In this document: positions 1 through 64,000 of the stretch, one piece after another
How positions within the stretch are numbered: the first letter of the stretch is position 1
Layout: each line of letters begins with the position of its first letter
Assembly: GCA_048013815.1 (NCBI GenBank)
Contig: CM106585.1
Coordinates: forward strand, 9,486,001-9,550,000
Direction: 5' to 3'
DNA length: 64,000 nucleotides
Origin: Setoptus koraiensis
Taxonomy: Eukaryota; Animalia; Arthropoda
Made by a program: the position numbers and the translations under genes
Notes under the pieces: model-generated
The model's input: only the letters and a program-made list of their open reading frames with translations
The model's database searches: none
What the model was told of the DNA's origin: nothing

Positions 1-960
1 ATGGTAGACATCAAATAGTTCATCAGTGGTTTTCTCGGCCCTACCAAAATTTTGCAATAACTGGAAAAATTACAAAGTTTACAGGAATTATTAGTTAAAC
101 GAAGAACAGACAAAACTTCAAGTACATCAAAAGTTATAGGATAAACTTACTCTTGCTCTAGCTCTCCTAGTTTTTTTGCTTACTAAAGAGGTGAAATTCA
201 TCGACTTCAGGTCCGCCATATTATTGGTTATCCGATATAAAGTAAATAATTATTGTAACCGATTTATAAATTAAATTACATCGCTCCTAGTATCAATGGC
301 AACCACTGTCGAAGATATTCGACAATACCTCGTTAAACAGAATTATCTAATTTTTATCTGTGGAGAGGTTGATAGTTTTTCCCTACATGTGATAAGTAAA
401 TAACATCTACTCGACGGTATCCCTGGCGAAATGGACGCTTCTAAATGTTTGAGCTGGAGCTTTATGATTGGACAAAAACGATCCAAACTATAGAATCAGC
501 AGTGTATGATGAATTACTCTTCGAAAAGATTGCAGATTGATTGTTAACGAACTGATAGTTTCAGAAATAGATCCTGATGACATGACAGGAATATTGGCTC
601 CGTTTGTCCTTTAAGAATTTTCTCACCTAGAGTCTGGCTTGATTAGTCAGTATAATCGAAGGATGTCGTTGGTTGTTATAGATTAATCAAGGATGTAGAG
701 TTTAATATATAAATAGTATGCCACATTACATCTACCAGATAACACTACCAATAACAAGCTTTTCAATCAGGTCAACATGAGTAATAAAAATCAATCAGAA
801 TGTAAAAAGGTTGCGCATGCTCTCATCATCCAATTTACGTGGGTGTTTTGAATTTCTTTCATTATCTTTATCAACATTTACAGTACAATTAATTTAATTG
901 TCTCATGATTTTCAATTCAAATACAATCTCTCTTCATAGAAAATCAATAATTTATATAAG

Positions 961-2393
961 TCATACCATGTGAATGTGGGTTTTAGGTCTTGATGGTTTC
1001 ATCACAAATGCTAAGGCTGTACCTATCAGGCAACCACTCATAACGTCAAGAGGATGATGGTGATAGTCGGATATCCTAGTAAAGGCAATGTAGGCTCCAA
1101 GTGAAAAGCATCCGAGTTGTACCAGAGTTATCACCAATCTATCAAAGTATTCTTTCAAACGATTCCTCTCTGAGGCCTTGAGAATGAACGGTGTTATATC
1201 ATTGAGATAAATTATCAGGTACACCATGGAGTAAAACATTGTCGATGAGTGACCTGGTATTGATATAAAATTGAAAAAAAAAATGTCAGTAATACTTTAA
1301 GAAATCAAGGTTTGTTCTAGCGAGTATACTCTAGATTTTCTATACCTGAAGGCCACGATGTTATTATATAACTAAGATCTCTTGGTTTCAAATCCGGATT
1401 AGTACAGTTGAAATCTGTGACATAAGTATGACGGAGTGAAGTGTCTGAGCAATCTATGTTTGGTTGACACCTATGCTTGAAATGGGGTCTCAATCTACCA
1501 CAGGCAATCTTTCCTAAACCAGTTACAAACATCGTACTGAATAAGCCAAACAAGAAAACTTGTATCTCACTATTACTACCTCTTTTGAAATCCTGACATT
1601 TCACAGAATTAGACGCTGAGATCCTTGGTCTGTTCTGATGCTCATTGAGGTCAGCACAATCGTTATTAGTATTCTCACAATTGATTACACGAACATCTTC
1701 TGTGTGATCATGTTTGCTCGCATTTTGATCTTCCTGATTAATTGAATCAGTTCTATTGATATTAATTCTTTGCGTCAGATAATTTGCTTCATCACCTGTT
1801 TCATTAAGCAACGGGTGGTTTCCATTTGAGTCTGAACTCGAAAGTAGCGGGTGCTCGCTTGGGTGTTCATCGTTGATACATCGTCTGTTGTTTGTGGACG
1901 TTTTGAGTTGATAGTGTTTGAGATAAGGCTCAACCAATCGTTTATCACAATAATATATTAACAAGCTCGGCATAACAAGACAACAAAATAAAAGTAAACC
2001 TGAACTAATTGTGTCTTTGTTATATGGATAATTGATGGTGGGATCATTGCAAAAGAAACCTCTTCTTATGATGGGCATCCAATCTAAGTTGGCGGCAGCG
2101 CCGAAGTAAAACATCAATATTAGGACACATGTATTCTTGGATGGCAGAAACCTTTTGCAGTATTGCAGTCTATCAAGAGATGAAAGATTTAATTTGTTCT
2201 TGGCATTCAATAAAAAACCATTTATTTCCCCATTGAATCTGGTTATTCTTTTTACCGGCATGGTGGAACTTTCTAATACAGTCAATTCATGGTCCCCGTT
2301 CAGAGAGCAGCTTGTTTTGTTTATGTTGCTTGATGTCTCTACATTTGCCTCCATCAAAATCGATTGTAAGAGCAGTGCGATCAATTGCATCAA
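961..2393 (-). CDS. Lipid phosphate phosphatase (PAP2/LPP, wunen-like); 2 exons, intron 1254-1345
   Basis: All three PAP2 motifs are present after splicing: KIACGRLRP, SWPSG|H (GT-AG intron of 92 nt inside the Gly codon) and TRISDYHHHPLDV. Multiple TM segments. The exact start codon is uncertain (2393 TTG, 2390 or 2354 ATG). Confidence 0.92.
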
Positions 2394-4123
2394 TAATCTA
2401 TCCTGGAATGATTGGTGTAATTCTTGGACTTCTATGCTGCAAACATTTAAAAATATCTCATGTGAATGTTGTACATCTGGAATATCACTTACTTTAGATC
2501 ATAAGTACACTGTCCGGTCAACCATCGTGGGTTGATTCTATATCCAACAAGCTCGAGTGTTTATTAGTTAGTCTGTACATCAATCGATATGACGTATTCA
2601 CGGTTCATAAACGTAATACATGGTGATAAAAGGTTGCTAAATGGCTTGTATTAAAGTGGTGAAACTAGATATATCGTAGCATAAACAGTAGAAAATGCGT
2701 CGCTTGGTTGAGACACCTTTTATCTATGAGAGTTTCACTATCGCAGCACAATCTGTTGTTGTCGTGGGAGCTTCAGTTTGTTGCGACTCATAGCTGAAAA
2801 GCACAATGTTATACAACAGCTGACTAACATGATAAAGAAGTGCACATGTTACTCACAGCGCAAATCTACACCGGTGCATGAACACTATAAAAAGAAACAA
2901 TTTCGGAAGGATCTATTGCAATTCGCCAAGACTGGTATAAACAGAAAATATGAACTGACAAGCTGGCCACCTTGGTTAGTATCTCGGTTATACTACTAAT
3001 CTTTAAATGGATGTGTGAATTCCCGTCATAAAGTCTTCGAAGATGAAGGTTCGCAGAGCTTTTCAGTATCGACACGAGGGTTCAGGTTGCCTCAAGACAG
3101 TATCACTATCAAAACTAAGTTGATCTGCCATAGCTCTTTTTATGTTATGGCAGAAGTGCTATATTGTTGCGATTCATCTTCTATCAAGCGAAACAATGAA
3201 ATCAGGTGGCTTGCTTAGTTTCTTTGTGTAAGTCCTAATCGAAGACTTTTTGTAGCGTCAAGCAGGATAACAATTAGGTTGGATATTCTGGCCGCAGCAA
3301 TAACCGCGACCCTTTGCGTGAGCGGCACCCTCTATTATTCTGGGCAAATCAAGCAATTGTATGTTGCACAATATTTTGCCAGTTTCAACGAACCGAGATG
3401 ATATTCCGTTTTTTTATTCTTTCGCGTCGTCTCCATCTCATTCTCGATCTCGACCATTTTCTCTAGGATGCCCATGATGAAGCTAATATTGTTGTCGCGA
3501 TCTCTACTGCAGTCACTACTATTAATGAAATGTGGCTTGTAATCGTGAACACCTATGTAATTGTCACCAGAATGTTTCGTTTATATCATCAAGTTCGTTT
3601 CATTATCGTTGTTTGTTCTCAGATGAATTCTCTCTACAAAAATCATCTGCCTCCTCATTGTTCTTTCATAAGTAGATCGGAAGCCGGAATGGTGTCTGCG
3701 CCCTCTATTAATGGCTCAAACGTTGTAGAAATAACTTACCAACCCGATATAACAATCACGAGTCAAGCGATAGCGGGTCCATTACAACATGTTACAATAT
3801 AAACATTTATTTTATGCAAACAAATATACGCCCATCTCATTTTCTCTCAGCATCGTTTAGAACTGTGCTAACTTAACAGAACATCTTGTGCTGTGGGATT
3901 TTCTAAATGTAAATAGATTCATTGCAGATGCATGATGTTATCATTATACATTTACATCTGTTGGAATATCAATCTAGAGAACCTCTGAGATAGCTGCAAC
4001 ATTTACTGATAGGTCACGCATCATCTTAATTTTATCAAAACAAATATCCAGGCCGATGACAATATATTGGCGTGAGAGAATAAATTCATCATCATTTCAG
4101 TTCGGAACAACATCCAAAAGAAA

Positions 4124-5851
4124 ATGAGCAGCTCAAGCTCAGATTCCGACACCGAAGACTATGAGCCCATTCGTCGCATTAGGATTAACATCAAACCTAA
4201 ATCCAGTATAGATAACTCTAGATCAGCTGCAGCTACCATTCAAGAGCTCAAAGCCTCTGTAGAGTCATGGCGTCCATTAGGTCCCATACCCCATCCTTCA
4301 TTGTCGAGGAGACAGTCCTCTATGTCTTCTGTATCGTCCATGTCAATGTACGGGCTACACTCGAGTCCGAGTTGTTCAAGTCTAGTCAATGAATTTAGTA
4401 ACAGATCGGCATTCCCTAACATCATGTCACCATCTCGCACCTCATCTCCATTAACCATTATCAATCATGGTGATACAATTCCGATAGCCGTGGCCATACA
4501 AGAATCGATTGAACTATTAATAAAAGGTACAATTAGACATGAAAAGAAGATCAGAACAAATAAAGAACAAAATACTAGCGATGGGTACTCATTGGTACTA
4601 CAAAGCGCTAAATCACCAATGCATGGAGATTCAACGGTAATAAACAAGAATACTTCTACATGTAACAGTAACTGTATTCCAATCAATGACACTCAAGGCT
4701 CCTATGCCAACATCGAAAATCACGAGGAATACGATCCAGATTTTGTACCTGAATTCACAGAAAGGTCTATGGGAAACTTGAAACTCGCTTTTCCCAACGC
4801 TTTTGCCAAGGGATCTTATGGCAAGCCCGCACTACCTCTGAGGTTTTGTTTGAACTCAACTGAAAATATAACAAAATATTATGCAAGTCGACTGATACAT
4901 CATGAGACTTCTCAATCTAAGGTCAATCAGATCAATTCAACCTCTAGAGTTTTCGAACTTGATATGGATCTCCTCATGGCACATTTAAAGAAAATGAGCG
5001 AACAATCTCCTAATTCGAGTTATTACAATGTAGACGTGCTAAGATATAGGATTGCCCCGATCACTTCGATAAGTTGCTGCCCTATTCAAGTGTGTGCATA
5101 TTGGAGATTTGAACAGGAAATTATAAAGTTACGTATTGATCTAAAACACTCTGATGACAGTGGCATACCTCTCGATCGACTCCGAGAGATCGCCGTCTCT
5201 GTAAACTTAAATGGTTTACTATCCAGTACTAAACATTCAAATAGTGATAACAATTCTCCGCTCAAATGTAAGAATAGTAATACCGATGATACTAGGTATA
5301 TGAACGAAAGAAAATCTACAGATGAAGATAGCACTTTTTCCTCCATCGAACAATCTAACAATAAATTCGCGAGACCGAATCCACTAACGAATCTTAAGTT
5401 AGGAGAGGATATTATAACTAAACCTCAAGCTCATTGGAATAATTGTATTAACCAATTGACTTGGAAGTTTGACTCATTAGATTGTTACCAGAATACGGAG
5501 GGTTTCGGTTCATTATTTGCCAAATTTTCTCACAAGTGCATCAAAAGTCAGGGTATTCCCTCGAAGAATTCAGTGCCATATCCCGGTCCTATTGATGTCA
5601 AATTCTTAGTTGCAGATTCTACTCTTTCTAAAGTTGGTTTCAGTGTCGATTCCGCAGGTTACAAAATGACACTATTAAAACGGGAAATAAGATCAGGTAA
5701 GATTATTGCTACACTAGAATAAGTGAACAGTCAGATTCTATTGATCCATCATTGACTCTTTGAGTGAATTCACTCATGACAATAGACTGTTGCTTGTTTC
5801 TCCCTGAAACTATTAGGACGGTATCGATGCGAGCCATTTGTGATTGTATAG
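4124..5851 (+). CDS. FCHo/SGIP1-family endocytic adaptor (AP2-activator segment plus mu-homology domain, no F-BAR); intron 5697-5816
   Basis: SSSDSDTEDYEPIRRIRINIKP and ATIQELKASV resemble the FCHo APA region; PIAVAIQES and CPIQVCAYW resemble the muHD. Donor GTAAG at 5697 and acceptor TATTAG at 5816 give the ending RSGRYRCEPFVIV*. AATAAA at 5877. Confidence 0.85.
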
Positions 5852-6120
5852 TAAGTGTGAACTTAGCAAGACTTTCAATAAAAAAAAACTATTACATTAG
5901 TAGGTGTCTTAACTGATACACACAAGACTGATATTTTTAAGATTGGCTATTTCATTTTATTAATTAAAATAAAAATTAGAGATTAGTGGTTGCAAAGTTA
6001 AATGTCAACTCTCCAGATGTTGACGCCAATGTTAGGATCATAATTTAAGTTACATGATGAATAAATTGGGTAGTTAGGTTACATAGTCATACTTAGTAGT
6101 TGTTAAGTTACAAAAATATT

Positions 6121-6230
6121 GTTATGTCTATATTATATACATAAATAAATTTGATTGGCCAAAATTAAGATCATAGAACTATTTTTAGCGCGTTGAGCCG
6201 AATCTTCAAAGGAAATATCCAAAGGATATC
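6121..6230. repeat. About 110-bp direct repeat, copy 1 (copy 2 at 10684-10790)
   Basis: Shared core ATAAATTTGATTGGCCAAAATT-AGATCA-AGAACTATTTTTAGC-CGT-GAG-CGA-TC and CCAAAGGATAT. Confidence 0.9.
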
Positions 6231-6911
6231 GTTCGCAAGCTTTGTATCTAATTTTAATTTAATGCTACACATGAGCAACGAAATAACAAAAATCTCGGTC
6301 TAAATTCTTACAAACTCAATTTAGATCTTGTGACACACAAACCATGATCGGGCGAATCATAACTGCGAGTCTATAAGCTGAAACTAATGGAAACATTATA
6401 GATCTCGATCTAGTTCTTATCCGATTTTCCACACACTCAATCCAATCTCCGATACGACGAATCGAGTTTCCAAAAAATACTGCTAGCACCTTTGTTCAAC
6501 GGTAACCACAGCTGTGACAAATCCAGCCTGGCGCTTACAGTAAAACTATCTTGATTTCGACTATCCTGATAAGAAGCCCATTGGAGGTTCCGTCATCAGT
6601 TTGAATGTCCTTGTTTCATTACCACTCACTGAGCTAGGCAATTCGCTTTGTTATCACAAAGGGATCGCCACATGGGCAGAATTGCCAAGAGGGGTTTTTC
6701 ATTATGCTTTATTCTTTACATAAGCACAGGTAGAAACATTCTGCTGATTTTCATTCTGAATTGATGTTAGAATCGAAATATACTTTTAAAGTCTGTGATG
6801 TTCGACTGAGCACAGCGCATATATTTTTCGAAGTATATTATCAACAATTATTCCAAACTGCTAGCGAATCGATTGATTAGTGTATTTCCGAGTAAAACAA
6901 GTTATTCGACC

Positions 6912-9900
6912 ATGACTTGCAAAGTTTTGATACCAGTTATTCTATTCTTGGCCGTAATTTCGACTGTTTCATCGCAGGTCCCTCAAATGCCCTCATTGAT
7001 TAAGAAAATCGGGGCCAAGGGGTCTTATCACATGATGTCGGAAGTTGAAGTAATCAAATCAGACGGAACACAAGTACGTCCAATAAACTAAGTCAAATTA
7101 TTAATAACGTCCCATCAACCTAGCTAATTATCCAGTTAACCTCGTATACACTGGACAAGTATGTGCGGCGAAATCACACAATGTTAGTCGAATCATTTTT
7201 TTTGTTTGTTGTTGTTTCTGTTTCGTCTTTTAGAGGTTCGTCATCGAGGAATGGATTTCCTTGTCGGAAGGCCGAACTAGACTCGACACCACGGAATCGG
7301 GTGAGAGAGTGACCTACTTGACAAACGGAGAGACTGGCGAAAGGTTTATGTATCAAGATTACTCATGCACTCTTTTGGAAAAGGATGTGCCACACTTTTT
7401 TCTGAAAAATTTCAAAATTGAAAATAATGACAAATTCGGGAAGGACGCCAATATTTTCGGTGTTGGTGTAACATGGATGATGGCCAAAGCAGCGAACTAT
7501 CTCAAGGCGCGCCCTTTGCCCTCGTCAACTAGGCCCCAATTGTTCAATTACGATATGTATGGTATACAATACTACGTCGATCCGGATTTAAATGGAGAAA
7601 GTGGTAACGATTCGGACTATGGTTTGAATTTGTATTTTGAGCCGAGTGATGGTGCCAAACCCGACTCGGAGCGAGAATTACAACTAATAGAATGGGTGAG
7701 GAAGGGCAACGAGCCGTATGTGAGGGCGAGGATAATTTTCTTCAAAGGACGAATAGAGGATGACCTCGCGGACTTGTTTGATTTGCCTGAGGGTTACGGC
7801 TGTAAGCGAGCGGCCGAATATTCGCACCCCCTAGAGAAGAGATTTGCATTCAAACCCATCAACCTGGTAACACCGCAACAAATGACAGTTGATGTGGCCC
7901 TTTTATTGCCTAATGCAACCGATACAACCGTCTGGAAAACTCAAATTGCCACTGTAAAGTTAATAACAGGCCAAATGAACGGAATAAATCGTTACGTAAT
8001 AGTTGAAAGTCAACAAAAATCGCCCAAGAATGCCAAAATTAAACGAATGAAAAACATCTACGATGCGTCTAATGATTACCACAATATATTGTACAGCATA
8101 GACAAAGAAACTGGCGAGTGTAAAATAGAGAAAGTTCACGATAAAATCGGGTCCGTGATCAAGTTTCAAGACAATGTTGTCAACGAAGGCGGTGAGCAAC
8201 CAGCAAAGTCACCCGTGCAAATCCAATTGAACATAGAGAATCTGAATACTCTGTTTGCGGATAACGATGAATATCATCTAATCAAAACAATGGATCACTT
8301 CACCGGCGAACTGCATATGTTAGTGCACGAGCGATCTGTCGAGAGTTTCCAGGCTGGCTCACTAAAGGGATCGGCCTCGATTGTGAGGAAGAGCATCGTA
8401 TCCTCAGTGTTGAATCGCAACGGAAACGGGATGCAGCAAACAACAGTGACCGTGTATGTCTATGAGGCCACTACAAGCGACGAGAAAAGGAGACGTCTCA
8501 TGGCTAAAATAACCATGAAATTATATGGTCACACTGATATCACGAAGCAGTATCTACACAAACAGTTGGATATTAGTGATTGCATCGATGAACAAAAGAA
8601 GGAATACGCCGTGATCAAATATCCATTAGAGACGCCTGACACTAAATTACTGGCCTCCTCATTAGACAATATCTATTTTCAATTTATTAAGACAATGACG
8701 GTGGCGGCAGGGATGGAGCCAACACAGTTGTGCAAAGTTGATATAACGTTTGACAACTACAACATGTTTGTTCATATGTTGGTGGTGGATGGGCCACCAA
8801 AACATATGCGATACAAAGAACTGGAAGGTCAAGCTCTAGATAAAAAATCCACTTCGGGCCTCATGATAGAGGAGATACAATCAACAAGTGAAAATTGTGC
8901 GCAAGCTTGCGAATTTTATTCCTGCCTGGCATTTTCTTATTGTACAAACAGTCGTTGTACTCTCTATATCAGGGATACAAAATCAAGCAGCGATGCAGGA
9001 AATACGTTGAAAGAGTCAATTGCGAGTCAAGACGGATGTTCCGTCTACGAAGACGATCTGGGGCATGTGAATCACGATATGAGTCCGTACAAAATTATCG
9101 ATAGAATACACCGATTACTCACAACAACCGAAGATACTGCGAATAATCAAAATGGCGACACGATTGACGGAGCGGATGGGGCCCAGGTTGAGCCTGCTAA
9201 GGTCAGCACCATGGCGGATTATTTGACGCTGCGTGTCAAATTGTATGGCAAAAGAGTGGCCTATTTGACGCCCATCTCCGTGCATAGTGATCTGATTGAC
9301 GAAGATGGTTTGTTTGTGGAGAGAAAATTCGATTCGGGCCGACAACAATCCCCTCTGGATGGTCAGCAACTTGCCGATAAACTAGTCCAAGCTCAATATA
9401 TCATCGAAAAAGAGGGGCGCAGATTTGACGTACCATCAAAAGATTTCGCCTACTCTATTATGGATCATTTGAGCTCTCAAGATTGTGCAACATTTTGCCA
9501 GGATACCGACTGTAAATCGTTCAGTTACTGCGAGGAAGAAATGGAGTGCGTGATTACAAAAATGAATAGAGCCACCATTATAAAATCCAACACAGTTGAA
9601 AATGCCCATTGCAAAATATTCATTCGAGATTACCTAAGCAAATTTGAACTATTCACCGATGTGCCACAGCCGAAAAAAGATGCACAAAGTGTTAAAGTCA
9701 AAAATGCCAGAGAATGTGCAAGTGTTTGCATGGAATCCACGAAAAAGGACTGTTTATCGTTTGATTATTGTTCGAATGGAGGCCAGTGTTTCCTGTATAG
9801 CCAACATGGCAGAACATCCATGATGAAAATGAACGGCTTGGATGTTCAAAGCCAGTATCGACATGGCGAGTCTTGCGATCACTACTCTAGTAAGTTGAGC

Positions 9901-10552
9901 ATTCACATATATGTCTGATGATGATTACAATGAAAAAAGTAATAAGATCTGCCTGACCAGTAACCTTTTGTTTCTCTCAACTGCAGGAAGTTATTTGGCC
10001 GACTTCGACAAATACTTGGGAGCCCAACTGGAAATACCCCAAGATGCCGTCGCATTGGTGAAAACGGACGTAGACCAGCCGTCTGAGTCTTCGGAAACCT
10101 CTACCGAATTAATATACACTGGAATCGATACCGAAACATGTGCGAAATTTTGCGTAGAAAACGACAATTGTTCGGGTTTCACGGCCTGTTTTGATCCACA
10201 ATCTTCTATTAAATTGGAGTGTAGTCTTGCTCAGGTCCAATTGAAGAAAAGCTACGTCAAGAGGACAAGAGAACAGAATTGCAACACCTTCTTGTTGTCC
10301 CCTAAATCGCAATTTTACACACTGACCAGACAAGTGTTGCCCAGTGATCCGGGCGAGGCTAAAAATGATGTGAAAGAATCTGAGGAGGCCTTGACACTCA
10401 CCGAACAAACACGCGAGTTTTCCGATTATTCCGTCGGTTGGATGAGTATCTTCGTTTTGCTCCTCGTTGGGGCAGCTGTTGGTAGTGCTTCAAGTTGGTC
10501 CTACAAGAACAAGGAGAGACTGCAAGAGATTGTGCAAACCATGAGAAGATGA
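6912..10552 (+). CDS. Type I membrane protein with signal peptide and four PAN/apple-like Cys modules; exons 6912-7073, 7234-9889, 9987-10552
   Basis: Signal peptide MTCKVLIPVILFLAVISTVSS. Phase-compatible GT-AG introns at 7074-7233 and 9890-9986. Four C-x3-C...C-x-[AS/G]F-x-[YA]C...C modules. C-terminal TM WMSIFVLLLVGAAVG. Confidence 0.8.
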
Positions 10553-10683
10553 GTAGCGTTCGCTATTTATTAAATTTGGTGAATTCAATTCCCTTCATCT
10601 ATCTATAGAGACCCTCTGTATATAATTTCAGTTGTAAATCAATTGAGTAGCAGCGTTTATCAGTTGAAGATCACAGATGGTTG

Positions 10684-10790
10684 TTTGCTATGTTTACACT
10701 ATATACATAAATTTGATTGGCCAAAATTTAGATCAAAGAACTATTTTTAGCACGTCGAGTCGAGTCAGCGAATCACCAAAGGATATAACG
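10684..10790. repeat. About 110-bp direct repeat, copy 2 (copy 1 at 6121-6230)
   Basis: Direct alignment by eye to 6121-6230. Confidence 0.9.
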
Positions 10791-10824
10791 TCGTTTAGAA
10801 GTCATCTAAGTGTATTGTGAAACA

Positions 10825-12108
10825 TCAATCGCTGTCCGAATCCCACCTGTCGACATGATATTTTTTGAGTTTGCTCATTCGATCCTCACTCTCCTCATCA
10901 AGACTCCAGGCACGAAGGCGTCCTCGACCTCCAACATACAACGAAATAGAATCATTCATCAACCCTATGATAGAGTAGATACCTGCTGTCAGTATCTCTT
11001 CTGATCTTAGAGTCTTGATAAGTTTTCCGCTGTCAATCTCATATATCCAGACCTCATCGGAACGTTGATCTATCGAAGTTGGGCAAAATATATGTTTATC
11101 TGTGACATAGAATTGACACTTTAAATTTGCATCGGGGGATACTCTCTTTCTATCGCTTGGTTTCTTGAGTGCTTGATCGGCTGAGTAATTTGAGAATTTT
11201 CTATCAGTTCTCATAAGTTTTCCATCCTTAAAATGCCACAAACGAAGCTTGTTCTCTATGCCATGTGATGTTACTATTTGTGACTGATCAGTCGTGAATG
11301 CCATACCAGAGATTTGACTAGTGTGGTGACCACTTGTCAATAATGACTTAAGTGACTTGCGAGTGTCAAATATATGCACGAAACCCTCATTATCGCCAAC
11401 AACCAAGCAGCGTGTATCTTGTTTAGACCATAAACACCTGGTAACGCGATGAGTGGGCATCCTCGACATCGCGCTTACAGTTATTGAGTGGACTGAGCTT
11501 CCGGTTCTGAGATCAACAAGTCTGACCTGTGACTCACCTCCACAGACCGCAATCATTCTTGTGTCTAAACTATTCCAGTCACTCCACGAAACTCTTATCT
11601 TAAATTGGTACTTCTCCATAACTTTGATCGATACGTCGTCTACGAGATGTAAGGTGTGGTTGTCGCAGACTGAAAATAGAGGCTCTTCCTGATTTGGACA
11701 CCATTGAACTCTGTTTATGGCTGATGGCGCTACAGTTAACATAGCCAAGTCCTCTAGTTTGCCGAAGGTAGGATCCGCGACTCCTTGTATGTTGACTCGA
11801 CCATTAGACAGCCCTATAAGAAGACTGGTTGAGAATATAAAGAATCAGTAAAACTCGTCATATCACATCTCGTTCAGCGATATCGTTCTCGATATGGTAG
11901 ATTAATAGTAAACGTATACTGATCAATGTTCCTGAACTTACTAACTATCACTGGCGTCAAGATCCAAAGTGTAGGCTGAGTGCATGGGGTATTCTATCTT
12001 TTGTATGTCATATAAGTTCCTAGATCTGATGAGGCTAGTGATAACTTGAGCCTTATAGTCGACCATCGGTGTGATAGAATTCTTTCTTCTATCTCTGTGG
12101 AATGTCAT
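10825..12108 (-). CDS. ERCC8: WD40-repeat protein, ERCC8/CSA-like; intron 11825-11941
   Basis: The upstream exon splices in frame to give SAYTLDLDASDSYLLIGLSNGRV, similar to the first CSA WD repeat. Also GGESQVRLVDLRTGSSVHSI, RCLWSKQD and GDNEGFVHIFDTRK, and an acidic tail (WDSDSD). The WD40 call is firm; the CSA orthology is inferred. Confidence 0.6.
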
Positions 12109-12415
12109 CTTGATCGAGTGTCTTTGAATCTTTTACCGTCAATACTTTCAGACTTGCATGGCATCGAGTAATAGTATTTATGATGAATAGTGAGATCATG
12201 AAATGTGTATTTATTCTTGAGTTTTCGAACATTGCGAGTTCCAAATTATCAGCAAGATATCAGCTGATTTCTGACGCATGGTTCCATGAGTCCGTTGCAC
12301 TCTGAAGAAGCTGACCGGTACGGCTCCAGCCATATTCTCAAATGTCGCCTACCTCATCATGCTTCTGACATATTGTTGGCCATCAAAGTAATCTTATTTA
12401 ATCTTCCCCATACAT

Positions 12416-13490
12416 ATGTTACAAAGTCTACCTTATCTATTCGTGTTCTCAACAAAAATGTTTTTGGCATCCTCGATTCTATTAATCCTCGCTTTGCTTA
12501 TTTACAAGCGCATCATTAAAATATGTGATAAAGAAGTGGACATTTCATTAGAGAAAGCAATACTAATCACTGGTTGTAACTCTGGAATCGGTCTACAACT
12601 CGCACAATTTTTACAACAAAGGTCTTATAGTCATTTGTGGCTACATCGATGCCGAATCAGAGGGACACAAACAATTAAGCCAACTGCTATCTTCCGCAAA
12701 TCCACCTAGGTGTTTGCATTTAATAAAGTTGGACGTCACTTCAGACCAGGACTTAGCCAATGTGCTAGACTACGTGTCTGTTAACACTGAGTCAAACAAT
12801 TTTGAATTGCATGCCTTAATCAACAATGCCGGAGTCTGCATTTTCGGAGAATTCGATTGGTTAACAGACAAACAGATCGATAGACTATTCGCAATAAATG
12901 TGTTGGGAGCAATCAAATTGTCGAAGGCAATGCTGAAATTCTTGATACAATCCAGAGGTCGCCTGATCAACGTGTCAAGCGTCAATGACACAACAGTATT
13001 TCCCGGACTGTCAATCTACAGTGCCACAAAAAGTTCCATAAGTATTTTTTCAAAGGGCCTCAGTTACGAGATGCGTAAGTTCGGGGTAAATGTGATAGTT
13101 ATCAGATTGGGCGATTTTGCTAAGCTGACAAACATAATGTCAAGGCATGAAAGTAATAAGAATGAAATGTGGGCCAGCATGGATGAAGTAAAAAAGAAGT
13201 TGTGCAGTGACTTTTTTGATCGATTCAATCTTCATAATCTCAAAAATTACGGGATGACAAGCACGAAGGATTTCGCCCATTCCATATTGTTCAACGATTT
13301 TAATTGTGCAGTTTTGTATAAGTCAACCAATGCGATTACTTGTGCACAAACAAAGTTCAGGGTTTTCTATTGGCTTCTTGAGCAGTTACCCCTAAGTTTT
13401 CAGCATAAACTCTTGGACTGGATGTTCTATTTCGCTTGCGGGTGGTCATCAAATGAATGCTCTCGACAGGACTCGATGCTGATATCATGA
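12416..13490 (+). CDS. Short-chain dehydrogenase/reductase (BDH1/RDH/17-beta-HSD-like) with a frameshift near 12608-12614
   Basis: TM anchor then TGCNSGIG in ORF 12416. A +1 frame starting at 12612 (YNKGLIVICGY...) runs unbroken into ORF 12714, which carries LDVT, INNAG and YSATK. Confidence 0.85.
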
Positions 13491-13799
13491 TTTTGATGTT
13501 TGAGCAAGCATCTTTCATAAAGCTGTCGTAGCATGATTAGATACAGGGGGGCTAAATCATGATGTAAGCTACTAAAGATGATTGAATAAGATTCTAGTTC
13601 TATCTGTATCAAACAAATCACTAATTATTTATTTGATTTCGGAGCGGATTAAATAACAAAATTATAATCATAATAGATAGTTACATCAACATTAACAACT
13701 TCTGGCGTGGTTTCAATCGTGTCATGAGTCACAGGTAGCTGTAGAGATTTCTTAAATTATTATTATCAAGTATCAATTTCTGGGTATTTTTTCAAACTA

Positions 13800-14294
13800 T
13801 CAAAGTAACCTCAGGTCACCAGTAACTTTATCTACATCCTCGTTTGTGCCAAATATGGCCAGAACTGTTTTGGAGCCCGGTGCAATCTGTGTGCAACCAG
13901 CGTCGGAGACCATGAAGTTTGGTAATTTGGCTTGCTCTGCGTCAGTTTGTATCTGTTTGAGATGTTGTAAATTGTTGCCCTTCAGTACAATCTTTTTTTG
14001 GCCTTGGTCTAGCCATTGGTATGCCTTATATTGATCTTGGTCTGACCCAGTTTGTTGTATTTTCAGATACAGTCCTAATGCTGCGTGAGCAACTTGGGCG
14101 CATTGTTTTCCTTTGCCCATGTTCAAATCCATATTTACAATAAAAACCATTTTATGTGCAGTGTCTCCCAACGCTCCGAAGGCTAAACCAAAGGTATTCG
14201 GTATTAATGAGGTGGCCCTGGAAACAAGTGTGGCATGGTTGCTTGATGAAGATGTTTGATTGGATGATGCACTTGAGAATGTGGAACCCATCAT
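13800..14294 (-). CDS. PTRH2: Peptidyl-tRNA hydrolase 2 (Pth2/Bit1)
   Basis: KMVFIVNMDLNMGKGKQCAQVAHA, GQKKIVLK, DAGCTQIAPGSKTVLAI, VTGDLRLL. Confidence 0.93.
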   Translation of the reverse strand: MMGSTFSSASSNQTSSSSNHATLVSRATSLIPNTFGLAFGALGDTAHKMVFIVNMDLNMGKGKQCAQVAHAALGLYLKIQQTGSDQDQYKAYQWLDQGQKKIVLKGNNLQHLKQIQTDAEQAKLPNFMVSDAGCTQIAPGSKTVLAIFGTNEDVDKVTGDLRLL

Positions 14295-15065
14295 TTTATG
14301 TTTAAGTATAGTGATAGTGAAGATAATATTCTTCTATTATTGTTCTTGATATTATGTGCTATATATAATAATTTTTGTGTTGATAACAATAATAGCGAGC
14401 TTGATAATAGGTCAGTATTATTGTAATCACAATAGATATATTTATAATGATAGAGATAATAATTTATATAATTACAGTGATTCTATAACAGGGGTATGTT
14501 TGTTTATTTATCTAATTTATTTAGTCCATTTGGATAGTTTTGCCATTTTTAAGTGTGTCAATGATGTGCTTGTTCGAATCGTGCGCGATTGAAATCTCTC
14601 CCTTTATTCGTGTCTATCGGATGGCTGCAATTCGAAAGCAATCCCAACTCATGCACAGTGCAACGAAAATTGGGCGAAATTCAAATTTCAAAAAACGATC
14701 TGATGAATCGAACATACCATCATTCGTGTATTTTTATTTTATTTATCACACGTGATCCGGGTTAGCCTGTCCAGTAGTAATGTGACGACGCAAAATAAAC
14801 AATAAACAAAATTATAGACAAATATTAGGCCACAGAGTTCATTTGAGTATTGAACACGAGCAAAAGGTCATAGAAAAGCGAAACGAACGACGACGGCAAT
14901 CCCCTGGCAGTTCCGGTAAACCACAGTCATCCAATTATTACTCGCAATATGGTAGTATGAAATCATTTCTGTACATAACAAATACAATAATAAGATGATA
15001 CCACAACATTATTGAAATAACTGTCATTTGTATCATGAAACTAACATAATATCCATATAATCGAT

Positions 15066-16250
15066 ATGGACAAGCCCTCCTCTGCTACTGGAAAGATTGC
15101 ACACCACAGCGATAGTCAAACGCAAAAAAGAGATATCTCTGTAAAGAAGAAACTTCTGATAACAATCCTCATAACACTATTAAATCTGATTTGGTGCGAA
15201 TATGGCTACTACTACTATAAGTATCTGGCTTTTTGCGGTTGGCCCACAGTTAGTAACTCCAGTGGTCGATCATTCGACGGAGTGGCGAAAATCATGGTGA
15301 TAACAGATGTTCATATAATGGGTAAAAGAAAGTCTGTTTGGTTTGACAAGCAAATCAGAGAACATCAAATGAAGCAATCTTTCTCAATCACTACTCGGCT
15401 ATTTGAACCAGATATTATCATCTTTTTGGGAGACATAATTGATGAGGGTTCTTATTCAAAAGATGAAGATTATGATCAGTATGTTGATGATTTCAAGAAA
15501 ATATTCCCTATAGATAAGACAAAACATGAGGCTATATTTGTTCCTGGTAATCATGACATCGGATCTCATGATACAATGAAGAATTTTCCGTACCTCCTTT
15601 ATAGATATATTGATAGATTCAATTCTACTTACTCGATAATGCACATTACATCCAGAAAGAAACCATCTGTACGTTTTGTAGTTCTCAATTCTATGTCATT
15701 TGCTAACGATTCTTGTGAACTATGTACACAGTCGTTGATAGAATTGAATTATCTGTCTAAACATTTAGATAGTGTCAAAAAACAAACGCGCGCATCTTAC
15801 TCCAGACCTATTCTCCTAACTCATTTTCCTCTCCATAGGCATGATGACACAAACTGCGATTACCCCCATTCAATGGCAAGCACCGTCAGAAAACCAAATC
15901 GGCAAGCGGTGGATGTTGTGCCAAAAACGAAAACTCAATACATCCTTAAAAAACTTGACCCTCGATTGGTATTATCCGGTCATACTCATATGAATTGTCA
16001 AACCACGCACCAAAAAGAGGATCAACCACTTGTGGAAATCCCAGAAATAACAGTGTCTTCATACAACCATAAATACGCGGAGAATATGCCATATTTTCTG
16101 TTGTTATCATCTACAGGTTCGCAACATTCTATCAAAGAATGTGGACACCCCGATGAGAGGATCATCTATCTGCTATACATTGTAAATATTATCTCAGTGC
16201 TAGTCATAATGCTTATTAAAAGAGAAAAGATAAGAGCGGCCAGCATCTGA
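15066..16250 (+). CDS. MPPE1: Metallophosphoesterase 1 (MPPE1/PGAP5-like), intronless
   Basis: Calcineurin-like metal motifs DVH, LGDIIDEG, PGNHDIG, LLTHFPL and SGHTH, with N- and C-terminal TM segments. Confidence 0.88.
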   Translation: MDKPSSATGKIAHHSDSQTQKRDISVKKKLLITILITLLNLIWCEYGYYYYKYLAFCGWPTVSNSSGRSFDGVAKIMVITDVHIMGKRKSVWFDKQIREHQMKQSFSITTRLFEPDIIIFLGDIIDEGSYSKDEDYDQYVDDFKKIFPIDKTKHEAIFVPGNHDIGSHDTMKNFPYLLYRYIDRFNSTYSIMHITSRKKPSVRFVVLNSMSFANDSCELCTQSLIELNYLSKHLDSVKKQTRASYSRPILLTHFPLHRHDDTNCDYPHSMASTVRKPNRQAVDVVPKTKTQYILKKLDPRLVLSGHTHMNCQTTHQKEDQPLVEIPEITVSSYNHKYAENMPYFLLLSSTGSQHSIKECGHPDERIIYLLYIVNIISVLVIMLIKREKIRAASI

Positions 16251-17077
16251 TTAGAAACTAATGCTCTCATCTATGTTGTCACCGTGGCGTGAATACCTAA
16301 AATTAAGAGCCTTCGCAGATCTTTACTAATCATCATCAATAAGTTAAACTCGCAAAACCTATCGATCACGTTTGTTTTTTTTTGCTTACTCTATGACGAT
16401 GGCAGATGGTAAAAGAAAAATAATACTTGCTCGACTCAAATAGGCTTACCCTGGGGTTATGAGGAAGTTAGACAGATTGTGTATCAATCAATCCATTTCA
16501 GTCTAAACACAATCAATGACTAGCTGATGCAAGCTTTAAATTAACTAACTGAAAGACAGTTGAAGCCGTTGAGATTGACACATTCTATGATCACTATCGC
16601 CATGAAGTCCGCATCGTTTTGATAAAATGGGCACAAAATACAAGTGGACAGTAATCAACAATTGACCTTCCCAAACTTGACTTGACCGATACGTAGTCAT
16701 GTCATTGCCAAGTTTCGTTCATTAGTTCTGTGACGTTGGTTGTTATCTGTTTGAAAGTCGATCAATGTGTGGCGAGAACAATTGATTTACGTCGAAGTGC
16801 TAATCGCATTCCGAAGAGATTAACTGCAATGTATCTGAGTGTCCTGTAGGAACTATACCTATTAAACTTTGTGTTCAATGCTTGATCAATTAAACGATCC
16901 ATTTATCGACTTCATCCAACCTAGATTGACGATGTGGACAAGATTGAGCTTTTTCTCGACCACCACTCAAAGATACAATAATATGTATCTCCAAACTTTT
17001 TGGTCTCAGTAGATTCGTTTCAGATATAGTAATATTGTCTAATGAATTGTTGTGTTAAACACGATCAACGTATATCC

Positions 17078-17544
17078 ATGAATGTATTAAAGATTTTTGA
17101 GGCCAAATCAAACATTAGATTGTTTCGTTTGTTAACTTGGATTGCGACATTATTACTGGTAGTGAATGGATTATTAAGTGAGTTATTACCTCGAATTGTT
17201 CGATTGAACAATCGGGATTTTTCGGGATTGCCAATTGCTGGCGCTTTAACGTTGGATCAAGCTCTCACCGGAAACCTTACAACAGATGGGTGAGTATAAC
17301 TTGAAAAAAATTACCAATAAATACCAACCACTCCTAGACTCACCTTTTGGCATCGCCATCTTTTTGTTTTGTTTGATCTTTGTAAAGTTTCGATCCAGAA
17401 ATATCTGCTAACAAAGAAAACAGCAGAGGTAGATTTAGAGTGAAACGAAATGACAATGAATACGAAAATCAAGATGAGGCCGAAGCCGAAGCGGATGAAG
17501 AGGAAGACGATGATGATGATGAGGAAATAGATGAGGCAAAATAA
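17078..17544 (+). CDS. Putative small secreted prepropeptide (about 122 aa) with an RVKR site and acidic tail; exons 17078-17289, 17388-17544
   Basis: Hydrophobic signal LLTWIATLLLVVNGLL. Donor GG|GTGAGT at 17290 and polypyrimidine acceptor TGTAAAG at 17387 are phase compatible. The second exon reads FDPEISANKENSRGRFRVKRNDNEYENQDEAEAEADEEEDDDDEEIDEAK*. Confidence 0.6.
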
Positions 17545-19603
17545 GAGCCGATCAGTTGCTATCATAAACAAATGATGAATTCGCTCGAGCGGAGAAACAC
17601 TCGAACAATTTATTGCCAACCACATATAAAAAGATCATCAACAAAGTATGATATGGTAGTCATTAAATTGACATCGTACTTGTTTTGAAAACACGATTAA
17701 ACCTTATCAAACTTTTTGTCGAGCCACGATTTGTTTCAATCGATGAATATGCAACTCTACAATCTGTTTCCAATTTTATGTGAATCCACTGTGTGATTAT
17801 TGCATAAAAAGATGCACCACGCCGAGACTGATCTGATAGGTATTATATGATAATTCATTTCATATATTCATATTGAATGATGATGCCCGTCAATATGGCT
17901 GTCTGTTTGTCTTTCAGCTCGCGACAAATATTCTATACTTTATCGATTCCATTCAGCTAGCTGACAATAGTGAATTTGACAATAACTGTAATGTATTATT
18001 TATCATTCTGATGACGACACTATTAACACAAATAAATCATCATTAGGTGAACAAAGAAAGAACAGACAACGATAATTTGCTAATTAGTTGTGAGAGCCAC
18101 CTGGGCTAATTAATGATAGATTTATGCACATATCAATGGTTCCTTCGTTACAATGCATGTGATCGGGCTTGAGTTGCATGACACGAGGGCACTGCCATGA
18201 TCATATGTTTATTATCATATGTTTGCTTGCGAGTGTGGTGTGCTGATTGCATTGGCAATCTCGGCTTACACATTCTTACTGTACTCATTTGGACGTGAGC
18301 CACTCAAGCCGGTTGTAACAATAGGCTACAATCTGCTTATACATATAACCAATATTATTTATAATTCAACAATAAAAACAAACATCCTACTTAATCATCT
18401 GGATACATATTGATAGTCTAATCTTCACTTTACTGTGTTCTAGTTGAAAATAATTAACTACACAGCTAAATTGAATTGAGCAATATACTGCCGTTTATTA
18501 CTGGTTCCATCTCACGTTTTATCCACAGTGCCTCAATAGAGGCACTTTTTTGGGGTGGTGACTCATCAGCCGTCATTGTCAACATATGTTAACGAACAAC
18601 ACCAATAGTACTAATTGAAATCTGATGTATATTAGATCAATCTTCGGAATAATTTGATCAGCAACTATTCAATCGATAGAACTGTCAACAAGCCATATAT
18701 TGTACAGAAGAGGAATCAGAAAAGGAGGCACGTGTTTTTTATTGCACCTCAAAAATACTCTTTACAGTCCATTTAGAGTACATTGTTCGATATCACCTGC
18801 CGCAGATAACAATATTATTGAGTTGGGGGCATTGCTTGCATTGATATATATATATACATACATTCAGAGTAACTTCAGAGCACAGCAGAAAGCAACTCAC
18901 TACTTATTAATCAATCATGCTAAAAACGCAATAAAAAGCTTGTCAGATTAACACTACTAAAAGAATCCGCCATTTATTGTCACCAATATCTGAATAGCTT
19001 GCTTGAGAAGGAACGTAAATCAATTCAGAAGTGCATTAGTAATTCATACAAGAGCTGAGCACCTCATGATAGGTTTTCATCTAAGTGACTGACTGATATG
19101 AAGTCAAAATAATGATAATATGCGAACAAAGTAATGTACAACAATAGAATTCACTCGGGATTGTTTTATATTATCTGTTTCAGGTTTGATCACATCAGCA
19201 GCTGATAGTTCCACCAACTATCAGTAGACAACCTATATGCAAACAGCGGTAACCGTACATTCTCAAACTGAGCTTTAGTATATCTATGTTAATGTATTCG
19301 GCGTCACCTAACTATTGAGCGAATACGATAACACTAGTAACAACATCAACAACAAAAAAGATCCTAACAATTGATGAGTTTAGACAAATGATAATTTTCT
19401 CACAGTACACTATTTCAATCTAATTTGTTGATCAGCACCCTTTATCAATCAGCAAGTAGCGAGCACTTGTTTTCAACAACTAGGATATTGAACATTTTTG
19501 TTGTGTCTACAACATACAACACCTACTCAGGCACAACAAAGAACTCTCAACACTTTATTCAAGTCAGATTGATACTAAAAATTTAAATATCCAAGATAAG
19601 TCC

Positions 19604-22600
19604 ATGATAAAAAATAATGATGCAAGCTCTTCCACTCACCAGGAAGTGGCTTCCTTACTTAAAACCAATCTCACCACTGGCTTATCTTGGGATGAGGCCG
19701 AGACCAGATTATGCCAGATTGGTTACAACGAGTTCAGCTGCGATACTAGTCCCTCATTGATCTCAAAATATTTGGAGCAGTTTAAAAATCCTCTCATCCT
19801 ATTGCTGTTCGTTTCAGTTATAATTAGCATCTTCATGAGGCAATATGATGACGCCATTAGTATTACAGTGGTAAGTGAACTATGAAAATGTTGTGTCTCG
19901 CATTCACTTACACTTCTGCCACAGATATTAATAGTCTTTCTTTATGTTCATCACTCAGGCTATTATTATTGTCGTCTCAGTGGCCTTTGTACAAGAGTAT
20001 AGATCGGAGAAGTCTCTAGAAGCATTGAATAAACTAGTCCCGCCAACTTGCAAGTCATTGAGAGCTGGTCAGCATCATGAGTTTTTGGCAAGAAGTTTAG
20101 TTCCTGGAGATGTTGTCCTACTCACGACAGGAGATCGCGTTCCAGCAGATGTTAGACTGTTTGATTGCCAAGACATCACGATTGACGAAAGCAGTTTGAC
20201 GGGTGAGACAGAGCCAGTGAAAAAATATACAGAGCCGCCGATGAGTCTCAACAACAATAACGTCCCAATGAAGCCACCTATTGATAGCGACGAAAGTTTG
20301 TCCACCTATACAAATTTGGCCTTTATGGGAACTCTAGTAAGATCAGGACATAGCAAGGGTATTGTGATAAACACAGGAAGTAATACCCAATTTGGTCTGG
20401 TATTTGGAATGATGCAGGCTGAAGATGCACCCAAAAGTCCATTACAAATAAGTATGGATCAACTTGGTCAGCAACTAACCCTCTACTCGTTTGGGATTGT
20501 ATTCTTTATAGTGATTATGGGTTATATGCAATCGCGTCCAATGAATGAAATGTTCACAGTAGGTGTTAGTCTAGCAGTCGCAGCCATACCGGAAGGTCTA
20601 CCTATCGTTGTTACTGTGACCTTGGCTATAGGGGTAGTGCGGATGGCAAAACACAATGCAATCGTAAAAAAGTTACCAGTTGTTGAGACACTTGGTTGTA
20701 TTCATGTTGTCTGTACTGACAAGACTGGCACTTTGACAAAAAATGAAATGACCGTGACAGAGATCGTTACTTCAGAGATGTATGAAGCTTCAGTGACGGG
20801 TGTGGGTTATACAGATCCGGGTGATGTGATGCTGAAACACTCAGAAAAGGATCAAAGCTTACAATATGATTGCATCCGTAGACTACTAAGTGTAGCTTGT
20901 ATTTGTAACAATGCCCATTTCGATAAAGATGGTAAACTAATAGGACAAGCCACTGAGGGTGCATTGATTGCAGCAGGACATAAGATAGGACTTCATAACA
21001 TAAGAGATGACTATCGGAGGATTGAAGAGATACCTTTTAGTTCGGACAGTAAAATAATGGCCGTCAAATGTGTTCCGTTCTTCAACGGAAGTACGGCCTT
21101 ACCAATATTTTACGTAAAAGGTGCCATAGAGAAACTATTGTCGGATTGCTCGGATTATTATGATAATGACACCATAAAAAAGTTAGATGAGTCTCGGAAA
21201 GCTGATTACTTGCGACTATCAGAGGTAATGGGATCAAGAGGCCTAAGAGGTAAGTCTTTTCAATCTTACCCGCTTGTCGCACTTTCACATTTGTGTGTTT
21301 GTAGAAATTTTCTAACTTATCGAAATCATTTTGTCAATCGTGACAGTGCTAGCTGTGGCCTTTGGGGCAAATCTGAAAGAATTGACCTTCGTTGGTATCG
21401 TTGGATTATACGACCCACCCAAGACAGGGGTAGCAGAGACTATAAAGATCTTACAAGATAGTGGAGTCGATATTAAAATGGTGACAGGCGACGCAAAAGC
21501 GACAGCAACAAGTATCGCAAGAAATTTGGGACTTATACGGCCAGGTTATATCGATACAATGTCTGGAAAAGAATTAGATCAACTCAATGAGAGCAAACTG
21601 GACATCATTTCCAAAGGCGAGAGACTCGAGAATGTTTCTGTGTTTTATCGCGTCACTCCATTGCACAAGGTAACTATTGTGAAAATGTTACAAGCCAGAG
21701 GATTGATCACAGCCATGACAGGCGATGGAGTTAACGATGGAGTGGCCCTCAAGAAGGCGGATATCGGCATTGCAATGGGACAAGCTGGTACAGATGTTTG
21801 TAAGGAGGCAGCCGATATGATACTATTAGACGACAATTTAGCAACTCTCACTTATGCCATCGAACAGGGCAAGGGTATCTTTTTTAACATACGCAATTTC
21901 ATAAGCTTTCAGCTATCTACAAGCATAGCAGCACTCAGTTTGATTGCTATTTCAACCATCATGCAAATTCCAAATCCATTGAATGCTATGCAAATTCTTT
22001 ACATAAACATTATTATGGACGGACCTCCAGCCCAAAGTCTCGGTGTTGAGACAGTGGATCAGGACGTTTTAACACAGCCGCCTAGGAGTATCAAAGAACC
22101 AGTACTCACTCTAGATTTATTGGTGAATGTTGTGATATCATCATCAGTAATAATTTTGGGTACCCTATTGGTGTTTGTCAGTGAGGTGAGTGCCCTCAAT
22201 AATTGTAAGCTATGACAACTTCTCTAAATAACTCGGTTGATCACTAATCAATACTAATCAAATCCACTCCAGATGTCTGATAACCAAGTGACACCTAGGG
22301 ACACCACCATGACATTTACATGTTTCGTTTTCTTTGATATGTTCAATGCCTTAGCTTGCCGATCTCAAGTGAGTGTCACCAAAAATGCATCTTCAAAATG
22401 TCCTAAACACTTATTCGTTCGCCTAACTAACCGCAATTTCTTACACCACTTTTCAAACAACTTCTAACAGACAAAATCTATATTCGAAATAGGTTTTTTC
22501 GGAAATAAACCATTCATTTATGCAGTCACGGGTTCTATCTTCGGTCAGATGTTGGTTGTTTATTTTCCACCATTGCAACGAGTATTTATAACCGAATCCT

Positions 22601-22749
22601 TATCCTACATGGACTTGCTCTCATTGATTGGAATCTCATCAACAGTTTTCATAGTATCTGAGCTGGTGAAAATGTTCAAGCGCAACCTAAACCGTCGCAA
22701 AGGCTCTCAAGAGTGGAAGCTACTTAGATCAGATCACTACATTATTTAA
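19604..22749 (+). CDS. ATP2C1: Secretory pathway Ca2+/Mn2+ P-type ATPase (SPCA/PMR1); exons 19604-19870, 19959-21249, 21347-22185, 22273-22368, 22471-22749
   Basis: [35 protein letters not shown] and [12 protein letters not shown]. Four phase-compatible GT-AG introns. An additional 5-prime exon is possible. Confidence 0.95.
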
Positions 22750-22951
22750 TGAATACGGACAAGAGCAACTCAATTACTGATACTGTTTTTATTTGAAATG
22801 TGGCCTCAATAAATATCTACTTAAATTAATTGTGCTTTAATGTGTACAATCACTAACAATTCTGATCATTCTAATATAATCAAGGGCCCGATTGACACAC
22901 AATAAAGACGGAGTCAATCGTAGGCTAATCAGCTCAACACCCGGAATGAAT

Positions 22952-24361
22952 CTAGTGATTTGAATGTAACTTGATGCAGGCGACTGAGGCAGCAGCGACC
23001 AGTGCTGAAATAATTGTAAATTTAGCAAAATCGCGCAAAAGTTTATCTTGGGCGTGCCGCCTCTCAATGCACTCATTAATAGGTATGCGCGAGAAAGTGA
23101 CCATAGTATAGAGAGGAATCCATCTATTAGGCATCAATTTATACAGCATATTATCTAGACTTTTCCTCATGGCAAACATTTTAGAGTTGACCAGGTCTCG
23201 CATCTCTATGTAGTTATACATGGCTAAATCGCTCATCGCTTGACCATTTTCACACCTGCGCTTAGTGAATTCTTGCAAACATTGCCCAAGTTTTTCAGCG
23301 AGAACATCACCGTTCAAAGTAGATGTAATGGCGTATTCATCTAGGATTTCGTCTAGTACTAGACAATCCTCGAAGCCGCAGTTCATTCCTTGACCGTAAA
23401 ATGGTACCATTGCGTGCGCCGCATCTCCCATTATCAGAAAATTTGATTTATAATGATATGGTCGACATTTGACAGAAACCAACGGGCTGGGTTTCGTCGT
23501 TCGGAATGCATCCCGAATCCTTGTTTCGCCAATGAACTTTATGGAATCGGGAAAATATTTTCGAAAGAATTGCAATGCTTCATCGGGCGTTTTGAGTTGG
23601 GCGAATCGCCTGTTGGGCATAAATAGTGTACAGGTAAATGTCTTGTCGTTGTTCGGTAAGGCTATCATCATAAATTGACCTCTGGGCCAAATATGCAAAT
23701 AGTTGGGCAGCATCTTGTACTGGCCTTGCTCGTCAGCATCAATTCTCAGCTCCATGTAGCCATGCTCTATGAATGTCTGACTGAAATCAATTTGTGCTTT
23801 CTTCATGAGTAAATTGCGCACACTGGAGTGAGCCCCATCGCATCCGATCACCAAGTCGAAGGAATGATACTTTTTAATCACATTCTCACTGTCGCCACTA
23901 TGAGCACCGCAAACAATTTCGAATCCTAGTTCCGCTTTGTCGGCATTCAGACTAATCAATTTGTGATTGAAAAGAAGAGTAACTCTTGGTTGTGACTCGG
24001 CGTAATCCAATAAATAATTGTTCAGCGAGGCCCTCTCGATAGAGTTTATGCATCTACCGTCGGGATCGTACTGAATTGGCTTCAGTTGACCATCTACACC
24101 GTGTATCATGCGTGCCTTCATTGGTATGGCATTCTCTTCAACTATCTTCTCTAAGTTGAGACGTTTCAAGGCGCTGATGCCTCTGTGGGATATGGCTAAA
24201 TTTATCGATCGTCCGAAGTAGCCCCTCTCCTGACGACCATCATGTCTACTTTCGAAGAGTGTCACTTCAAACCCACGTTGAGACAACAAGCATGCTTCTA
24301 GTGCCCCCACAAGACCACCTCCAACAATGGCCGCTCTAGGTGTATGATTACTCTCTGTCAT
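22952..24361 (-). CDS. KMO: Kynurenine 3-monooxygenase (cinnabar), intronless
   Basis: GGGLVG FAD motif, GRSINLAISHRG, GCDGAHS, HIWPRGQFMMIALPN and GDAAHAMVPFYGQGMNCGFED. ATG at 24361 is the likely start. Confidence 0.96.
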   Translation of the reverse strand: MTESNHTPRAAIVGGGLVGALEACLLSQRGFEVTLFESRHDGRQERGYFGRSINLAISHRGISALKRLNLEKIVEENAIPMKARMIHGVDGQLKPIQYDPDGRCINSIERASLNNYLLDYAESQPRVTLLFNHKLISLNADKAELGFEIVCGAHSGDSENVIKKYHSFDLVIGCDGAHSSVRNLLMKKAQIDFSQTFIEHGYMELRIDADEQGQYKMLPNYLHIWPRGQFMMIALPNNDKTFTCTLFMPNRRFAQLKTPDEALQFFRKYFPDSIKFIGETRIRDAFRTTKPSPLVSVKCRPYHYKSNFLIMGDAAHAMVPFYGQGMNCGFEDCLVLDEILDEYAITSTLNGDVLAEKLGQCLQEFTKRRCENGQAMSDLAMYNYIEMRDLVNSKMFAMRKSLDNMLYKLMPNRWIPLYTMVTFSRIPINECIERRHAQDKLLRDFAKFTIISALVAAASVACIKLHSNH

Positions 24362-24739
24362 AATACTGTTGATACCAATGCGTCCTCCTATACAGTATGT
24401 TATAAAAAGATTTGTTGGTGGGGCACTCACAGACCCGAAGCGAGCTCTATGTGCATAAGTGCATCCACCCATTTGGCAGCCGCCGATCAGCTGCTCGAAA
24501 ATTCACAACATCATTCAAAAATGTCGTCTGCACTAACAGAGCATGTCAGCTCTAGATAAATCTCATATATTACAAGTCATGCCATCATATTGCACTACAA
24601 CCTTAAGATTGATTCATCAGGATAAATTTACTATTCGATCGCCACATCGATATTAGATAATATTTTTTTTCAGGAAACTTCTATCAATTCTATGTCTACA
24701 CTAGATAGTAGCACACTTTAGACTTGATTTTTGGAAGAA

Positions 24740-26471
24740 ATGTCGAATAAAAACAACAAGAAACAAGTTAAAACTAAACCTCCGCGGCTTAGGTACAATT
24801 GGAAAAAAATATGGAAATCTATAATAGATCTGGCACAGTCATGGAATCTAGTCAAGATACTCATACCTATAGAGATCATATTGAATATTTATATCATTAA
24901 AACTGTCGATTATACAGAAATAGATTGGTCAACATATATGGTGCAAGTTCAGCACGTATTGAACGGCACTTTCGACTATGCACAAATCGAAGGGCCCACC
25001 GGCCCCCTTGTATATCCTGCGGGACACGTATGGTTTTTTCTAGCTCTATATGGACTGACAGGTCGCGGAACAAACATATCACTTGCTCAATTCATTTATG
25101 CCTGCATTTACATAATCAACCTGATTGTTGTATATAAAATATACTCTCATCATCGTGTAAGACAAGTAAGTTCGGCACCTTCATTGGGAAATATCTCTTG
25201 TAAGGTTACATCTAATCATCTCAATTCTCTCTCAAAACTAATTCTCTTAGGTTCCTCCTTACGTGTTCCTGATCATGTGTTTCACCTCTCGGAGAATTCA
25301 TTCTATATACATCTTGAGATTATTCAACGATCCAGTAGCCATGATGTTCGCTTACATGGCGTTCTATGCGTTACTTGAAAAGAAATACAAAACGTCTAGT
25401 GCTTTGTTTAGTTTAGCCGTATCAATCAAGATGAACGTGCTACTATTTGCTCCAGCCTTCGCTTTGATTCTTCACGAACAAATCGGGCTCATAAAGTCAA
25501 TCAAGAACGCTTTAATATTCTCGTCTATTCAGGTATGTTATCTATGTTTCTTGTTTGTCATGGCAAAATTTCTCAGTCAAGAATTTTGTAAGGCTAACAT
25601 TATACCTCTCTCATCATCATTAGTTACTACTTGGATTGCCATTTTTGATCTCACAACCGATGAGCTATTTGAAGGGAGGATTCAATTTTGGAAGAGTTTT
25701 CCTTCATCAATGGACTGTCAACTGGAGATTTTTACCAGAAAAGATATTTCTTAACCAGAACTTTATGATTTCTCTATTAGTCCTACAGTTTACCCTGATC
25801 TTAATATTCTTCTGGTCACGTTGGCGTCGTGCTGTCTGTCGCTTGCTTTGTATCAAAAGACAAACCGAAATCAGGAGAGATGGTAAGTATATATATACTG
25901 AATGATCAATATAGATAACTATTATTTGGCGGAACACTCACTTACCTCTTTATGATCTTAATATCTACAGATGCTATGGTGACATTAGCGCTGGTCAACT
26001 TCATAGGTGTAGCATGTAGCAGATCACTCCACTACCAGTTCTACGTATGGTACTACCACACTTTACCGCTACTCATATGGTCAACTGAGTTTAATACTGT
26101 TAAAGGGTAAGTTAATCTTCATCATAGCGACATCTCTCTAAATAACTTCTGAGTCTACTATATCAACAATTTCTATTATATATACATATATATCTAGATT
26201 ATTACTTCTAGGTTTGATTGAGTTCGCTTGGAATTCATATCCATCAACGATAGCAAGCAGCATCATTTTACATTCATGTCATATAGCTATTCTATACGGC
26301 CTGTATCACAGGCAAGGATTGCAGCAACAAAACCAAACAGGTGGAGATCAACCACAGGCTCAGAATTCAATGGCAAAGAAGATACGTCAAAATAATAGTA
26401 AGCTCGCACCCGAGATTCAGAACCGCTTCGAAACAAAAGTAGGATCGAAACATGTCCATTTCAAGGGCTAA
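24740..26471 (+). CDS. ALG3: Dol-P-Man alpha-1,3-mannosyltransferase; exons 24740-25165, 25251-25532, 25624-25882, 25971-26106, 26198-26471
   Basis: [63 protein letters not shown] and AWNSYPST. Four GT-AG introns of 85-91 nt. Confidence 0.95.
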
Positions 26472-27675
26472 ATAATACCTCATTGTCATATATTTATAGA
26501 AATTGTAGTCCACATAAACGTAGTAAATATTCATACATGAGCTTTCAAATTCGGTTCATATATGTTCATCATACAATGAGTGTCGACAATTATTGTATTG
26601 TTCCTCGAAAACTCTCTTTCTCTGGAAAACCGTAACTCAGTCAGCGAACAATTTTACCACCAGCAATACCTATTGTTTTAAGCATGATGCAATTGCAAAG
26701 TTAATTTTTGCTAAGTTCGAGTGGACAGATCTTATCTGGGGTTCTCGAAGACAAGTATGCATTTGTGAGTTAGGCTGTATTCACGAGGGTGGCTTCGATC
26801 GATAGATTGCATCGAGCACAAAGAATTACCTTGAATTAACATTGTGGCTCTATGTCGCATCCCTATCCTAGTCGATGCTTTAGATTCTATTGGCGTCTGT
26901 CGCTCTTAATATCGCTGCGAATAGAAGTGTAATCTGAAAAGAAGACTAGAGGTCGATAGTATTGACGAACTGTCCACCTGTGTCGTCACTTTCATACAAA
27001 CACATTCGACGTATATAAAATACAGAATCTTGGCACTAATTGCTGTTTGAATCCAATTCTCAAATAACACTTGTGACAGTAGTAGTTAAGAGTCAGAAAC
27101 TAGGACTTGACCACAGAACTCCTGTGACAGAAGCTGGCAAGAGGCATCACTTTGGCCATCATCTTCTCGAACGTTTGACATTGAATGCGCAAGAGATCTA
27201 AGACTCGATAGAAGTTTGTACAAGTGTTAAAAAAGTGTGGGAAGAAATGCTAAATGCACAGACTACAATTGCAACATAGTTGGCATGGACAAAGTAGGGC
27301 GCTTCTTCTTTGGATTGGTCAACTATTAAGTTATCAACTATACAGTATGTTCCGTTGATAGTTCTTTGGATAAATCATTCTAACTTGATCTAGAATCAGC
27401 TATTAACCTTATTGTTTCGAGTGTTTGGCGCTCGTTCATACTTGGGTGTCTGTGAAAACATTTCTTTCTTCCATCTTAGAGTAAATGAATCAGAATAATC
27501 CAAGGAGCTTGGATTCAACAATCAGTGACAAATGCTGATCGATGAACATCTTTATGGTAAATACGTAACAAGAAATCGTATCAAATGACGCAATCAATAC
27601 ATCAAGATAACTTGCACGCCAGTTAGCGTCATCGGAGTTTATTTAATGAATGCATGCAATCAATGAATATTTGAG

Positions 27676-30317
27676 ATGAGAACTGAGTTGCTAATTATTG
27701 TAGCGATCATATTCCTATGTTCCTGGTGTGTATATATCCTAGTCAAAATGAATGGATCAGTAGAGAATTCATATCAAACATCCAAAAATCAACTCGCAAC
27801 TAACCGAGCCACTGGATCTGATTTTGTATTTGACACATCAAAATTGAATCATCATCCTCCATATCATTTATATTCGAATATCTCAGAAAATCCTTTTAAT
27901 TACTCAAATGTCAACTCGCTAAACAATAGTCCAGTCAGTTTTCCAGACAACGTTACATCAGCAAACATAGATGACGAATATTATGAAGACGAAGATCCGG
28001 TTAGTTCATTTCAGAACAACCAAAACAATTCTATTCACAATGCACCTAAAATAAGAGAGAAGTTTGATGACCATTCGAATCACTTGCAAGGACTATCAAG
28101 TTTGAACATGGACATCGACGTGACAAGACCCACATCTAACAAAGATAATTATCATCGCAGTGAGCTCCAGAGTGAACATTATCAGAAGAAAGATGTTAGT
28201 AGAAAAAAGACAGGTCAGCCAACAGCTAACAACGGCTCGAGACTGCCCTATGTAAATGATGGATATATTGGCAGTAAAACATCTGCTTCAAATCCTTTGA
28301 GGAGTTTCAGTGATCCGTATAGCAATGACAAAAAAATACCCGACTATGATGCGGATAGAGATAGTGACGATGCGAGAAATGGAGACGATGATTCAGGTAC
28401 TGAAATAGACGAAAGATCCGGAGGAACCTCGTACAATGAAGAAGAAAATGTAGCTCATGACAAGGGTCATAAATACTCTTTATCACCAGATACAAATAGT
28501 AGAAAAATAGGTGAAAAAAATACAGATGACTTACCGAATAAAGTGGATCCTGAAGATGATTATGAGGATGATCCTGTTGTCGCATCTACAAGTGAAAGTG
28601 CCCCTAATCCTTCAGACATACACGCACATAAGATGAAAGAGTCGGTCGTTTCGCAAAAGTGGGACGATGTAGTTGATAACGATAATGAACACTTCACAGG
28701 GGCGAGATCCAAAAAAAGGAAGAACAAGGCTGAAGATGCAGACAACAACGACAACGAAGATGATCCGGTTAGATTTTTGGATCTCGATAGAAGGCGAGCA
28801 CCGTTTGCTTCAAAAAGATTCAAACGTTACATTAACGATAATCAAAAATATCAATTGGAAGGTTCCAACTATGGAATTGAAAACGTTCCGGAAGCCAGCA
28901 TCAGCTCAATCTACAGTCCTGCAATTAAAGTTCAACTTCCAGACTTGGCTAACAATAATATGAGCATAAGTGCTACTTTAAATCCCTTCCAGACAGCACA
29001 AATCAACTTACTCCCAGTAAGTGAGAGCCAGTATATAGGTTATCCGGAGAGGGGGCGTAAAAGGATTCGCCGGAAGAGAAAAAGGAAATTCGATAAGCTC
29101 AATCAACCTGTCGGAATGGAGATGATACCCGTGGAAAACCATCAGACTGGAATTCAACCGGAGTATATTGTTGAAGGTCAAGATCGTGCAACTCAGCCAA
29201 GTCGTCATCATGGTAAGAAAAAGAAAAAACACGGCCATAAATCGAAGAAGTCATCTTTGAGTGGAAAGCACTCAAAACTACATTCGAGCCAAAAGAAAAA
29301 ATTAAGTAAATCCTATAAAAAAGGTAACTGTATTATGTCTAAATATATAAAAAAACAATTGACGAGACATTGTTTTTCCAACAGACACACTAACTCATAT
29401 AATCGTTATAATATTAATTCTATAGGTAGAGAAAGAAAAAAGAAACACAAAGTTCATAAAGATAAATACCACAAGAAAAAGATGTTTCAGGTAATTGGAA
29501 TATGACTTCCGTTCAACTGACTGACCAACCAACTATAATACTGACTAAATAATTATAACAATAGTTGTAATAATTACATTTTATAAATAACTCTCAAAGG
29601 GCATGAAAAAGGGTGAAAAACATCGCAAGGGCCACGGAGCACAAGGTATGTATCGCTACTATTCTAACTAACACTAATTAGTTAATTTTGTACAGCTAAC
29701 ATCGCTATCTAACATTATATAAATTCTCTCGTTTGACATTAACTATTTCCCATGACAACTATATCTTACAGGGGGTAAAAAAGGCATGAAGTTCTACAAA
29801 GATAAAGGGTACAAAAAGAAAGGATTCAAGAATACTTATCATAAGGAAGAGTAAGTGTAGATTTAGACCGATGTCTATTATTGTTGGATTTAGTAAGGAT
29901 TCTGATCTTCTTGATCATCCCCGACTCTAATAGGTTCGGCAATCGCAAGACGTACTTCGATGAGTATAGGGATAAAGATTTCAAAAAGAAATATAACAAA
30001 TTCGACGACAAGTACAAGTATAAGTAAGTACTACGTAATTACTGCTACTCATTGATCCGAATGCTTTTTCTGCTTGTCTGGCGATTTTATTCACCTGTTT
30101 ATACAAACATTTCGATTTACTTCCATGCAGCAAAATGAAGAAATGGTCAGGAAAGGATCAAAAGAATATGAAAAAGGTTAAAGATGTTGGCAAAAAGCAC
30201 CACAAAACAGGCCATGCTGGATGGAAGAAGAAGCACATCGGCAAATCTAAGAAAGAACATGAATCTCACGAACATAGTTCGAAGAAGAAAAAGAAGAGTA
30301 TGAGCAAGAAGATCTGA
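27676..30317 (+). CDS. Secreted Asp/Lys/His-rich protein with a DUF4779-like C-terminus; exons 27676-29323, 29426-29490, 29600-29645, 29772-29850, 29934-30023, 30131-30317
   Basis: N-terminal hydrophobic segment. Five phase-compatible introns. The spliced product contains KGYKKKGFKNTYHKEEFGNRKTYFDEYRDKD, which resembles arthropod DUF4779 His/Lys/Gly-rich proteins. Confidence 0.72.
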
Positions 30318-30510
30318 AACCTCAATTTGTATTTTATTGTATTAAAATAATCTGTTTCATCAGCACGCATCATTGTTTTTTAAACTATAAGAGATCTCAG
30401 TGGCTCTACGCTATTTCGACATCTTTGATTTATCAAGAGAACAATAACGATGGATAGTTTAAATATCAGGACAACCCTTATTAACACTCAAAAACAAGAA
30501 ATAGCGGCAA

Positions 30511-30900
30511 CTACTTAGATTGCCATTTTTGATCTCACAACCGATGAGTTATTTGAAGGGAGGATTTAATTTTAGAAGAGTTTTCCTTCATCTATGGACT
30601 GTCAACTGGAGATTTTTACCAGAAAAGATATTTCTCAACCAGAACTTTATGATTTCTCCATTAGTCCAACAGTTTACCCTGGTTGAGTGGAGATCAACCA
30701 CAAGCTCAGAATTTAATAGCAAAGAAGATACGTTAAAATGATAGTAAACTCGCACCGGATATTCAAAACCGCTTCGAGACACAAATAGGGTCGAGACATG
30801 TCCGTTTCAAGGCTAAATAATGCCTCATAGTCATATATTTATAAAAATCGTAGTCCACATAAACGTAGTAAATATTCATACATGAGCTTTCAGTGTCGAT
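30511..30900 (+). pseudogene. Partial, internally deleted duplicate of the ALG3 3-prime end
   Basis: 30511-30681 matches 25627-25797 (8 substitutions in 171 nt by my count); 30687-30892 matches 26341-26547. There is no 5-prime part of the gene. Confidence 0.95.
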
Positions 30901-30952
30901 TAAGATATGTTTCCTAAAAAGTTTATTGTTGTTGCCGATTTAAGTATTTGGT

Positions 30953-32260
30953 TCAAGACGTTGATGTCATGTAAAATATGGGCGGAGGGAATTCGTTTAG
31001 TTTGGCATCAAGATATGATAGCATCTCACATAGTACTATCTCGAGCCAACATGGTGTGGATGTCACCTCATGACGTTGATAGGGAGCGCCCCATCCTTTG
31101 ACAAAGCTCATCTTTATCGAGCAGTGAGATTTGAGAGAATGGAGCTTATCGTAATTGTTCTCAGGGCTGTTGATTTCTCTCCTCAATTGCTCTTCGAAAA
31201 CTTTGTAATCAAATATTTTGAGTTGACAATCAGGAGGCATTCTAATAACGGTTTGATTTAGGAAGTTGTTTTCAGCGTAGCAATTGTAGTTCTTAGAATG
31301 AAAATATACAGGATATGCAGATAAATTTTTAGCCCATATTTCGTTGCCTTTCTTTTCTAGCCTCACCCCTCGGCCAATCCCTTTTCTGGTCGACTCTATC
31401 TCTCTATTTCTATTGATGTTTGACAATGATCCAAGCGAAAATCTTTGATTGTGATTGGTGGGGTCGGTGAAGCCGTCAATCGTTACTGCGGATGAGCTAG
31501 CTGTGAAAGGTTCACCAACACGGTTACTGAGTTCCCAGTAAGTAATTTTGCACCAACCGTTCGAGCTAAAACTTATTGGCATCTCTGGCTTTGGAATTGC
31601 TTGCTGGTAACCAGATTGATCCATTTCAACATTGTCTTGGTAGTATCCTGGTGTAGCAGCGGCGTCATATGATTGAGCATCAGGAGATTGAGCGGAAACG
31701 TAAGAGGAAGACGGGGGTCCAGAGAATGACATGCTGGCCACTTGTGAGTGGTAATCAATCGGAAGGCCAGTGTAGGGAGTCGGTGGCGAAAGAGAAGGCG
31801 AAACAGAGAAACTGCCCCCGCCTGGCGTGAATACCGGCGGATAGATGGGTTGATCTACTCGTGAATAGTGGTATGGATTGATGCAAACTTTGGATAGTTT
31901 CTGATGGCCGGGATATTTACAATTATCCACAGACTTGAGTTCTTGGTGTGTCTGTAGGTCGGGCCAACGAACTATTCGGCAGCAAAGAACGTGCGGTAAC
32001 ATTTTCCTGTGCGACACTTGTAGGCGACCATCTTGTGATCTGTCTAGAGTAACACATTGAGTATCTGGGGTCTTTTGTTCCAGGGCAACATAGAAGAATG
32101 CCTCGTAGGAGCCGTCGTTTTTCTTCTTTAGTTTTTTTTCCAGCGTCAAAAAGGCACGACTTTTCCATGTTTCGTCTTCGTCGCCTTGTCTCCATCTCAG
32201 TATTTTGTTCATCATGGAGCTAGGAAAAGAGAAAATGCCATTCTGTGACGACGACGACAT
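30953..32260 (-). CDS. R-Smad, Mad/Smad1-like paralogue A, intronless
   Basis: MH1 (WRQGDED, DGRLQVSHRK, RWPDL, CINPYHY) and MH2 (WCKITYWE, SFVKGWG, VTSTPCW); ends TSTS. ATG at 32260. Confidence 0.93.
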   Translation of the reverse strand: MSSSSQNGIFSFPSSMMNKILRWRQGDEDETWKSRAFLTLEKKLKKKNDGSYEAFFYVALEQKTPDTQCVTLDRSQDGRLQVSHRKMLPHVLCCRIVRWPDLQTHQELKSVDNCKYPGHQKLSKVCINPYHYSRVDQPIYPPVFTPGGGSFSVSPSLSPPTPYTGLPIDYHSQVASMSFSGPPSSSYVSAQSPDAQSYDAAATPGYYQDNVEMDQSGYQQAIPKPEMPISFSSNGWCKITYWELSNRVGEPFTASSSAVTIDGFTDPTNHNQRFSLGSLSNINRNREIESTRKGIGRGVRLEKKGNEIWAKNLSAYPVYFHSKNYNCYAENNFLNQTVIRMPPDCQLKIFDYKVFEEQLRREINSPENNYDKLHSLKSHCSIKMSFVKGWGAPYQRHEVTSTPCWLEIVLCEMLSYLDAKLNEFPPPIFYMTSTS

Positions 32261-32394
32261 GATGTACAGCGTAGTGGGCGACAATATTCAATCAGATGAC
32301 CATAATGGGGCAAGATTATAATTATAATTAGATATTAAAATATGTGTGTGTATATATAAATATATATAGTATGTAAATGTAATGCATGTGTATA

Positions 32395-32795
32395 TTATTG
32401 AACAATAGCTCATATTATTGGATTGGAATTGGTGTGTGTACAATATAAAAGTACAGTACGTGTGTTTGCGCAAAGTGCACCAGCACAAAAATGTGCTCGT
32501 CCGTGTGTCTCAGTCGCTGCGTTTACACGTGTGTGCGTGCGTGTGTGCACAGAGAGAGTTGCTCTCACAAGTGCGATCATACACCCAGTACCCATAACAC
32601 AGCCCAATTGTTGCTGATAATGATCTGCTTCAACATGCGTCAAGAAATAGGCATTTCATCAAGAGGGGGGACGGCACTGCCAGAGAGGGGGGACAAACAA
32701 AGACCGAATCGAACTGCAAGAACAATGTTCGTCGATCACTCTATGTTTGTCTGTGTGTGTCTGCTTATGTGCGCAAACCAGCCACTGATACCAGA
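32395..32795. repeat. Duplicated 5-prime flank of Smad A (paralogous to 36605-36940)
   Basis: A 34-nt identical run GTTTGCGCAAAGTGCACCAGCACAAAAATGTGCT at 32464-32497 and 36657-36690, with further collinear matches. Confidence 0.9.
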
Positions 32796-33252
32796 GCGAA
32801 CCATACGTTATATATAGAAACTGTTTTGTCTGGTTGTAAACGCTACCAATGCTACCCACACCAGAGAACACGGCGTAAACAACCCACAAGTGACAATGGG
32901 AGACGCTGCCAGCGCCCACCAATAGCCCTCGATATTATACAGCGTAGAATGCACTGTGTCGAATCCACAGTCCACCAATACAAATGGTGCATACAAATAG
33001 CGAGCTGCAACAGGAATGTTGGTGTGTGTGTGCGTGTGCTTAAGATTACATTCAACAAGCGGCTGTAGTGGTAGTGATATTTATTGTTGTTATTGATTAC
33101 ATTCGATATTGTTGTTATGCGCAGAACGATAGCCAACTTCCATCCTTTTGGGCATCATCGAATAAACTCGCCAGCTCCAAAGTTCTACTATCGAACTTGT
33201 GTAATTAGAAAATGGTGGCCAACAATTCCTTTGCGCCAGAACTGTAACAATC

Positions 33253-34587
33253 TCACACTCTAGAGCACAATGATTTGCAGATTTCGTGCATTATATCTCT
33301 TGATTGGCTTGCAGGAAATTCCTCCAAACACTTGATGGCTTTTGTTGCGTAACTCTCTATGGTCTTGTGCGTTTCATCTAGCGCTTTGCCATCACTTACA
33401 ATCAAATTGTGCAGCGCTTTGTAGTCGATGGATTCTTGATGCTGGTGCTGGTCGTAGTTAATGCCGCCGTCCCCCACGTCAACACATGACCTGTTGCTCT
33501 CGATTTTTTTCAATAAACTGTCAACATCAGCTATATTTCTCATGAAGTGAATCACTGGTAAACAATTCAAATCAAATGCAGGAAATGGAGGCATTTCTGG
33601 TAACTCAACATGCTTGTACGTGACATCTCTGAACGGCTGTAGTTCTGTGTGAGCTTGCCATGCAAAGCCCAAATTCTTGCCAAAATCGTAGGCATTTTCC
33701 TGAAGTCTTGTGTCCTTGCCAGCCAACAGCATACTCGACTGACAGCTATTGCCTTGCAGACTTCCAATGGTGGAATAGGTTCGCTTCTCCCATCGTGTAA
33801 GATCGCGAGAATTTTCGCTCTTTAAATAGTCTAAATTGCGCCAATCCTCTATGAGTAGAAACTCGCCCTCCATGAAATCTGTTATAGCCGTCGCCATCAA
33901 ATCAACCACTTTACTGTTGTGTAGATCGCCCAAGCCACGCATTACGTAAGCGAGAAGAAAATCGCCACTTAACACAGACAATTTGTTGCCATAATGAATA
34001 GCTTTTGATGTTTTAATCTCAGGAGAGCTGCTCTCTGAAGGTTCTATGGTTCCTTCTTCTAAAGAGGTCATCTTTAGATCCATAACGCCACGATGAATCA
34101 TGAAGGCCGAATATATCATCTCTGTCATTTCGGCAAGCGACATTTGATTTTTGTATAGTAGTTCATTGTAGATATCCTGCTTCTGGCTTGCAGTTTTTGC
34201 TGTTAGTAATACAATCAGACCTCTAGCTTGAGAACTACCCATTTTGCCCTCACCAATATAGGCACATCGTTTGGCTGTCTCCAACATCGGATGATTGGTT
34301 CCCACAAGTTTTTGTAGGTATTTCATTATTGTGCTGTACTCTCCACTTACCCATTGGCGTAGATTAGAATACGAACTTGTATCACCAAGTATTGTCTCAA
34401 CTTGTAACATGGCCTCATTCCATGATTGACTTGTTGTAGGATACAACTGCGATGAGTATCTGGTCGCCTGAAGATTTATAAATTTTCGAGTGTATGTTCC
34501 TTCTGAGGGCTGGCATGATGACCAAATTGGTCGAAGAGATCTGAAGCTTTGTGTTCTAGAGTTGATGAATTTCAAAGTTGACAACAT
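33253..34587 (-). CDS. PDSS2: Decaprenyl-diphosphate synthase subunit 2 (non-catalytic subunit), intronless
   Basis: Mitochondrial-type presequence, LVGTNHPMLETAK, RGLIVLL and GNKLSVLSGDFLLA. The DDxxD motifs are degenerate (IHRGVMD), as is typical of PDSS2/Dlp1. Confidence 0.88.
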   Translation of the reverse strand: MLSTLKFINSRTQSFRSLRPIWSSCQPSEGTYTRKFINLQATRYSSQLYPTTSQSWNEAMLQVETILGDTSSYSNLRQWVSGEYSTIMKYLQKLVGTNHPMLETAKRCAYIGEGKMGSSQARGLIVLLTAKTASQKQDIYNELLYKNQMSLAEMTEMIYSAFMIHRGVMDLKMTSLEEGTIEPSESSSPEIKTSKAIHYGNKLSVLSGDFLLAYVMRGLGDLHNSKVVDLMATAITDFMEGEFLLIEDWRNLDYLKSENSRDLTRWEKRTYSTIGSLQGNSCQSSMLLAGKDTRLQENAYDFGKNLGFAWQAHTELQPFRDVTYKHVELPEMPPFPAFDLNCLPVIHFMRNIADVDSLLKKIESNRSCVDVGDGGINYDQHQHQESIDYKALHNLIVSDGKALDETHKTIESYATKAIKCLEEFPASQSRDIMHEICKSLCSRV

Positions 34588-35268
34588 GGCTTCTCACTTT
34601 AATCGAAACTTTTTTCAATTTAAGATTTACTCTATTCTAGATATTTCGTTCTTTTTTTTAACAAGAAAGAAGAAATGAATCCTATTCTCTGGAGATAAAC
34701 TCGAGACATAGTCAGTATGGTCAGCGATGTCCGAGAGAATTTCTTGTAAGTCGATAGTTTTACTAGAGAGATGAGCTCGCGAGAAAAGCTGCATCAGGGC
34801 GGGTATGATGAAATTTGGGTCAATATCAGACATACATAATACCAGTTGAAATTCCTCCGTCTCACCAACCCACTAATGGCGAAGGGAAGAAGTGGAGAGA
34901 GAGTTAATGCTGAAAGTTGATCATCTATTAACCTCGCTATATCTCAGCCATAATCAAGTAGCTTCCCCCGGCTCAGCATATTTCATCTCTGCTGAGCTCA
35001 GCAGCTTAGTGAGCCTTAACACAGGCAGCAAGACCAATGCAAAGTACACCGCAACACTAAAAGCGAGTTTACTAGCCTGCATAACTCGTTTACCTCCCTA
35101 AAAAGGTGGAGAGAATGTTAATCAGATGGATCAAGAGAGATTGACTTGAATAAAGAAGGCCGCACTGATATTTAAAGCACTTGTTATTTTTATTAATAGG
35201 AATACTGATTGACGAGTCTTCTCTTTTTCGTCTAGGCTTATATTAGGAACATATATTTGGAGGATATT

Positions 35269-36450
35269 TTATGAGTCGGACGTTATTCCGCAACTGGGTG
35301 ATCCAAGTTCACGAAGTCTTGTGTCTAAGTACGCTAATGGCTCATACAGAACTATATCCAACCAACAAGGTGTGGATGTGACCTCTTGGCGAGAATATTG
35401 AGAATTACCCCAACCTTTTACAAAACTCATCCTAATAGAACAAAATGAAATGAGTGATTGGACTCTTTCGTAGGTGTTTGATGTTCGCACAAATTCCTCA
35501 AAATATTTAAAGTCGAATATCTTGAGACGATTGTTGGGCGCCATTCTGAATACATTTTGAGGCGGATAACTGAATTCGAGGTTTAGATTTCTAGATTGAA
35601 TAAAAACTGGCCCGAAGGACAAATTCTCAGCCCAAATCTCATTATCTTTCCTCTCCAGCCTAACTCCCTTTCCAATCGCTTTTCTTGTTGACTCTATAAC
35701 ACTGTTTCTGTTGATATTTGACAATGATCCAAGTGGAAATCTTTGATTAAGATTAGTAAGGTCACACGAGCCGTCAATCGTTACTGCGGATGAGCTTGCT
35801 GTGAATGGTTCACCAACACGTGAGTTGAGCTCCCAGTAGGTGATTCTACACCAGGCATTGCGATTTTGTGGAATTTCTATAACGTTTGGCACAAGTTGAT
35901 GGAATGGAACTGTCTGGTCCATTGGTGCGTCTTGATAGTAGCCTGGCGGAGGTGTTTGTGATTCAAATGATTGCGACGACAGAAAAGATGACGATTGCGG
36001 TCCATTCGATACGCTGGGTGTGAGCACGGGCGGATAAACAGGATGGTCCACTCTTATATAGTGATATGGATTGATGCAAATCTTTGTCAGTTTCTGATGG
36101 CCGGGATATTTACAATTATCCACAGACTTGAGTTCTTGATGTGTCTGTAGGTCGGGCCAACGCGCTATCCGGCAACACATAACATGGGGCAACATTTTCC
36201 TATGTGACACTTGTAGCCGACCATCTTGTGATCTGTCCAAGGTAACGCATTGAGTGTTGGGGCTTTTCTGTTCCAGGGCGACATAGAAGAATGCCTCGTA
36301 GGAGCCGTCGTTTTTCTTCTTTAATTTTTTTTCCAGCGTCAGAAAGGCGCGACTCTTCCAGGTGCCGTCCTCGTCTCCTTGTCTCCATCTCAGTATTTTG
36401 CTCAGTACTGAGCCAGCAAAGGGGAAAAGGCCATTCTGTGACGACGACAT
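35269..36450 (-). CDS. R-Smad, Mad/Smad1-like paralogue B, intronless
   Basis: MH1 is nearly identical to paralogue A; TPPPGYY linker; MH2 SFVKGWGNSQYSRQEVTSTPCW; ends TSDS. Confidence 0.93.
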   Translation of the reverse strand: MSSSQNGLFPFAGSVLSKILRWRQGDEDGTWKSRAFLTLEKKLKKKNDGSYEAFFYVALEQKSPNTQCVTLDRSQDGRLQVSHRKMLPHVMCCRIARWPDLQTHQELKSVDNCKYPGHQKLTKICINPYHYIRVDHPVYPPVLTPSVSNGPQSSSFLSSQSFESQTPPPGYYQDAPMDQTVPFHQLVPNVIEIPQNRNAWCRITYWELNSRVGEPFTASSSAVTIDGSCDLTNLNQRFPLGSLSNINRNSVIESTRKAIGKGVRLERKDNEIWAENLSFGPVFIQSRNLNLEFSYPPQNVFRMAPNNRLKIFDFKYFEEFVRTSNTYERVQSLISFCSIRMSFVKGWGNSQYSRQEVTSTPCWLDIVLYEPLAYLDTRLRELGSPSCGITSDS

Positions 36451-36604
36451 GATGAGATAAATAAATTGCGAATGGTAATATGGATGAGATTGTGATGTAA
36501 CCAGTGATGAACCAGTACACTATAGTAGGTGATAATATTCAATTAGATGACCGAAATATTGAGTTGGATGACCATAATTGTAGTTGGATATTACAATTAA
36601 TGTT

Positions 36605-36940
36605 GAACAATGGCATATATCAGAAGTATTTACAATATAAAATATACAATACGTGAGTTTGCGCAAAGTGCACCAGCACAAAAATGTGCTTGTTTGTGTG
36701 TCTCAGTCTCTCGCTCAAATGTATGGGTGTGTGCGTCCATCTATGCACAGAGAGAATAGCTCTCACAAGTGCGATCGTACACCCAGTACAATTGTTGCTG
36801 CTGATAATGATCTGCAGCACTCACCAAGAGGGGGACAGCACTTGTAGAGCGGGGGGACAAACAAAGACTGAATCGAACCGCAAGAACAATGTTCGTCGAT
36901 CGGTATGTGTTTGTGCGCAAAACAGCCAATGATAGCGCCT
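36605..36940. repeat. Duplicated 5-prime flank of Smad B (paralogous to 32395-32795)
   Basis: Collinear alignment by eye, including the 34-nt identical run. Confidence 0.9.
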
Positions 36941-37392
36941 CAATTACGCATCAAGAGCCAATATCCATCGACAATTGCAAATATTCTGGTAACCAAAGAT
37001 TGATAGTGGTCTGCATCAATTGATATCACTGTAAAAAAGTAGACTTTATCACCTGGGATACCGAATACACCAATCTGTTCTCTGCCATTTACTATGAGCC
37101 ACTCGTTGGAAAAAGTGCATGAGATTTGCGAATTATTGTGCTCTATAGCATGATTGTTACACTTGTGGTGTCAAGGGATTGTTGGTACTGGCGTGCGCCA
37201 TTACCAACAATTACGCAATTTAGATAATAGAACTTTAGACGCCAGTTGATTAGAGGATGTTTGAAACGATACAAGTTGACTAGTGTTCTGCATCGCATAA
37301 CAATAATCTCAAATCAATAACAGCAATAGATATCATTATCACAACTCCATACTTGTTTTTATTTACTGAAACAATCATCACAAACTTTAGTT

Positions 37393-37671
37393 TTAAGTGT
37401 CCGCTATGGGTGAGATCAATATGATACCATCTCCGCGAACGAAAATTAGTGGAATCTCTTTCTCAATTTCTATGAAGACATTTTCATCAGTAGCTCCATC
37501 GATCTCAACTGATGTATAAGTTTCCTTAACCTGTCCCATTACCATATTTAAGTGTGGGTCGTACGCATGTAATCTTCCTCTTAGTTCACGGTCGTTTCTT
37601 AATTTCACTTTGATATTCTTGTCGATGCTTAGCTTGATAAGATCAAGTGGTTGTTCAATCGTTGGTAGCAT
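37393..37671 (-). CDS. LSM3: U6 snRNA-associated Sm-like protein LSm3
   Basis: [44 protein letters not shown]. Confidence 0.93.
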
Positions 37672-38039
37672 GATTGGTTTTTTTATATGTTGTAGCAGTA
37701 TTGATTTGTTGTTTGTGTATTGGTAAATTTTTGAGGAAAGTTGTTTGGACAGTACCTAAAGGGTCACTAAAGAGTTATAACCTGCGATACAAGCCAAGTT
37801 CCGCTCTCGGACACGGCATGAGCGTGTCTAGGTGAAAGAGTTGACCTGCTCTGATTGCGAAAGCGCTAAATTCGTAATCGCCAAAAGATAATTTTAACAT
37901 GGGGAACTAATGAGGGACTGGGTAGAACATTTTCGAGATAACAACTCTAAAGAACGCACAGCAAATATTTAATCAAGAAATCATACGTTACAGGGGTTTA
38001 ATTAACAATATCTAATGATTATAATTTGATAGGCAACCT

Positions 38040-39631
38040 CTAAACTCTGAGCCAGTACATGCTCGATCTTATACGACTGTAATCTGTCAAATTTTCGATC
38101 GGCCCCACGGCCGCAACTGCTGGGCATCGATCATAAATGTACTGACCGCAAACATCTCTCACAACCTTTGCGTTAACAGCATCAATACGGGCTTCAAGTT
38201 CGCTCAAAGGTATACGTCTTCCGTAAGTTAGTACTTGACGGCCAATATCTTCACAGATAGGTGTAGAGCCATCGAGTTGCAAAAACAAATTGGTTTTCAA
38301 TTCGTTCTTGGCGCGCTGGACCTCAGCATCTCCAACTGTATTACAAAGGTGCATCCAAGCATTAGTCAAATAGTGTATAAAGTCCTCTTGGTGCATTTTG
38401 TCTGCAATGAAATAGCAGCCCCAAAGGCCAGTATCAGTATAGCAGGTGTTGAATGACTGGTAGCTATATATACCGGATGAACTAGCGCAAGTTGCGGCTA
38501 ATTTGTTGGCTGAGTGCACACCAGCCCCATGTGAACGATCCCACGATCCGACTATTATGTTGGCTACCATAAGTGGAATATTATCTGGATTTTGCCAACC
38601 AGGACCCTCTATGGCGACAGCACAGTGTGCCAGTGGCATCGAGTCATCACGAACACGCAAGTCACTGCCAGTAAATCGACATGGCTGCTCTGCATCAGGG
38701 ATTTCCACTTCATCATATTTGTTTGACAATTTAGAGAAGTATTTGTTTCCAAGTTCAACCAGCTTATCGTGATTGATTCCACCGGCTCCGGCTAAGACCA
38801 TTCTAACAGGTTTATAGTGAGTGTTGATATATTCAACTAGATGCTTTCTCGATATAGTCTTGATGTTTTTAGTTGGACCAAGTATGGTCATTCCAAGGGG
38901 TGTGCCTTGGAAAGCGGTCGTGTGCAAATGGTCAAAAACGACCTCTTGTAAGTTATGCTCAACTTCTTGCATTTCCCTTAGAATAACTCCTCTCTCCCGT
39001 TCTATTTCTTGTTCACCTAATTTGCTGTTCAATAGAATATCCGATAGAATCTCCACTGCTTTTTCTACATCTTTCGATAAACATTTGGCATAATAAACAG
39101 TTTGTTCTCTTGAAGTGTAGGCATTCACGTGGGCTCCCATATTCTCAATTTCGAGCTCTTGATAAGTATCGAAGTAGGTTAATGAGAGTTGAAAAATTAA
39201 ATTGTAATGCTAAAGTTATTTGATAAAAATCACAATCACCAGAGAGAATAGTTAGATTACAGAAGAATATGCTTACCGAGCTGAGTTTGCGATCTTTTAG
39301 TGGTGCCCTTGAATGCCATGTGCTCAAGAAAATGAGCAACACCATTTGTCTCGGGTTTTTCGTATCGTGATCCAGCATCGATCCACACTCCCACTGTGCA
39401 TGTTTCGATGCCAGAATCCTCGGTTGCTACTCTCATACCATTATCCAATTCAGTTAGGTGGGTCTCTGGGACGTTTAAAATAGTTTTAGCATGTGTTGCA
39501 GTAGCCAACTGAGAGGACTGATTCTGAGGTCGTCCAACAAACGTAATCTGTCGCGAAGATTGAATTCGACGGTTCCCCAGACATGGTCGCAGGATCTGTC
39601 TAAATTGATTTATCGCTCTAATATTGATCAT
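38040..39631 (-). CDS. PMPCB: Mitochondrial processing peptidase beta subunit (M16B); intron 39158-39276
   Basis: Arg-rich presequence. Intact HFLEH zinc motif and ILREMQE. The splice gives [22 protein letters not shown]; ends SSMYWLRV. Confidence 0.93.
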
Positions 39632-40151
39632 GATGAGGTATCTCTCCTATCGAGTTTTCTCTTTATAGTATCCACGCCCTAACCTCTCGACTATATATTG
39701 ATGCCTAACAAATTGAATTATCTAATAAGATATGAGGGGGTCCGATTTACTTAAGATAGTTAACTAAAAGATGCTGATTGTAATTTTCTCCACATCCATT
39801 TTCCAGAACTAGAGTCGATTGTATATTATTGAGATTTTGAGTGAGGCTCAAGTGCATTCGCAATGTCAATATGAGCTCCTTACTGTGCATGTGTACTTTT
39901 TGATGTGAGATTGTGGCGCTCAACAGAACTATTGCAAAAAACCAAGCATGATTTATCCGGCACAGTATGAAAATGGCGCTTCAAAAGTGGCTGCCTGCAG
40001 CATGAATCTTTCATAACAAACAGATGCGGGTCGGTGCACGATGAAATGCACGTTTTAACAGTCCATGTTTTGATAAACGTCTTTTGTCGAAAAAGTTTCA
40101 TTGATCTCATGAGATATATGACCATCATAAGTGTAATATATAAAAGATATC

Positions 40152-40403
40152 ATGTCTCGTCTTGACACTTTAGCTCTTTATAGAGCATTGTTGAGAGAAT
40201 CGAAGAAATTTCACTCTTATTATTATAGGAATTACGCATTGCGCAAGATCAAACACGAGTTCAGAATTAAGAGAACATTGACGGATCAAGACGAAATCGC
40301 CAAGCAATTGGCAAAAGGGAAGGAGAATTTGGAAATAATCAAGAGGCAGGTGGTATTGAATGATTTATACAAAGGAGACTGTCTTATTGTAGAAAAAAGT
40401 TAA
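40152..40403 (+). CDS. LYRM4: LYR-motif protein 4 (Isd11, Fe-S cluster assembly)
   Basis: LALYRALLRESKKF, YRNYALRKIKHEFR, LEIIKRQV. Confidence 0.92.
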   Translation: MSRLDTLALYRALLRESKKFHSYYYRNYALRKIKHEFRIKRTLTDQDEIAKQLAKGKENLEIIKRQVVLNDLYKGDCLIVEKS

Positions 40404-40555
40404 TTGACAGTTGCTACTTTCTTGTCCAAGTGCAGATAGTTCATAGTTATCAATAAATAGAATTCGGCGGTAGAGTCTGATACTTTAAGTGACTCTAATC
40501 GATTTTATTAAAGAGATCTGACGGGCAGTTGGTTACAATTTAACTGGGTTCTGGT

Positions 40556-40816
40556 TTACAAGTCGTTCAATGGCCTCACTTTGTCCGGTCTCTTCCGTAG
40601 CAACTTTCTAGTGCAAGGCGAAAATATGTGATCAGTTGGAGAATTCACAGCGAAGGTCCTACTGGCCTTGCTTCGTTTAACTACTGCTGGTGTTGGACAT
40701 GTCATATTCTTTATTTTCTCCTCTGTTTGTTCATGCTTAAGACTTTGGTCAGCCTCGAGCTCGGCCTTGAGGTCTCCATCGTTTTCGGGTAGTTCCTCTT
40801 TGCTTGGCGAAGACAT
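40556..40816 (-). CDS. Small protein with a Spo12-family motif
   Basis: SPTDHIFSPCTRKL has the same spacing as the yeast Spo12 conserved motif (SPTDRLVSPCSLKL, recalled from memory). An upstream exon is possible (CCCCAG acceptor near 40863). Confidence 0.6.
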   Translation of the reverse strand: MSSPSKEELPENDGDLKAELEADQSLKHEQTEEKIKNMTCPTPAVVKRSKASRTFAVNSPTDHIFSPCTRKLLRKRPDKVRPLNDL

Positions 40817-41374
40817 TTTTGGTTGCTTGATAATATGGATTGGCGAGGTCTCTTCAATATCTGGGGATACCCGTTTGGTTGTTGTCGTTGCTGGTATGTA
40901 TTGTTGGTTGGATTGAAATTAAATCGAATGTTTGACACTAGTGCTGATACTGATGATAAAGAAAATATGATAAAGTGATTCTTGTGCACTCCAAAAAATA
41001 CTGTGTGCTGTTGAGAAGGACGAAATCACAAAAGCAACTGAACTTCGATCTCTCTCTCTCAGACAGGCCAAACTCACAATTCTTCTTTCCCCCGTCCACC
41101 GCTAAAAAGTTGACTGTCTGTCCCCAGCTGTACGATCGTCTAGTTTGTGTGTGCGTTTCATGTTTGAGTCCGTTTGTTGTTTTGTTCATGGCAGTGTTTG
41201 CTCAAATGAAAACATTATGTGGTCTCACAGTGTCAACCTTTTATTGAAAAATAATAAAAATAAAAAAGCCACGAATAACATGTGATTTACAACTACGAAG
41301 CAGATTTAATCAGATTGAACTTCGCATCAGAACAAAAGTACAGTAGCCACAAATAAACAAATAAATTCGATACC

Positions 41375-42741
41375 ATGGTAGACTCAAGAAGCAAATCATC
41401 CTCCGGGAGATATTATAGTGGAAATAACCCCAACCATCGAGCTAGATCTAATTACGACAGAGCCCATTCGAGACTTAATTCACGTTACAGATCCGAGGAC
41501 GATTTTGATTCGGTCATTTCGCCATGTGTAAAATATTCTCTATTTTTCTTCAATTTTATATTTTGGGTGAGTTAGATTACATTCTATCTACACACTACTA
41601 TCTACACATTCTACCTTTAATACAACCTTTCAATCTGATATTATTGACTAAACTATAAATTGATATCTCGTCTTGTGTTCACTATACAAACAATAGTTGA
41701 TTGGATGTGTCATGATTGGTTTAGGATGTTGGTCTTTCTCTGAGGAAGTTCTCGAGTTTGGTTATACGCACCTACCAAAAGTCTCCAATATTATTCATCT
41801 AGTTTTGCACATATCACTGGCGATGATTATTGTGGGTGGAATTATTTTCCTCATGAGCTTTGCCGGTTGCCTCGGAGCTTTGCGTGAAAATATATGTCTC
41901 CTCAAATTCGTAAGTTATTTGGTCTAGAATATCCCTGCAAGATGTTTAATGGAAACTGATTTTATAATCGTATCAAACAAAACTACCCTCCCATTGAAAA
42001 TACTCTTCCCCAGTATTCCTTCATGCTTCTTTTCCTATTCATAGCAGAAGTCATCCTGTCAACAGTAGCTTTCGTCTTTCCGGGCTCATTTCTAGCCTAT
42101 TTCAAAGAAGGCCTAACGAAAGATTTAGTGATGAGGTATAGAGAGGATACAAATCTTCAGAACCTGATTGATAGTATGCACACCGGACTCAAATGTTGTG
42201 GAATTTCTGATAAAGGTTATAAAGATTGGTCGCAAAATATCTACTTCAACTGTTCAGCAACCAACCCAAGTCCAGAAAGGTGTGGTGTACCCTACAGCTG
42301 CTGTCGGAACGCTAAAAACCTAGATGTATGTATACGAGTCGTCTCCTCCAACAAATCTCCTTGTACTACTCTGAGAGTTAGTTGTATAACGTTTTTTTTT
42401 CTAATTCTTTACAGAGTGGTCTAATCAATGTTATGTGTGGTAACGGTATACAAAATATAAGCTCCGTTGTGGAAGTTAGCAAATTCATATACACACGGGG
42501 ATGTATCGAAGCCTTCACAGAAATCTTTGAGAGAAACATGAATCTTGCAGCAGCTTTATGTCTAGCTTGTGCCTTTGTACAACTTTTCGCCATGTTCCTC
42601 GCTAGGTCATTACAAGGTAACTAAACTTTCTGGATTTTTCACTATATCTAGAAATCTGATTATGGAATAGATCAACTTATTAAAATACAAATCTCTTATA
42701 ATACAGGCCAAATTTATTCGCAGCGGGCACGTTGGATGTGA
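41375..42741 (+). CDS. Tetraspanin, TspanC8 subfamily (TSPAN5/17/33-like); exons 41375-41566, 41697-41909, 42014-42325, 42415-42616, 42707-42741
   Basis: CVKYSLFFFNFIFW, FAGCLGALRENICLLKF, CCG, WSQNIYFNCS, ERCGVPYSCC and YTRGC. Four GT-AG introns. Confidence 0.92.
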
Positions 42742-42846
42742 AAAACTAGACAACTGCATTTCTGTATGATACTCAGATGAAGGCGACACAAAATTAAAAT
42801 ATGGCGATTTACAGGTCAGATGAATAGTTCCTCTGAAACGCCTTTA

Positions 42847-43442
42847 ATGTCCAACTATCACACACTGGTATTCTTTTTATTATCTTGTGGATCCATGTGG
42901 CCACCGTATCGAATATAAGTTTTGCCACTATAGATTCATTTAGGAAGAGGCATTTCTTCAGGTTACCCTGGCGATGCAGAATGTAATAGCCAATGAGATT
43001 GCAAAACCGCTCCAATTAATCATTGATGAACGGAACAAACAATCGAACAATCAGAAAGTGATGATCCAAGGATGCTCATTTCACGTGGAAAACTGTTCAA
43101 TTATATTTTTTGTAAATGACGATCCACCGGTTTCTACCAAAGAAACCTGACACTGTGCTGTTCTCTGTCAAAACTAGCGATCTCGATGAATTCAAACTAC
43201 AAATCAGTAGTTGAATTTATCAATTAATGAATCGGCTGTGCTGTCCATATTCAGCTTTATACACTTACTGAGTTTATTATCCGTCAATCATAAATTCAAA
43301 TTCAGCTAACTACTGAGTTATTGAATGGTATATCATCAGCATGATTTCTGCTTTAGAATTCCGAAGTTTATACCATTCCTTTTAATAAAATTTGGCAGCT
43401 CTTCTGTCCATTGTAATGTACCGTTTTCTGTTCTTTAGAGTT
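42847..43442 (+). pseudogene. Collinear mosaic of decayed fragments of ABCA, TMEM161 and the UROS 3-prime end
   Basis: Matches in order to 47257-47615, 50876-51095 (29-nt identical run 43159-43187 = 50896-50924) and 56632-56760 (26-nt identical run 43319-43344 = 56640-56665). Confidence 0.9.
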
Positions 43443-44349
43443 ATCGGTGTTGATCAGGTTATGAGAATCCAAATATTTTTGATGAAATGATGAATTAGAA
43501 AAGGGCCATCCCGACCATCATGCTTATTTTTTTAGAATAGTTCAATTCTATTACAAGAAATTGGACAGATTTTCAGGATGTCAATGAACCGGAACAAACC
43601 AAAGTCCGGTTTTCTCTGAATTCTAAGCACATACCTCTACCTCATTCTACCACCCTTGTATTCAGCAATGATTGCCAAGCCGTTAACCGATCTGGCTATG
43701 GTCTCTTCTTGAGATTGGTATTACTGCCAGTCAAAACAATGTCAGGCTCAAACTACTACTTGTAAGCAACTTTAATATGAGATCAAACAGATAATGCGTT
43801 GGCAGATATGTTTGCTAACTGATCGAGCACATAATCAGTTGCATATACCTAATCTCGGTAGTTGAACCAACAACTTAGGCAAGCACCAGTGAAAAAAAAA
43901 AGGAACCGAATCATCAGTTTACCAATGCTTGTTCTATCATCCAATAAACTAATCAATCTGTACATCGATCCAATAGCGATAGCTCCAATGGTTATTGGGA
44001 CATGATTTGTCTTATCTCTTGGCTTGTGGTAGCCATGAGAAGTGGCAATTAAGTAGCATTTGTGCTCAGTGAACAGATTGATGCTCTGTTGTTGTTTCAA
44101 TCGGCTCCCGTACGAAATATTGGGATGGTGATCAGATAATTGATGATTGAAGGGGTGCCTCAATGTTGCCATATCAACTGCCTGTGACTCATCTGGCTAG
44201 CATGCGACAAACATCCGCCTTGACTTCGATCGTGGGCGACGTGATTATATATGTATGATCTACTCATGATTTCATTTTCAACTCACATTGCCACCGAATA
44301 TTAGTCGCTGCGAATAGTCTTGATTAGGCCGTAGAATTGTGAAGCAGAA

Positions 44350-47300
44350 ATGGCTTCGGATCAGTGCAACTCAAGCAAAGTCGCCAATCCTGATACAAAT
44401 GTATTCTGGTCACAATACAAGATACTATTGTGGAAATTGATTGTCACAGCAAAACGATCCTACCAAAAAACCTTATTCAGTGCACTGAGCCCTCTGGCTG
44501 TGATTCTATGTTTCCGATGGACATTCTACAATCCGCTAGAGCCGCCAAACACTTGTTACACAATGGTGGTGATACCCCCATTTATAACTTTGGACATTTT
44601 CACTTCATTTGGTTATTTACTTCACATTAGTATGATTGTGAGCCGACTGGCCGGGGAGCACTATCATCAACAACAAACACTGCTATTTGTGATGGGCTCC
44701 AAGAGATCTGCCTACTATTTGGCAAATATTTCATTCGATTTAGTTCACACAACATTATTGGCACTCTACATGGCTGTTGGATTGCGCTACATAATATTGA
44801 TTTGTTCTTCGTTGAGCCTCATTGTGCTCACTTACCTGTTGCACGGAATTCAATCAGTAGCCTTCTCCTATTTTCTTAGTATGTTCAGGTGCAAAAGAGG
44901 CGATTCACCTACGCAACCATCAACATTGATCACATTGAGCATACTTATCTGGTTCATCAGCAAAACGATAAGAGTGGCTGCCGAGTTTGAATTGGGTGTA
45001 CCAAGCGACGATTGGGTGCATGTAGTAAGCTTCATTAATTGCATGCTACCCCAGACTGCACTGTTTCAAATTAATCCAGCTATAGTAGGTAATCCTGACC
45101 TATCACTGGCAAAAGTATTTCGGCTTACCCACCGACGCTCTCTACCGGTAGGTTATATTTGGCTATCGATGATATTCTCATCTGTTTTCTTCATAATGGG
45201 CTCTTGGTACTCAATTCTTAGTTCTGGAGTTGGCTCCAATGTACACGATTGCGCCTTACGCCAATGTACAACTAAGATAGGCCGATGCCTGAAGAAGACA
45301 TTTGCCTCGATTTGTTCGTTCTGCTCTTCTACGGAGCCAACACTGGACCCTGGCAGGGTGGAAAGTGATGGATCTTCAGCAGAGAGAGGAGTTAGAGATT
45401 TACTTGAAATATTTCACTCGGGATGCCTACAAGAGCCCGAACCCATCGGACAATTGGAGCCAGGTATAACAATCAGGGGAGTAACAAAATATTATGACAG
45501 AACAGAGCCGCCTGTTGTCGACAATTTGTCACTGACCGTTTACAAAGGCCAGACTACTATCTTGTTGGGACACAATGGTGCGGGCAAGACAACTCTCATG
45601 AAAATGATAATTGGCTTGCTGGATTTTGATGAAGGCTCGGTAACAATATCAGGTGGTCACAGTATCCAGAGTCAGCGTCAATTGGCGCGTCTATCGCTAG
45701 GATACTGTCCTCAGATGAGTATCACCTTCGATAACATGACTGTAGAAGAGCATCTGAGACTGTTCTGTGGCATAAAAGGTATCACAGAATCTGAGCTGAT
45801 CAAAACAACATGCCAATCTGTATTAGCTGGGGTTAAACTGAGCGAAAAGAGTGACAATTTAGTTAGCGAACTCTCAGGTGGGATGGTGCGAAAATTGAGC
45901 TTGGCCATCGCTCTGATAGGCAGAAAACAACAGGTTCTTGTATTAGACGAACCGAGCTCTGGTTTAGATCCAGAATCGCGCGAATCTATTTGGCAAATTG
46001 TTCAGCATTATGGCCAACAAAGGGCAATATTGATCACTACCCAGCACATGGAGGAAGCAGATAACCTTGGGGATCGTATAGCTATAATGTCACGCGGAAA
46101 AATTGTTTGTTCGGGATCAGGTGTGTTTCTCAAGGAACGATTCGGAAGTGGTTACGTTGTTCGTTTAGGGCTCAAAGATGACATTAAAAAAGAGACTCGG
46201 GAGAAAATTTTAGGATTCATGAGAGAGGCTCTGGCTAGTTCATCGCGATACCAACAGATCAACAACAGAGACGAGGAGTTGAGACAAAAATTACACACCA
46301 TAGTCAAACAGATTACTCTGAGAGACACTGGCCTCGTAACGACAGGTGATGGACTTGAAAATTCATCGTTGAATGATGACACTCTTGACATGATCTTGCC
46401 AATTGAAGCTCTCGAAAAGCTGGAGAACAGTGAGTTACTTGCCGGGATTGATTATGAGGGTTTCTTCAAACAACTCGAGAAGAATCAGGTCACTTTGGGA
46501 ATTGAATCGTTTGGAATCACCAGCTCATCTATGGAGGATGTTTTTAACAATATAAGCTCTATGGCCAATAAATTGCCTGCTAATTACAATATAGATGAAA
46601 GCAGACGAGCGAGGGCTTCTCAGAAGAGCAACAGAGAATCTTTGAAGAAGGACTTGAATTTCAGCATGGAGCATTACCGGTATAAAGATAGTGATAGAGA
46701 CAGATCAAGTGTTAATTGGAAACACATCAAAGCCACAATCTTAAGGCATTTGATTATTTTGAGAAACACTTGGCAATCATATCTGGCAATGAGATTCTTC
46801 TATTTCGTATTGGTCTACATGTTGGTTGTGGTGCTAACCCGCGTCCGAGTTAGACCACATCCAATATTGCGCAAGAAGATAGTCACTTACACTATATACA
46901 CCTGTGTTCCGTTTATTTTGCCCTTCATGGTGTCGCATTATGTTCAATTGTCCAACAAAGACAAAAGGCAAGACGGAAGCAAATTTATACAACATATGAT
47001 GGGACTGCACCCCGCAATCTACTGGTCGGTGCAATATTTTTACGACTCTTTCAGCATGATACTCAATGGACTAATACTTGTTGTAACGATATGGTTCTTC
47101 GATTTTACGGAACCATTTTTTGATATTGACTTCACGTCGAGCATCAACATTTGGCTCTCATTTGCTATTCTAGTTATGCTATTCTCATCTGGTTCCGCCC
47201 TTCTCAGTTACTCAATATCTGGATATTTTTCAACGCCATCTGGGGCAGTTATGGCTATGTCCATCTATCACACATTGGCATTCTTTTTGTCTTGTGGAGC

Positions 47301-49026
47301 CATTTTGTTTCAGCAACAAGGACATAGAACTTACAACAATTATCTTCGTGTGACGACCCTATTAAATCCAGGTTTTGCCATCACGGATGCTTTTAGAAAG
47401 CTATACGACTCCGCCACTGTGTACAAGGGCGAAGATCTCTCGAGCTACACTGGCTCAATAGAAAATGAAATAGCCAATGAGATTGCGAAACCGTTTCAAT
47501 TCATATTCGACAGACAAAACAAACTAATTGAACAATCAGAAAGTGATGATCCTGACGATTACATTCCCGCTGACAAGGATGTTCAGTTCAGAGGAAAACT
47601 GTTCAGCTATAATATTCAAAATGGACTCTGGATAAATGCTACCAGCTTGGTTTTGTACAATTTGTTTGCATTAACGCTGCTAGTAATGGATGAACATGGC
47701 TACAATCTGCTTGGCAATTGGCTGGGAAATATCAAGAAAGTTCTTCATTGCAATAGCAACTCAGTCAATCGCAAAAACCAAACAGTCTCACACTCCGCGA
47801 CAATCCCAATGCAAAGGTTATCTATTTCAGTGGACAACAGTGTACACGTAGAGAAGTTGAGGGCACACACTTTGATCTATCAACAAAATAAACATCAGGA
47901 TCGCTCGGCGGCCTTGGTGGTGTCAGAGTTAAGTAAATCTTTTAAGGAATTTGTAGCTGTTGATGGTCTCTCGATGGTACTCAATCAAAGCGAATGTTTC
48001 GGACTATTAGGCATCAATGGAGCAGGAAAAACAACCAGCTTCTCTATGATCTGTACCAAAGTGAGAAAAGACGGGGGTCAAATGGAATGTTTCACTTTTG
48101 ACTCAGTCGATCAATTGAAATTATATCGCAAGCAGATTGGCTATGATCCACAATCTAGCACAAGATTTTACGATCTCACCTGTTGGCAAACATTGTATCA
48201 TGTTGCGTTGTTGCGTGGAATGAAAGAGGAAAAAATTGAAGAGGCCATAGAGGCGCTGCTGACCTCGTTTGATATGAAGATACACACAAACAAACGTATG
48301 GATCAATTGTCTGGCGGTACCCAAAGAAAGCTCAGTTTGGCTATAGCAATGATTTGTACACCACCTGTTTTGATATTGGACGAACCAACTGCTGGCATTG
48401 ATCCTCTGTCGAGAAGATCCATTTGGCATTGTATCACCAAATGTAAAAAGTTACACAATTGCTCTATAGTAATATCATCGCATGCTATGGAGGAATGCGA
48501 AGCAATTTGTGATAGAATTGGTTTGATGGCTAGAGGGAAACTTCACTCAGTAGGTTCGTTCCAGCAACTGAGGAAGAAGTATAGCCAAGGCTATGTAATA
48601 CGTGTACAATTCACCAATCAAAACTACAATCTTGTTGTGGGTCCGCGCGAACATTTTGACTCGGTCTTGACGATCGGCGACCGGAACCAATCATATCTAG
48701 CAAGTAATCAATCAAGAAGGTCGTTAGGACAAGTTGACACAAAGAGATCACTCGATATCGCGGAGAGCAAGGCTGAGCTAACGAAATATCTTGAGTCAAT
48801 TACGAATGATATACAAATTGATTACACTAATGTAAACTCAATTGTATACAGGGTAAACGATCCCAATATAAATAGATCTACTCTATTCAATTGGATGGAG
48901 AGTGCCAAATCAAAATTAAAAGGCGTTAATTTTTCTTATCTTCTAAGTGATACAAGTTTGGAGGATGTATTTCTAACATTTGCCAAAGGTGTTGACGGAA
49001 AGTCCCATCAGTCGAGATTATCATGA
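44350..49026 (+). CDS. ABCA-subfamily full transporter, intronless, 1558 aa
   Basis: TMD-NBD-TMD-NBD layout. NBD1 has GHNGAGKT, LGYCPQ, LSGGMVRKL, LDEP. NBD2 has GINGAGKT, LSGGTQRKL, LDEPTAGIDP, SSHAMEECE. SLEDVF regulatory motif. Confidence 0.95.
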   Translation: MASDQCNSSKVANPDTNVFWSQYKILLWKLIVTAKRSYQKTLFSALSPLAVILCFRWTFYNPLEPPNTCYTMVVIPPFITLDIFTSFGYLLHISMIVSRLAGEHYHQQQTLLFVMGSKRSAYYLANISFDLVHTTLLALYMAVGLRYIILICSSLSLIVLTYLLHGIQSVAFSYFLSMFRCKRGDSPTQPSTLITLSILIWFISKTIRVAAEFELGVPSDDWVHVVSFINCMLPQTALFQINPAIVGNPDLSLAKVFRLTHRRSLPVGYIWLSMIFSSVFFIMGSWYSILSSGVGSNVHDCALRQCTTKIGRCLKKTFASICSFCSSTEPTLDPGRVESDGSSAERGVRDLLEIFHSGCLQEPEPIGQLEPGITIRGVTKYYDRTEPPVVDNLSLTVYKGQTTILLGHNGAGKTTLMKMIIGLLDFDEGSVTISGGHSIQSQRQLARLSLGYCPQMSITFDNMTVEEHLRLFCGIKGITESELIKTTCQSVLAGVKLSEKSDNLVSELSGGMVRKLSLAIALIGRKQQVLVLDEPSSGLDPESRESIWQIVQHYGQQRAILITTQHMEEADNLGDRIAIMSRGKIVCSGSGVFLKERFGSGYVVRLGLKDDIKKETREKILGFMREALASSSRYQQINNRDEELRQKLHTIVKQITLRDTGLVTTGDGLENSSLNDDTLDMILPIEALEKLENSELLAGIDYEGFFKQLEKNQVTLGIESFGITSSSMEDVFNNISSMANKLPANYNIDESRRARASQKSNRESLKKDLNFSMEHYRYKDSDRDRSSVNWKHIKATILRHLIILRNTWQSYLAMRFFYFVLVYMLVVVLTRVRVRPHPILRKKIVTYTIYTCVPFILPFMVSHYVQLSNKDKRQDGSKFIQHMMGLHPAIYWSVQYFYDSFSMILNGLILVVTIWFFDFTEPFFDIDFTSSINIWLSFAILVMLFSSGSALLSYSISGYFSTPSGAVMAMSIYHTLAFFLSCGAILFQQQGHRTYNNYLRVTTLLNPGFAITDAFRKLYDSATVYKGEDLSSYTGSIENEIANEIAKPFQFIFDRQNKLIEQSESDDPDDYIPADKDVQFRGKLFSYNIQNGLWINATSLVLYNLFALTLLVMDEHGYNLLGNWLGNIKKVLHCNSNSVNRKNQTVSHSATIPMQRLSISVDNSVHVEKLRAHTLIYQQNKHQDRSAALVVSELSKSFKEFVAVDGLSMVLNQSECFGLLGINGAGKTTSFSMICTKVRKDGGQMECFTFDSVDQLKLYRKQIGYDPQSSTRFYDLTCWQTLYHVALLRGMKEEKIEEAIEALLTSFDMKIHTNKRMDQLSGGTQRKLSLAIAMICTPPVLILDEPTAGIDPLSRRSIWHCITKCKKLHNCSIVISSHAMEECEAICDRIGLMARGKLHSVGSFQQLRKKYSQGYVIRVQFTNQNYNLVVGPREHFDSVLTIGDRNQSYLASNQSRRSLGQVDTKRSLDIAESKAELTKYLESITNDIQIDYTNVNSIVYRVNDPNINRSTLFNWMESAKSKLKGVNFSYLLSDTSLEDVFLTFAKGVDGKSHQSRLS

Positions 49027-49160
49027 TCATCAGATGCTATATTTTTATCTAGTTGTAATCATGACTAACAATTCAAATCGTTCTCGCACAATATATGGGA
49101 ATACGAAATTATCCTATTAATTAAAATGAAAGACTTGTTTGTTGAAGCGCTAACAAAAGC

Positions 49161-50130
49161 TCATTTGTGACTAATATCTGCCTCTTTTGGTGTCCACCCT
49201 ATAAAGTGTAAAATCTGAAAAGTAGCTGGTATGCCGTTGCTGATATTATCTTCATCACCAAATCTTTGCTGATAAATTGCTGCAGCGGATAGAAGAGAGT
49301 CTCTGTTTAAGTGAATACAGTTATTTACAATGGCACCATTCTCGCCCATCCCTTGTAGATCAAATAACAATTCAAAAATGGAGGGGTAGCAGATGACGAG
49401 TTCGTCCACGTCGGCCGTGATCAGTTTGAAATTGCTGGAACCAAGTAACCCAACTAGATCTCGACCAGTTGTCATGGGAGATACGTGCGGTGAAAATCCC
49501 GACAATCTTTCTTGCTCGGCCATTTGTAGCGATGATCTCAGTTCGAAAAGTGTATCGCCGCCAAAGATGGCCCCTATGAATGCAGAGTCAGGCTTGAGGC
49601 ATTTGTTGACCTAAAGAACAAGATGAAGGTGTTAGCCCGAGCGTTTCATGGCGTTTCAGTTAATGCATTTGTCGAGGAAATCTTCTTGAACTACTTACTT
49701 TCTTGAAACAGGACGGAAGATCATTGACCCAATGTAAGGACAGATTACTAACAGCAAGGTCAAATTGTTTTTCTGCCAGGTCCACAGTTTCTTCATCGCC
49801 CTGAACATAGCTTATTGGAAATCCCTTAGCTAGCACGGAATTAGAGAGCTTGGATCGTTTGAGAAAATTAGACGAGGAATCATATTCCAGTAAAGACTCG
49901 ACTCGACTTGCATCAAGGTGCTTCGCCACCAAGCCACATGATGATCCCAAATCCAGAATGGACCATTTTTTACCATTGTTTTTCAGGTCTTTCACGCGAT
50001 CGCACACATCTCTAGCCACGTGGTCCCTGACATAATCATATATGTGAGCATCCTTGGCAAGGGCTATCCTATCTCGTTGCAAAAGCTTAACGTTTCTGTT
50101 GAACACCTTGAGAGGCTGTGCTATTTTCAT
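49161..50130 (-). CDS. NDUFAF5: Arginine-hydroxylase NDUFAF5 (SAM-dependent methyltransferase fold); intron 49611-49698
   Basis: VFNRNVKLLQRDR, LDLGSS, FDLAVSNLSLHWVNDLP, GFSPHVSP, LQGMGE, PATFQILHFIGW. The 5-prime end (presequence) is uncertain; the frame is open to 50286. Confidence 0.92.
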
Positions 50131-50546
50131 CTCGTAGTTAGGGGTACATCCATTGTTATAAATCAAATAAATATTGTTACGATTAAGAATTAATAAACAA
50201 ACAAGTGATAGCGAATACGGATTGTAAATTGCATTTGTATCACAAGAACGAACAATAACAATTGAGGCTTTGCGCAGTAACGTCAACGTTGTTAACTGCG
50301 ATCATGTGGTGCACCAATAGCACATGAGGTTACTGCATCTGTATTAGTGCTTCTAAAGAAAAGAATATTACAGATATTACTCAAGGTATTTATCTAGGGC
50401 TCATAGAATTTACTCTATCGTACACTGTCTCACACATGACAATTCACCTCTAAAAATGTGACCTTATGACGACCTATCGGTTTTTGTATTTTTCAATTAA
50501 TACAATTAACAAGGACTAGAATAAGTCGAGAAAAAACACCGGAGAA

Positions 50547-52199
50547 ATGCCTCTATTGGGCTCATCCATCTATCAGCTCCTATTAGCTTTTGTATCTGCT
50601 AGCATTTTGCACAAGTTAACCTATGATTACGCATTTTTGAAATGGCTCTCGTCCCGCAAGTAAGTATTCCTGATCGCAACACTAACCACAATATTAGCCA
50701 ATCAAAGTAAAGATATAAATTATTAATTATCTTTCCACATAAAATCTATATAAACATCCAGACTGGTCTGCTATCTCAGCCCATCAGACAGCGAACTCAA
50801 GAGTCTACAATCAAAAGTTCCCAAGGCAGACCACAACAACTGGAGCGGTAGTAAAAAGCGCCATAAGAAACACAACAAGGAACCCGACACGAAAGTGTTC
50901 TCTGTCAAAACTAGCGATCTCGATAAACTCAAACTTCAAACGACATCAATCAAATCAAAAGATTTGGAATTGTTGCCATGCTCCTTGGAGCTGGAATGGA
51001 TAGTCGATTTAGCTGTAATGTCTATATTCAGCTATGTACTTACTGAGATACAGTTTTATTATTATCCGCCGTCAACCAATCAGTACAACTTTAGCCTCTT
51101 TTGGGCAGCATTAGTCATCATATGTAGCATCAGAACTTTAAGCAAATTTACGTGGCTCTATTTCAGAATGCAGGAGCTAATAGGCGAGAGGTCCGTATGT
51201 ATCATATCAGCTTGCTTATTTTTACTCATATCGATGGTGCTGTTGATAGTAGATGAAAGCAAATTAGAATTTGGAATTGAGACTGCTTACAGGTCATTCA
51301 ACTCGTCGGCCTCACGATACGTCATGAATCATGAATACTTGTCGAAACCGGTCTCATTAATCATGATTAAGTTTACTCTGGCATTGTGTTGTACAATTCT
51401 GGGAGCATTGTTTACATTTCCCGGACTACGTTTTGGTCAGATGCAAGGAGGTCTTATAGAGTCGCACGAGAGAACACCGGTGACTCTATTTGTGTATCAT
51501 GCTAACTATCTCAACTCCCTTATCATTTTGATGCTCTGGATAAAACCATTGACCCGAGACCTTCTGACCAATCCCAATCGAGCATCATATATACTAAGCG
51601 ACGAAAACTTTGACACTTTCAGAATATACTATATGATATTCGCGTGCTTATTTAGGTTCTTTTTATTACCCAGTTATTTGAATACTTATCTGAAGTTGGT
51701 GGAATCGAAAATAACAACAATGAAGCGATCAAAAGACACCATGCCAAACACTTCGATTCAAGAGATGATAGCACAGATTTACTCATACATCAATATCGTT
51801 GCCATCCAATATACACTTCCTGTTTTCATGTGCCTGTTCTCTGCTATCATGTTTAAAAATTTGGGAGGTTATTCATGGTTTTTCCAACAATCTCATCGGA
51901 CGAATCACACTTTAGTGGCCAATAATTTTAGCGTGACTTACGACAGAGGCTCTCTGAATCATGGTGGTGACAGTCTCGTAGGGCCAGGGGGCAGTGATCC
52001 TGAGACTCTAACATTAAGTGAGGGTAGCAGTTTTTTCGGCCACGACCTAGCAGTCGATTTCAATGATTTTAAGAGCATATTTTCGCCCGAAGTATTTCGT
52101 GGACTGTTGGGCTTTTGTAATTGGTGGTTACATTTTGTTTGGTTTTGTACCAGCTCGATAGGTCTAGTGTATCACACAAAATTTTCTGCTAGTGCATAA
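50547..52199 (+). CDS. TMEM161: Transmembrane protein 161 family; intron 50660-50761
   Basis: Exon 1 MPLLGSSIYQLLLAFVSASILHKL splices to KLVCYLSPSDSELK; LEWIVDLAV, GERSVCI, FTFPGLRFGQM, AIQY, WWLHFVWFCTS. Confidence 0.9.
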
Positions 52200-52298
52200 G
52201 TTTAGGTACCAATATTTGTAATAAAAGAAATAAAATGAGACAGCCGTTTTGTCCGTCAGAAACCGTTATCTATCGTTAATCTATTATCTGAGTTCTGG

Positions 52299-52343
52299 CC
52301 TTCAGAGTCTGAACTTCAGACTCTGAACTTCAGAGTCTGAAGG
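52299..52343. repeat. Three tandem 14-bp quasi-palindromic units (CTTCAGA[G/C]TCTGAA)
   Basis: Units at 52300-52313, 52314-52327 and 52328-52341, read directly. Confidence 0.95.
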
Positions 52344-52728
52344 GAATATGGCCGGAACACGACCAAACAAACATGGAGGATCTGAAACATTGACACGCCT
52401 ATTTATCGACCCGCTTTTTCATCGTTCGTTGTCGGTAGGTTGTGAGTTATCAGTGCCAGCTAATCAGCCAAATTCCGGCCGCAACTCATTCCGCCTCGCT
52501 ACCCCACCTGCCCACTCTTATAAGCGGTTTATCGACGGGCCGAGGCGTCCCCCAAAGCCGTCGGTCGGAGCCCATTTTTACAAATATCTGGGCACCGATG
52601 CATAACTCATTCTACGTGACTATTACTCATTGGGTAGGACCGTCGATGTTTATTCGTGGTCGATATTAATTTGTCGTCGACGTTCATTTGCCGTCGATGT
52701 TTGTTCGCCCCGCGATGTACGGTTGCGA

Positions 52729-52796
52729 CGATGTTTCGGGGTAGTCGATGATTCGGGGCAGTCGATGTCTCGGGGCAATCGATGTCTCGGGAGTCG
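52729..52796. repeat. Four tandem 17-bp units (consensus CGATGTYTCGGGGCAGT)
   Basis: Units start at 52729, 52746, 52763 and 52780, with additional GTCGATGTTT copies upstream. Confidence 0.9.
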
Positions 52797-53310
52797 GGCC
52801 GTGTCGGGACGCCAGACGGCCGCCAGACACAGTCCCGTCTGAACCGTGTCTGGCGCTTGTCTGGCGCTTGCCTGGAGTGTGTGATAGCAATCTTTTGTGT
52901 TGTCTGCAAAACTGCATTTTACGCAGCCACCGATTCACTGGCTCTATAGATGGAATGACGAAAGTGCCACCCCGCCCCCTCCCCCCCCTCTTTTTGTGTT
53001 TGAATCTCGCTTCGCTTTCGTGTTTCCGGACAAACAAATGGGAAAATTTCGGGTATGGAGTTACAAAAGCTTTTATAGGTAAATTTTAAACCGAGATGCG
53101 GCAAGAAAGATGCGTGGTGCTGGATATTTGAATTGATAACGGACAGGCAAACGGTGCACAACGACGCTCAAGGCGGTAGACGAGCAGCGTCCATCCGGGC
53201 AGAATTGTCCGCAAGTTCCCGCTAACGGTTGCAGTGAATATTTTGTCGAGAGACATTGGCAGACAAAGAAATCCAATAAAATAAAATCACATCACATCGC
53301 ATCGCATTAG

Positions 53311-53318
53311 TATAAAAA
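53311..53318 (+). promoter_or_regulatory. Candidate TATA box of the F-box/LRR-helicase gene
   Basis: TATAAAAA 127 nt upstream of ATG 53438. This is a motif match only. Confidence 0.4.
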
Positions 53319-53437
53319 GCACAGCTCCATTGGTCGCTAGTTTTTATTGTCTAATACATATAAAAATAAATTTTTATATTCACACAATACAATTAGTGGC
53401 TATTAGTTAGGAAAAAAACGAACAGAATTGAAGAAAA

Positions 53438-55585
53438 ATGAACCAACAGAATCGAAGAAAAATGAACGACAGCAATTTGCAGGAACGTCGCTACAACATA
53501 GAACTGCCAGTAGACATTTGGCTCTGTATCATCGACAGAGTGAAAGATATAACACCGGGAGATTTGATACGACTGGCGCAAGTTTCCAGGGCCACCTATT
53601 GGGCAGTTCGAGAGCATTGTCGACGCTTAAATGTTCTCTCGTTTGCTAAATACAGCCCAAGGTCACTGGTTCTCGAAGATATTGAGTCAGTGTTCGAGAA
53701 ATGTCCGAACCTAACTCACTTAAACTTGAGCGGAATCAAACGATTTGGATTCGAAATGCATCGCGTTATCACAGACCGCTGCAAGAATGTCGTTAGCCTA
53801 GATTTATCTGGAATATCGTTCGTCAGACAAGAGCTCACTTTTTTGGTATCAAAATGCGACAAAGTCACCTCATTGGTATTGGACGATATTATTGTGGAGA
53901 ACAAGTATGAAATAATTGATGTGATTAAGATGTGTAGGACAAGGTTGCGTCACCTCAGTTTGCACAATGTAGATTCTTATTTAAGACCGGACGAAAATTT
54001 TGAAAAAAGTGAAAAATATGTCTTGGAATCCCTCATCATTGGCAATTACTACAACATTTGCCAAAAGTTTTGTCGACAATTTGTCGTATGTTGCCCAGAT
54101 ATTGAATCTTTGTCAGTTAAAACCGAAATGAGTATAAGTTTACGCTTCGACCAATTGGAAACGTGTTCCATACTTGCTGCCAATTGTCCAAAACTTTTAC
54201 AGCCCCGAGATACACCTGCCAGTTTACACTCGAGAATATTTTCTGACTACAACTATACACAATCAACGCTTTCAAACGAAGAGCCCAAACATATACTAAA
54301 GATATGTCAATTAGGCGAAATTGGCAGTCACTATTCTGTAACCGCAAACTACTACCAGCAAAGAGTAAAAGTTTTTTACAGGCGGGAAATGGAAGGTTTA
54401 TATGCAAAAGTGAGGTATCGATCTCTAAATCAATCACTTTGCCGCAATTTGCGACCTGGAGACGCGGTTAAATTATCTGCTTCAAGTACTTCGTGTTTCT
54501 ATCTCAATGGTATCATCATTGGTAAGAAAGATTTTGACAATAATGAAGATTACGATGGATCTTATGTGTATATTGTGTCAGCTTACATCGACAAAATCGA
54601 TGCTAGCATGTTTTCTGAAGATGAAATGAGAATATGTTATCTAGACTTCACTTTAGTAACTCATGAGGAAATCATGGAGTCTTCGTTCTGCAGTGTCTTG
54701 TTCAATGAGAGATTGAGAAGAAATGCTCTGACATTTTTACTAATGGATAATTTATTGTCCGATACAATACTTACCAAACACAATATTTCGCCCACGATTG
54801 CCAGGAGAAATGTATTGAAATACAACAAGAACTATAACCGCAATGATCTCATCAACATTAACAACCTACACATAAGCCAGCAAGATGCCATTATTCATGC
54901 ATTAACCCACAGAATAACGATAATCGAACATCCTGGTGGCGATTGTAAATTGTCAACTGTTGCATCACTCGTTAACAATCTATTTCGCACTAGAAGCTAT
55001 GAAAAAGATAAGGTATTGATCTGTTCGCTGGATCCGGCTAGTATAGCTGACGAAATCTATGGAAAGAATGAGTTGAGAGTGGTCACTTATCGTTCTCAGT
55101 ACAAAATAGACGAAAACGATCTGAAATCTCATTATGCAGAATGCATCCTGCTAAAGTTACCTGTGTTATTTCCGGCATTTAATACAAATTTACCGACACC
55201 TTTACAACTTTCAAAGCTCAACAGCGAACAGAGAAGACGTTGGCATGAATATATAATGTCTTGCATTGGAAAAATTATCGAGGCTTCGGATGTCATTTGT
55301 AGCTCAGTGGGAAATGCTGTCGAATTGCTGACGAGGTTCGAGCAGACTAGAATCGATTCGCTCATAATTGACCACAGTGACTATGTGATGGTATCAGAGA
55401 TGATACGACTTTTGAGATACCCACCGAAAAGAATTATATTATTGCACTCAGAGGGTTGTGATATATTAGGACTAGAAAAAATTGATGGACAAGAATCTAT
55501 ATACGTTAAACTAATTAGTATGGGTTTCGTGCCAAAATTGATCTCATTAAATGATTTATTAATTAGTCTAAAGTATAATCAGTGA
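53438..55585 (+). CDS. F-box plus LRR protein fused to a degenerate UPF1-like (SF1B) helicase domain, intronless, 715 aa
   Basis: F-box ELPVDIWLCII..DLIRLAQVSR. AMN1-type LRRs (CPNLTHLNLSG, CKNVVSLDLSG, CDKVTSLVLD). The C-terminal half follows the UPF1 motif order: LHISQQDAI..ITIIEHPGGDCKLS..KVLICS..SDVICSSV..LIIDHS..KRIILL. Confidence 0.72.
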   Translation: MNQQNRRKMNDSNLQERRYNIELPVDIWLCIIDRVKDITPGDLIRLAQVSRATYWAVREHCRRLNVLSFAKYSPRSLVLEDIESVFEKCPNLTHLNLSGIKRFGFEMHRVITDRCKNVVSLDLSGISFVRQELTFLVSKCDKVTSLVLDDIIVENKYEIIDVIKMCRTRLRHLSLHNVDSYLRPDENFEKSEKYVLESLIIGNYYNICQKFCRQFVVCCPDIESLSVKTEMSISLRFDQLETCSILAANCPKLLQPRDTPASLHSRIFSDYNYTQSTLSNEEPKHILKICQLGEIGSHYSVTANYYQQRVKVFYRREMEGLYAKVRYRSLNQSLCRNLRPGDAVKLSASSTSCFYLNGIIIGKKDFDNNEDYDGSYVYIVSAYIDKIDASMFSEDEMRICYLDFTLVTHEEIMESSFCSVLFNERLRRNALTFLLMDNLLSDTILTKHNISPTIARRNVLKYNKNYNRNDLININNLHISQQDAIIHALTHRITIIEHPGGDCKLSTVASLVNNLFRTRSYEKDKVLICSLDPASIADEIYGKNELRVVTYRSQYKIDENDLKSHYAECILLKLPVLFPAFNTNLPTPLQLSKLNSEQRRRWHEYIMSCIGKIIEASDVICSSVGNAVELLTRFEQTRIDSLIIDHSDYVMVSEMIRLLRYPPKRIILLHSEGCDILGLEKIDGQESIYVKLISMGFVPKLISLNDLLISLKYNQ

Positions 55586-55744
55586 TAGTACGTAATATCA
55601 ACAACTACTAGTTGATCCGCCAACTCAGGACTATGGAGATAAAACATGTTGATAAAGCACAGCTGTACACTGATTGTATAAACACTCAAGCATCACACCA
55701 TATGAATTGAATTCGACGAGGCACTTTTGTATCTATTTTTTATC

Positions 55745-56665
55745 ATGCAGACAGACACTAGGAAATCAAAATGGATCCATCTATTATTTCGTGGTGATAA
55801 AGATGATTTTATAGGACTAAATTCTCCAGAAGATGATTATACAAGAGAATTCATCTCAATCAATCATTTGTCTTTGACAATACCGTTGTTGGAATTCAAA
55901 TATATAAATCTATTGGAGTTGTACCAACTACTGGCGAAGCAAATAAGTGACAAATCATACAAATATGGACTTATATTGACTTCACCTAGAGTTGTTGAGG
56001 CTGTCAATCAGTCGTTAAATAAATTTAGTCATCTTGGGACAAGAGAAAAAATTGTTGCCGCATGGAAAACCAATGAGTCTCAGCATATATATTCTGTGGG
56101 AGAGAAAACAAGTCAAACAGCTGAAAGGGTTCTCGGAATCAAAGTCAGTAATGGATCCTCTGCAACTGGTCGCGGTTCAGAGTTAGCCAAATTTATAATC
56201 GAGGCTGTATCACCTGAGGAGTGTGATAATCTCGTTCTCATACAACCGCACGGAGATTTAGCTGACGGCACTCTCTCTCAATCTATCAAGACCCACGGAA
56301 TAAAAGTAAATTCGTTGGTTGTTTATAACAATGAACCAATACCTGAGATCCAAGATTACTTGAAGAAAGTTTTGTCGGAATTTTTGTTATCCCTTGACAA
56401 ACAATCAACCTCAATAGTACCCCTTGGTATCAACTTGATATTTTTTAGTCCATCGGGAGTGAAGTTGCTATTTCCGCATGTCAATTGGATCTTGGGGGAG
56501 CTAGAATCTTTCTTCAAAAGTGATCTTAACGTAGTGAACTCATGTATCGGACCAACGACCAGGAAGGCAATGTTAGACATAGGAATGGAAGTGTTTTGTA
56601 CATCTAGCAAGCCAAATGCTCAAACACTGATTGCTGAGATATTGAATGGTATATCATCAGCATGA
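55745..56665 (+). CDS. UROS: Uroporphyrinogen-III synthase (HemD/HEM4)
   Basis: GLILTSPRVVEA, YSVGEKT, SLVVY, IFFSPSGVK, CIGPTT, SKPNAQ. Confidence 0.9.
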   Translation: MQTDTRKSKWIHLLFRGDKDDFIGLNSPEDDYTREFISINHLSLTIPLLEFKYINLLELYQLLAKQISDKSYKYGLILTSPRVVEAVNQSLNKFSHLGTREKIVAAWKTNESQHIYSVGEKTSQTAERVLGIKVSNGSSATGRGSELAKFIIEAVSPEECDNLVLIQPHGDLADGTLSQSIKTHGIKVNSLVVYNNEPIPEIQDYLKKVLSEFLLSLDKQSTSIVPLGINLIFFSPSGVKLLFPHVNWILGELESFFKSDLNVVNSCIGPTTRKAMLDIGMEVFCTSSKPNAQTLIAEILNGISSA

Positions 56666-56842
56666 CTCTTGGTTTTATATTCTTCGTATTTAACACCACT
56701 ATTTGAAATAAACCTGACGTTTGTACTGTAGTAATTTCGTCGTTTTTCATCTTTTAGAGTTGGTAGAATATATAGAGAGTCTAGTATAAGTACTGGTATA
56801 TATGTCATTCACTTCTACAGTATCTAGTACAGTGAAAGATTT

Positions 56843-57478
56843 CTAATAAGATCCGCTTTTATTGGTATTTTTATGCATTTGGATTGTCTGTAGTAGGGTT
56901 TGTTCGAGGCGTTCTTTAGCCATGGTGGCTAATATTAAATTTTCGCGCAACGTTAAACAATGGAATTGTAGGTCTTCAACTTTTTGGGGTAGATTTATTT
57001 CATCATCTTGTATTTCTTGGCTCTGAGTGATAAATTTACCTAATAGAAAATCGTTTTCTCTCCTTAACTCATGAATCTTTTTTGTGAAGACTTCTCGATT
57101 CTTTTGGTGGCTTTCCAATATGACAGTGTTTTCTCGAATAAAGGCATCGAATTTTCTTTTGAGCTCGTTCAATCTCGCATCGTCCTGGTCTGATTTTGCA
57201 ATGAGCTCAGCTATCTGATCGCAAGAACGTCTGGCTTCTTCGGTAAACCTTTCTTCAAGCTCACATCTTTTTTGCACTTCCCTTTCAAGTTCGTCCTCTA
57301 ATGATTTGATTCGATTCTTAAATTCTTGTTTACTTTGTTCAACTTCTGATTTTTCATTCTGGACACCTTGCAGTTGTCGTTCGTAATTCTTACACATCTC
57401 ACAAGAAGACTCAGATACCTTATCAACTTGTTTTGGTGAGACCTTAAGGGTATCTAAAGATCCTGAACGTCTATGCAT
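56843..57478 (-). CDS. Short Rabaptin (RABEP)-like coiled-coil protein
   Basis: SCEMCKNYERQLQ, RENDFLLGK and EINLPQKVEDL resemble the Rabaptin-5 segment CDMCSNYEKQLQ..KDNDSLQGK..DFILP. An in-frame acceptor lies at 57494. Confidence 0.75.
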   Translation of the reverse strand: MHRRSGSLDTLKVSPKQVDKVSESSCEMCKNYERQLQGVQNEKSEVEQSKQEFKNRIKSLEDELEREVQKRCELEERFTEEARRSCDQIAELIAKSDQDDARLNELKRKFDAFIRENTVILESHQKNREVFTKKIHELRRENDFLLGKFITQSQEIQDDEINLPQKVEDLQFHCLTLRENLILATMAKERLEQTLLQTIQMHKNTNKSGSY

Positions 57479-58159
57479 CTTACGATTTGTTATCTGGGGA
57501 TAATGTAATGTAGAATGAGTGATATCCAGAAAATCATGCTTGTGTCGTCGTAATCATCAGTCTAATATCTACAAAATTGAGTTCAGCTGACAAGGCAGAA
57601 TATTTATAGGTGCAACTATAGTCTCATAGTCACATATATGAACGCCCGATTAGATCGACAAATTTTTCGAGCTTTTGTTTTATTTGACACAAATAATACA
57701 GTCACACGGGGTGCTCCAACCAAGTGGTACTAATTGCACTGATTACTCTATAGGGCTTACATAGTGCATCTTCTCAAATGAACAGTGAAGCTTATGTGAG
57801 CACAGATTGTAGCTAAGAACGAACAGCACGGAGCGCACTCAAGACATTGTTCGCACACACAACACACACAATCAAGGGGGCCAAGCGGATCATTTAGATC
57901 CGTTGAACGTTCTGTGCTGACGCGCAGCACAGTGTACTACAAAACTTGATCATTTGTTGGGACAATCCACTGCAGTGACAATGCTATTTTGCTGCTGCCA
58001 TCAACTCACATGTATTTTGCGCATGCGTTTTAACGAATAGTTTGCAAAAATGAGAGTATCTTATGGCTTGGCTTTGTTTTTGATGACAATGGTAAAGTGG
58101 ATACACTACATCGAAATTTATCTACTAAATATTACAGTTCTGCATTTGTTGTAATGTCG

Positions 58160-61100
58160 TCATATTAATATTGGATTAATATTCAATCGGTGACTATTTT
58201 GACGTTCTTTGCTATGATTGTCTTTGGTAACAGCTTGTTTAGATGCTTCAGTTTTTGATATAACTTTAACTGATGGTCTCTTGGAGAATCCAAAACTCGG
58301 ATCATCGGTTTCATCGGCGGAGGACTTAGAGTACCTTCTTCGTATTTTGTCTAGCCGTCTCTGGTCTTGGATAACAAAGGTCTCCAATTCACCGACATCG
58401 GGCGCAGTTTGTTGCTGAGATAAAATTGTCGATGTGTTGTGTGTTAGAGGTGGAGCATTCAAGCCGTCAAGGCGCCGAATCTCATGAGCGTTCGGAAATT
58501 GAGATTTCATGTTAGGGTTGGCTGGTTGACCGTAACTTTTTATTGCCGGCTTATCGAGTGGATGCTGAATATAGTAAACAGTGTGTCCCGATCGCGTTGT
58601 AGAACTGATTTTGTCATCCCTAACTACATTTGCGTTGTATAGATGAGGTCTTGGTTTGTTGGACAACTGTGAGGTAGATTGTCCCAAATGGCTCCTTGGG
58701 TCAATTGCAGGGCTATACAACTTTTTCGCAGAGTTTTTGAGCAAAGAACAGTTTGCATCATTACAGTAGATGGTGGTTCCGATGGGAAGTCTGAGACCCC
58801 CTTGAAATGTTTGATCAGGGTTGACTGATGGTTGATTACTGGTGTAAGTAGAGGGCTGGGTAGCACAGACCTTGGAGTCCAGTTGACCGCTCGAATAATG
58901 CGCTTTTGTTATAGGAATTGATCCAGTGCCGACTACATTGCCATGTTGATCTACGAAATAGACCAACTGGCGAGCAGGAGGTGGACAAATTTCCGGCCCC
59001 ATAGATGTTGGCAAGCCGATTGTTTGGTACCTACGGGCAGCCTCACAGCAAGGTCTCGTTAATTGAGGCTGAGTGACATAAGTTTGACCTAAATTATTCG
59101 TAGGCAAGTCCTGTATCCTAGGTGGTACAATCTGCCTGGCAATTACTTGACCAGTTTTTTGTTCACTTGCAGGTAGTGAATACATAGGACAGTCGGCGGT
59201 AGCGCCCGAATTGCAAGACACTTTGCTATTTACTACTATATTTTTGTCAGCCAGAATATTCCTACACAAATGACAAGTGCTTTTCTGTTCAGCAACTCGA
59301 GGGGGAATAACAATTGGGATTTCATTTCCATTCTTTGAACAAACCGTATCGACGGTTCCTTGTGTGGGAGGACTTGATTGAGCACTTGCTTTCTGGGGAG
59401 TGATTCTAATAATTGTGGCACCGTTGCATAGACTGCTTGGATTTGAACTCGAAGTTTGTAAACATGATTGCTTCTGACATGTTGCCGAGAGATTTGCATC
59501 ATTCTTCTCACATTGTTTGCACTTATCTATGTGGATGCGCATATGCTCTGGATTGTTTGTAACCACAGCCCTTGAAACTGACACAGGTTCGACAACCGCC
59601 TGCCGTATAGTCACAGATTTGCGATCAGCCATGAAATCCGTTTCTCCCTTGGGTCTTCTGAGATCGATATCATACTTTGGTTTAGTATCAACAGGGTAAT
59701 TTTGTTGATAAGAGTTGAACTTTTGCTCTTTTTCACCGTCAAATGATTCTCCATCCTTTGATTCATCAGAACGCGGGGGATGTTTATTGCTATCAGGTCG
59801 ATCATTTTTCGAGACTTTGTCTTTACTTGGGTCTCGTTCATTCACTTTGTCATTAGTTCGATTTAGTGTAGTGGTGGCATCAAGAGAATGTGATTTGTTG
59901 AGATTTTGGTCAATATGTGTTTTGTTGAGATTTTGTTCAATTAGTGCTTTGTTGCCGACCGAACTACTAGGAGCTGCAACACTCTCTTTCTTAGATTGCG
60001 TTTTGTTTGTATTTTCAGAATGATTCACTCTTTGGCTAGCTAATAGGTTTTCTTTTGATGTTTTATCCGACTCTCTTAAACTGTGGGTGACAGCGTTGGT
60101 CTCGATTTCGGTATCCGAGACTTGCTCATGCAAACAGTTCGACTGATGAGAGTTGAAATGTATGGGAAAGTCGTCCTCTCCTAGCTCATCCACGGTCATG
60201 CTGATAGCCTGCAGAAGCGCGTCATCTTTGAGCATTCCTAGTATTTGATCATCACCCAAGCTATTGCCTCCACCCATGATGATGCTTTTAAGTCTCTGCT
60301 CTGTTTCGATCTCAAGATCGCAGCACAGCATATCATTATTATTCCTTGTGAAGACATCATCATAGTCTATGACATCTAACTCATCATCGGAACTAATTGC
60401 ATCATCATCACGATAGTCATCCGGAGGGTCGAATGGCCGCGAATCATCACTATATTCGCTAGGAGGATCGAAAGCATTTCTGCCTTCATTAGATACAAAA
60501 GTTGGGTCCAACTCTTCACAGAAAACAATCACAGTCTGATCAAATGTAACATGGCGATTGTGTTTAACTCTGGGGCCGGGTTCTTTCAGCAAAGACTTGA
60601 GATTCTTAGAGATATTTGTACATTCGTCATTCTGATTATTCTCCTTAGCATCATGTTGGTCGCCGTCAGTTGTTGAGATCAATGAAGAATTGGCAGACTC
60701 GCAAGATGGCGATGCTATTTTTTTGTTTGATTTTCCGGATGAGTTGCTAGAGGAGTTCAAGCTAAAGCCCAGTCCACTATCACTATTTGACTGATCAGAG
60801 TTTAACTCCATGTGCTTAGCATCATTGAGGCTATCATCCAGTGACTTCATTGTGGAGATGGAGTTGGTTTCAAATTTCCTATCTCCATTTGTATCCGCGG
60901 ACAAATTTTTATCACTAGAGCGAGAGTTCGCTGTCCCTTTTTCATTGATGAGAGGCTCTTTGGTATTGCAATTCGTTTGTTTATTGAAGAAAGTTTCATT
61001 ATAGTCGAGATTCGTGTAACTTCCTGGACTTGCTTCATCAGTAATAGCTAAGACACTTTTAGAGTCATTTTGACCATTAAATTCTGCTACGCTGACGACA

Positions 61101-61606
61101 GATGACTCAACATTAGATGTAGGTCGCGAATTGCGATATTTCTGAGTATCTGTTTGAACGACATTATTTATTATATCCGGAAGATCATTTTTGGATCTCG
61201 ATATTCTTTCATGACCAATGAGTTCATTGGGGGAGATATTATTAGATAATACTGCGTTGCCATTGGGCAATTCATTATCTTTGTGATGAATGTCGAGCGA
61301 ATTGAAAGGGCTGTCATCTGGGCAACTATGGTTTGGCGTAGTGTTTTGCAAGATGAAGTCACCGTCCTCTTGAATAGATATCTTCAATGATAAGGAGAGC
61401 TGATGCGCATTGGAGGTACTGATTCTCGATACGGTCTCAAAGGATTGCTCAACTGTTTGTTGACTCGACCTTGGTGAGGCTGTTTCATGATCGAGTATCT
61501 TTTGCTCATTAATAGTATTGCGGTTGAAGTGCGCCTTGTTCCTGGAAGATGACGTAGATGGTGTTATGATGAAGGTTTCATCAACGGTCGCCACACTGTG
61601 ATTCAT
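58160..61606 (-). CDS. Large low-complexity (probably disordered) protein with candidate PP1-docking motifs; family unassigned
   Basis: A 1148-codon uninterrupted ORF, S/N/D/T-rich, with KSLLK followed by RHVTF, a repeated FDPP.[ED]Y motif, and a conserved-looking C-terminal block. Confidence 0.75.
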   Translation of the reverse strand: MNHSVATVDETFIITPSTSSSRNKAHFNRNTINEQKILDHETASPRSSQQTVEQSFETVSRISTSNAHQLSLSLKISIQEDGDFILQNTTPNHSCPDDSPFNSLDIHHKDNELPNGNAVLSNNISPNELIGHERISRSKNDLPDIINNVVQTDTQKYRNSRPTSNVESSVVSVAEFNGQNDSKSVLAITDEASPGSYTNLDYNETFFNKQTNCNTKEPLINEKGTANSRSSDKNLSADTNGDRKFETNSISTMKSLDDSLNDAKHMELNSDQSNSDSGLGFSLNSSSNSSGKSNKKIASPSCESANSSLISTTDGDQHDAKENNQNDECTNISKNLKSLLKEPGPRVKHNRHVTFDQTVIVFCEELDPTFVSNEGRNAFDPPSEYSDDSRPFDPPDDYRDDDAISSDDELDVIDYDDVFTRNNNDMLCCDLEIETEQRLKSIIMGGGNSLGDDQILGMLKDDALLQAISMTVDELGEDDFPIHFNSHQSNCLHEQVSDTEIETNAVTHSLRESDKTSKENLLASQRVNHSENTNKTQSKKESVAAPSSSVGNKALIEQNLNKTHIDQNLNKSHSLDATTTLNRTNDKVNERDPSKDKVSKNDRPDSNKHPPRSDESKDGESFDGEKEQKFNSYQQNYPVDTKPKYDIDLRRPKGETDFMADRKSVTIRQAVVEPVSVSRAVVTNNPEHMRIHIDKCKQCEKNDANLSATCQKQSCLQTSSSNPSSLCNGATIIRITPQKASAQSSPPTQGTVDTVCSKNGNEIPIVIPPRVAEQKSTCHLCRNILADKNIVVNSKVSCNSGATADCPMYSLPASEQKTGQVIARQIVPPRIQDLPTNNLGQTYVTQPQLTRPCCEAARRYQTIGLPTSMGPEICPPPARQLVYFVDQHGNVVGTGSIPITKAHYSSGQLDSKVCATQPSTYTSNQPSVNPDQTFQGGLRLPIGTTIYCNDANCSLLKNSAKKLYSPAIDPRSHLGQSTSQLSNKPRPHLYNANVVRDDKISSTTRSGHTVYYIQHPLDKPAIKSYGQPANPNMKSQFPNAHEIRRLDGLNAPPLTHNTSTILSQQQTAPDVGELETFVIQDQRRLDKIRRRYSKSSADETDDPSFGFSKRPSVKVISKTEASKQAVTKDNHSKERQNSHRLNINPILI

Positions 61607-62129
61607 TGCATAGCTAGATTAAGTTGATTAGTGTTCACTTGAGCTATTGTCGTAAGCAACGCGTCCTCAGTTAGCTTGTTGACGGTATCTATCATCTACC
61701 GTATCACAACGAGCATCAATGTTTGTTGATTGCAGATAAAATGAATAGTAATGATGTATTGTTTTCATACAACGCACAATGTAGCATAATTTTGCTTAGA
61801 TTGTTGATACAAAATAAACGTTTGTCCGACTAGATAGAATTATTAGAATGTGTTATTTGTTTTTCTATCTTTCATGTATCACTTAAATAAAAAATTCCGT
61901 TTTGATTTGTTACAAGCGCTGCGTGTACATGACATAAATAATGATAACAATGATTGCTCTTGAGTTAAATTGGTGAGAGATGTCCAGTGTGATAATAGTA
62001 ATAATAATAATGATACGGATAATAGTAGTGCGCGGGTGTCCTCTCAAAATACCAACAAGGTCAATGGATGATTTGGTAACAGTAACAGGGTGGCATGGTG
62101 AATATTCTAGCAAGTGATGTTCAACAACA

Positions 62130-62345
62130 ATAGTTAAATCTATTATTAATCTAATAATATTAGATGTCTAGTAATAGTAATAGTATTGATAATAGTGATG
62201 ATAATAATACTAATAATGCTAATTATGTTAGGAGGCTGACTTTATATTGCACTTTGATGATTAATTTAATAATAGTAATTACAATTATAATAATAATAAT
62301 AATATTAATATTGATAATAATAATGGTTGTGATAATGGTGATGCA
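62130..62345. repeat. (AAT)n-rich low-complexity tract
   Basis: Degenerate ATA/AAT trinucleotide repeats. Confidence 0.85.
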
Positions 62346-62946
62346 AAATCAAAATCGCTTTGCCGCCATGTCATTTCGTTGTGTATAATTGAGTGGGGAT
62401 AAATGTTTTGGCCATTCGAATTTCGAGCAGTGCTGCAGCCAGACGCATTGGTTCCTGCTCCCACAGTGCTCTAGAAAGATACACACACGCAGACAGGCAC
62501 ACACAAATCCGAACAGAAAGGAGAAGCAATTCTTGGCTATGTTTAGGGTGAGACAATCAAGTTGTAAAATTGTTACCGCACTTGTTACCGGCAGTGGTAA
62601 TGCATTTTGGCCAAAGTACGGGCGAAACTTACGCAAGCACAGACCATGATTGAGCGCGGATGCACTCGTTCAACCAACTGCATCACGGTGCTCACGTAAC
62701 AGTCTGGCCAAGGCAGCACACCCAGATATTCGGCAAGTCTTGTGCCTCTGTGCAGCACAGTGTGCTCCGTGCTTGTACGGGTCGTGGGTAACAGCTTGTG
62801 TATGTTTATACGTGTGCTTCTTTGCGCCCATTCCATTGCATTAACCGCACGCGAAGGTGTATTCGCCAACGCTATTACGTTAGTACAGACTGCAGATGTT
62901 ATTGTGAATGCGGGAGAATGCTTACGCACTAGACTCGGGTGTGTTG

Positions 62947-62982
62947 GTGTGTGTGTGTGCGTGTGCGTGTGTGTGTGTGTGT
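62947..62982. repeat. Imperfect (TG)n microsatellite
   Basis: Read directly. Confidence 0.95.
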
Positions 62983-63309
62983 CCTGTTAACAAGACTATA
63001 GACTTTAGTGAGAGACTAGTGCTTCAGTCGTGAACAGTCTAGCCATCCGTAGTATACCGCCCTTGAGTTGTACTAAAGTTTTGTCCATTTCGAAAGTTTC
63101 GTTTTTCTATATTTGATATAGTATACTACTGATACACAGATAAGATATGGTGAATTAATAGATTGGTGCAATTAATTGTTTGCGAATATCGATTTACTAT
63201 TGACGATGTGTATAAATAAGCCGCTCAACTCTCCAGAGCACACTACTCTCGTTTTGTCTTTCACACAAATCCATCATATTAGTCCATCTCGCACAATCTT
63301 TCTATCAAA

Positions 63310-64000
63310 ATGAATTTCTTCAAGACATCAAAGAAAACAACCATGAACAACAATAATGAGTGCGACTTACCTGGCGTGACCGACATCAGGAAAGTACTCT
63401 TTGAAAAAGTTTCCCCCAGCGATTTTAACGAAATCGACATCATGCGCCTCCAAAAGGAAGACTACGCTATTACGAGGTATATCAAGAGCGACACAGATGC
63501 CACAATTAAAACCATTCAAGAAGTACTCAAATGGCGCAAGGGTTACAATTTATCCGAATTGAAAGAAGAGGACTTCCCCAAAGAATTCAGAGAGTCTGAA
63601 GTGTTCACTATTCATGGACACGATGTCGACAACAACAAGATGGTTTATATCAGGGTGAAATTGTTCAAGAAAGGCGAACATCCCATTGACGAAGTCAAAA
63701 AGTACTTGGCATTCCTACTAGATAAGGTAGATCGCGAGACTCGAGGCGACGGTTGGGCGCTATGTTTCGATTGTGCCGACGCTGGCTTATCAAACGTAGA
63801 CATGGAATTGTTGAAATTTGTCGTACAAGCGCTAACAAACTATTTCGTAGACAATTGCCGCTATGTGCTAGTATTTGAGATGCCCTGGATATTGTCGTCC
63901 ATCTGGAAGATAGTCAAATCTTGGCTGCCACAAGAACAGCGAGACGCTGTCAAGTTTGCCAGCAAGAAAGACATGGCCTCATACGTAGCCGGGGACCAGG
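63310..64000 (+). CDS. CRAL-TRIO (Sec14-like) protein, MOSPD2-like; runs off the window end (not in the ORF track)
   Basis: Open frame from ATG 63310 to the end: LKWRKGY, GHDVDNNKMVYIRVK, FDCADAGLSNVDMELLKF, VFEMPWILSSIWKIVKSWLP. Confidence 0.88.
   Translation, partial: MNFFKTSKKTTMNNNNECDLPGVTDIRKVLFEKVSPSDFNEIDIMRLQKEDYAITRYIKSDTDATIKTIQEVLKWRKGYNLSELKEEDFPKEFRESEVFTIHGHDVDNNKMVYIRVKLFKKGEHPIDEVKKYLAFLLDKVDRETRGDGWALCFDCADAGLSNVDMELLKFVVQALTNYFVDNCRYVLVFEMPWILSSIWKIVKSWLPQEQRDAVKFASKKDMASYVAGDQ

What the first reader, a model, noticed from the sequence alone, without database searches (positions are those of the whole stretch)
44350..49026. ABCA transporter lacking both large extracellular domains, with an asymmetric NBD1 (switch His to Gln)
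Seen: only about 10-15 residues separate TM1 from TM2 in each half (..RWTFY-NPLEPPNTC-YTMVV.. and ..VVVLT-RVRVRPHPILRKK-IVTY..). The NBD1 H-loop reads TTQHMEEA, whereas NBD2 keeps SSHAMEE. The ORF is intact for 4.7 kb with no introns. Known: ABCA proteins are defined by large glycosylated ECD1/ECD2 domains (roughly 150-600 aa) that form the lipid-delivery conduit, and the canonical H-loop is [ST]H-x-M-[DE]E. Inference: a natural minimal ABCA that may be a flippase or xenobiotic exporter with no acceptor-docking domain and one weak ATPase site.
Basis: partly seen in the sequence, partly recalled or inferred. Interest (0 to 1): 0.7.

Follow-up and report, generated by a model that had tools for sequence, protein, structure and literature searches.

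The report
ABCA transporter without extracellular domains
This intact, selectively maintained gene encodes a lipid-pump-type (ABCA) transporter that has lost both large outer domains thought to define the family. It belongs to a previously undescribed clade of such stripped-down pumps, all of which also carry the same change at a key catalytic residue in the first ATP-binding domain.

Summary
ORF 44350-49026(+) is an intact, intronless 1558-aa full ABC transporter. Its NBDs match ABCA3/4/1/7 at E~1e-105, and its AlphaFold models align with ABCA cryo-EM structures along their whole length (Z 28-32).

The TM1-TM2 link is about 10-21 residues and the TM7-TM8 link about 5-14. ABCA3-like relatives have about 210 and 150-250 residues there. 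Gln565 aligns without gaps with the NBD1 switch histidine; NBD2 keeps His1378. dN/dS against an 86%-identical syntenic orthologue is 0.096, so the gene is functional.

The gene is not unique. This 48.8-Mb genome has at least eight intronless paralogues, some only about 1330-1350 aa, so the window gene is not the minimal one. A search of 1.84 billion representative proteins finds 12 clusters of this kind, none named. All 30 members form one clade, and all carry Gln at the NBD1 switch position (0 of 27 canonical ABCAs do).

Two unrelated ECD-less ABCAs that keep His come from unnamed microbial eukaryotes, so ECD loss is convergent.

Function (lipid or hydrophobic-substrate translocation, slower ATP site 1) is inferred, not shown. 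Other first readers flagged three paralogues elsewhere in this genome.

Verdict: new variant of a known kind, moderately interesting.

The parts
44350..49026 (+). Complete intronless gene for a 1558-aa ECD-less ABCA-type full transporter (TMD1-NBD1-RD1-TMD2-NBD2-RD2)
   Evidence: ORF list and translation. Pfam finds 2x ABC_tran plus ABC2_membrane_3. The best PDB matches are ABCA3/4/1/7 at E~1e-105. dN/dS is 0.096 against the syntenic orthologue L001.
44461..44526 (+). TM1 (residues 38-59), preceded by the N-terminal amphipathic helix carrying the LLWKL remnant of the ABCA xLxxKN motif (44425-44442)
   Evidence: AF2 helix 38-59; hydropathy 41-60; aligns with TM1 of canonical ABCAs.
44527..44589 (+). 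Short TM1-TM2 link (residues 60-80) in place of ECD1. About 185-190 residues are missing relative to ABCA3-like proteins.
   Evidence: MAFFT gap; hydropathy; AF2 non-helical, low-pLDDT stretch 60-80. Identical in orthologue P0001.
44590..45225 (+). TM2-TM6 of TMD1, including the post-TM2 'MG' motif and the re-entrant helices 220-247
   Evidence: AF2 helices 81-105, 119-149, 155-177, 190-213, 220-230, 234-247 and 267-291. Pfam ABC2_membrane_3 profile positions 167-343.
45445..46164 (+). NBD1 (residues 366-605): Walker A GHNGAGKTT, Q-loop CPQ, signature LSGGM, Walker B LDEPSS with Glu534
   Evidence: Pfam ABC_tran; ungapped alignment to ABCA3/ABCA4 NBD1; motif coordinates.
46042..46044 (+). Codon CAG = Gln565 at the NBD1 switch (H-loop) position
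   Evidence: Aligns with the switch His of ABCA3/4. Gln in 28/28 and then 30/30 clade members against His in 27/27 canonical ABCAs.
46153..46572 (+). Regulatory domain 1 (residues about 602-741), followed by a long poorly ordered linker up to residue about 783
   Evidence: AF2 beta-alpha-beta...alpha-beta-alpha elements. The conserved 'LGIESFGITSSSMEDVF' motif downstream of NBD1 is present. VIA alignment to ABCA4 starts at residue 1153.
46771..46935 (+). TM7 (808-832), a 5-residue turn (833-837) within a basic 14-residue stretch TRVRVRPHPILRKK, and TM8 (838-862). This replaces ECD2.
   Evidence: AF2; hydropathy; MAFFT gap of about 120-210 residues; coordinates.
46936..47748 (+). TM8-TM12 remainder of TMD2, including a 105-residue TM11-TM12 exofacial segment (988-1092)
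   Evidence: AF2. Pfam ABC2_membrane_3. The loop has the same length as in canonical ABCA3-likes but is trimmed to about 60 aa in the shortest paralogues. dN/dS 0.036.
47905..48624 (+). NBD2 (residues 1186-1425): canonical Walker A/B, signature LSGGT and switch His1378 (48481-48483). The Q-loop reads GYDPQ, with clade-specific Asp1266 in place of Cys.
48592..49023 (+). Regulatory domain 2 (residues about 1415-1558), with a disordered insert of about 32 residues (1428-1459)
   Evidence: AF2 beta-alpha-beta-beta-alpha-beta at pLDDT about 90. The VIA alignment runs to ABCA4 residue 2252 and ABCA3 residue 1695. The Pfam R1_ABCA1 HMM does not detect it.

Best explanation
SHOWN
- The gene encodes a functional, ABCA-derived full transporter.
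- It keeps the ABCA core: a type-V transmembrane fold, ABCA-type NBDs and both cytoplasmic regulatory domains.
- It has lost both extracellular domains.
- It belongs to a lineage-specific clade that descends from ECD-bearing ABCA3-like ancestors.
- Every member of that clade has Gln in place of the switch His in NBD1. Every member also has Asp in place of Cys before the Q-loop Gln of NBD2.

INFERRED
- It works as an ATP-driven translocator of membrane lipids or other hydrophobic molecules.
- Substrate would enter laterally between TMD1 and TMD2, as in ABCA1/3/4/7. It would then be released directly into the outer (or luminal) leaflet or the medium, because there is no ECD tunnel or acceptor-docking platform.
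- The two composite ATP sites would be functionally unequal.
  - Site 2 (NBD2 Walker A/B and His1378 plus the NBD1 signature) is fully canonical and probably does most of the hydrolysis.
  - Site 1 (NBD1 Walker A/B and Gln565 plus the NBD2 signature) still binds ATP and keeps its catalytic Glu534, but probably turns over more slowly.
- For this particular paralogue, an endogenous-lipid (housekeeping) role is more likely than a detoxification role. It has a one-to-one syntenic orthologue and is under strong constraint.
For: ABCA descent:
- phmmer against the PDB gives ABCA3/4/1/7 at about 1e-105; the next class (ABCB) scores 1e-34.
- The top 22 Foldseek hits are all ABCA structures.
- VIA aligns model residues 16-1123 to ABCA3 1-1331 (Z 28.1, 835 aligned). 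It aligns residues 600-1548 to ABCA4 1153-2252 (Z 31.6, 691 aligned).

ECD loss.

Functional gene:
- dN/dS is 0.096 at dS 0.80, with 0.04-0.065 in the TMDs and NBDs.
- Synteny with L001 is conserved: a 120-aa ORF, a methyltransferase and TMEM161 follow in the same order.

Clade:
- At least 8 intronless paralogues carry [ST]TQHMEEA.
- The NBD tree gives a Q clade of 28, then 30, rows at SH-aLRT 100.
- 12 representative clusters match the TMD1 profile end to end from residue about 1-19 at 305-514 bits. Scores then drop to 202 bits or less, for ECD-bearing ABCAs whose match starts at TM2.

Site asymmetry:
- Q565 aligns with the switch His.
- H-to-Q is 28/28 against 0/27.
- All other catalytic motifs are intact.

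Mechanism by analogy: the ABCA lateral-access, type-V 'engine' is conserved while the ECDs diverge (review PMC13161189).
Against: - There is no direct evidence for any substrate, transport direction, ATPase rate, localisation or even transcription. No RNA run was on record.
- His-to-Gln/Asn at the MRP1 NBD2 H-loop is reported to keep wild-type-like transport (PMC7756269). Gln565 may therefore be nearly neutral.
- The sister paralogue L021 and P0051 have lost the switch His in both NBDs (Q and N). That fits poorly with a simple 'one good site, one weak site' picture.
- The TM7-TM8 turn carries six basic residues. This is unusual for an exofacial loop.
- Topology rests on hydropathy, alignment and AF2, not on a dedicated topology predictor or an experiment.
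- The TM1-TM2 link is modelled with low confidence (pLDDT below 50 at 62-65 and 71-78).
Confidence: 0.6

Rival explanations
1. Same architecture, but the two ATP sites are functionally equivalent. Gln565 is a conservative, hydrogen-bond-competent replacement with little effect on hydrolysis. The clade-wide fixation would then be a neutral founder substitution rather than a mechanistic change.
For: Every other motif of site 1 is canonical: Walker A, Glu534, the Q-loop and the NBD2 signature LSGGT. A review reports that MRP1 NBD2 H-loop Gln/Asn mutants keep wild-type-like transport (PMC7756269).
Against: The position is His in 27/27 canonical ABCAs sampled and Gln in 30/30 clade members across deep divergence (branch lengths above 1 substitution per site). 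This argues for constraint on Gln itself. It co-occurs with a second fixed change at the NBD2 Q-loop, Cys to Asp.
Confidence: 0.3
2. The clade members are xenobiotic or plant-metabolite efflux pumps, and the clade expanded under host-plant pressure. On this reading, loss of the ECDs turned a lipid transporter into an ABCG-like drug exporter.
For: At least five short paralogues exist, some in near-tandem on contig 1 at 9.89 and 9.91 Mb. This is the pattern typical of detoxification families. Type-V transporters without large ECDs (ABCG) include drug pumps, and Cdr1/Pdr5 appear among the weaker structural hits.
Against: The window gene has a one-to-one syntenic orthologue and is under strong purifying selection. 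No expression or induction data exist. The Aculops genome paper lists only 4 ABCAs and does not single them out (PMC7738191).
Confidence: 0.2
3. The protein is not an active pump. It could instead be a regulator, a lipid sensor or scramblase-like protein, or an ATP-gated channel-like ABC protein.
For: Related paralogues (L021, P0051) lack the switch His in both NBDs. Loss of the ECDs removes the only known acceptor interface.
Against: The full set of catalytic residues in NBD2 and the catalytic Glu in NBD1 are conserved under strong selection, with dN/dS 0.039-0.052 in the NBDs.
Confidence: 0.08
4. Artefact. Either the ECDs are encoded by missed exons or lost through mis-assembly, or the locus is a decaying retro-copy.
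For: There is no RNA evidence. A roughly 550-bp degenerate 'ghost' of this gene and two neighbours lies just upstream. That shows the region has been rearranged.
Against: The reading frame is continuous across both ECD positions, so no exon could be inserted there. The same architecture is found in an independently assembled orthologue, in 7 paralogues and in 12 public clusters. dN/dS is 0.096.
Confidence: 0.02

Closest known systems
Human ABCA3 (PDB 7w01/7w02), and ABCA4, ABCA1 and ABCA7
   Same: Best sequence matches (E~1e-105) and best structural matches (Z 26-32). Same domain order, the same type-V TMD fold, ABCA-type NBDs, and RD1 and RD2 after each NBD. The conserved post-TM2/TM8 'MGL' motif is present.
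   Different: ECD1 (about 200-600 aa) and ECD2 (about 150-290 aa) are replaced by links of 21 residues or fewer. The NBD1 switch His is Gln. The NBD2 Q-loop Cys is Asp. The Pfam R1_ABCA1 HMM no longer recognises the regulatory domain.
Compact-ECD ABCAs (ABCA5/6/8/9/10 group; ABCA3-like proteins of arthropods such as Tetranychus urticae)
   Same: Similar overall length (about 1500-1700 aa). The clade branches among chelicerate ABCA3-like sequences when the tree is rooted on ABCA1/4/7.
   Different: These proteins still have folded ECDs. Dermauw et al. state that all T. urticae ABCAs keep the characteristic extracellular loop in each TMD (PMC3724490). The 2026 review describes shorter, compact ECDs, not their absence (PMC13161189).
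ABCG/PDR transporters (type-V fold without large ECDs)
   Same: Same TMD fold class, with only short exofacial loops between the first two helices. Cdr1, Pdr5, ABCG16/25 and ABCG5/G8 appear as weaker structural hits.
   Different: ABCG proteins have the reverse order (NBD before TMD) and no regulatory domains. Their NBDs are far more distant in sequence.
ABC exporters with a non-canonical H-loop in one ATP site (TAP1/ABCB2, CFTR, Pdr5)
   Same: One of two switch histidines is replaced. From memory, TAP1 carries Gln at this position. The review notes H-loop deviations in ABCB2/B3 and in several ABCA members (PMC7756269).
   Different: Classical degenerate sites also lose the Walker-B catalytic Glu and/or alter the opposite signature motif. 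Here Glu534 and LSGGT are intact, so this is at most a mildly degenerate site.
Unnamed ECD-less ABCAs of microbial eukaryotes (P0227, 1309 aa; P0236, 1380 aa)
   Same: Full-size ABCA-type proteins with short TM1-TM2 and TM7-TM8 links, encoded as single ORFs on gene-dense eukaryotic metagenome contigs.
   Different: They keep His in both H-loops. In the NBD tree they group with ECD-bearing relatives (P0231, P0126, P0237), far from this clade. They therefore represent independent ECD losses.

Membership tests
ABCA subfamily (defined by NBD homology) | Both NBDs are closer to ABCA NBDs than to any other ABC subfamily | tested here: met
   ABCA3/4/1/7 score about 1e-105 against 1e-34 for ABCB. NBD1 alone scores 2e-106 to ABCA3. 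The NBD tree places the clade with ABCAs.
ABCA subfamily (architecture) | Full transporter TMD1-NBD1-TMD2-NBD2 with non-swapped type-V TMDs | tested here: met
   AF2 models have pTM 0.75 and 0.77. The top 22 Foldseek hits are ABCA structures. VIA gives Z 28-32 over both halves.
ABCA subfamily (architecture) | Large extracellular domain between TM1 and TM2 (ECD1) | tested here: not met
   The link is 10-21 aa, against about 210 aa in ABCA3-like proteins. The TMD1 profile matches clade members in one stretch from the N-terminus.
ABCA subfamily (architecture) | Large extracellular domain between TM7 and TM8 (ECD2) | tested here: not met
   The link is 5-14 aa, against 150-250 aa.
ABCA subfamily (architecture) | [quoted passage not shown] | tested here: met
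   Both domains are folded beta-alpha-beta-beta-alpha-beta modules. The structural alignment runs to the end of ABCA4 and ABCA3 RD2. The motifs '...MEDVF' and '...SLEDVFLTFA' are present. The Pfam R1_ABCA1 HMM is negative.
ABCA subfamily (architecture) | N-terminal xLxxKN motif | tested here: inconclusive
   The sequence reads LLWKLI at residues 26-31. Leu and Lys are kept and Asn is replaced. Most T. urticae ABCAs also deviate from this motif (PMC3724490).
ABC transporters with a degenerate nucleotide-binding site | Loss of the Walker-B catalytic Glu in the degenerate site | tested here: not met
   LDEPSS with Glu534 is present.
ABC transporters with a degenerate nucleotide-binding site | Altered signature motif contributed by the opposite NBD | tested here: not met
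   The NBD2 signature LSGGT is canonical.
ABC transporters with a degenerate nucleotide-binding site | Non-His residue at the H-loop switch position | tested here: met
   Q565 aligns with the switch His, and the change is clade-wide.
ABC transporters with a degenerate nucleotide-binding site | Reduced hydrolysis at that site | not testable with these tools
   This needs ATPase and nucleotide-trapping assays.

The most novel reading that the evidence does not exclude
The clade is a natural 'engine-only' ABCA. It would show that the TMD/NBD/RD core can translocate lipid without any ECD. On this reading, the invariant pairing of ECD reduction or loss with NBD1 His-to-Gln and NBD2 Q-loop Cys-to-Asp reflects real allosteric coupling between the extracellular domains and the ATP sites. 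Once the ECD 'load' was removed, the catalytic cycle was retuned to an obligatorily asymmetric one.
Probability: 0.15. Interest if true: 0.75.

Novelty: new variant of a known kind. Interest (0 to 1): 0.55.

Why it matters
Current structural reviews treat the TM1-ECD1...TM7-ECD2 arrangement as the conserved ABCA plan. They frame ABCA evolution as ECD-driven (PMC13161189). What the ECDs contribute to lipid movement, as opposed to acceptor docking, is still unsettled.

A family of natural, selectively maintained ABCAs that lack both ECDs gives a direct test system: does the core alone flip or extrude lipid, and in which direction? These proteins are 1330-1560 aa and intronless, which makes them easier to express and image than the 1700-2300-aa human proteins.

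The invariant Gln at the NBD1 switch gives a defined handle on ATP-site asymmetry in a subfamily usually described as having two canonical sites. For mite biology, the clade adds an unannotated, expanded transporter group to a very streamlined genome.

Tried and rejected
- **RNA evidence.** The look-up of sequencing runs returned only DNA or unknown-type holders and no RNA run. Read laying was therefore not used, and expression is untested.
- **Names for relatives.** None of the clade members carries any source name or an NCBI/UniRef accession, so the organisms could not be named. I infer an eriophyoid-type mite. The basis is a 48.8-Mb genome in two contigs, near-absence of introns, and best named ABCA hits among chelicerates (PMC7738191). 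The one eriophyoid assembly I could compare, Aceria tosichella (44.8 Mb, 46% GC), does not match this roughly 40% GC genome.
- **Aculops supplements.** Searching the first 200 of 225 supplementary files of the Aculops genome paper for the QHMEEAD motif found nothing. This is uninformative, because the files may not hold the sequences as text.
- **Literature.** Searches for an ECD-less ABCA found no description. This library is incomplete, so absence of a hit is weak evidence.
- **Pfam regulatory domain.** The R1_ABCA1 HMM did not detect the regulatory domains even at E<=1. I rejected 'RDs lost' because the AF2 model and the structural alignment show them.
- **Possible in-frame retained intron.** I considered that residues 296-352, an insert relative to the short paralogues, might be one. 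I rejected this because the insert is gap-free against the orthologue, with dN/dS 0.22.
- **Not possible.** I could not measure side-chain geometry at Q565/H566 or inspect the TMD cavity.
- **Failed call.** One Pfam call failed on a too-short dummy entry and was repeated.

Full report
**What is at the coordinates**

The window carries one uninterrupted ORF at 44350-49026 on the + strand, 1558 codons long. Pfam finds two ABC_tran domains and ABC2_membrane_3. phmmer against all PDB chains puts ABCA3, ABCA4, ABCA1 and ABCA7 on top at E~1e-105. The next class, ABCB, scores 1e-34. The two H-loops read TTQHMEEA (Q565, CAG at 46042-46044) and SSHAMEEC (H1378).

**Are the extracellular domains really missing?**

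Three independent lines agree.

- *Hydropathy.* Kyte-Doolittle analysis places TM1 at 41-60, TM2 at 69-97, TM7 at 809-836 and TM8 at 843-862. Five canonical ABCA3-like proteins treated the same way show gaps of about 210 residues between TM1 and TM2, and 150-250 residues between TM7 and TM8.
- *Alignment.* In a MAFFT alignment with canonical ABCAs, the N-terminal helix and TM1 align. The conserved cytoplasmic motif after TM2 and TM8 (EKE..K..M..MGL type) also aligns. ECD1 (about 185-190 aa) and ECD2 (about 120-210 aa) are clean gaps in the window protein. Pfam ABC2_membrane_3 matches each TMD only from profile position about 161-167 onward, which is from TM2.
- *Structure prediction.* AlphaFold2 with a 65-sequence alignment gave pLDDT 76.5 and pTM 0.75 for residues 1-1175. 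For residues 600-1558 it gave pLDDT 77.6 and pTM 0.77. The models show TM1 at 38-59, a non-helical link at 60-80, TM2 at 81-105, TM7 at 808-832, a five-residue turn, and TM8 at 838-862.

VIA-align superposes residues 16-1123 on ABCA3 residues 1-1331 (Z 28.1, 835 aligned). It superposes residues 600-1548 on ABCA4 residues 1153-2252 (Z 31.6, 691 aligned). The ABCA core is therefore complete, including both cytoplasmic regulatory domains. The Pfam R1_ABCA1 HMM does not recognise those domains.

**The switch residue**

HMMER aligns NBD1 without gaps to NBD1 of ABCA3 and ABCA4. Q565 lies under their switch histidine. In the AF2 models Q565 and H1378 each occupy the first position after the preceding beta-strand (strands 559-564 and 1372-1377). 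H566 therefore corresponds to A1379, not to the switch position. All other catalytic motifs of both NBDs are canonical, including the Walker-B Glu534.

**Is the gene real and functional?**

- A contig from another sequencing run (L001) carries an 86%-identical, 1548-aa orthologue. It is followed by the same neighbours: a 120-aa ORF, a methyltransferase and TMEM161.
- Nei-Gojobori dN/dS is 0.096 at dS 0.80. Region by region it is 0.065 in TMD1, 0.041 in TMD2, 0.039 in NBD1 and 0.052 in NBD2.
- The reading frame is continuous across both ECD positions, so a missed exon cannot explain their absence.
- No RNA run was available.

**It is a clade, not a singleton**

The source genome is 48.8 Mb in two contigs. 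It holds at least seven further intronless genes with the same NBD1 motif [ST]TQHMEEA:

| Paralogue(s) | Length | Notes |
|---|---|---|
| L015 | 1690 aa | 50-58% identical to the window protein |
| L016-L020 | 1326-1354 aa | five short paralogues |
| L021 | 1682 aa | see below |

All except L021 have short TM1-TM2 and TM7-TM8 links. L021 and its relative P0051 keep a reduced ECD1 (about 100 aa) and ECD2 (about 40 aa). They have also replaced the NBD2 switch His, by Asn.

The genome still has a multi-exon canonical ABCA (L022). That gene has at least 300 residues before TM2, a TTHHMEE H-loop and a recognisable R1_ABCA1 domain.

Eighteen further short proteins (1305-1416 aa) from Logan, ENA and JGI assemblies share the architecture and the Gln.

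A maximum-likelihood tree of the concatenated NBDs recovers all Gln-bearing sequences as one group with SH-aLRT 100. This held with 28 rows and again with 30 rows. If the tree is rooted on the ABCA1/4/7 group, the clade emerges among chelicerate ABCA3-like proteins. That makes ECD loss the derived state.

Column by column, the sharpest clade-defining NBD changes are:

- His565 to Gln: 28/28 in the clade, against His in 27/27 canonical ABCAs.
- The Cys before the NBD2 Q-loop Gln, changed to Asp: 28/28 against Cys in 27/27.

**How widespread is ECD loss?**

I built a profile of TMD1 plus Walker A from 24 clade members. I searched it against 1.84 billion representative proteins.

- Twelve clusters match the whole profile in one stretch starting at protein residue 1-19, at 305-514 bits.
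- Scores then fall to 202 bits or less. Those hits are ECD-bearing ABCAs whose match starts at TM2 (profile position about 55-67, protein residue 150-400 or beyond).
- Two lower hits, P0227 (1309 aa) and P0236 (1380 aa), are also full-size ABCAs with short links. Both keep His in both H-loops. Both lie on gene-dense contigs of unnamed microbial eukaryotes. In the NBD tree they group with ECD-bearing relatives, away from this clade.

ECD loss has therefore happened at least three times. Its combination with the Gln switch is confined to this clade. None of these proteins carries a name or an NCBI/UniRef accession.

**Comparison with what is described**

[quoted passage not shown] They state that all T. 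urticae ABCAs have it (PMC3724490).
- A 2026 structural review calls TM1-ECD1-TM2-6-NBD1-RD1-TM7-ECD2-TM8-12-NBD2-RD2 the conserved arrangement. It ranks human ABCAs by ECD size and describes none without ECDs (PMC13161189).
- The Aculops lycopersici genome paper counts four ABCAs and says nothing about their architecture (PMC7738191).
- My literature searches found no description of an ECD-less ABCA. The library is incomplete, so this is weak evidence.

**Mechanism**

*Shown:* ABCA descent, a complete cytoplasmic and membrane core, absence of both ECDs, a fixed Gln at the NBD1 switch, and purifying selection.

*Inferred:* the protein uses the conserved ABCA lateral-access engine to move a lipid or other hydrophobic molecule. 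With no ECD tunnel or docking platform, it would release the substrate directly into the outer or luminal leaflet or into the medium.

*Also inferred:* ATP site 2 is fully canonical and probably carries most hydrolysis. Site 1 keeps Glu534 but has Gln565 and probably turns over more slowly.

*Caveats:*

- Gln or Asn at the MRP1 NBD2 H-loop is reported to preserve transport (PMC7756269).
- The L021 lineage lacks His in both sites.
- The TM7-TM8 turn (TRVRVRPHPILRKK) is unusually basic for an exofacial loop.
- The TM1-TM2 link is modelled with low confidence.

For this paralogue, one-to-one synteny and tight constraint favour an endogenous-lipid role. The tandemly expanded short paralogues could equally be efflux pumps.

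**Verdict**

It overstates uniqueness ('minimal') and goes beyond the evidence on ATPase weakness and substrate.

By descent the protein is an ABCA. It fails the architectural hallmark of the family, so I file it as a new ECD-less variant of a known kind.

Three other first-stage notes in this genome flag paralogues (L016, L015 and L020 by position) with the same reading. I checked those genes here.

Noticed in passing
window 42847-43389: A roughly 550-bp collinear 'ghost' sits just upstream of the gene. Short stretches are 76-85% identical to 47257-47611 (the ABCA TM11-TM12 loop), to 50877-51047 (the start of TMEM161) and to 56634-56712 (the end of the UROS gene). They are joined as if by large deletions of a duplicated 9.5-kb segment. 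The ORF at 42974-43150 still reads like ABCA residues about 1045-1075.
   Followed up: partly
window 46840-46881 (residues 830-843): The TM7-TM8 turn TRVRVRPHPILRKK has six Arg/Lys in 14 residues. It is identical in the orthologue P0001 but not basic in the short paralogues. This is odd for a loop predicted to face outward. It could bind anionic lipid head-groups, or it could signal an unexpected local topology.
   Followed up: partly
L021:4471-9516(-) (G000 contig 2, about 23.70 Mb) and P0051: A sister lineage of the clade keeps reduced ECDs (about 100 aa and about 40 aa). It has replaced the switch His in both NBDs: STQHMEEA in NBD1 and ASNAMEEC in NBD2. It may be an evolutionary intermediate, and it is a transporter with no canonical H-loop at all.
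   Followed up: partly
window 48145-48147 (Asp1266): The residue two positions before the NBD2 Q-loop Gln is Asp in all 28 clade members and Cys in all 27 canonical ABCAs compared (GYDPQ against GYCPQ). It is a second fixed, unexplained change near an ATP site.
   Followed up: no
L027:4001-7930 (P0227); L029:4001-8143 (P0236): Two unrelated full-size ABCAs (1309 and 1380 aa) also lack both ECDs but keep canonical His switches. They sit on gene-dense metagenome contigs of unnamed microbial eukaryotes and represent independent ECD losses.
   Followed up: partly
L023:3-9998 (G000 contig 1, 13.685-13.695 Mb): An open frame of more than 3300 aa with no Pfam hit lies upstream of an ABCA-like NBD match at contig 1 13,696,282 (open frame 5136 aa). 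It may be a giant ABCA12/13-like gene encoded almost without introns.
   Followed up: no
window 49161-49523(-): A 120-aa ORF with no Pfam match is conserved in position (120 aa, same strand relation) next to the orthologous ABCA gene in L001. It is likely a real small gene of unknown function.
   Followed up: no

Follow-up and report, generated by a model that had tools for sequence, protein, structure and literature searches.

The gene considered here occupies 53438..55585 on the forward strand of the window (the whole 64-kb stretch of DNA that was analyzed) and is a complete, single-exon ORF with an ATG start, encoding 715 residues and a stop codon, at exactly the coordinates given in an earlier note on this DNA. 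Its start is backed by similarity of its first residues to the protein P0005, and its end is the same point at which P0003 and P0005 end. The 715-codon frame is free of stops although the genome is 39% G+C, and the next gene begins ~140 nt past the stop codon. The G+C content and GC3 of the gene are similar to those of the neighboring genes and contigs from independent runs connect it to those neighbors, by which horizontal transfer and contamination were ruled out. The lack of introns, which had been taken as a sign of retroposition, is uninformative, since neighboring genes in the window also read as long single ORFs. A second paralog was not found within the 64-kb window, and the ghost segment at 42847-43442 holds no piece of the F-box/half-helicase gene and hence cannot be used to date its arrival. 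In a synteny check neither TMEM161 nor UROS was found adjoining the homolog loci.

All four sequencing runs compared over the gene were 100% identical to the window sequence and thus derive from the same species; independent-run contigs (DNA) span the full gene with 0 differences to the window. Runs X1 and X2 were DNA-like, having contigs that crossed the spacers, and runs X4 and X5 covered genic pieces only and left the 1.2-kb upstream spacer uncovered, the run types of X1-X5 being guesses. No run labeled RNA-Seq was listed, and the fragmentary contigs of X4 and X5, of guessed run type, are at most suggestive of transcription of the gene.

Table 1. Features of the F-box/half-helicase gene and its upstream region, with window positions.
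Feature	Residues	Position	Strand	Basis and remarks
TATAAA		53311..53316	+	127 nt 5' of the ATG; candidate core promoter by consensus match alone
F-box	20-66	53495..53635	+	Pfam, family profile, Skp2 alignment, invariant residues
~7 FBXL/Skp2-type cysteine-containing LRRs	67-255	53636..54202	+	Skp2 alignment, weak Pfam LRR matches, repeat pattern visible by eye in the residues
Linker and first stalk-like helix	256-305	54203..54352	+	Family alignment, model at low pLDDT; invariant S279, E281, E282
Putative 1B-type beta-barrel	306-405	54353..54652	+	Model: six strands, pLDDT 55-69
Second stalk-like helical segment	406-470	54653..54847	+	Model, UPF1 superposition
RecA1 (1A), first part	471-545	54848..55072	+	Q motif, degenerate Walker A, motif Ia strand KVLICS partly retained
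Q-motif region LHISQQDAI	477-485	54866..54892	+	Alignment to Upf1
Walker A remnant HPGGDCKLS	498-506	54929..54955	+	Aligned to GPPGTGKT of yeast Upf1
1C-like insertion	546-612	55073..55273	+	Aligned to the Upf1 1C region; model
RecA1 (1A), second part	613-703	55274..55546	+	Holds the Walker B and motif III remnants
Walker B remnant IIDHS	643-647	55364..55378	+	Aligned to IDES; catalytic Glu replaced by His
Motif III remnant LLHSEGCDILG	668-678	55439..55471	+	Stands where LVGDHQQLGP is expected

The N-terminal part of the protein was originally read as an F-box followed by LRRs, and both the Pfam matches within the family and a profile alignment with Skp2 bear this out. The Pfam F-box-like profile matched five of five family members (best E=6.9e-08), with the match of the window copy itself falling below threshold (E=0.03, 14.7 bits vs. 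a cut-off of 20.5). The F-box is also the best-conserved region of the family, at 51.5% mean pairwise identity, and residues L23, P24, D26, I27, W28, C30, and I32, representing the LPxDIW core, are invariant in the F-boxes of the five fusion proteins. The N-terminal family profile aligned with the F-box and LRRs of Skp2 (E=8.5e-05), and the repeats gained additional support from alignments to the LRRs of Skp2 and MAX2 and from weak Pfam matches to LRR_4, LRR_Zer-1, and LRR_FBXL18. Both hallmarks of the FBXL proteins, the LPxE/D-hydrophobic core of the F-box and LRRs C-terminal to it, are present.

The C-terminal half was noted earlier to follow the motif order of UPF1, and its homology to helicases lies far outside what chance would give. 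As a single sequence the window protein matched Nam7/Upf1 in the PDB at E=3.9e-07 over residues 472-702, and the family profile matched yeast and human UPF1 at E=1e-17 and Sen1 at 2.3e-06. The Pfam AAA_11 profile matched five of five family members (best 2.6e-10). The best helicase matches by profile and Foldseek were SF1B enzymes (UPF1, IGHMBP2, Sen1, and ZNFX1), and Pfam gave no UvrD family match in the window protein. In UPF1 the CH zinc-knuckle domain (PF09416) binds UPF2; PF09416 had no Pfam match in the window protein or its family, and is borne by the true UPF1 orthologs P0153 and P0155. The net charge per sub-domain of the half-helicase is approximately -4 to +4, so that the module is not basic. 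The second stalk is the least conserved part of the family (28.5% identity).

The 1B-like segment of the earlier note was upheld in part. The modeled barrel region aligns to UPF1 from about residue 324, language-model features of residues 275-470 pointed to 1B-domain families at 0.89-0.94, and the 1B stretch of the family shows profile homology to a helicase, P0052 (see below), but an HMM match was lacking, as neither a profile of residues 279-478 searched against the PDB nor the family members searched against Pfam gave a significant match for this middle region. The AF2 model had a pLDDT of 61 overall and of 76-87 in the RecA1 blocks; with this model Foldseek ranked UPF1 first (E=4.4e-16), the VIA fold comparison with UPF1 gave Z=20.2, and the model core superposed on residues 415-700 of human UPF1 at 4.0 Å over 265 residues, with the provisos that the model is of moderate quality and that, having been built from an alignment with UPF1-like rows in it, it does not count as evidence separate from the sequence homology. 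AF2 run on the single sequence of the whole protein reached a pLDDT of 34.

The strings LHISQQDAI, HPGGDCKLS, and IIDHS, picked out in the earlier note as remnants of helicase motifs, are all present and align to the UPF1 motifs (Table 1). The Walker A lysine survives only in the window copy, where the flanking Gly and Thr/Ser are gone, and the P-loop is unrecognizable in all four homologs. The Walker B glutamate is absent from five of five family members and motif Ia of the window protein has lost its PSN residues. Of the features of a UPF1-like SF1B helicase, Walker A (GxxxxGK[ST]), Walker B (DE), motif III (GDxxQL), and RecA2 (AAA_12, motifs IV-VI) are all missing. The protein terminates at the RecA1/RecA2 boundary, and its stop before a second RecA domain, as first described, holds up: little space remains downstream, and a tblastn search for RecA2 coding sequence, run with four queries, found none in the 64-kb window or in the homolog loci L001-L004. 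With the P-loop, Walker B glutamate, motif III, and RecA2 lost, neither normal ATP binding and hydrolysis nor translocation on RNA is to be expected. Judged by its sequence, the half-helicase is a folded, non-enzymatic module.

The gene is no one-off chimera and belongs to a multi-copy family. An exhaustive HMMER search yielded four full-length homologs (E=6.6e-82 to 1.3e-53), each 30-35% identical to the window protein and having the same architecture and the same degenerate motifs, with three of the four sharing its end point. A single unannotated run, SRR33593474, is the source of all four, which were singletons in a cluster look-up; across a 1.8-billion-protein library the family was present in one run only. 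A scan of metagenome contigs with the family alignment found no relatives, and word-indexed homolog searches with the protein or the family alignment returned bacterial LRR proteins or nothing, and not the family. The family is multi-copy and confined to one fast-evolving animal lineage. Its five members share ~70 invariant alignment columns scattered across all domains, and conservation is of similar degree in the F-box, LRR, and RecA1 regions, with no hypervariable surface visible at the alignment depth used. The paralogs are 30-52% identical to each other, and the window copy has the longest branch of the family tree (1.62), which could mean that it has been under relaxed constraint.

The run with the fusions also encodes a free-standing F-box/LRR module (P0024) and a complete, 824-residue helicase (P0052), the latter matched by the family profile at E=4e-53 over positions 261-703. 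In the tree P0052 falls on the half-helicases' side of the split with support of 100/100, and the motifs LFxTR, KPYYLD, and LPRRI are common to the family and P0052 and absent from UPF1. As P0052 groups with the half-helicases, the half-helicase is, on profile and tree evidence, a descendant of a lineage-specific UPF1-like clade. A retrocopy of UPF1, the origin suggested in the earlier note, was rejected, because both profile and tree place P0052, and not canonical UPF1, closest to the helicase half. P0052 has the stalk, 1B, RecA1, and 1C elements of the fusion family, and its own Walker A (GPPGTGVT) and Walker B (VNES) are also damaged; it differs in having retained RecA2 with motifs V and VI, and at its N-terminus a transmembrane helix and a charged region take the place of the F-box and LRRs.

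The specificity of an SCF ligase resides in its F-box subunit, whose substrate-binding domain determines which targets the ligase can recognize. We think it probable that the window protein is an SCF substrate receptor of the FBXL type that uses a dead UPF1-like half-helicase, without ATPase activity, as a binding platform. The N-terminal F-box would dock on Skp1 of the SCF (Skp1-Cul1-F-box) ligase, the LRR solenoid and the pseudo-helicase would jointly form the substrate-recognition end of the adaptor, and a ligand bound by the pseudo-helicase, acting as a protein- or RNP-binding platform, would then be ubiquitinated. We infer the assembly with Skp1 into an SCF complex, a binding function for the half-helicase, and the kind of ligand. 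With regard to RNA as that ligand, the half-helicase is not basic and its motif Ia has lost PSN, neither of which favors RNA binding. That the protein is a decoy for the binding of UPF2 or eRF is unlikely, since the module has no CH domain.

Several other roles can be envisaged for such a module. UPF1-like helicases restrict RNA viruses and retroelements, and by analogy the protein could be an adaptor with an integrated decoy in a host-parasite conflict, in which the dead half-helicase would be a mimic of an antiviral or anti-transposon UPF1-like helicase of the host (of the P0052 type) that a viral or transposon protein attacks, and the bound invader would be passed to SCF for ubiquitination. 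The multi-copy and lineage-restricted nature of the family, the fast divergence of its paralogs, the long branch of the window copy, and the absence of relatives from the metagenome contigs and from all but one run of the protein library are what such a conflict might leave behind. However, no viral or transposon partner is known, the proposal is built on analogy, and the F-box, LRRs, and RecA1 are conserved alike with no hypervariable surface visible at this depth, and we regard this role as unlikely. If it were true, decoy E3 adaptors would do in animals, by way of SCF, what integrated decoys do in plant NLR receptors. We are also doubtful that the protein regulates its own helicase relatives, with the half-helicase competing or pairing with full-length members of the clade for a shared partner or RNA, and so either titrating them as a dominant negative or bringing them to SCF turnover. 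A full-length helicase of the same clade does exist in a related organism, as P0052, and it shares with the family motifs that UPF1 lacks, but helicases of the SF1B type are as a rule monomeric.

In UPF1 the stalk, 1B, and 1C contribute to enclosing RNA, and the module appears to have kept all three. On this basis the protein might instead be directed at RNA or RNPs, with SCF not its main route of action; its module would grip an mRNA or RNP and its F-box would function in auto-regulation, as described for Trypanosoma brucei CFB2. Half of the RNA channel of UPF1 is gone with RecA2, however, and the degraded motif Ia, the non-basic character of the module, and the lack of any sequence relation to CFB2 likewise make this role quite improbable. 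Least probable is a decaying relic, in which a full-length F-box-helicase gene was duplicated and cut short and the copy drifts without function. Lost catalytic motifs, a long branch, and weak evidence of transcription would all be expected of a relic, but the intact ORF at this G+C content would not, nor would the retention of the truncation point and dead motifs among genes only 30-50% identical, the invariant F-box residues, and the invariant columns across all domains. We consequently retain the SCF substrate receptor with a half-helicase platform as our preferred reading.

The combination of an F-box, LRRs, and a dead, RecA1-only UPF1-like domain was thought to be undescribed, and our literature search turned up no account of it. 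An inactivated UPF1-type half-helicase serving as the substrate-binding domain of an SCF ligase would represent a new recognition module, and the family would be a rare instance of selection preserving a pseudo-helicase that has RecA1 only. It also offers a concrete handle on a possible link of ubiquitination to RNA surveillance or helicase regulation. A related organism encodes the modules both apart and fused, along with a complete helicase belonging to this clade, and the family illustrates cleanly how domains are shuffled and enzymatic function is then lost. Being confined to a single compact, fast-evolving animal lineage, it has limited general reach.

Among known systems, UPF1 (Nam7/RENT1) is the top match of the C-terminal half in both sequence and fold, and has the same order of stalk, putative 1B barrel, stalk, and RecA1 with 1C. 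The window protein differs in having no CH domain, RecA2, or SQ tail, in the loss of Walker A, the Walker B glutamate, and motif III, in an identity of only ~17-23%, and in that the nearest relative of its half-helicase is the lineage-specific P0052. The N-terminal half resembles the Skp2/FBXL class, with an N-terminal F-box and cysteine-containing LRRs directly after it, but FBXL proteins stop at the LRR solenoid whereas the window protein adds 460 helicase-derived residues; in addition, the F-box of the window copy falls under the Pfam threshold, and its binding of Skp1 is a prediction from sequence. For F-box proteins in RNA biology there is a conceptual precedent in the T. brucei cyclin F-box protein 2 (CFB2), which has neither a helicase-like domain nor LRRs. 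CFB2 is an F-box protein that acts on an mRNP (PMC8051951).

To our knowledge, FBH1/FBXO18 is the one characterized fusion of an F-box and a helicase. FBH1 has no LRRs, and its helicase is a complete, active UvrD-type (SF1A) DNA helicase, in contrast to the SF1B, UPF1-like, half-length, and catalytically dead module of the window protein, a distinction drawn in the earlier note that stands. The two proteins are alike in joining an F-box and a helicase in a single chain, and FBH1 is both a subunit of an SCF ligase and a helicase (PMC12946210).

It is near certain that the gene under study joins an F-box/LRR protein to a dead UPF1-like half-helicase. Scanned alone against Pfam, the window copy gave only weak matches to F-box (E=0.03) and AAA_11 (E=6.2e-05, residues 477-530), neither of which reached the curated cut-off; among PDB sequences, yeast Upf1 (Nam7) matched residues 472-702 (E=3.9e-07). 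Searching 1.84 billion representatives exhaustively with HMMER recovered four full-length homologues (P0003, 704 aa, E=6.6e-82; P0004, 721 aa; P0005, 723 aa; P0006, 670 aa), all singleton clusters from the single unannotated Logan run SRR33593474, on four separate contigs and each encoded by one uninterrupted ORF. Word-indexed protein searches returned no family members, JGI metagenome contigs yielded no relatives, and the 64-kb window holds no paralogue elsewhere. In contrast to the weak single-copy Pfam scores, the alignment of the window protein with these homologues (A1) makes the domain assignments solid. Each of the five proteins scanned singly matched F-box-like (best 6.9e-08) and AAA_11 (best 2.6e-10), the N-terminal profile (A4) aligned with the Skp2 F-box and LRRs (E=8.5e-05), and the A1 profile aligned with yeast and human UPF1 (E=1e-17 to 6e-17, profile positions 471-702), followed by Sen1 (2.3e-06). 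The LRR region (residues 67-255) reads as approximately seven cysteine-containing FBXL-type repeats.

Coordinates of the genes and helicase motifs
Feature	Position	Strand	Remarks
F-box/LRR-half-helicase gene	53438..55585	+	single ORF, 715 aa, ATG start
TMEM161AB gene	50895-52199		flanks F-box gene; Pfam E=2.9e-109
Uroporphyrinogen-III synthase (UROS) gene	55727-56665		flanks F-box gene; E=5.5e-24
LHISQQDAI	residues 477-485		opposite Q-motif region of yeast Upf1 (HMMER alignment)
HPGGDCKLS	residues 498-506		opposite GPPGTGKT of yeast Upf1 (HMMER alignment)
IIDHS	residues 643-647		opposite IDES of yeast Upf1 (HMMER alignment)

The UPF1-like homology claimed in the earlier note was also borne out by a predicted fold. 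An AF2 model of residues 255-715, built from an 11-row alignment (A3), had a mean pLDDT of 61.4 and a pTM of 0.55, with RecA1 blocks at pLDDT 76-87 and six beta-strands at residues ~312-403 at pLDDT 55-69. With this model, Foldseek against the PDB returned UPF1 as all top 13 matches (best E=4.4e-16), followed by IGHMBP2, SETX/Sen1, ZNFX1, Dna2, Aquarius and nidovirus nsp13; VIA-align gave Z=20.2, and the rigid core (model 165-450) superposed on human UPF1 415-700 at 4.0 Å over 265 residues. Because A3 included UPF1-like rows, this fold evidence is tied to sequence homology. AlphaFold DB clusters and the ESM Atlas returned only UPF1-type helicases, none named as an F-box fusion. The proposed 1B-like segment fared less clearly: neither PDB nor Pfam gave an HMM match to residues 256-470, yet the A1 profile aligned unbroken with the complete helicase P0052 (positions 261-703, E=4e-53), and longer structural alignments begin at UPF1 residue 315-325, where the 1B barrel of UPF1 begins. 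Language-model features of residues 275-470 alone, an independent line of evidence, retrieved 1B-barrel family clusters at 0.89-0.94 (UPF1_1B_dom, SMUBP-2_HCS1_1B, MOV-10_beta-barrel, ZNFX1, DUF6469). Together these three lines place residues 256-470 as a putative stalk and 1B barrel within a UPF1-like core.

All three motif strings quoted in the earlier note lie at their expected positions against yeast Upf1. Of Walker A, the window copy keeps the lysine alone (H-P-G-G-D-C-K-L versus G-P-P-G-T-G-K-T) and the homologues retain nothing recognisable; the Walker B glutamate is His in the window copy and Asn or Ser in the four homologues. Motif III (GDxxQL) is degenerate across the family, and motif Ia retains the strand KILICA with the PSN residues gone. 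As previously suggested, there is no second RecA domain: the protein stops at the RecA1/RecA2 boundary, as do P0003, P0004 and P0005, and tblastn with four RecA2 queries gave no match in the 64-kb window, all frames included, or at the homologue loci. Because the ATP motifs are degenerate and RecA2 is missing, ATP hydrolysis and translocation would be excluded under the established SF1 mechanism.

The suggestion that the module arose by retrocopying UPF1, the NMD factor, did not survive. P0052 (L005:892-3366; 824 aa, same Logan run) has an N-terminal transmembrane helix and a charged region, then 1B, RecA1 and RecA2 (AAA_12 E=1.2e-35), with Walker A GPPGTGVT (Lys to Val), Walker B VNES, and intact motifs V and VI. 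In an unrooted ML tree of the post-LRR region with few rows, the five fusion proteins form one clade (100/99), within which the window copy is nested on the longest branch (1.62), and P0052 groups with them apart from UPF1-like sequences (100/100). P0052 and the fusions share LFxTR, KPYYLD and LPRRI, absent in UPF1, and the fusions lack the CH domain that UPF1 carries. The P0052 grouping and shared motifs indicate that the half-helicase derives from a UPF1-like clade specific to this lineage. On the P0052 contig, the initial 128 nt (L005:3-128) code for the C-terminus of a second helicase, which shares 43% identity with P0052 RecA2 residues 180-223; such helicases therefore also occur in tandem. 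The same run encodes P0024 (L006:1354-2250), 298 aa comprising the F-box/LRR module alone (31% identical to that of the window protein) and an acidic tail; the module thus occurs both unfused and fused.

An assembly artefact or contamination was ruled out, as the gene's G+C (0.381) and GC3 (0.394) resemble those of its neighbours, and independent-run contigs recovered the gene and both joins with 0 differences; every run holding the gene was identical to the window. The surroundings are those of a compact animal genome, with a rabaptin-like gene on the opposite strand. The TMEM161AB ORF starts at GTG in the mechanical ORF list, and its match to the Pfam model begins only at position 82 of 485; the first ~80 residues probably lie in an upstream exon or in an extended reading frame. 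Ahead of the F-box gene, the spacer (52260-53000) is G+C-rich (0.548 at 52500-52999) and carries short tandem or palindromic repeats, with CTTCAGAGTCTGAA units at 52299-52345 and TCGATG...TCGGGG units at 52730-52800. A poly-C tract near 52970-52990 has three additional C in run X2. A 44-nt piece (52299-52342) is a dispersed repeat, since further contigs of run X1 also contain it. The 'ghost' at 42847-43442 carries pieces, at 76-85% identity, of ABCA (47257-47611), the TMEM161 5' end (50877-51047) and the UROS 3' end (56634-56712), and none of the F-box gene, which lies between TMEM161 and UROS.

For transcription there is no more than a hint: in two low-depth runs, the type of which is a guess, contigs cover parts of the gene and its neighbours and nothing of the 1.2-kb upstream spacer; no run labelled RNA-Seq is listed. 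One contig of run X4 (55405-56568) spans the gene's 3' end, the 140-nt spacer and most of UROS, and no AATAAA or ATTAAA occurs in the 315 nt downstream of the stop. If X4, whose type is guessed, were RNA, the contig would imply transcripts that read through or overlap.

We consider it probable that the protein is an SCF substrate receptor, SCF assembly being predicted from F-box homology, in which the LRRs and the dead half-helicase would together form the recognition end. A protein or RNP partner would be favoured over naked RNA, because the module lacks half of the UPF1 RNA channel, has a degraded motif Ia and carries no basic character. A role as an integrated decoy in a conflict between host and parasite seems unlikely, one as a regulator of full-length helicase paralogues no likelier, and one as an mRNP factor whose F-box serves auto-regulation, comparable to T. 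brucei CFB2 (PMC8051951), quite improbable. Mean pairwise identity is 51.5% in the F-box, 41.7% in the LRRs, 40.9% and 37.7% in the first and second parts of RecA1, 36.2% in 1C, 34.2% in 1B and 28.5% in the stalk, and ~70 invariant columns of A1 are distributed across every domain. Long intact ORFs and a shared end point persist among genes 30-52% identical to one another, which argues for selection on the whole architecture; that the gene is a decaying relic appears very improbable.

The fusion is a putative F-box adaptor bearing what would be a new recognition domain, and the lineage carrying it is narrow. In keeping with the earlier note, whose author knew of no comparable architecture, full-text literature searches found no paper on an F-box/LRR protein fused to a UPF1-like helicase, and a 2025 survey covering the domains that F-box genes have captured makes no mention of helicases (PMC12062965). 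FBH1, the only characterised F-box helicase, is an SCF ligase whose active helicase catalyses fork reversal (PMC12946210), whereas the window protein carries a dead half-helicase.
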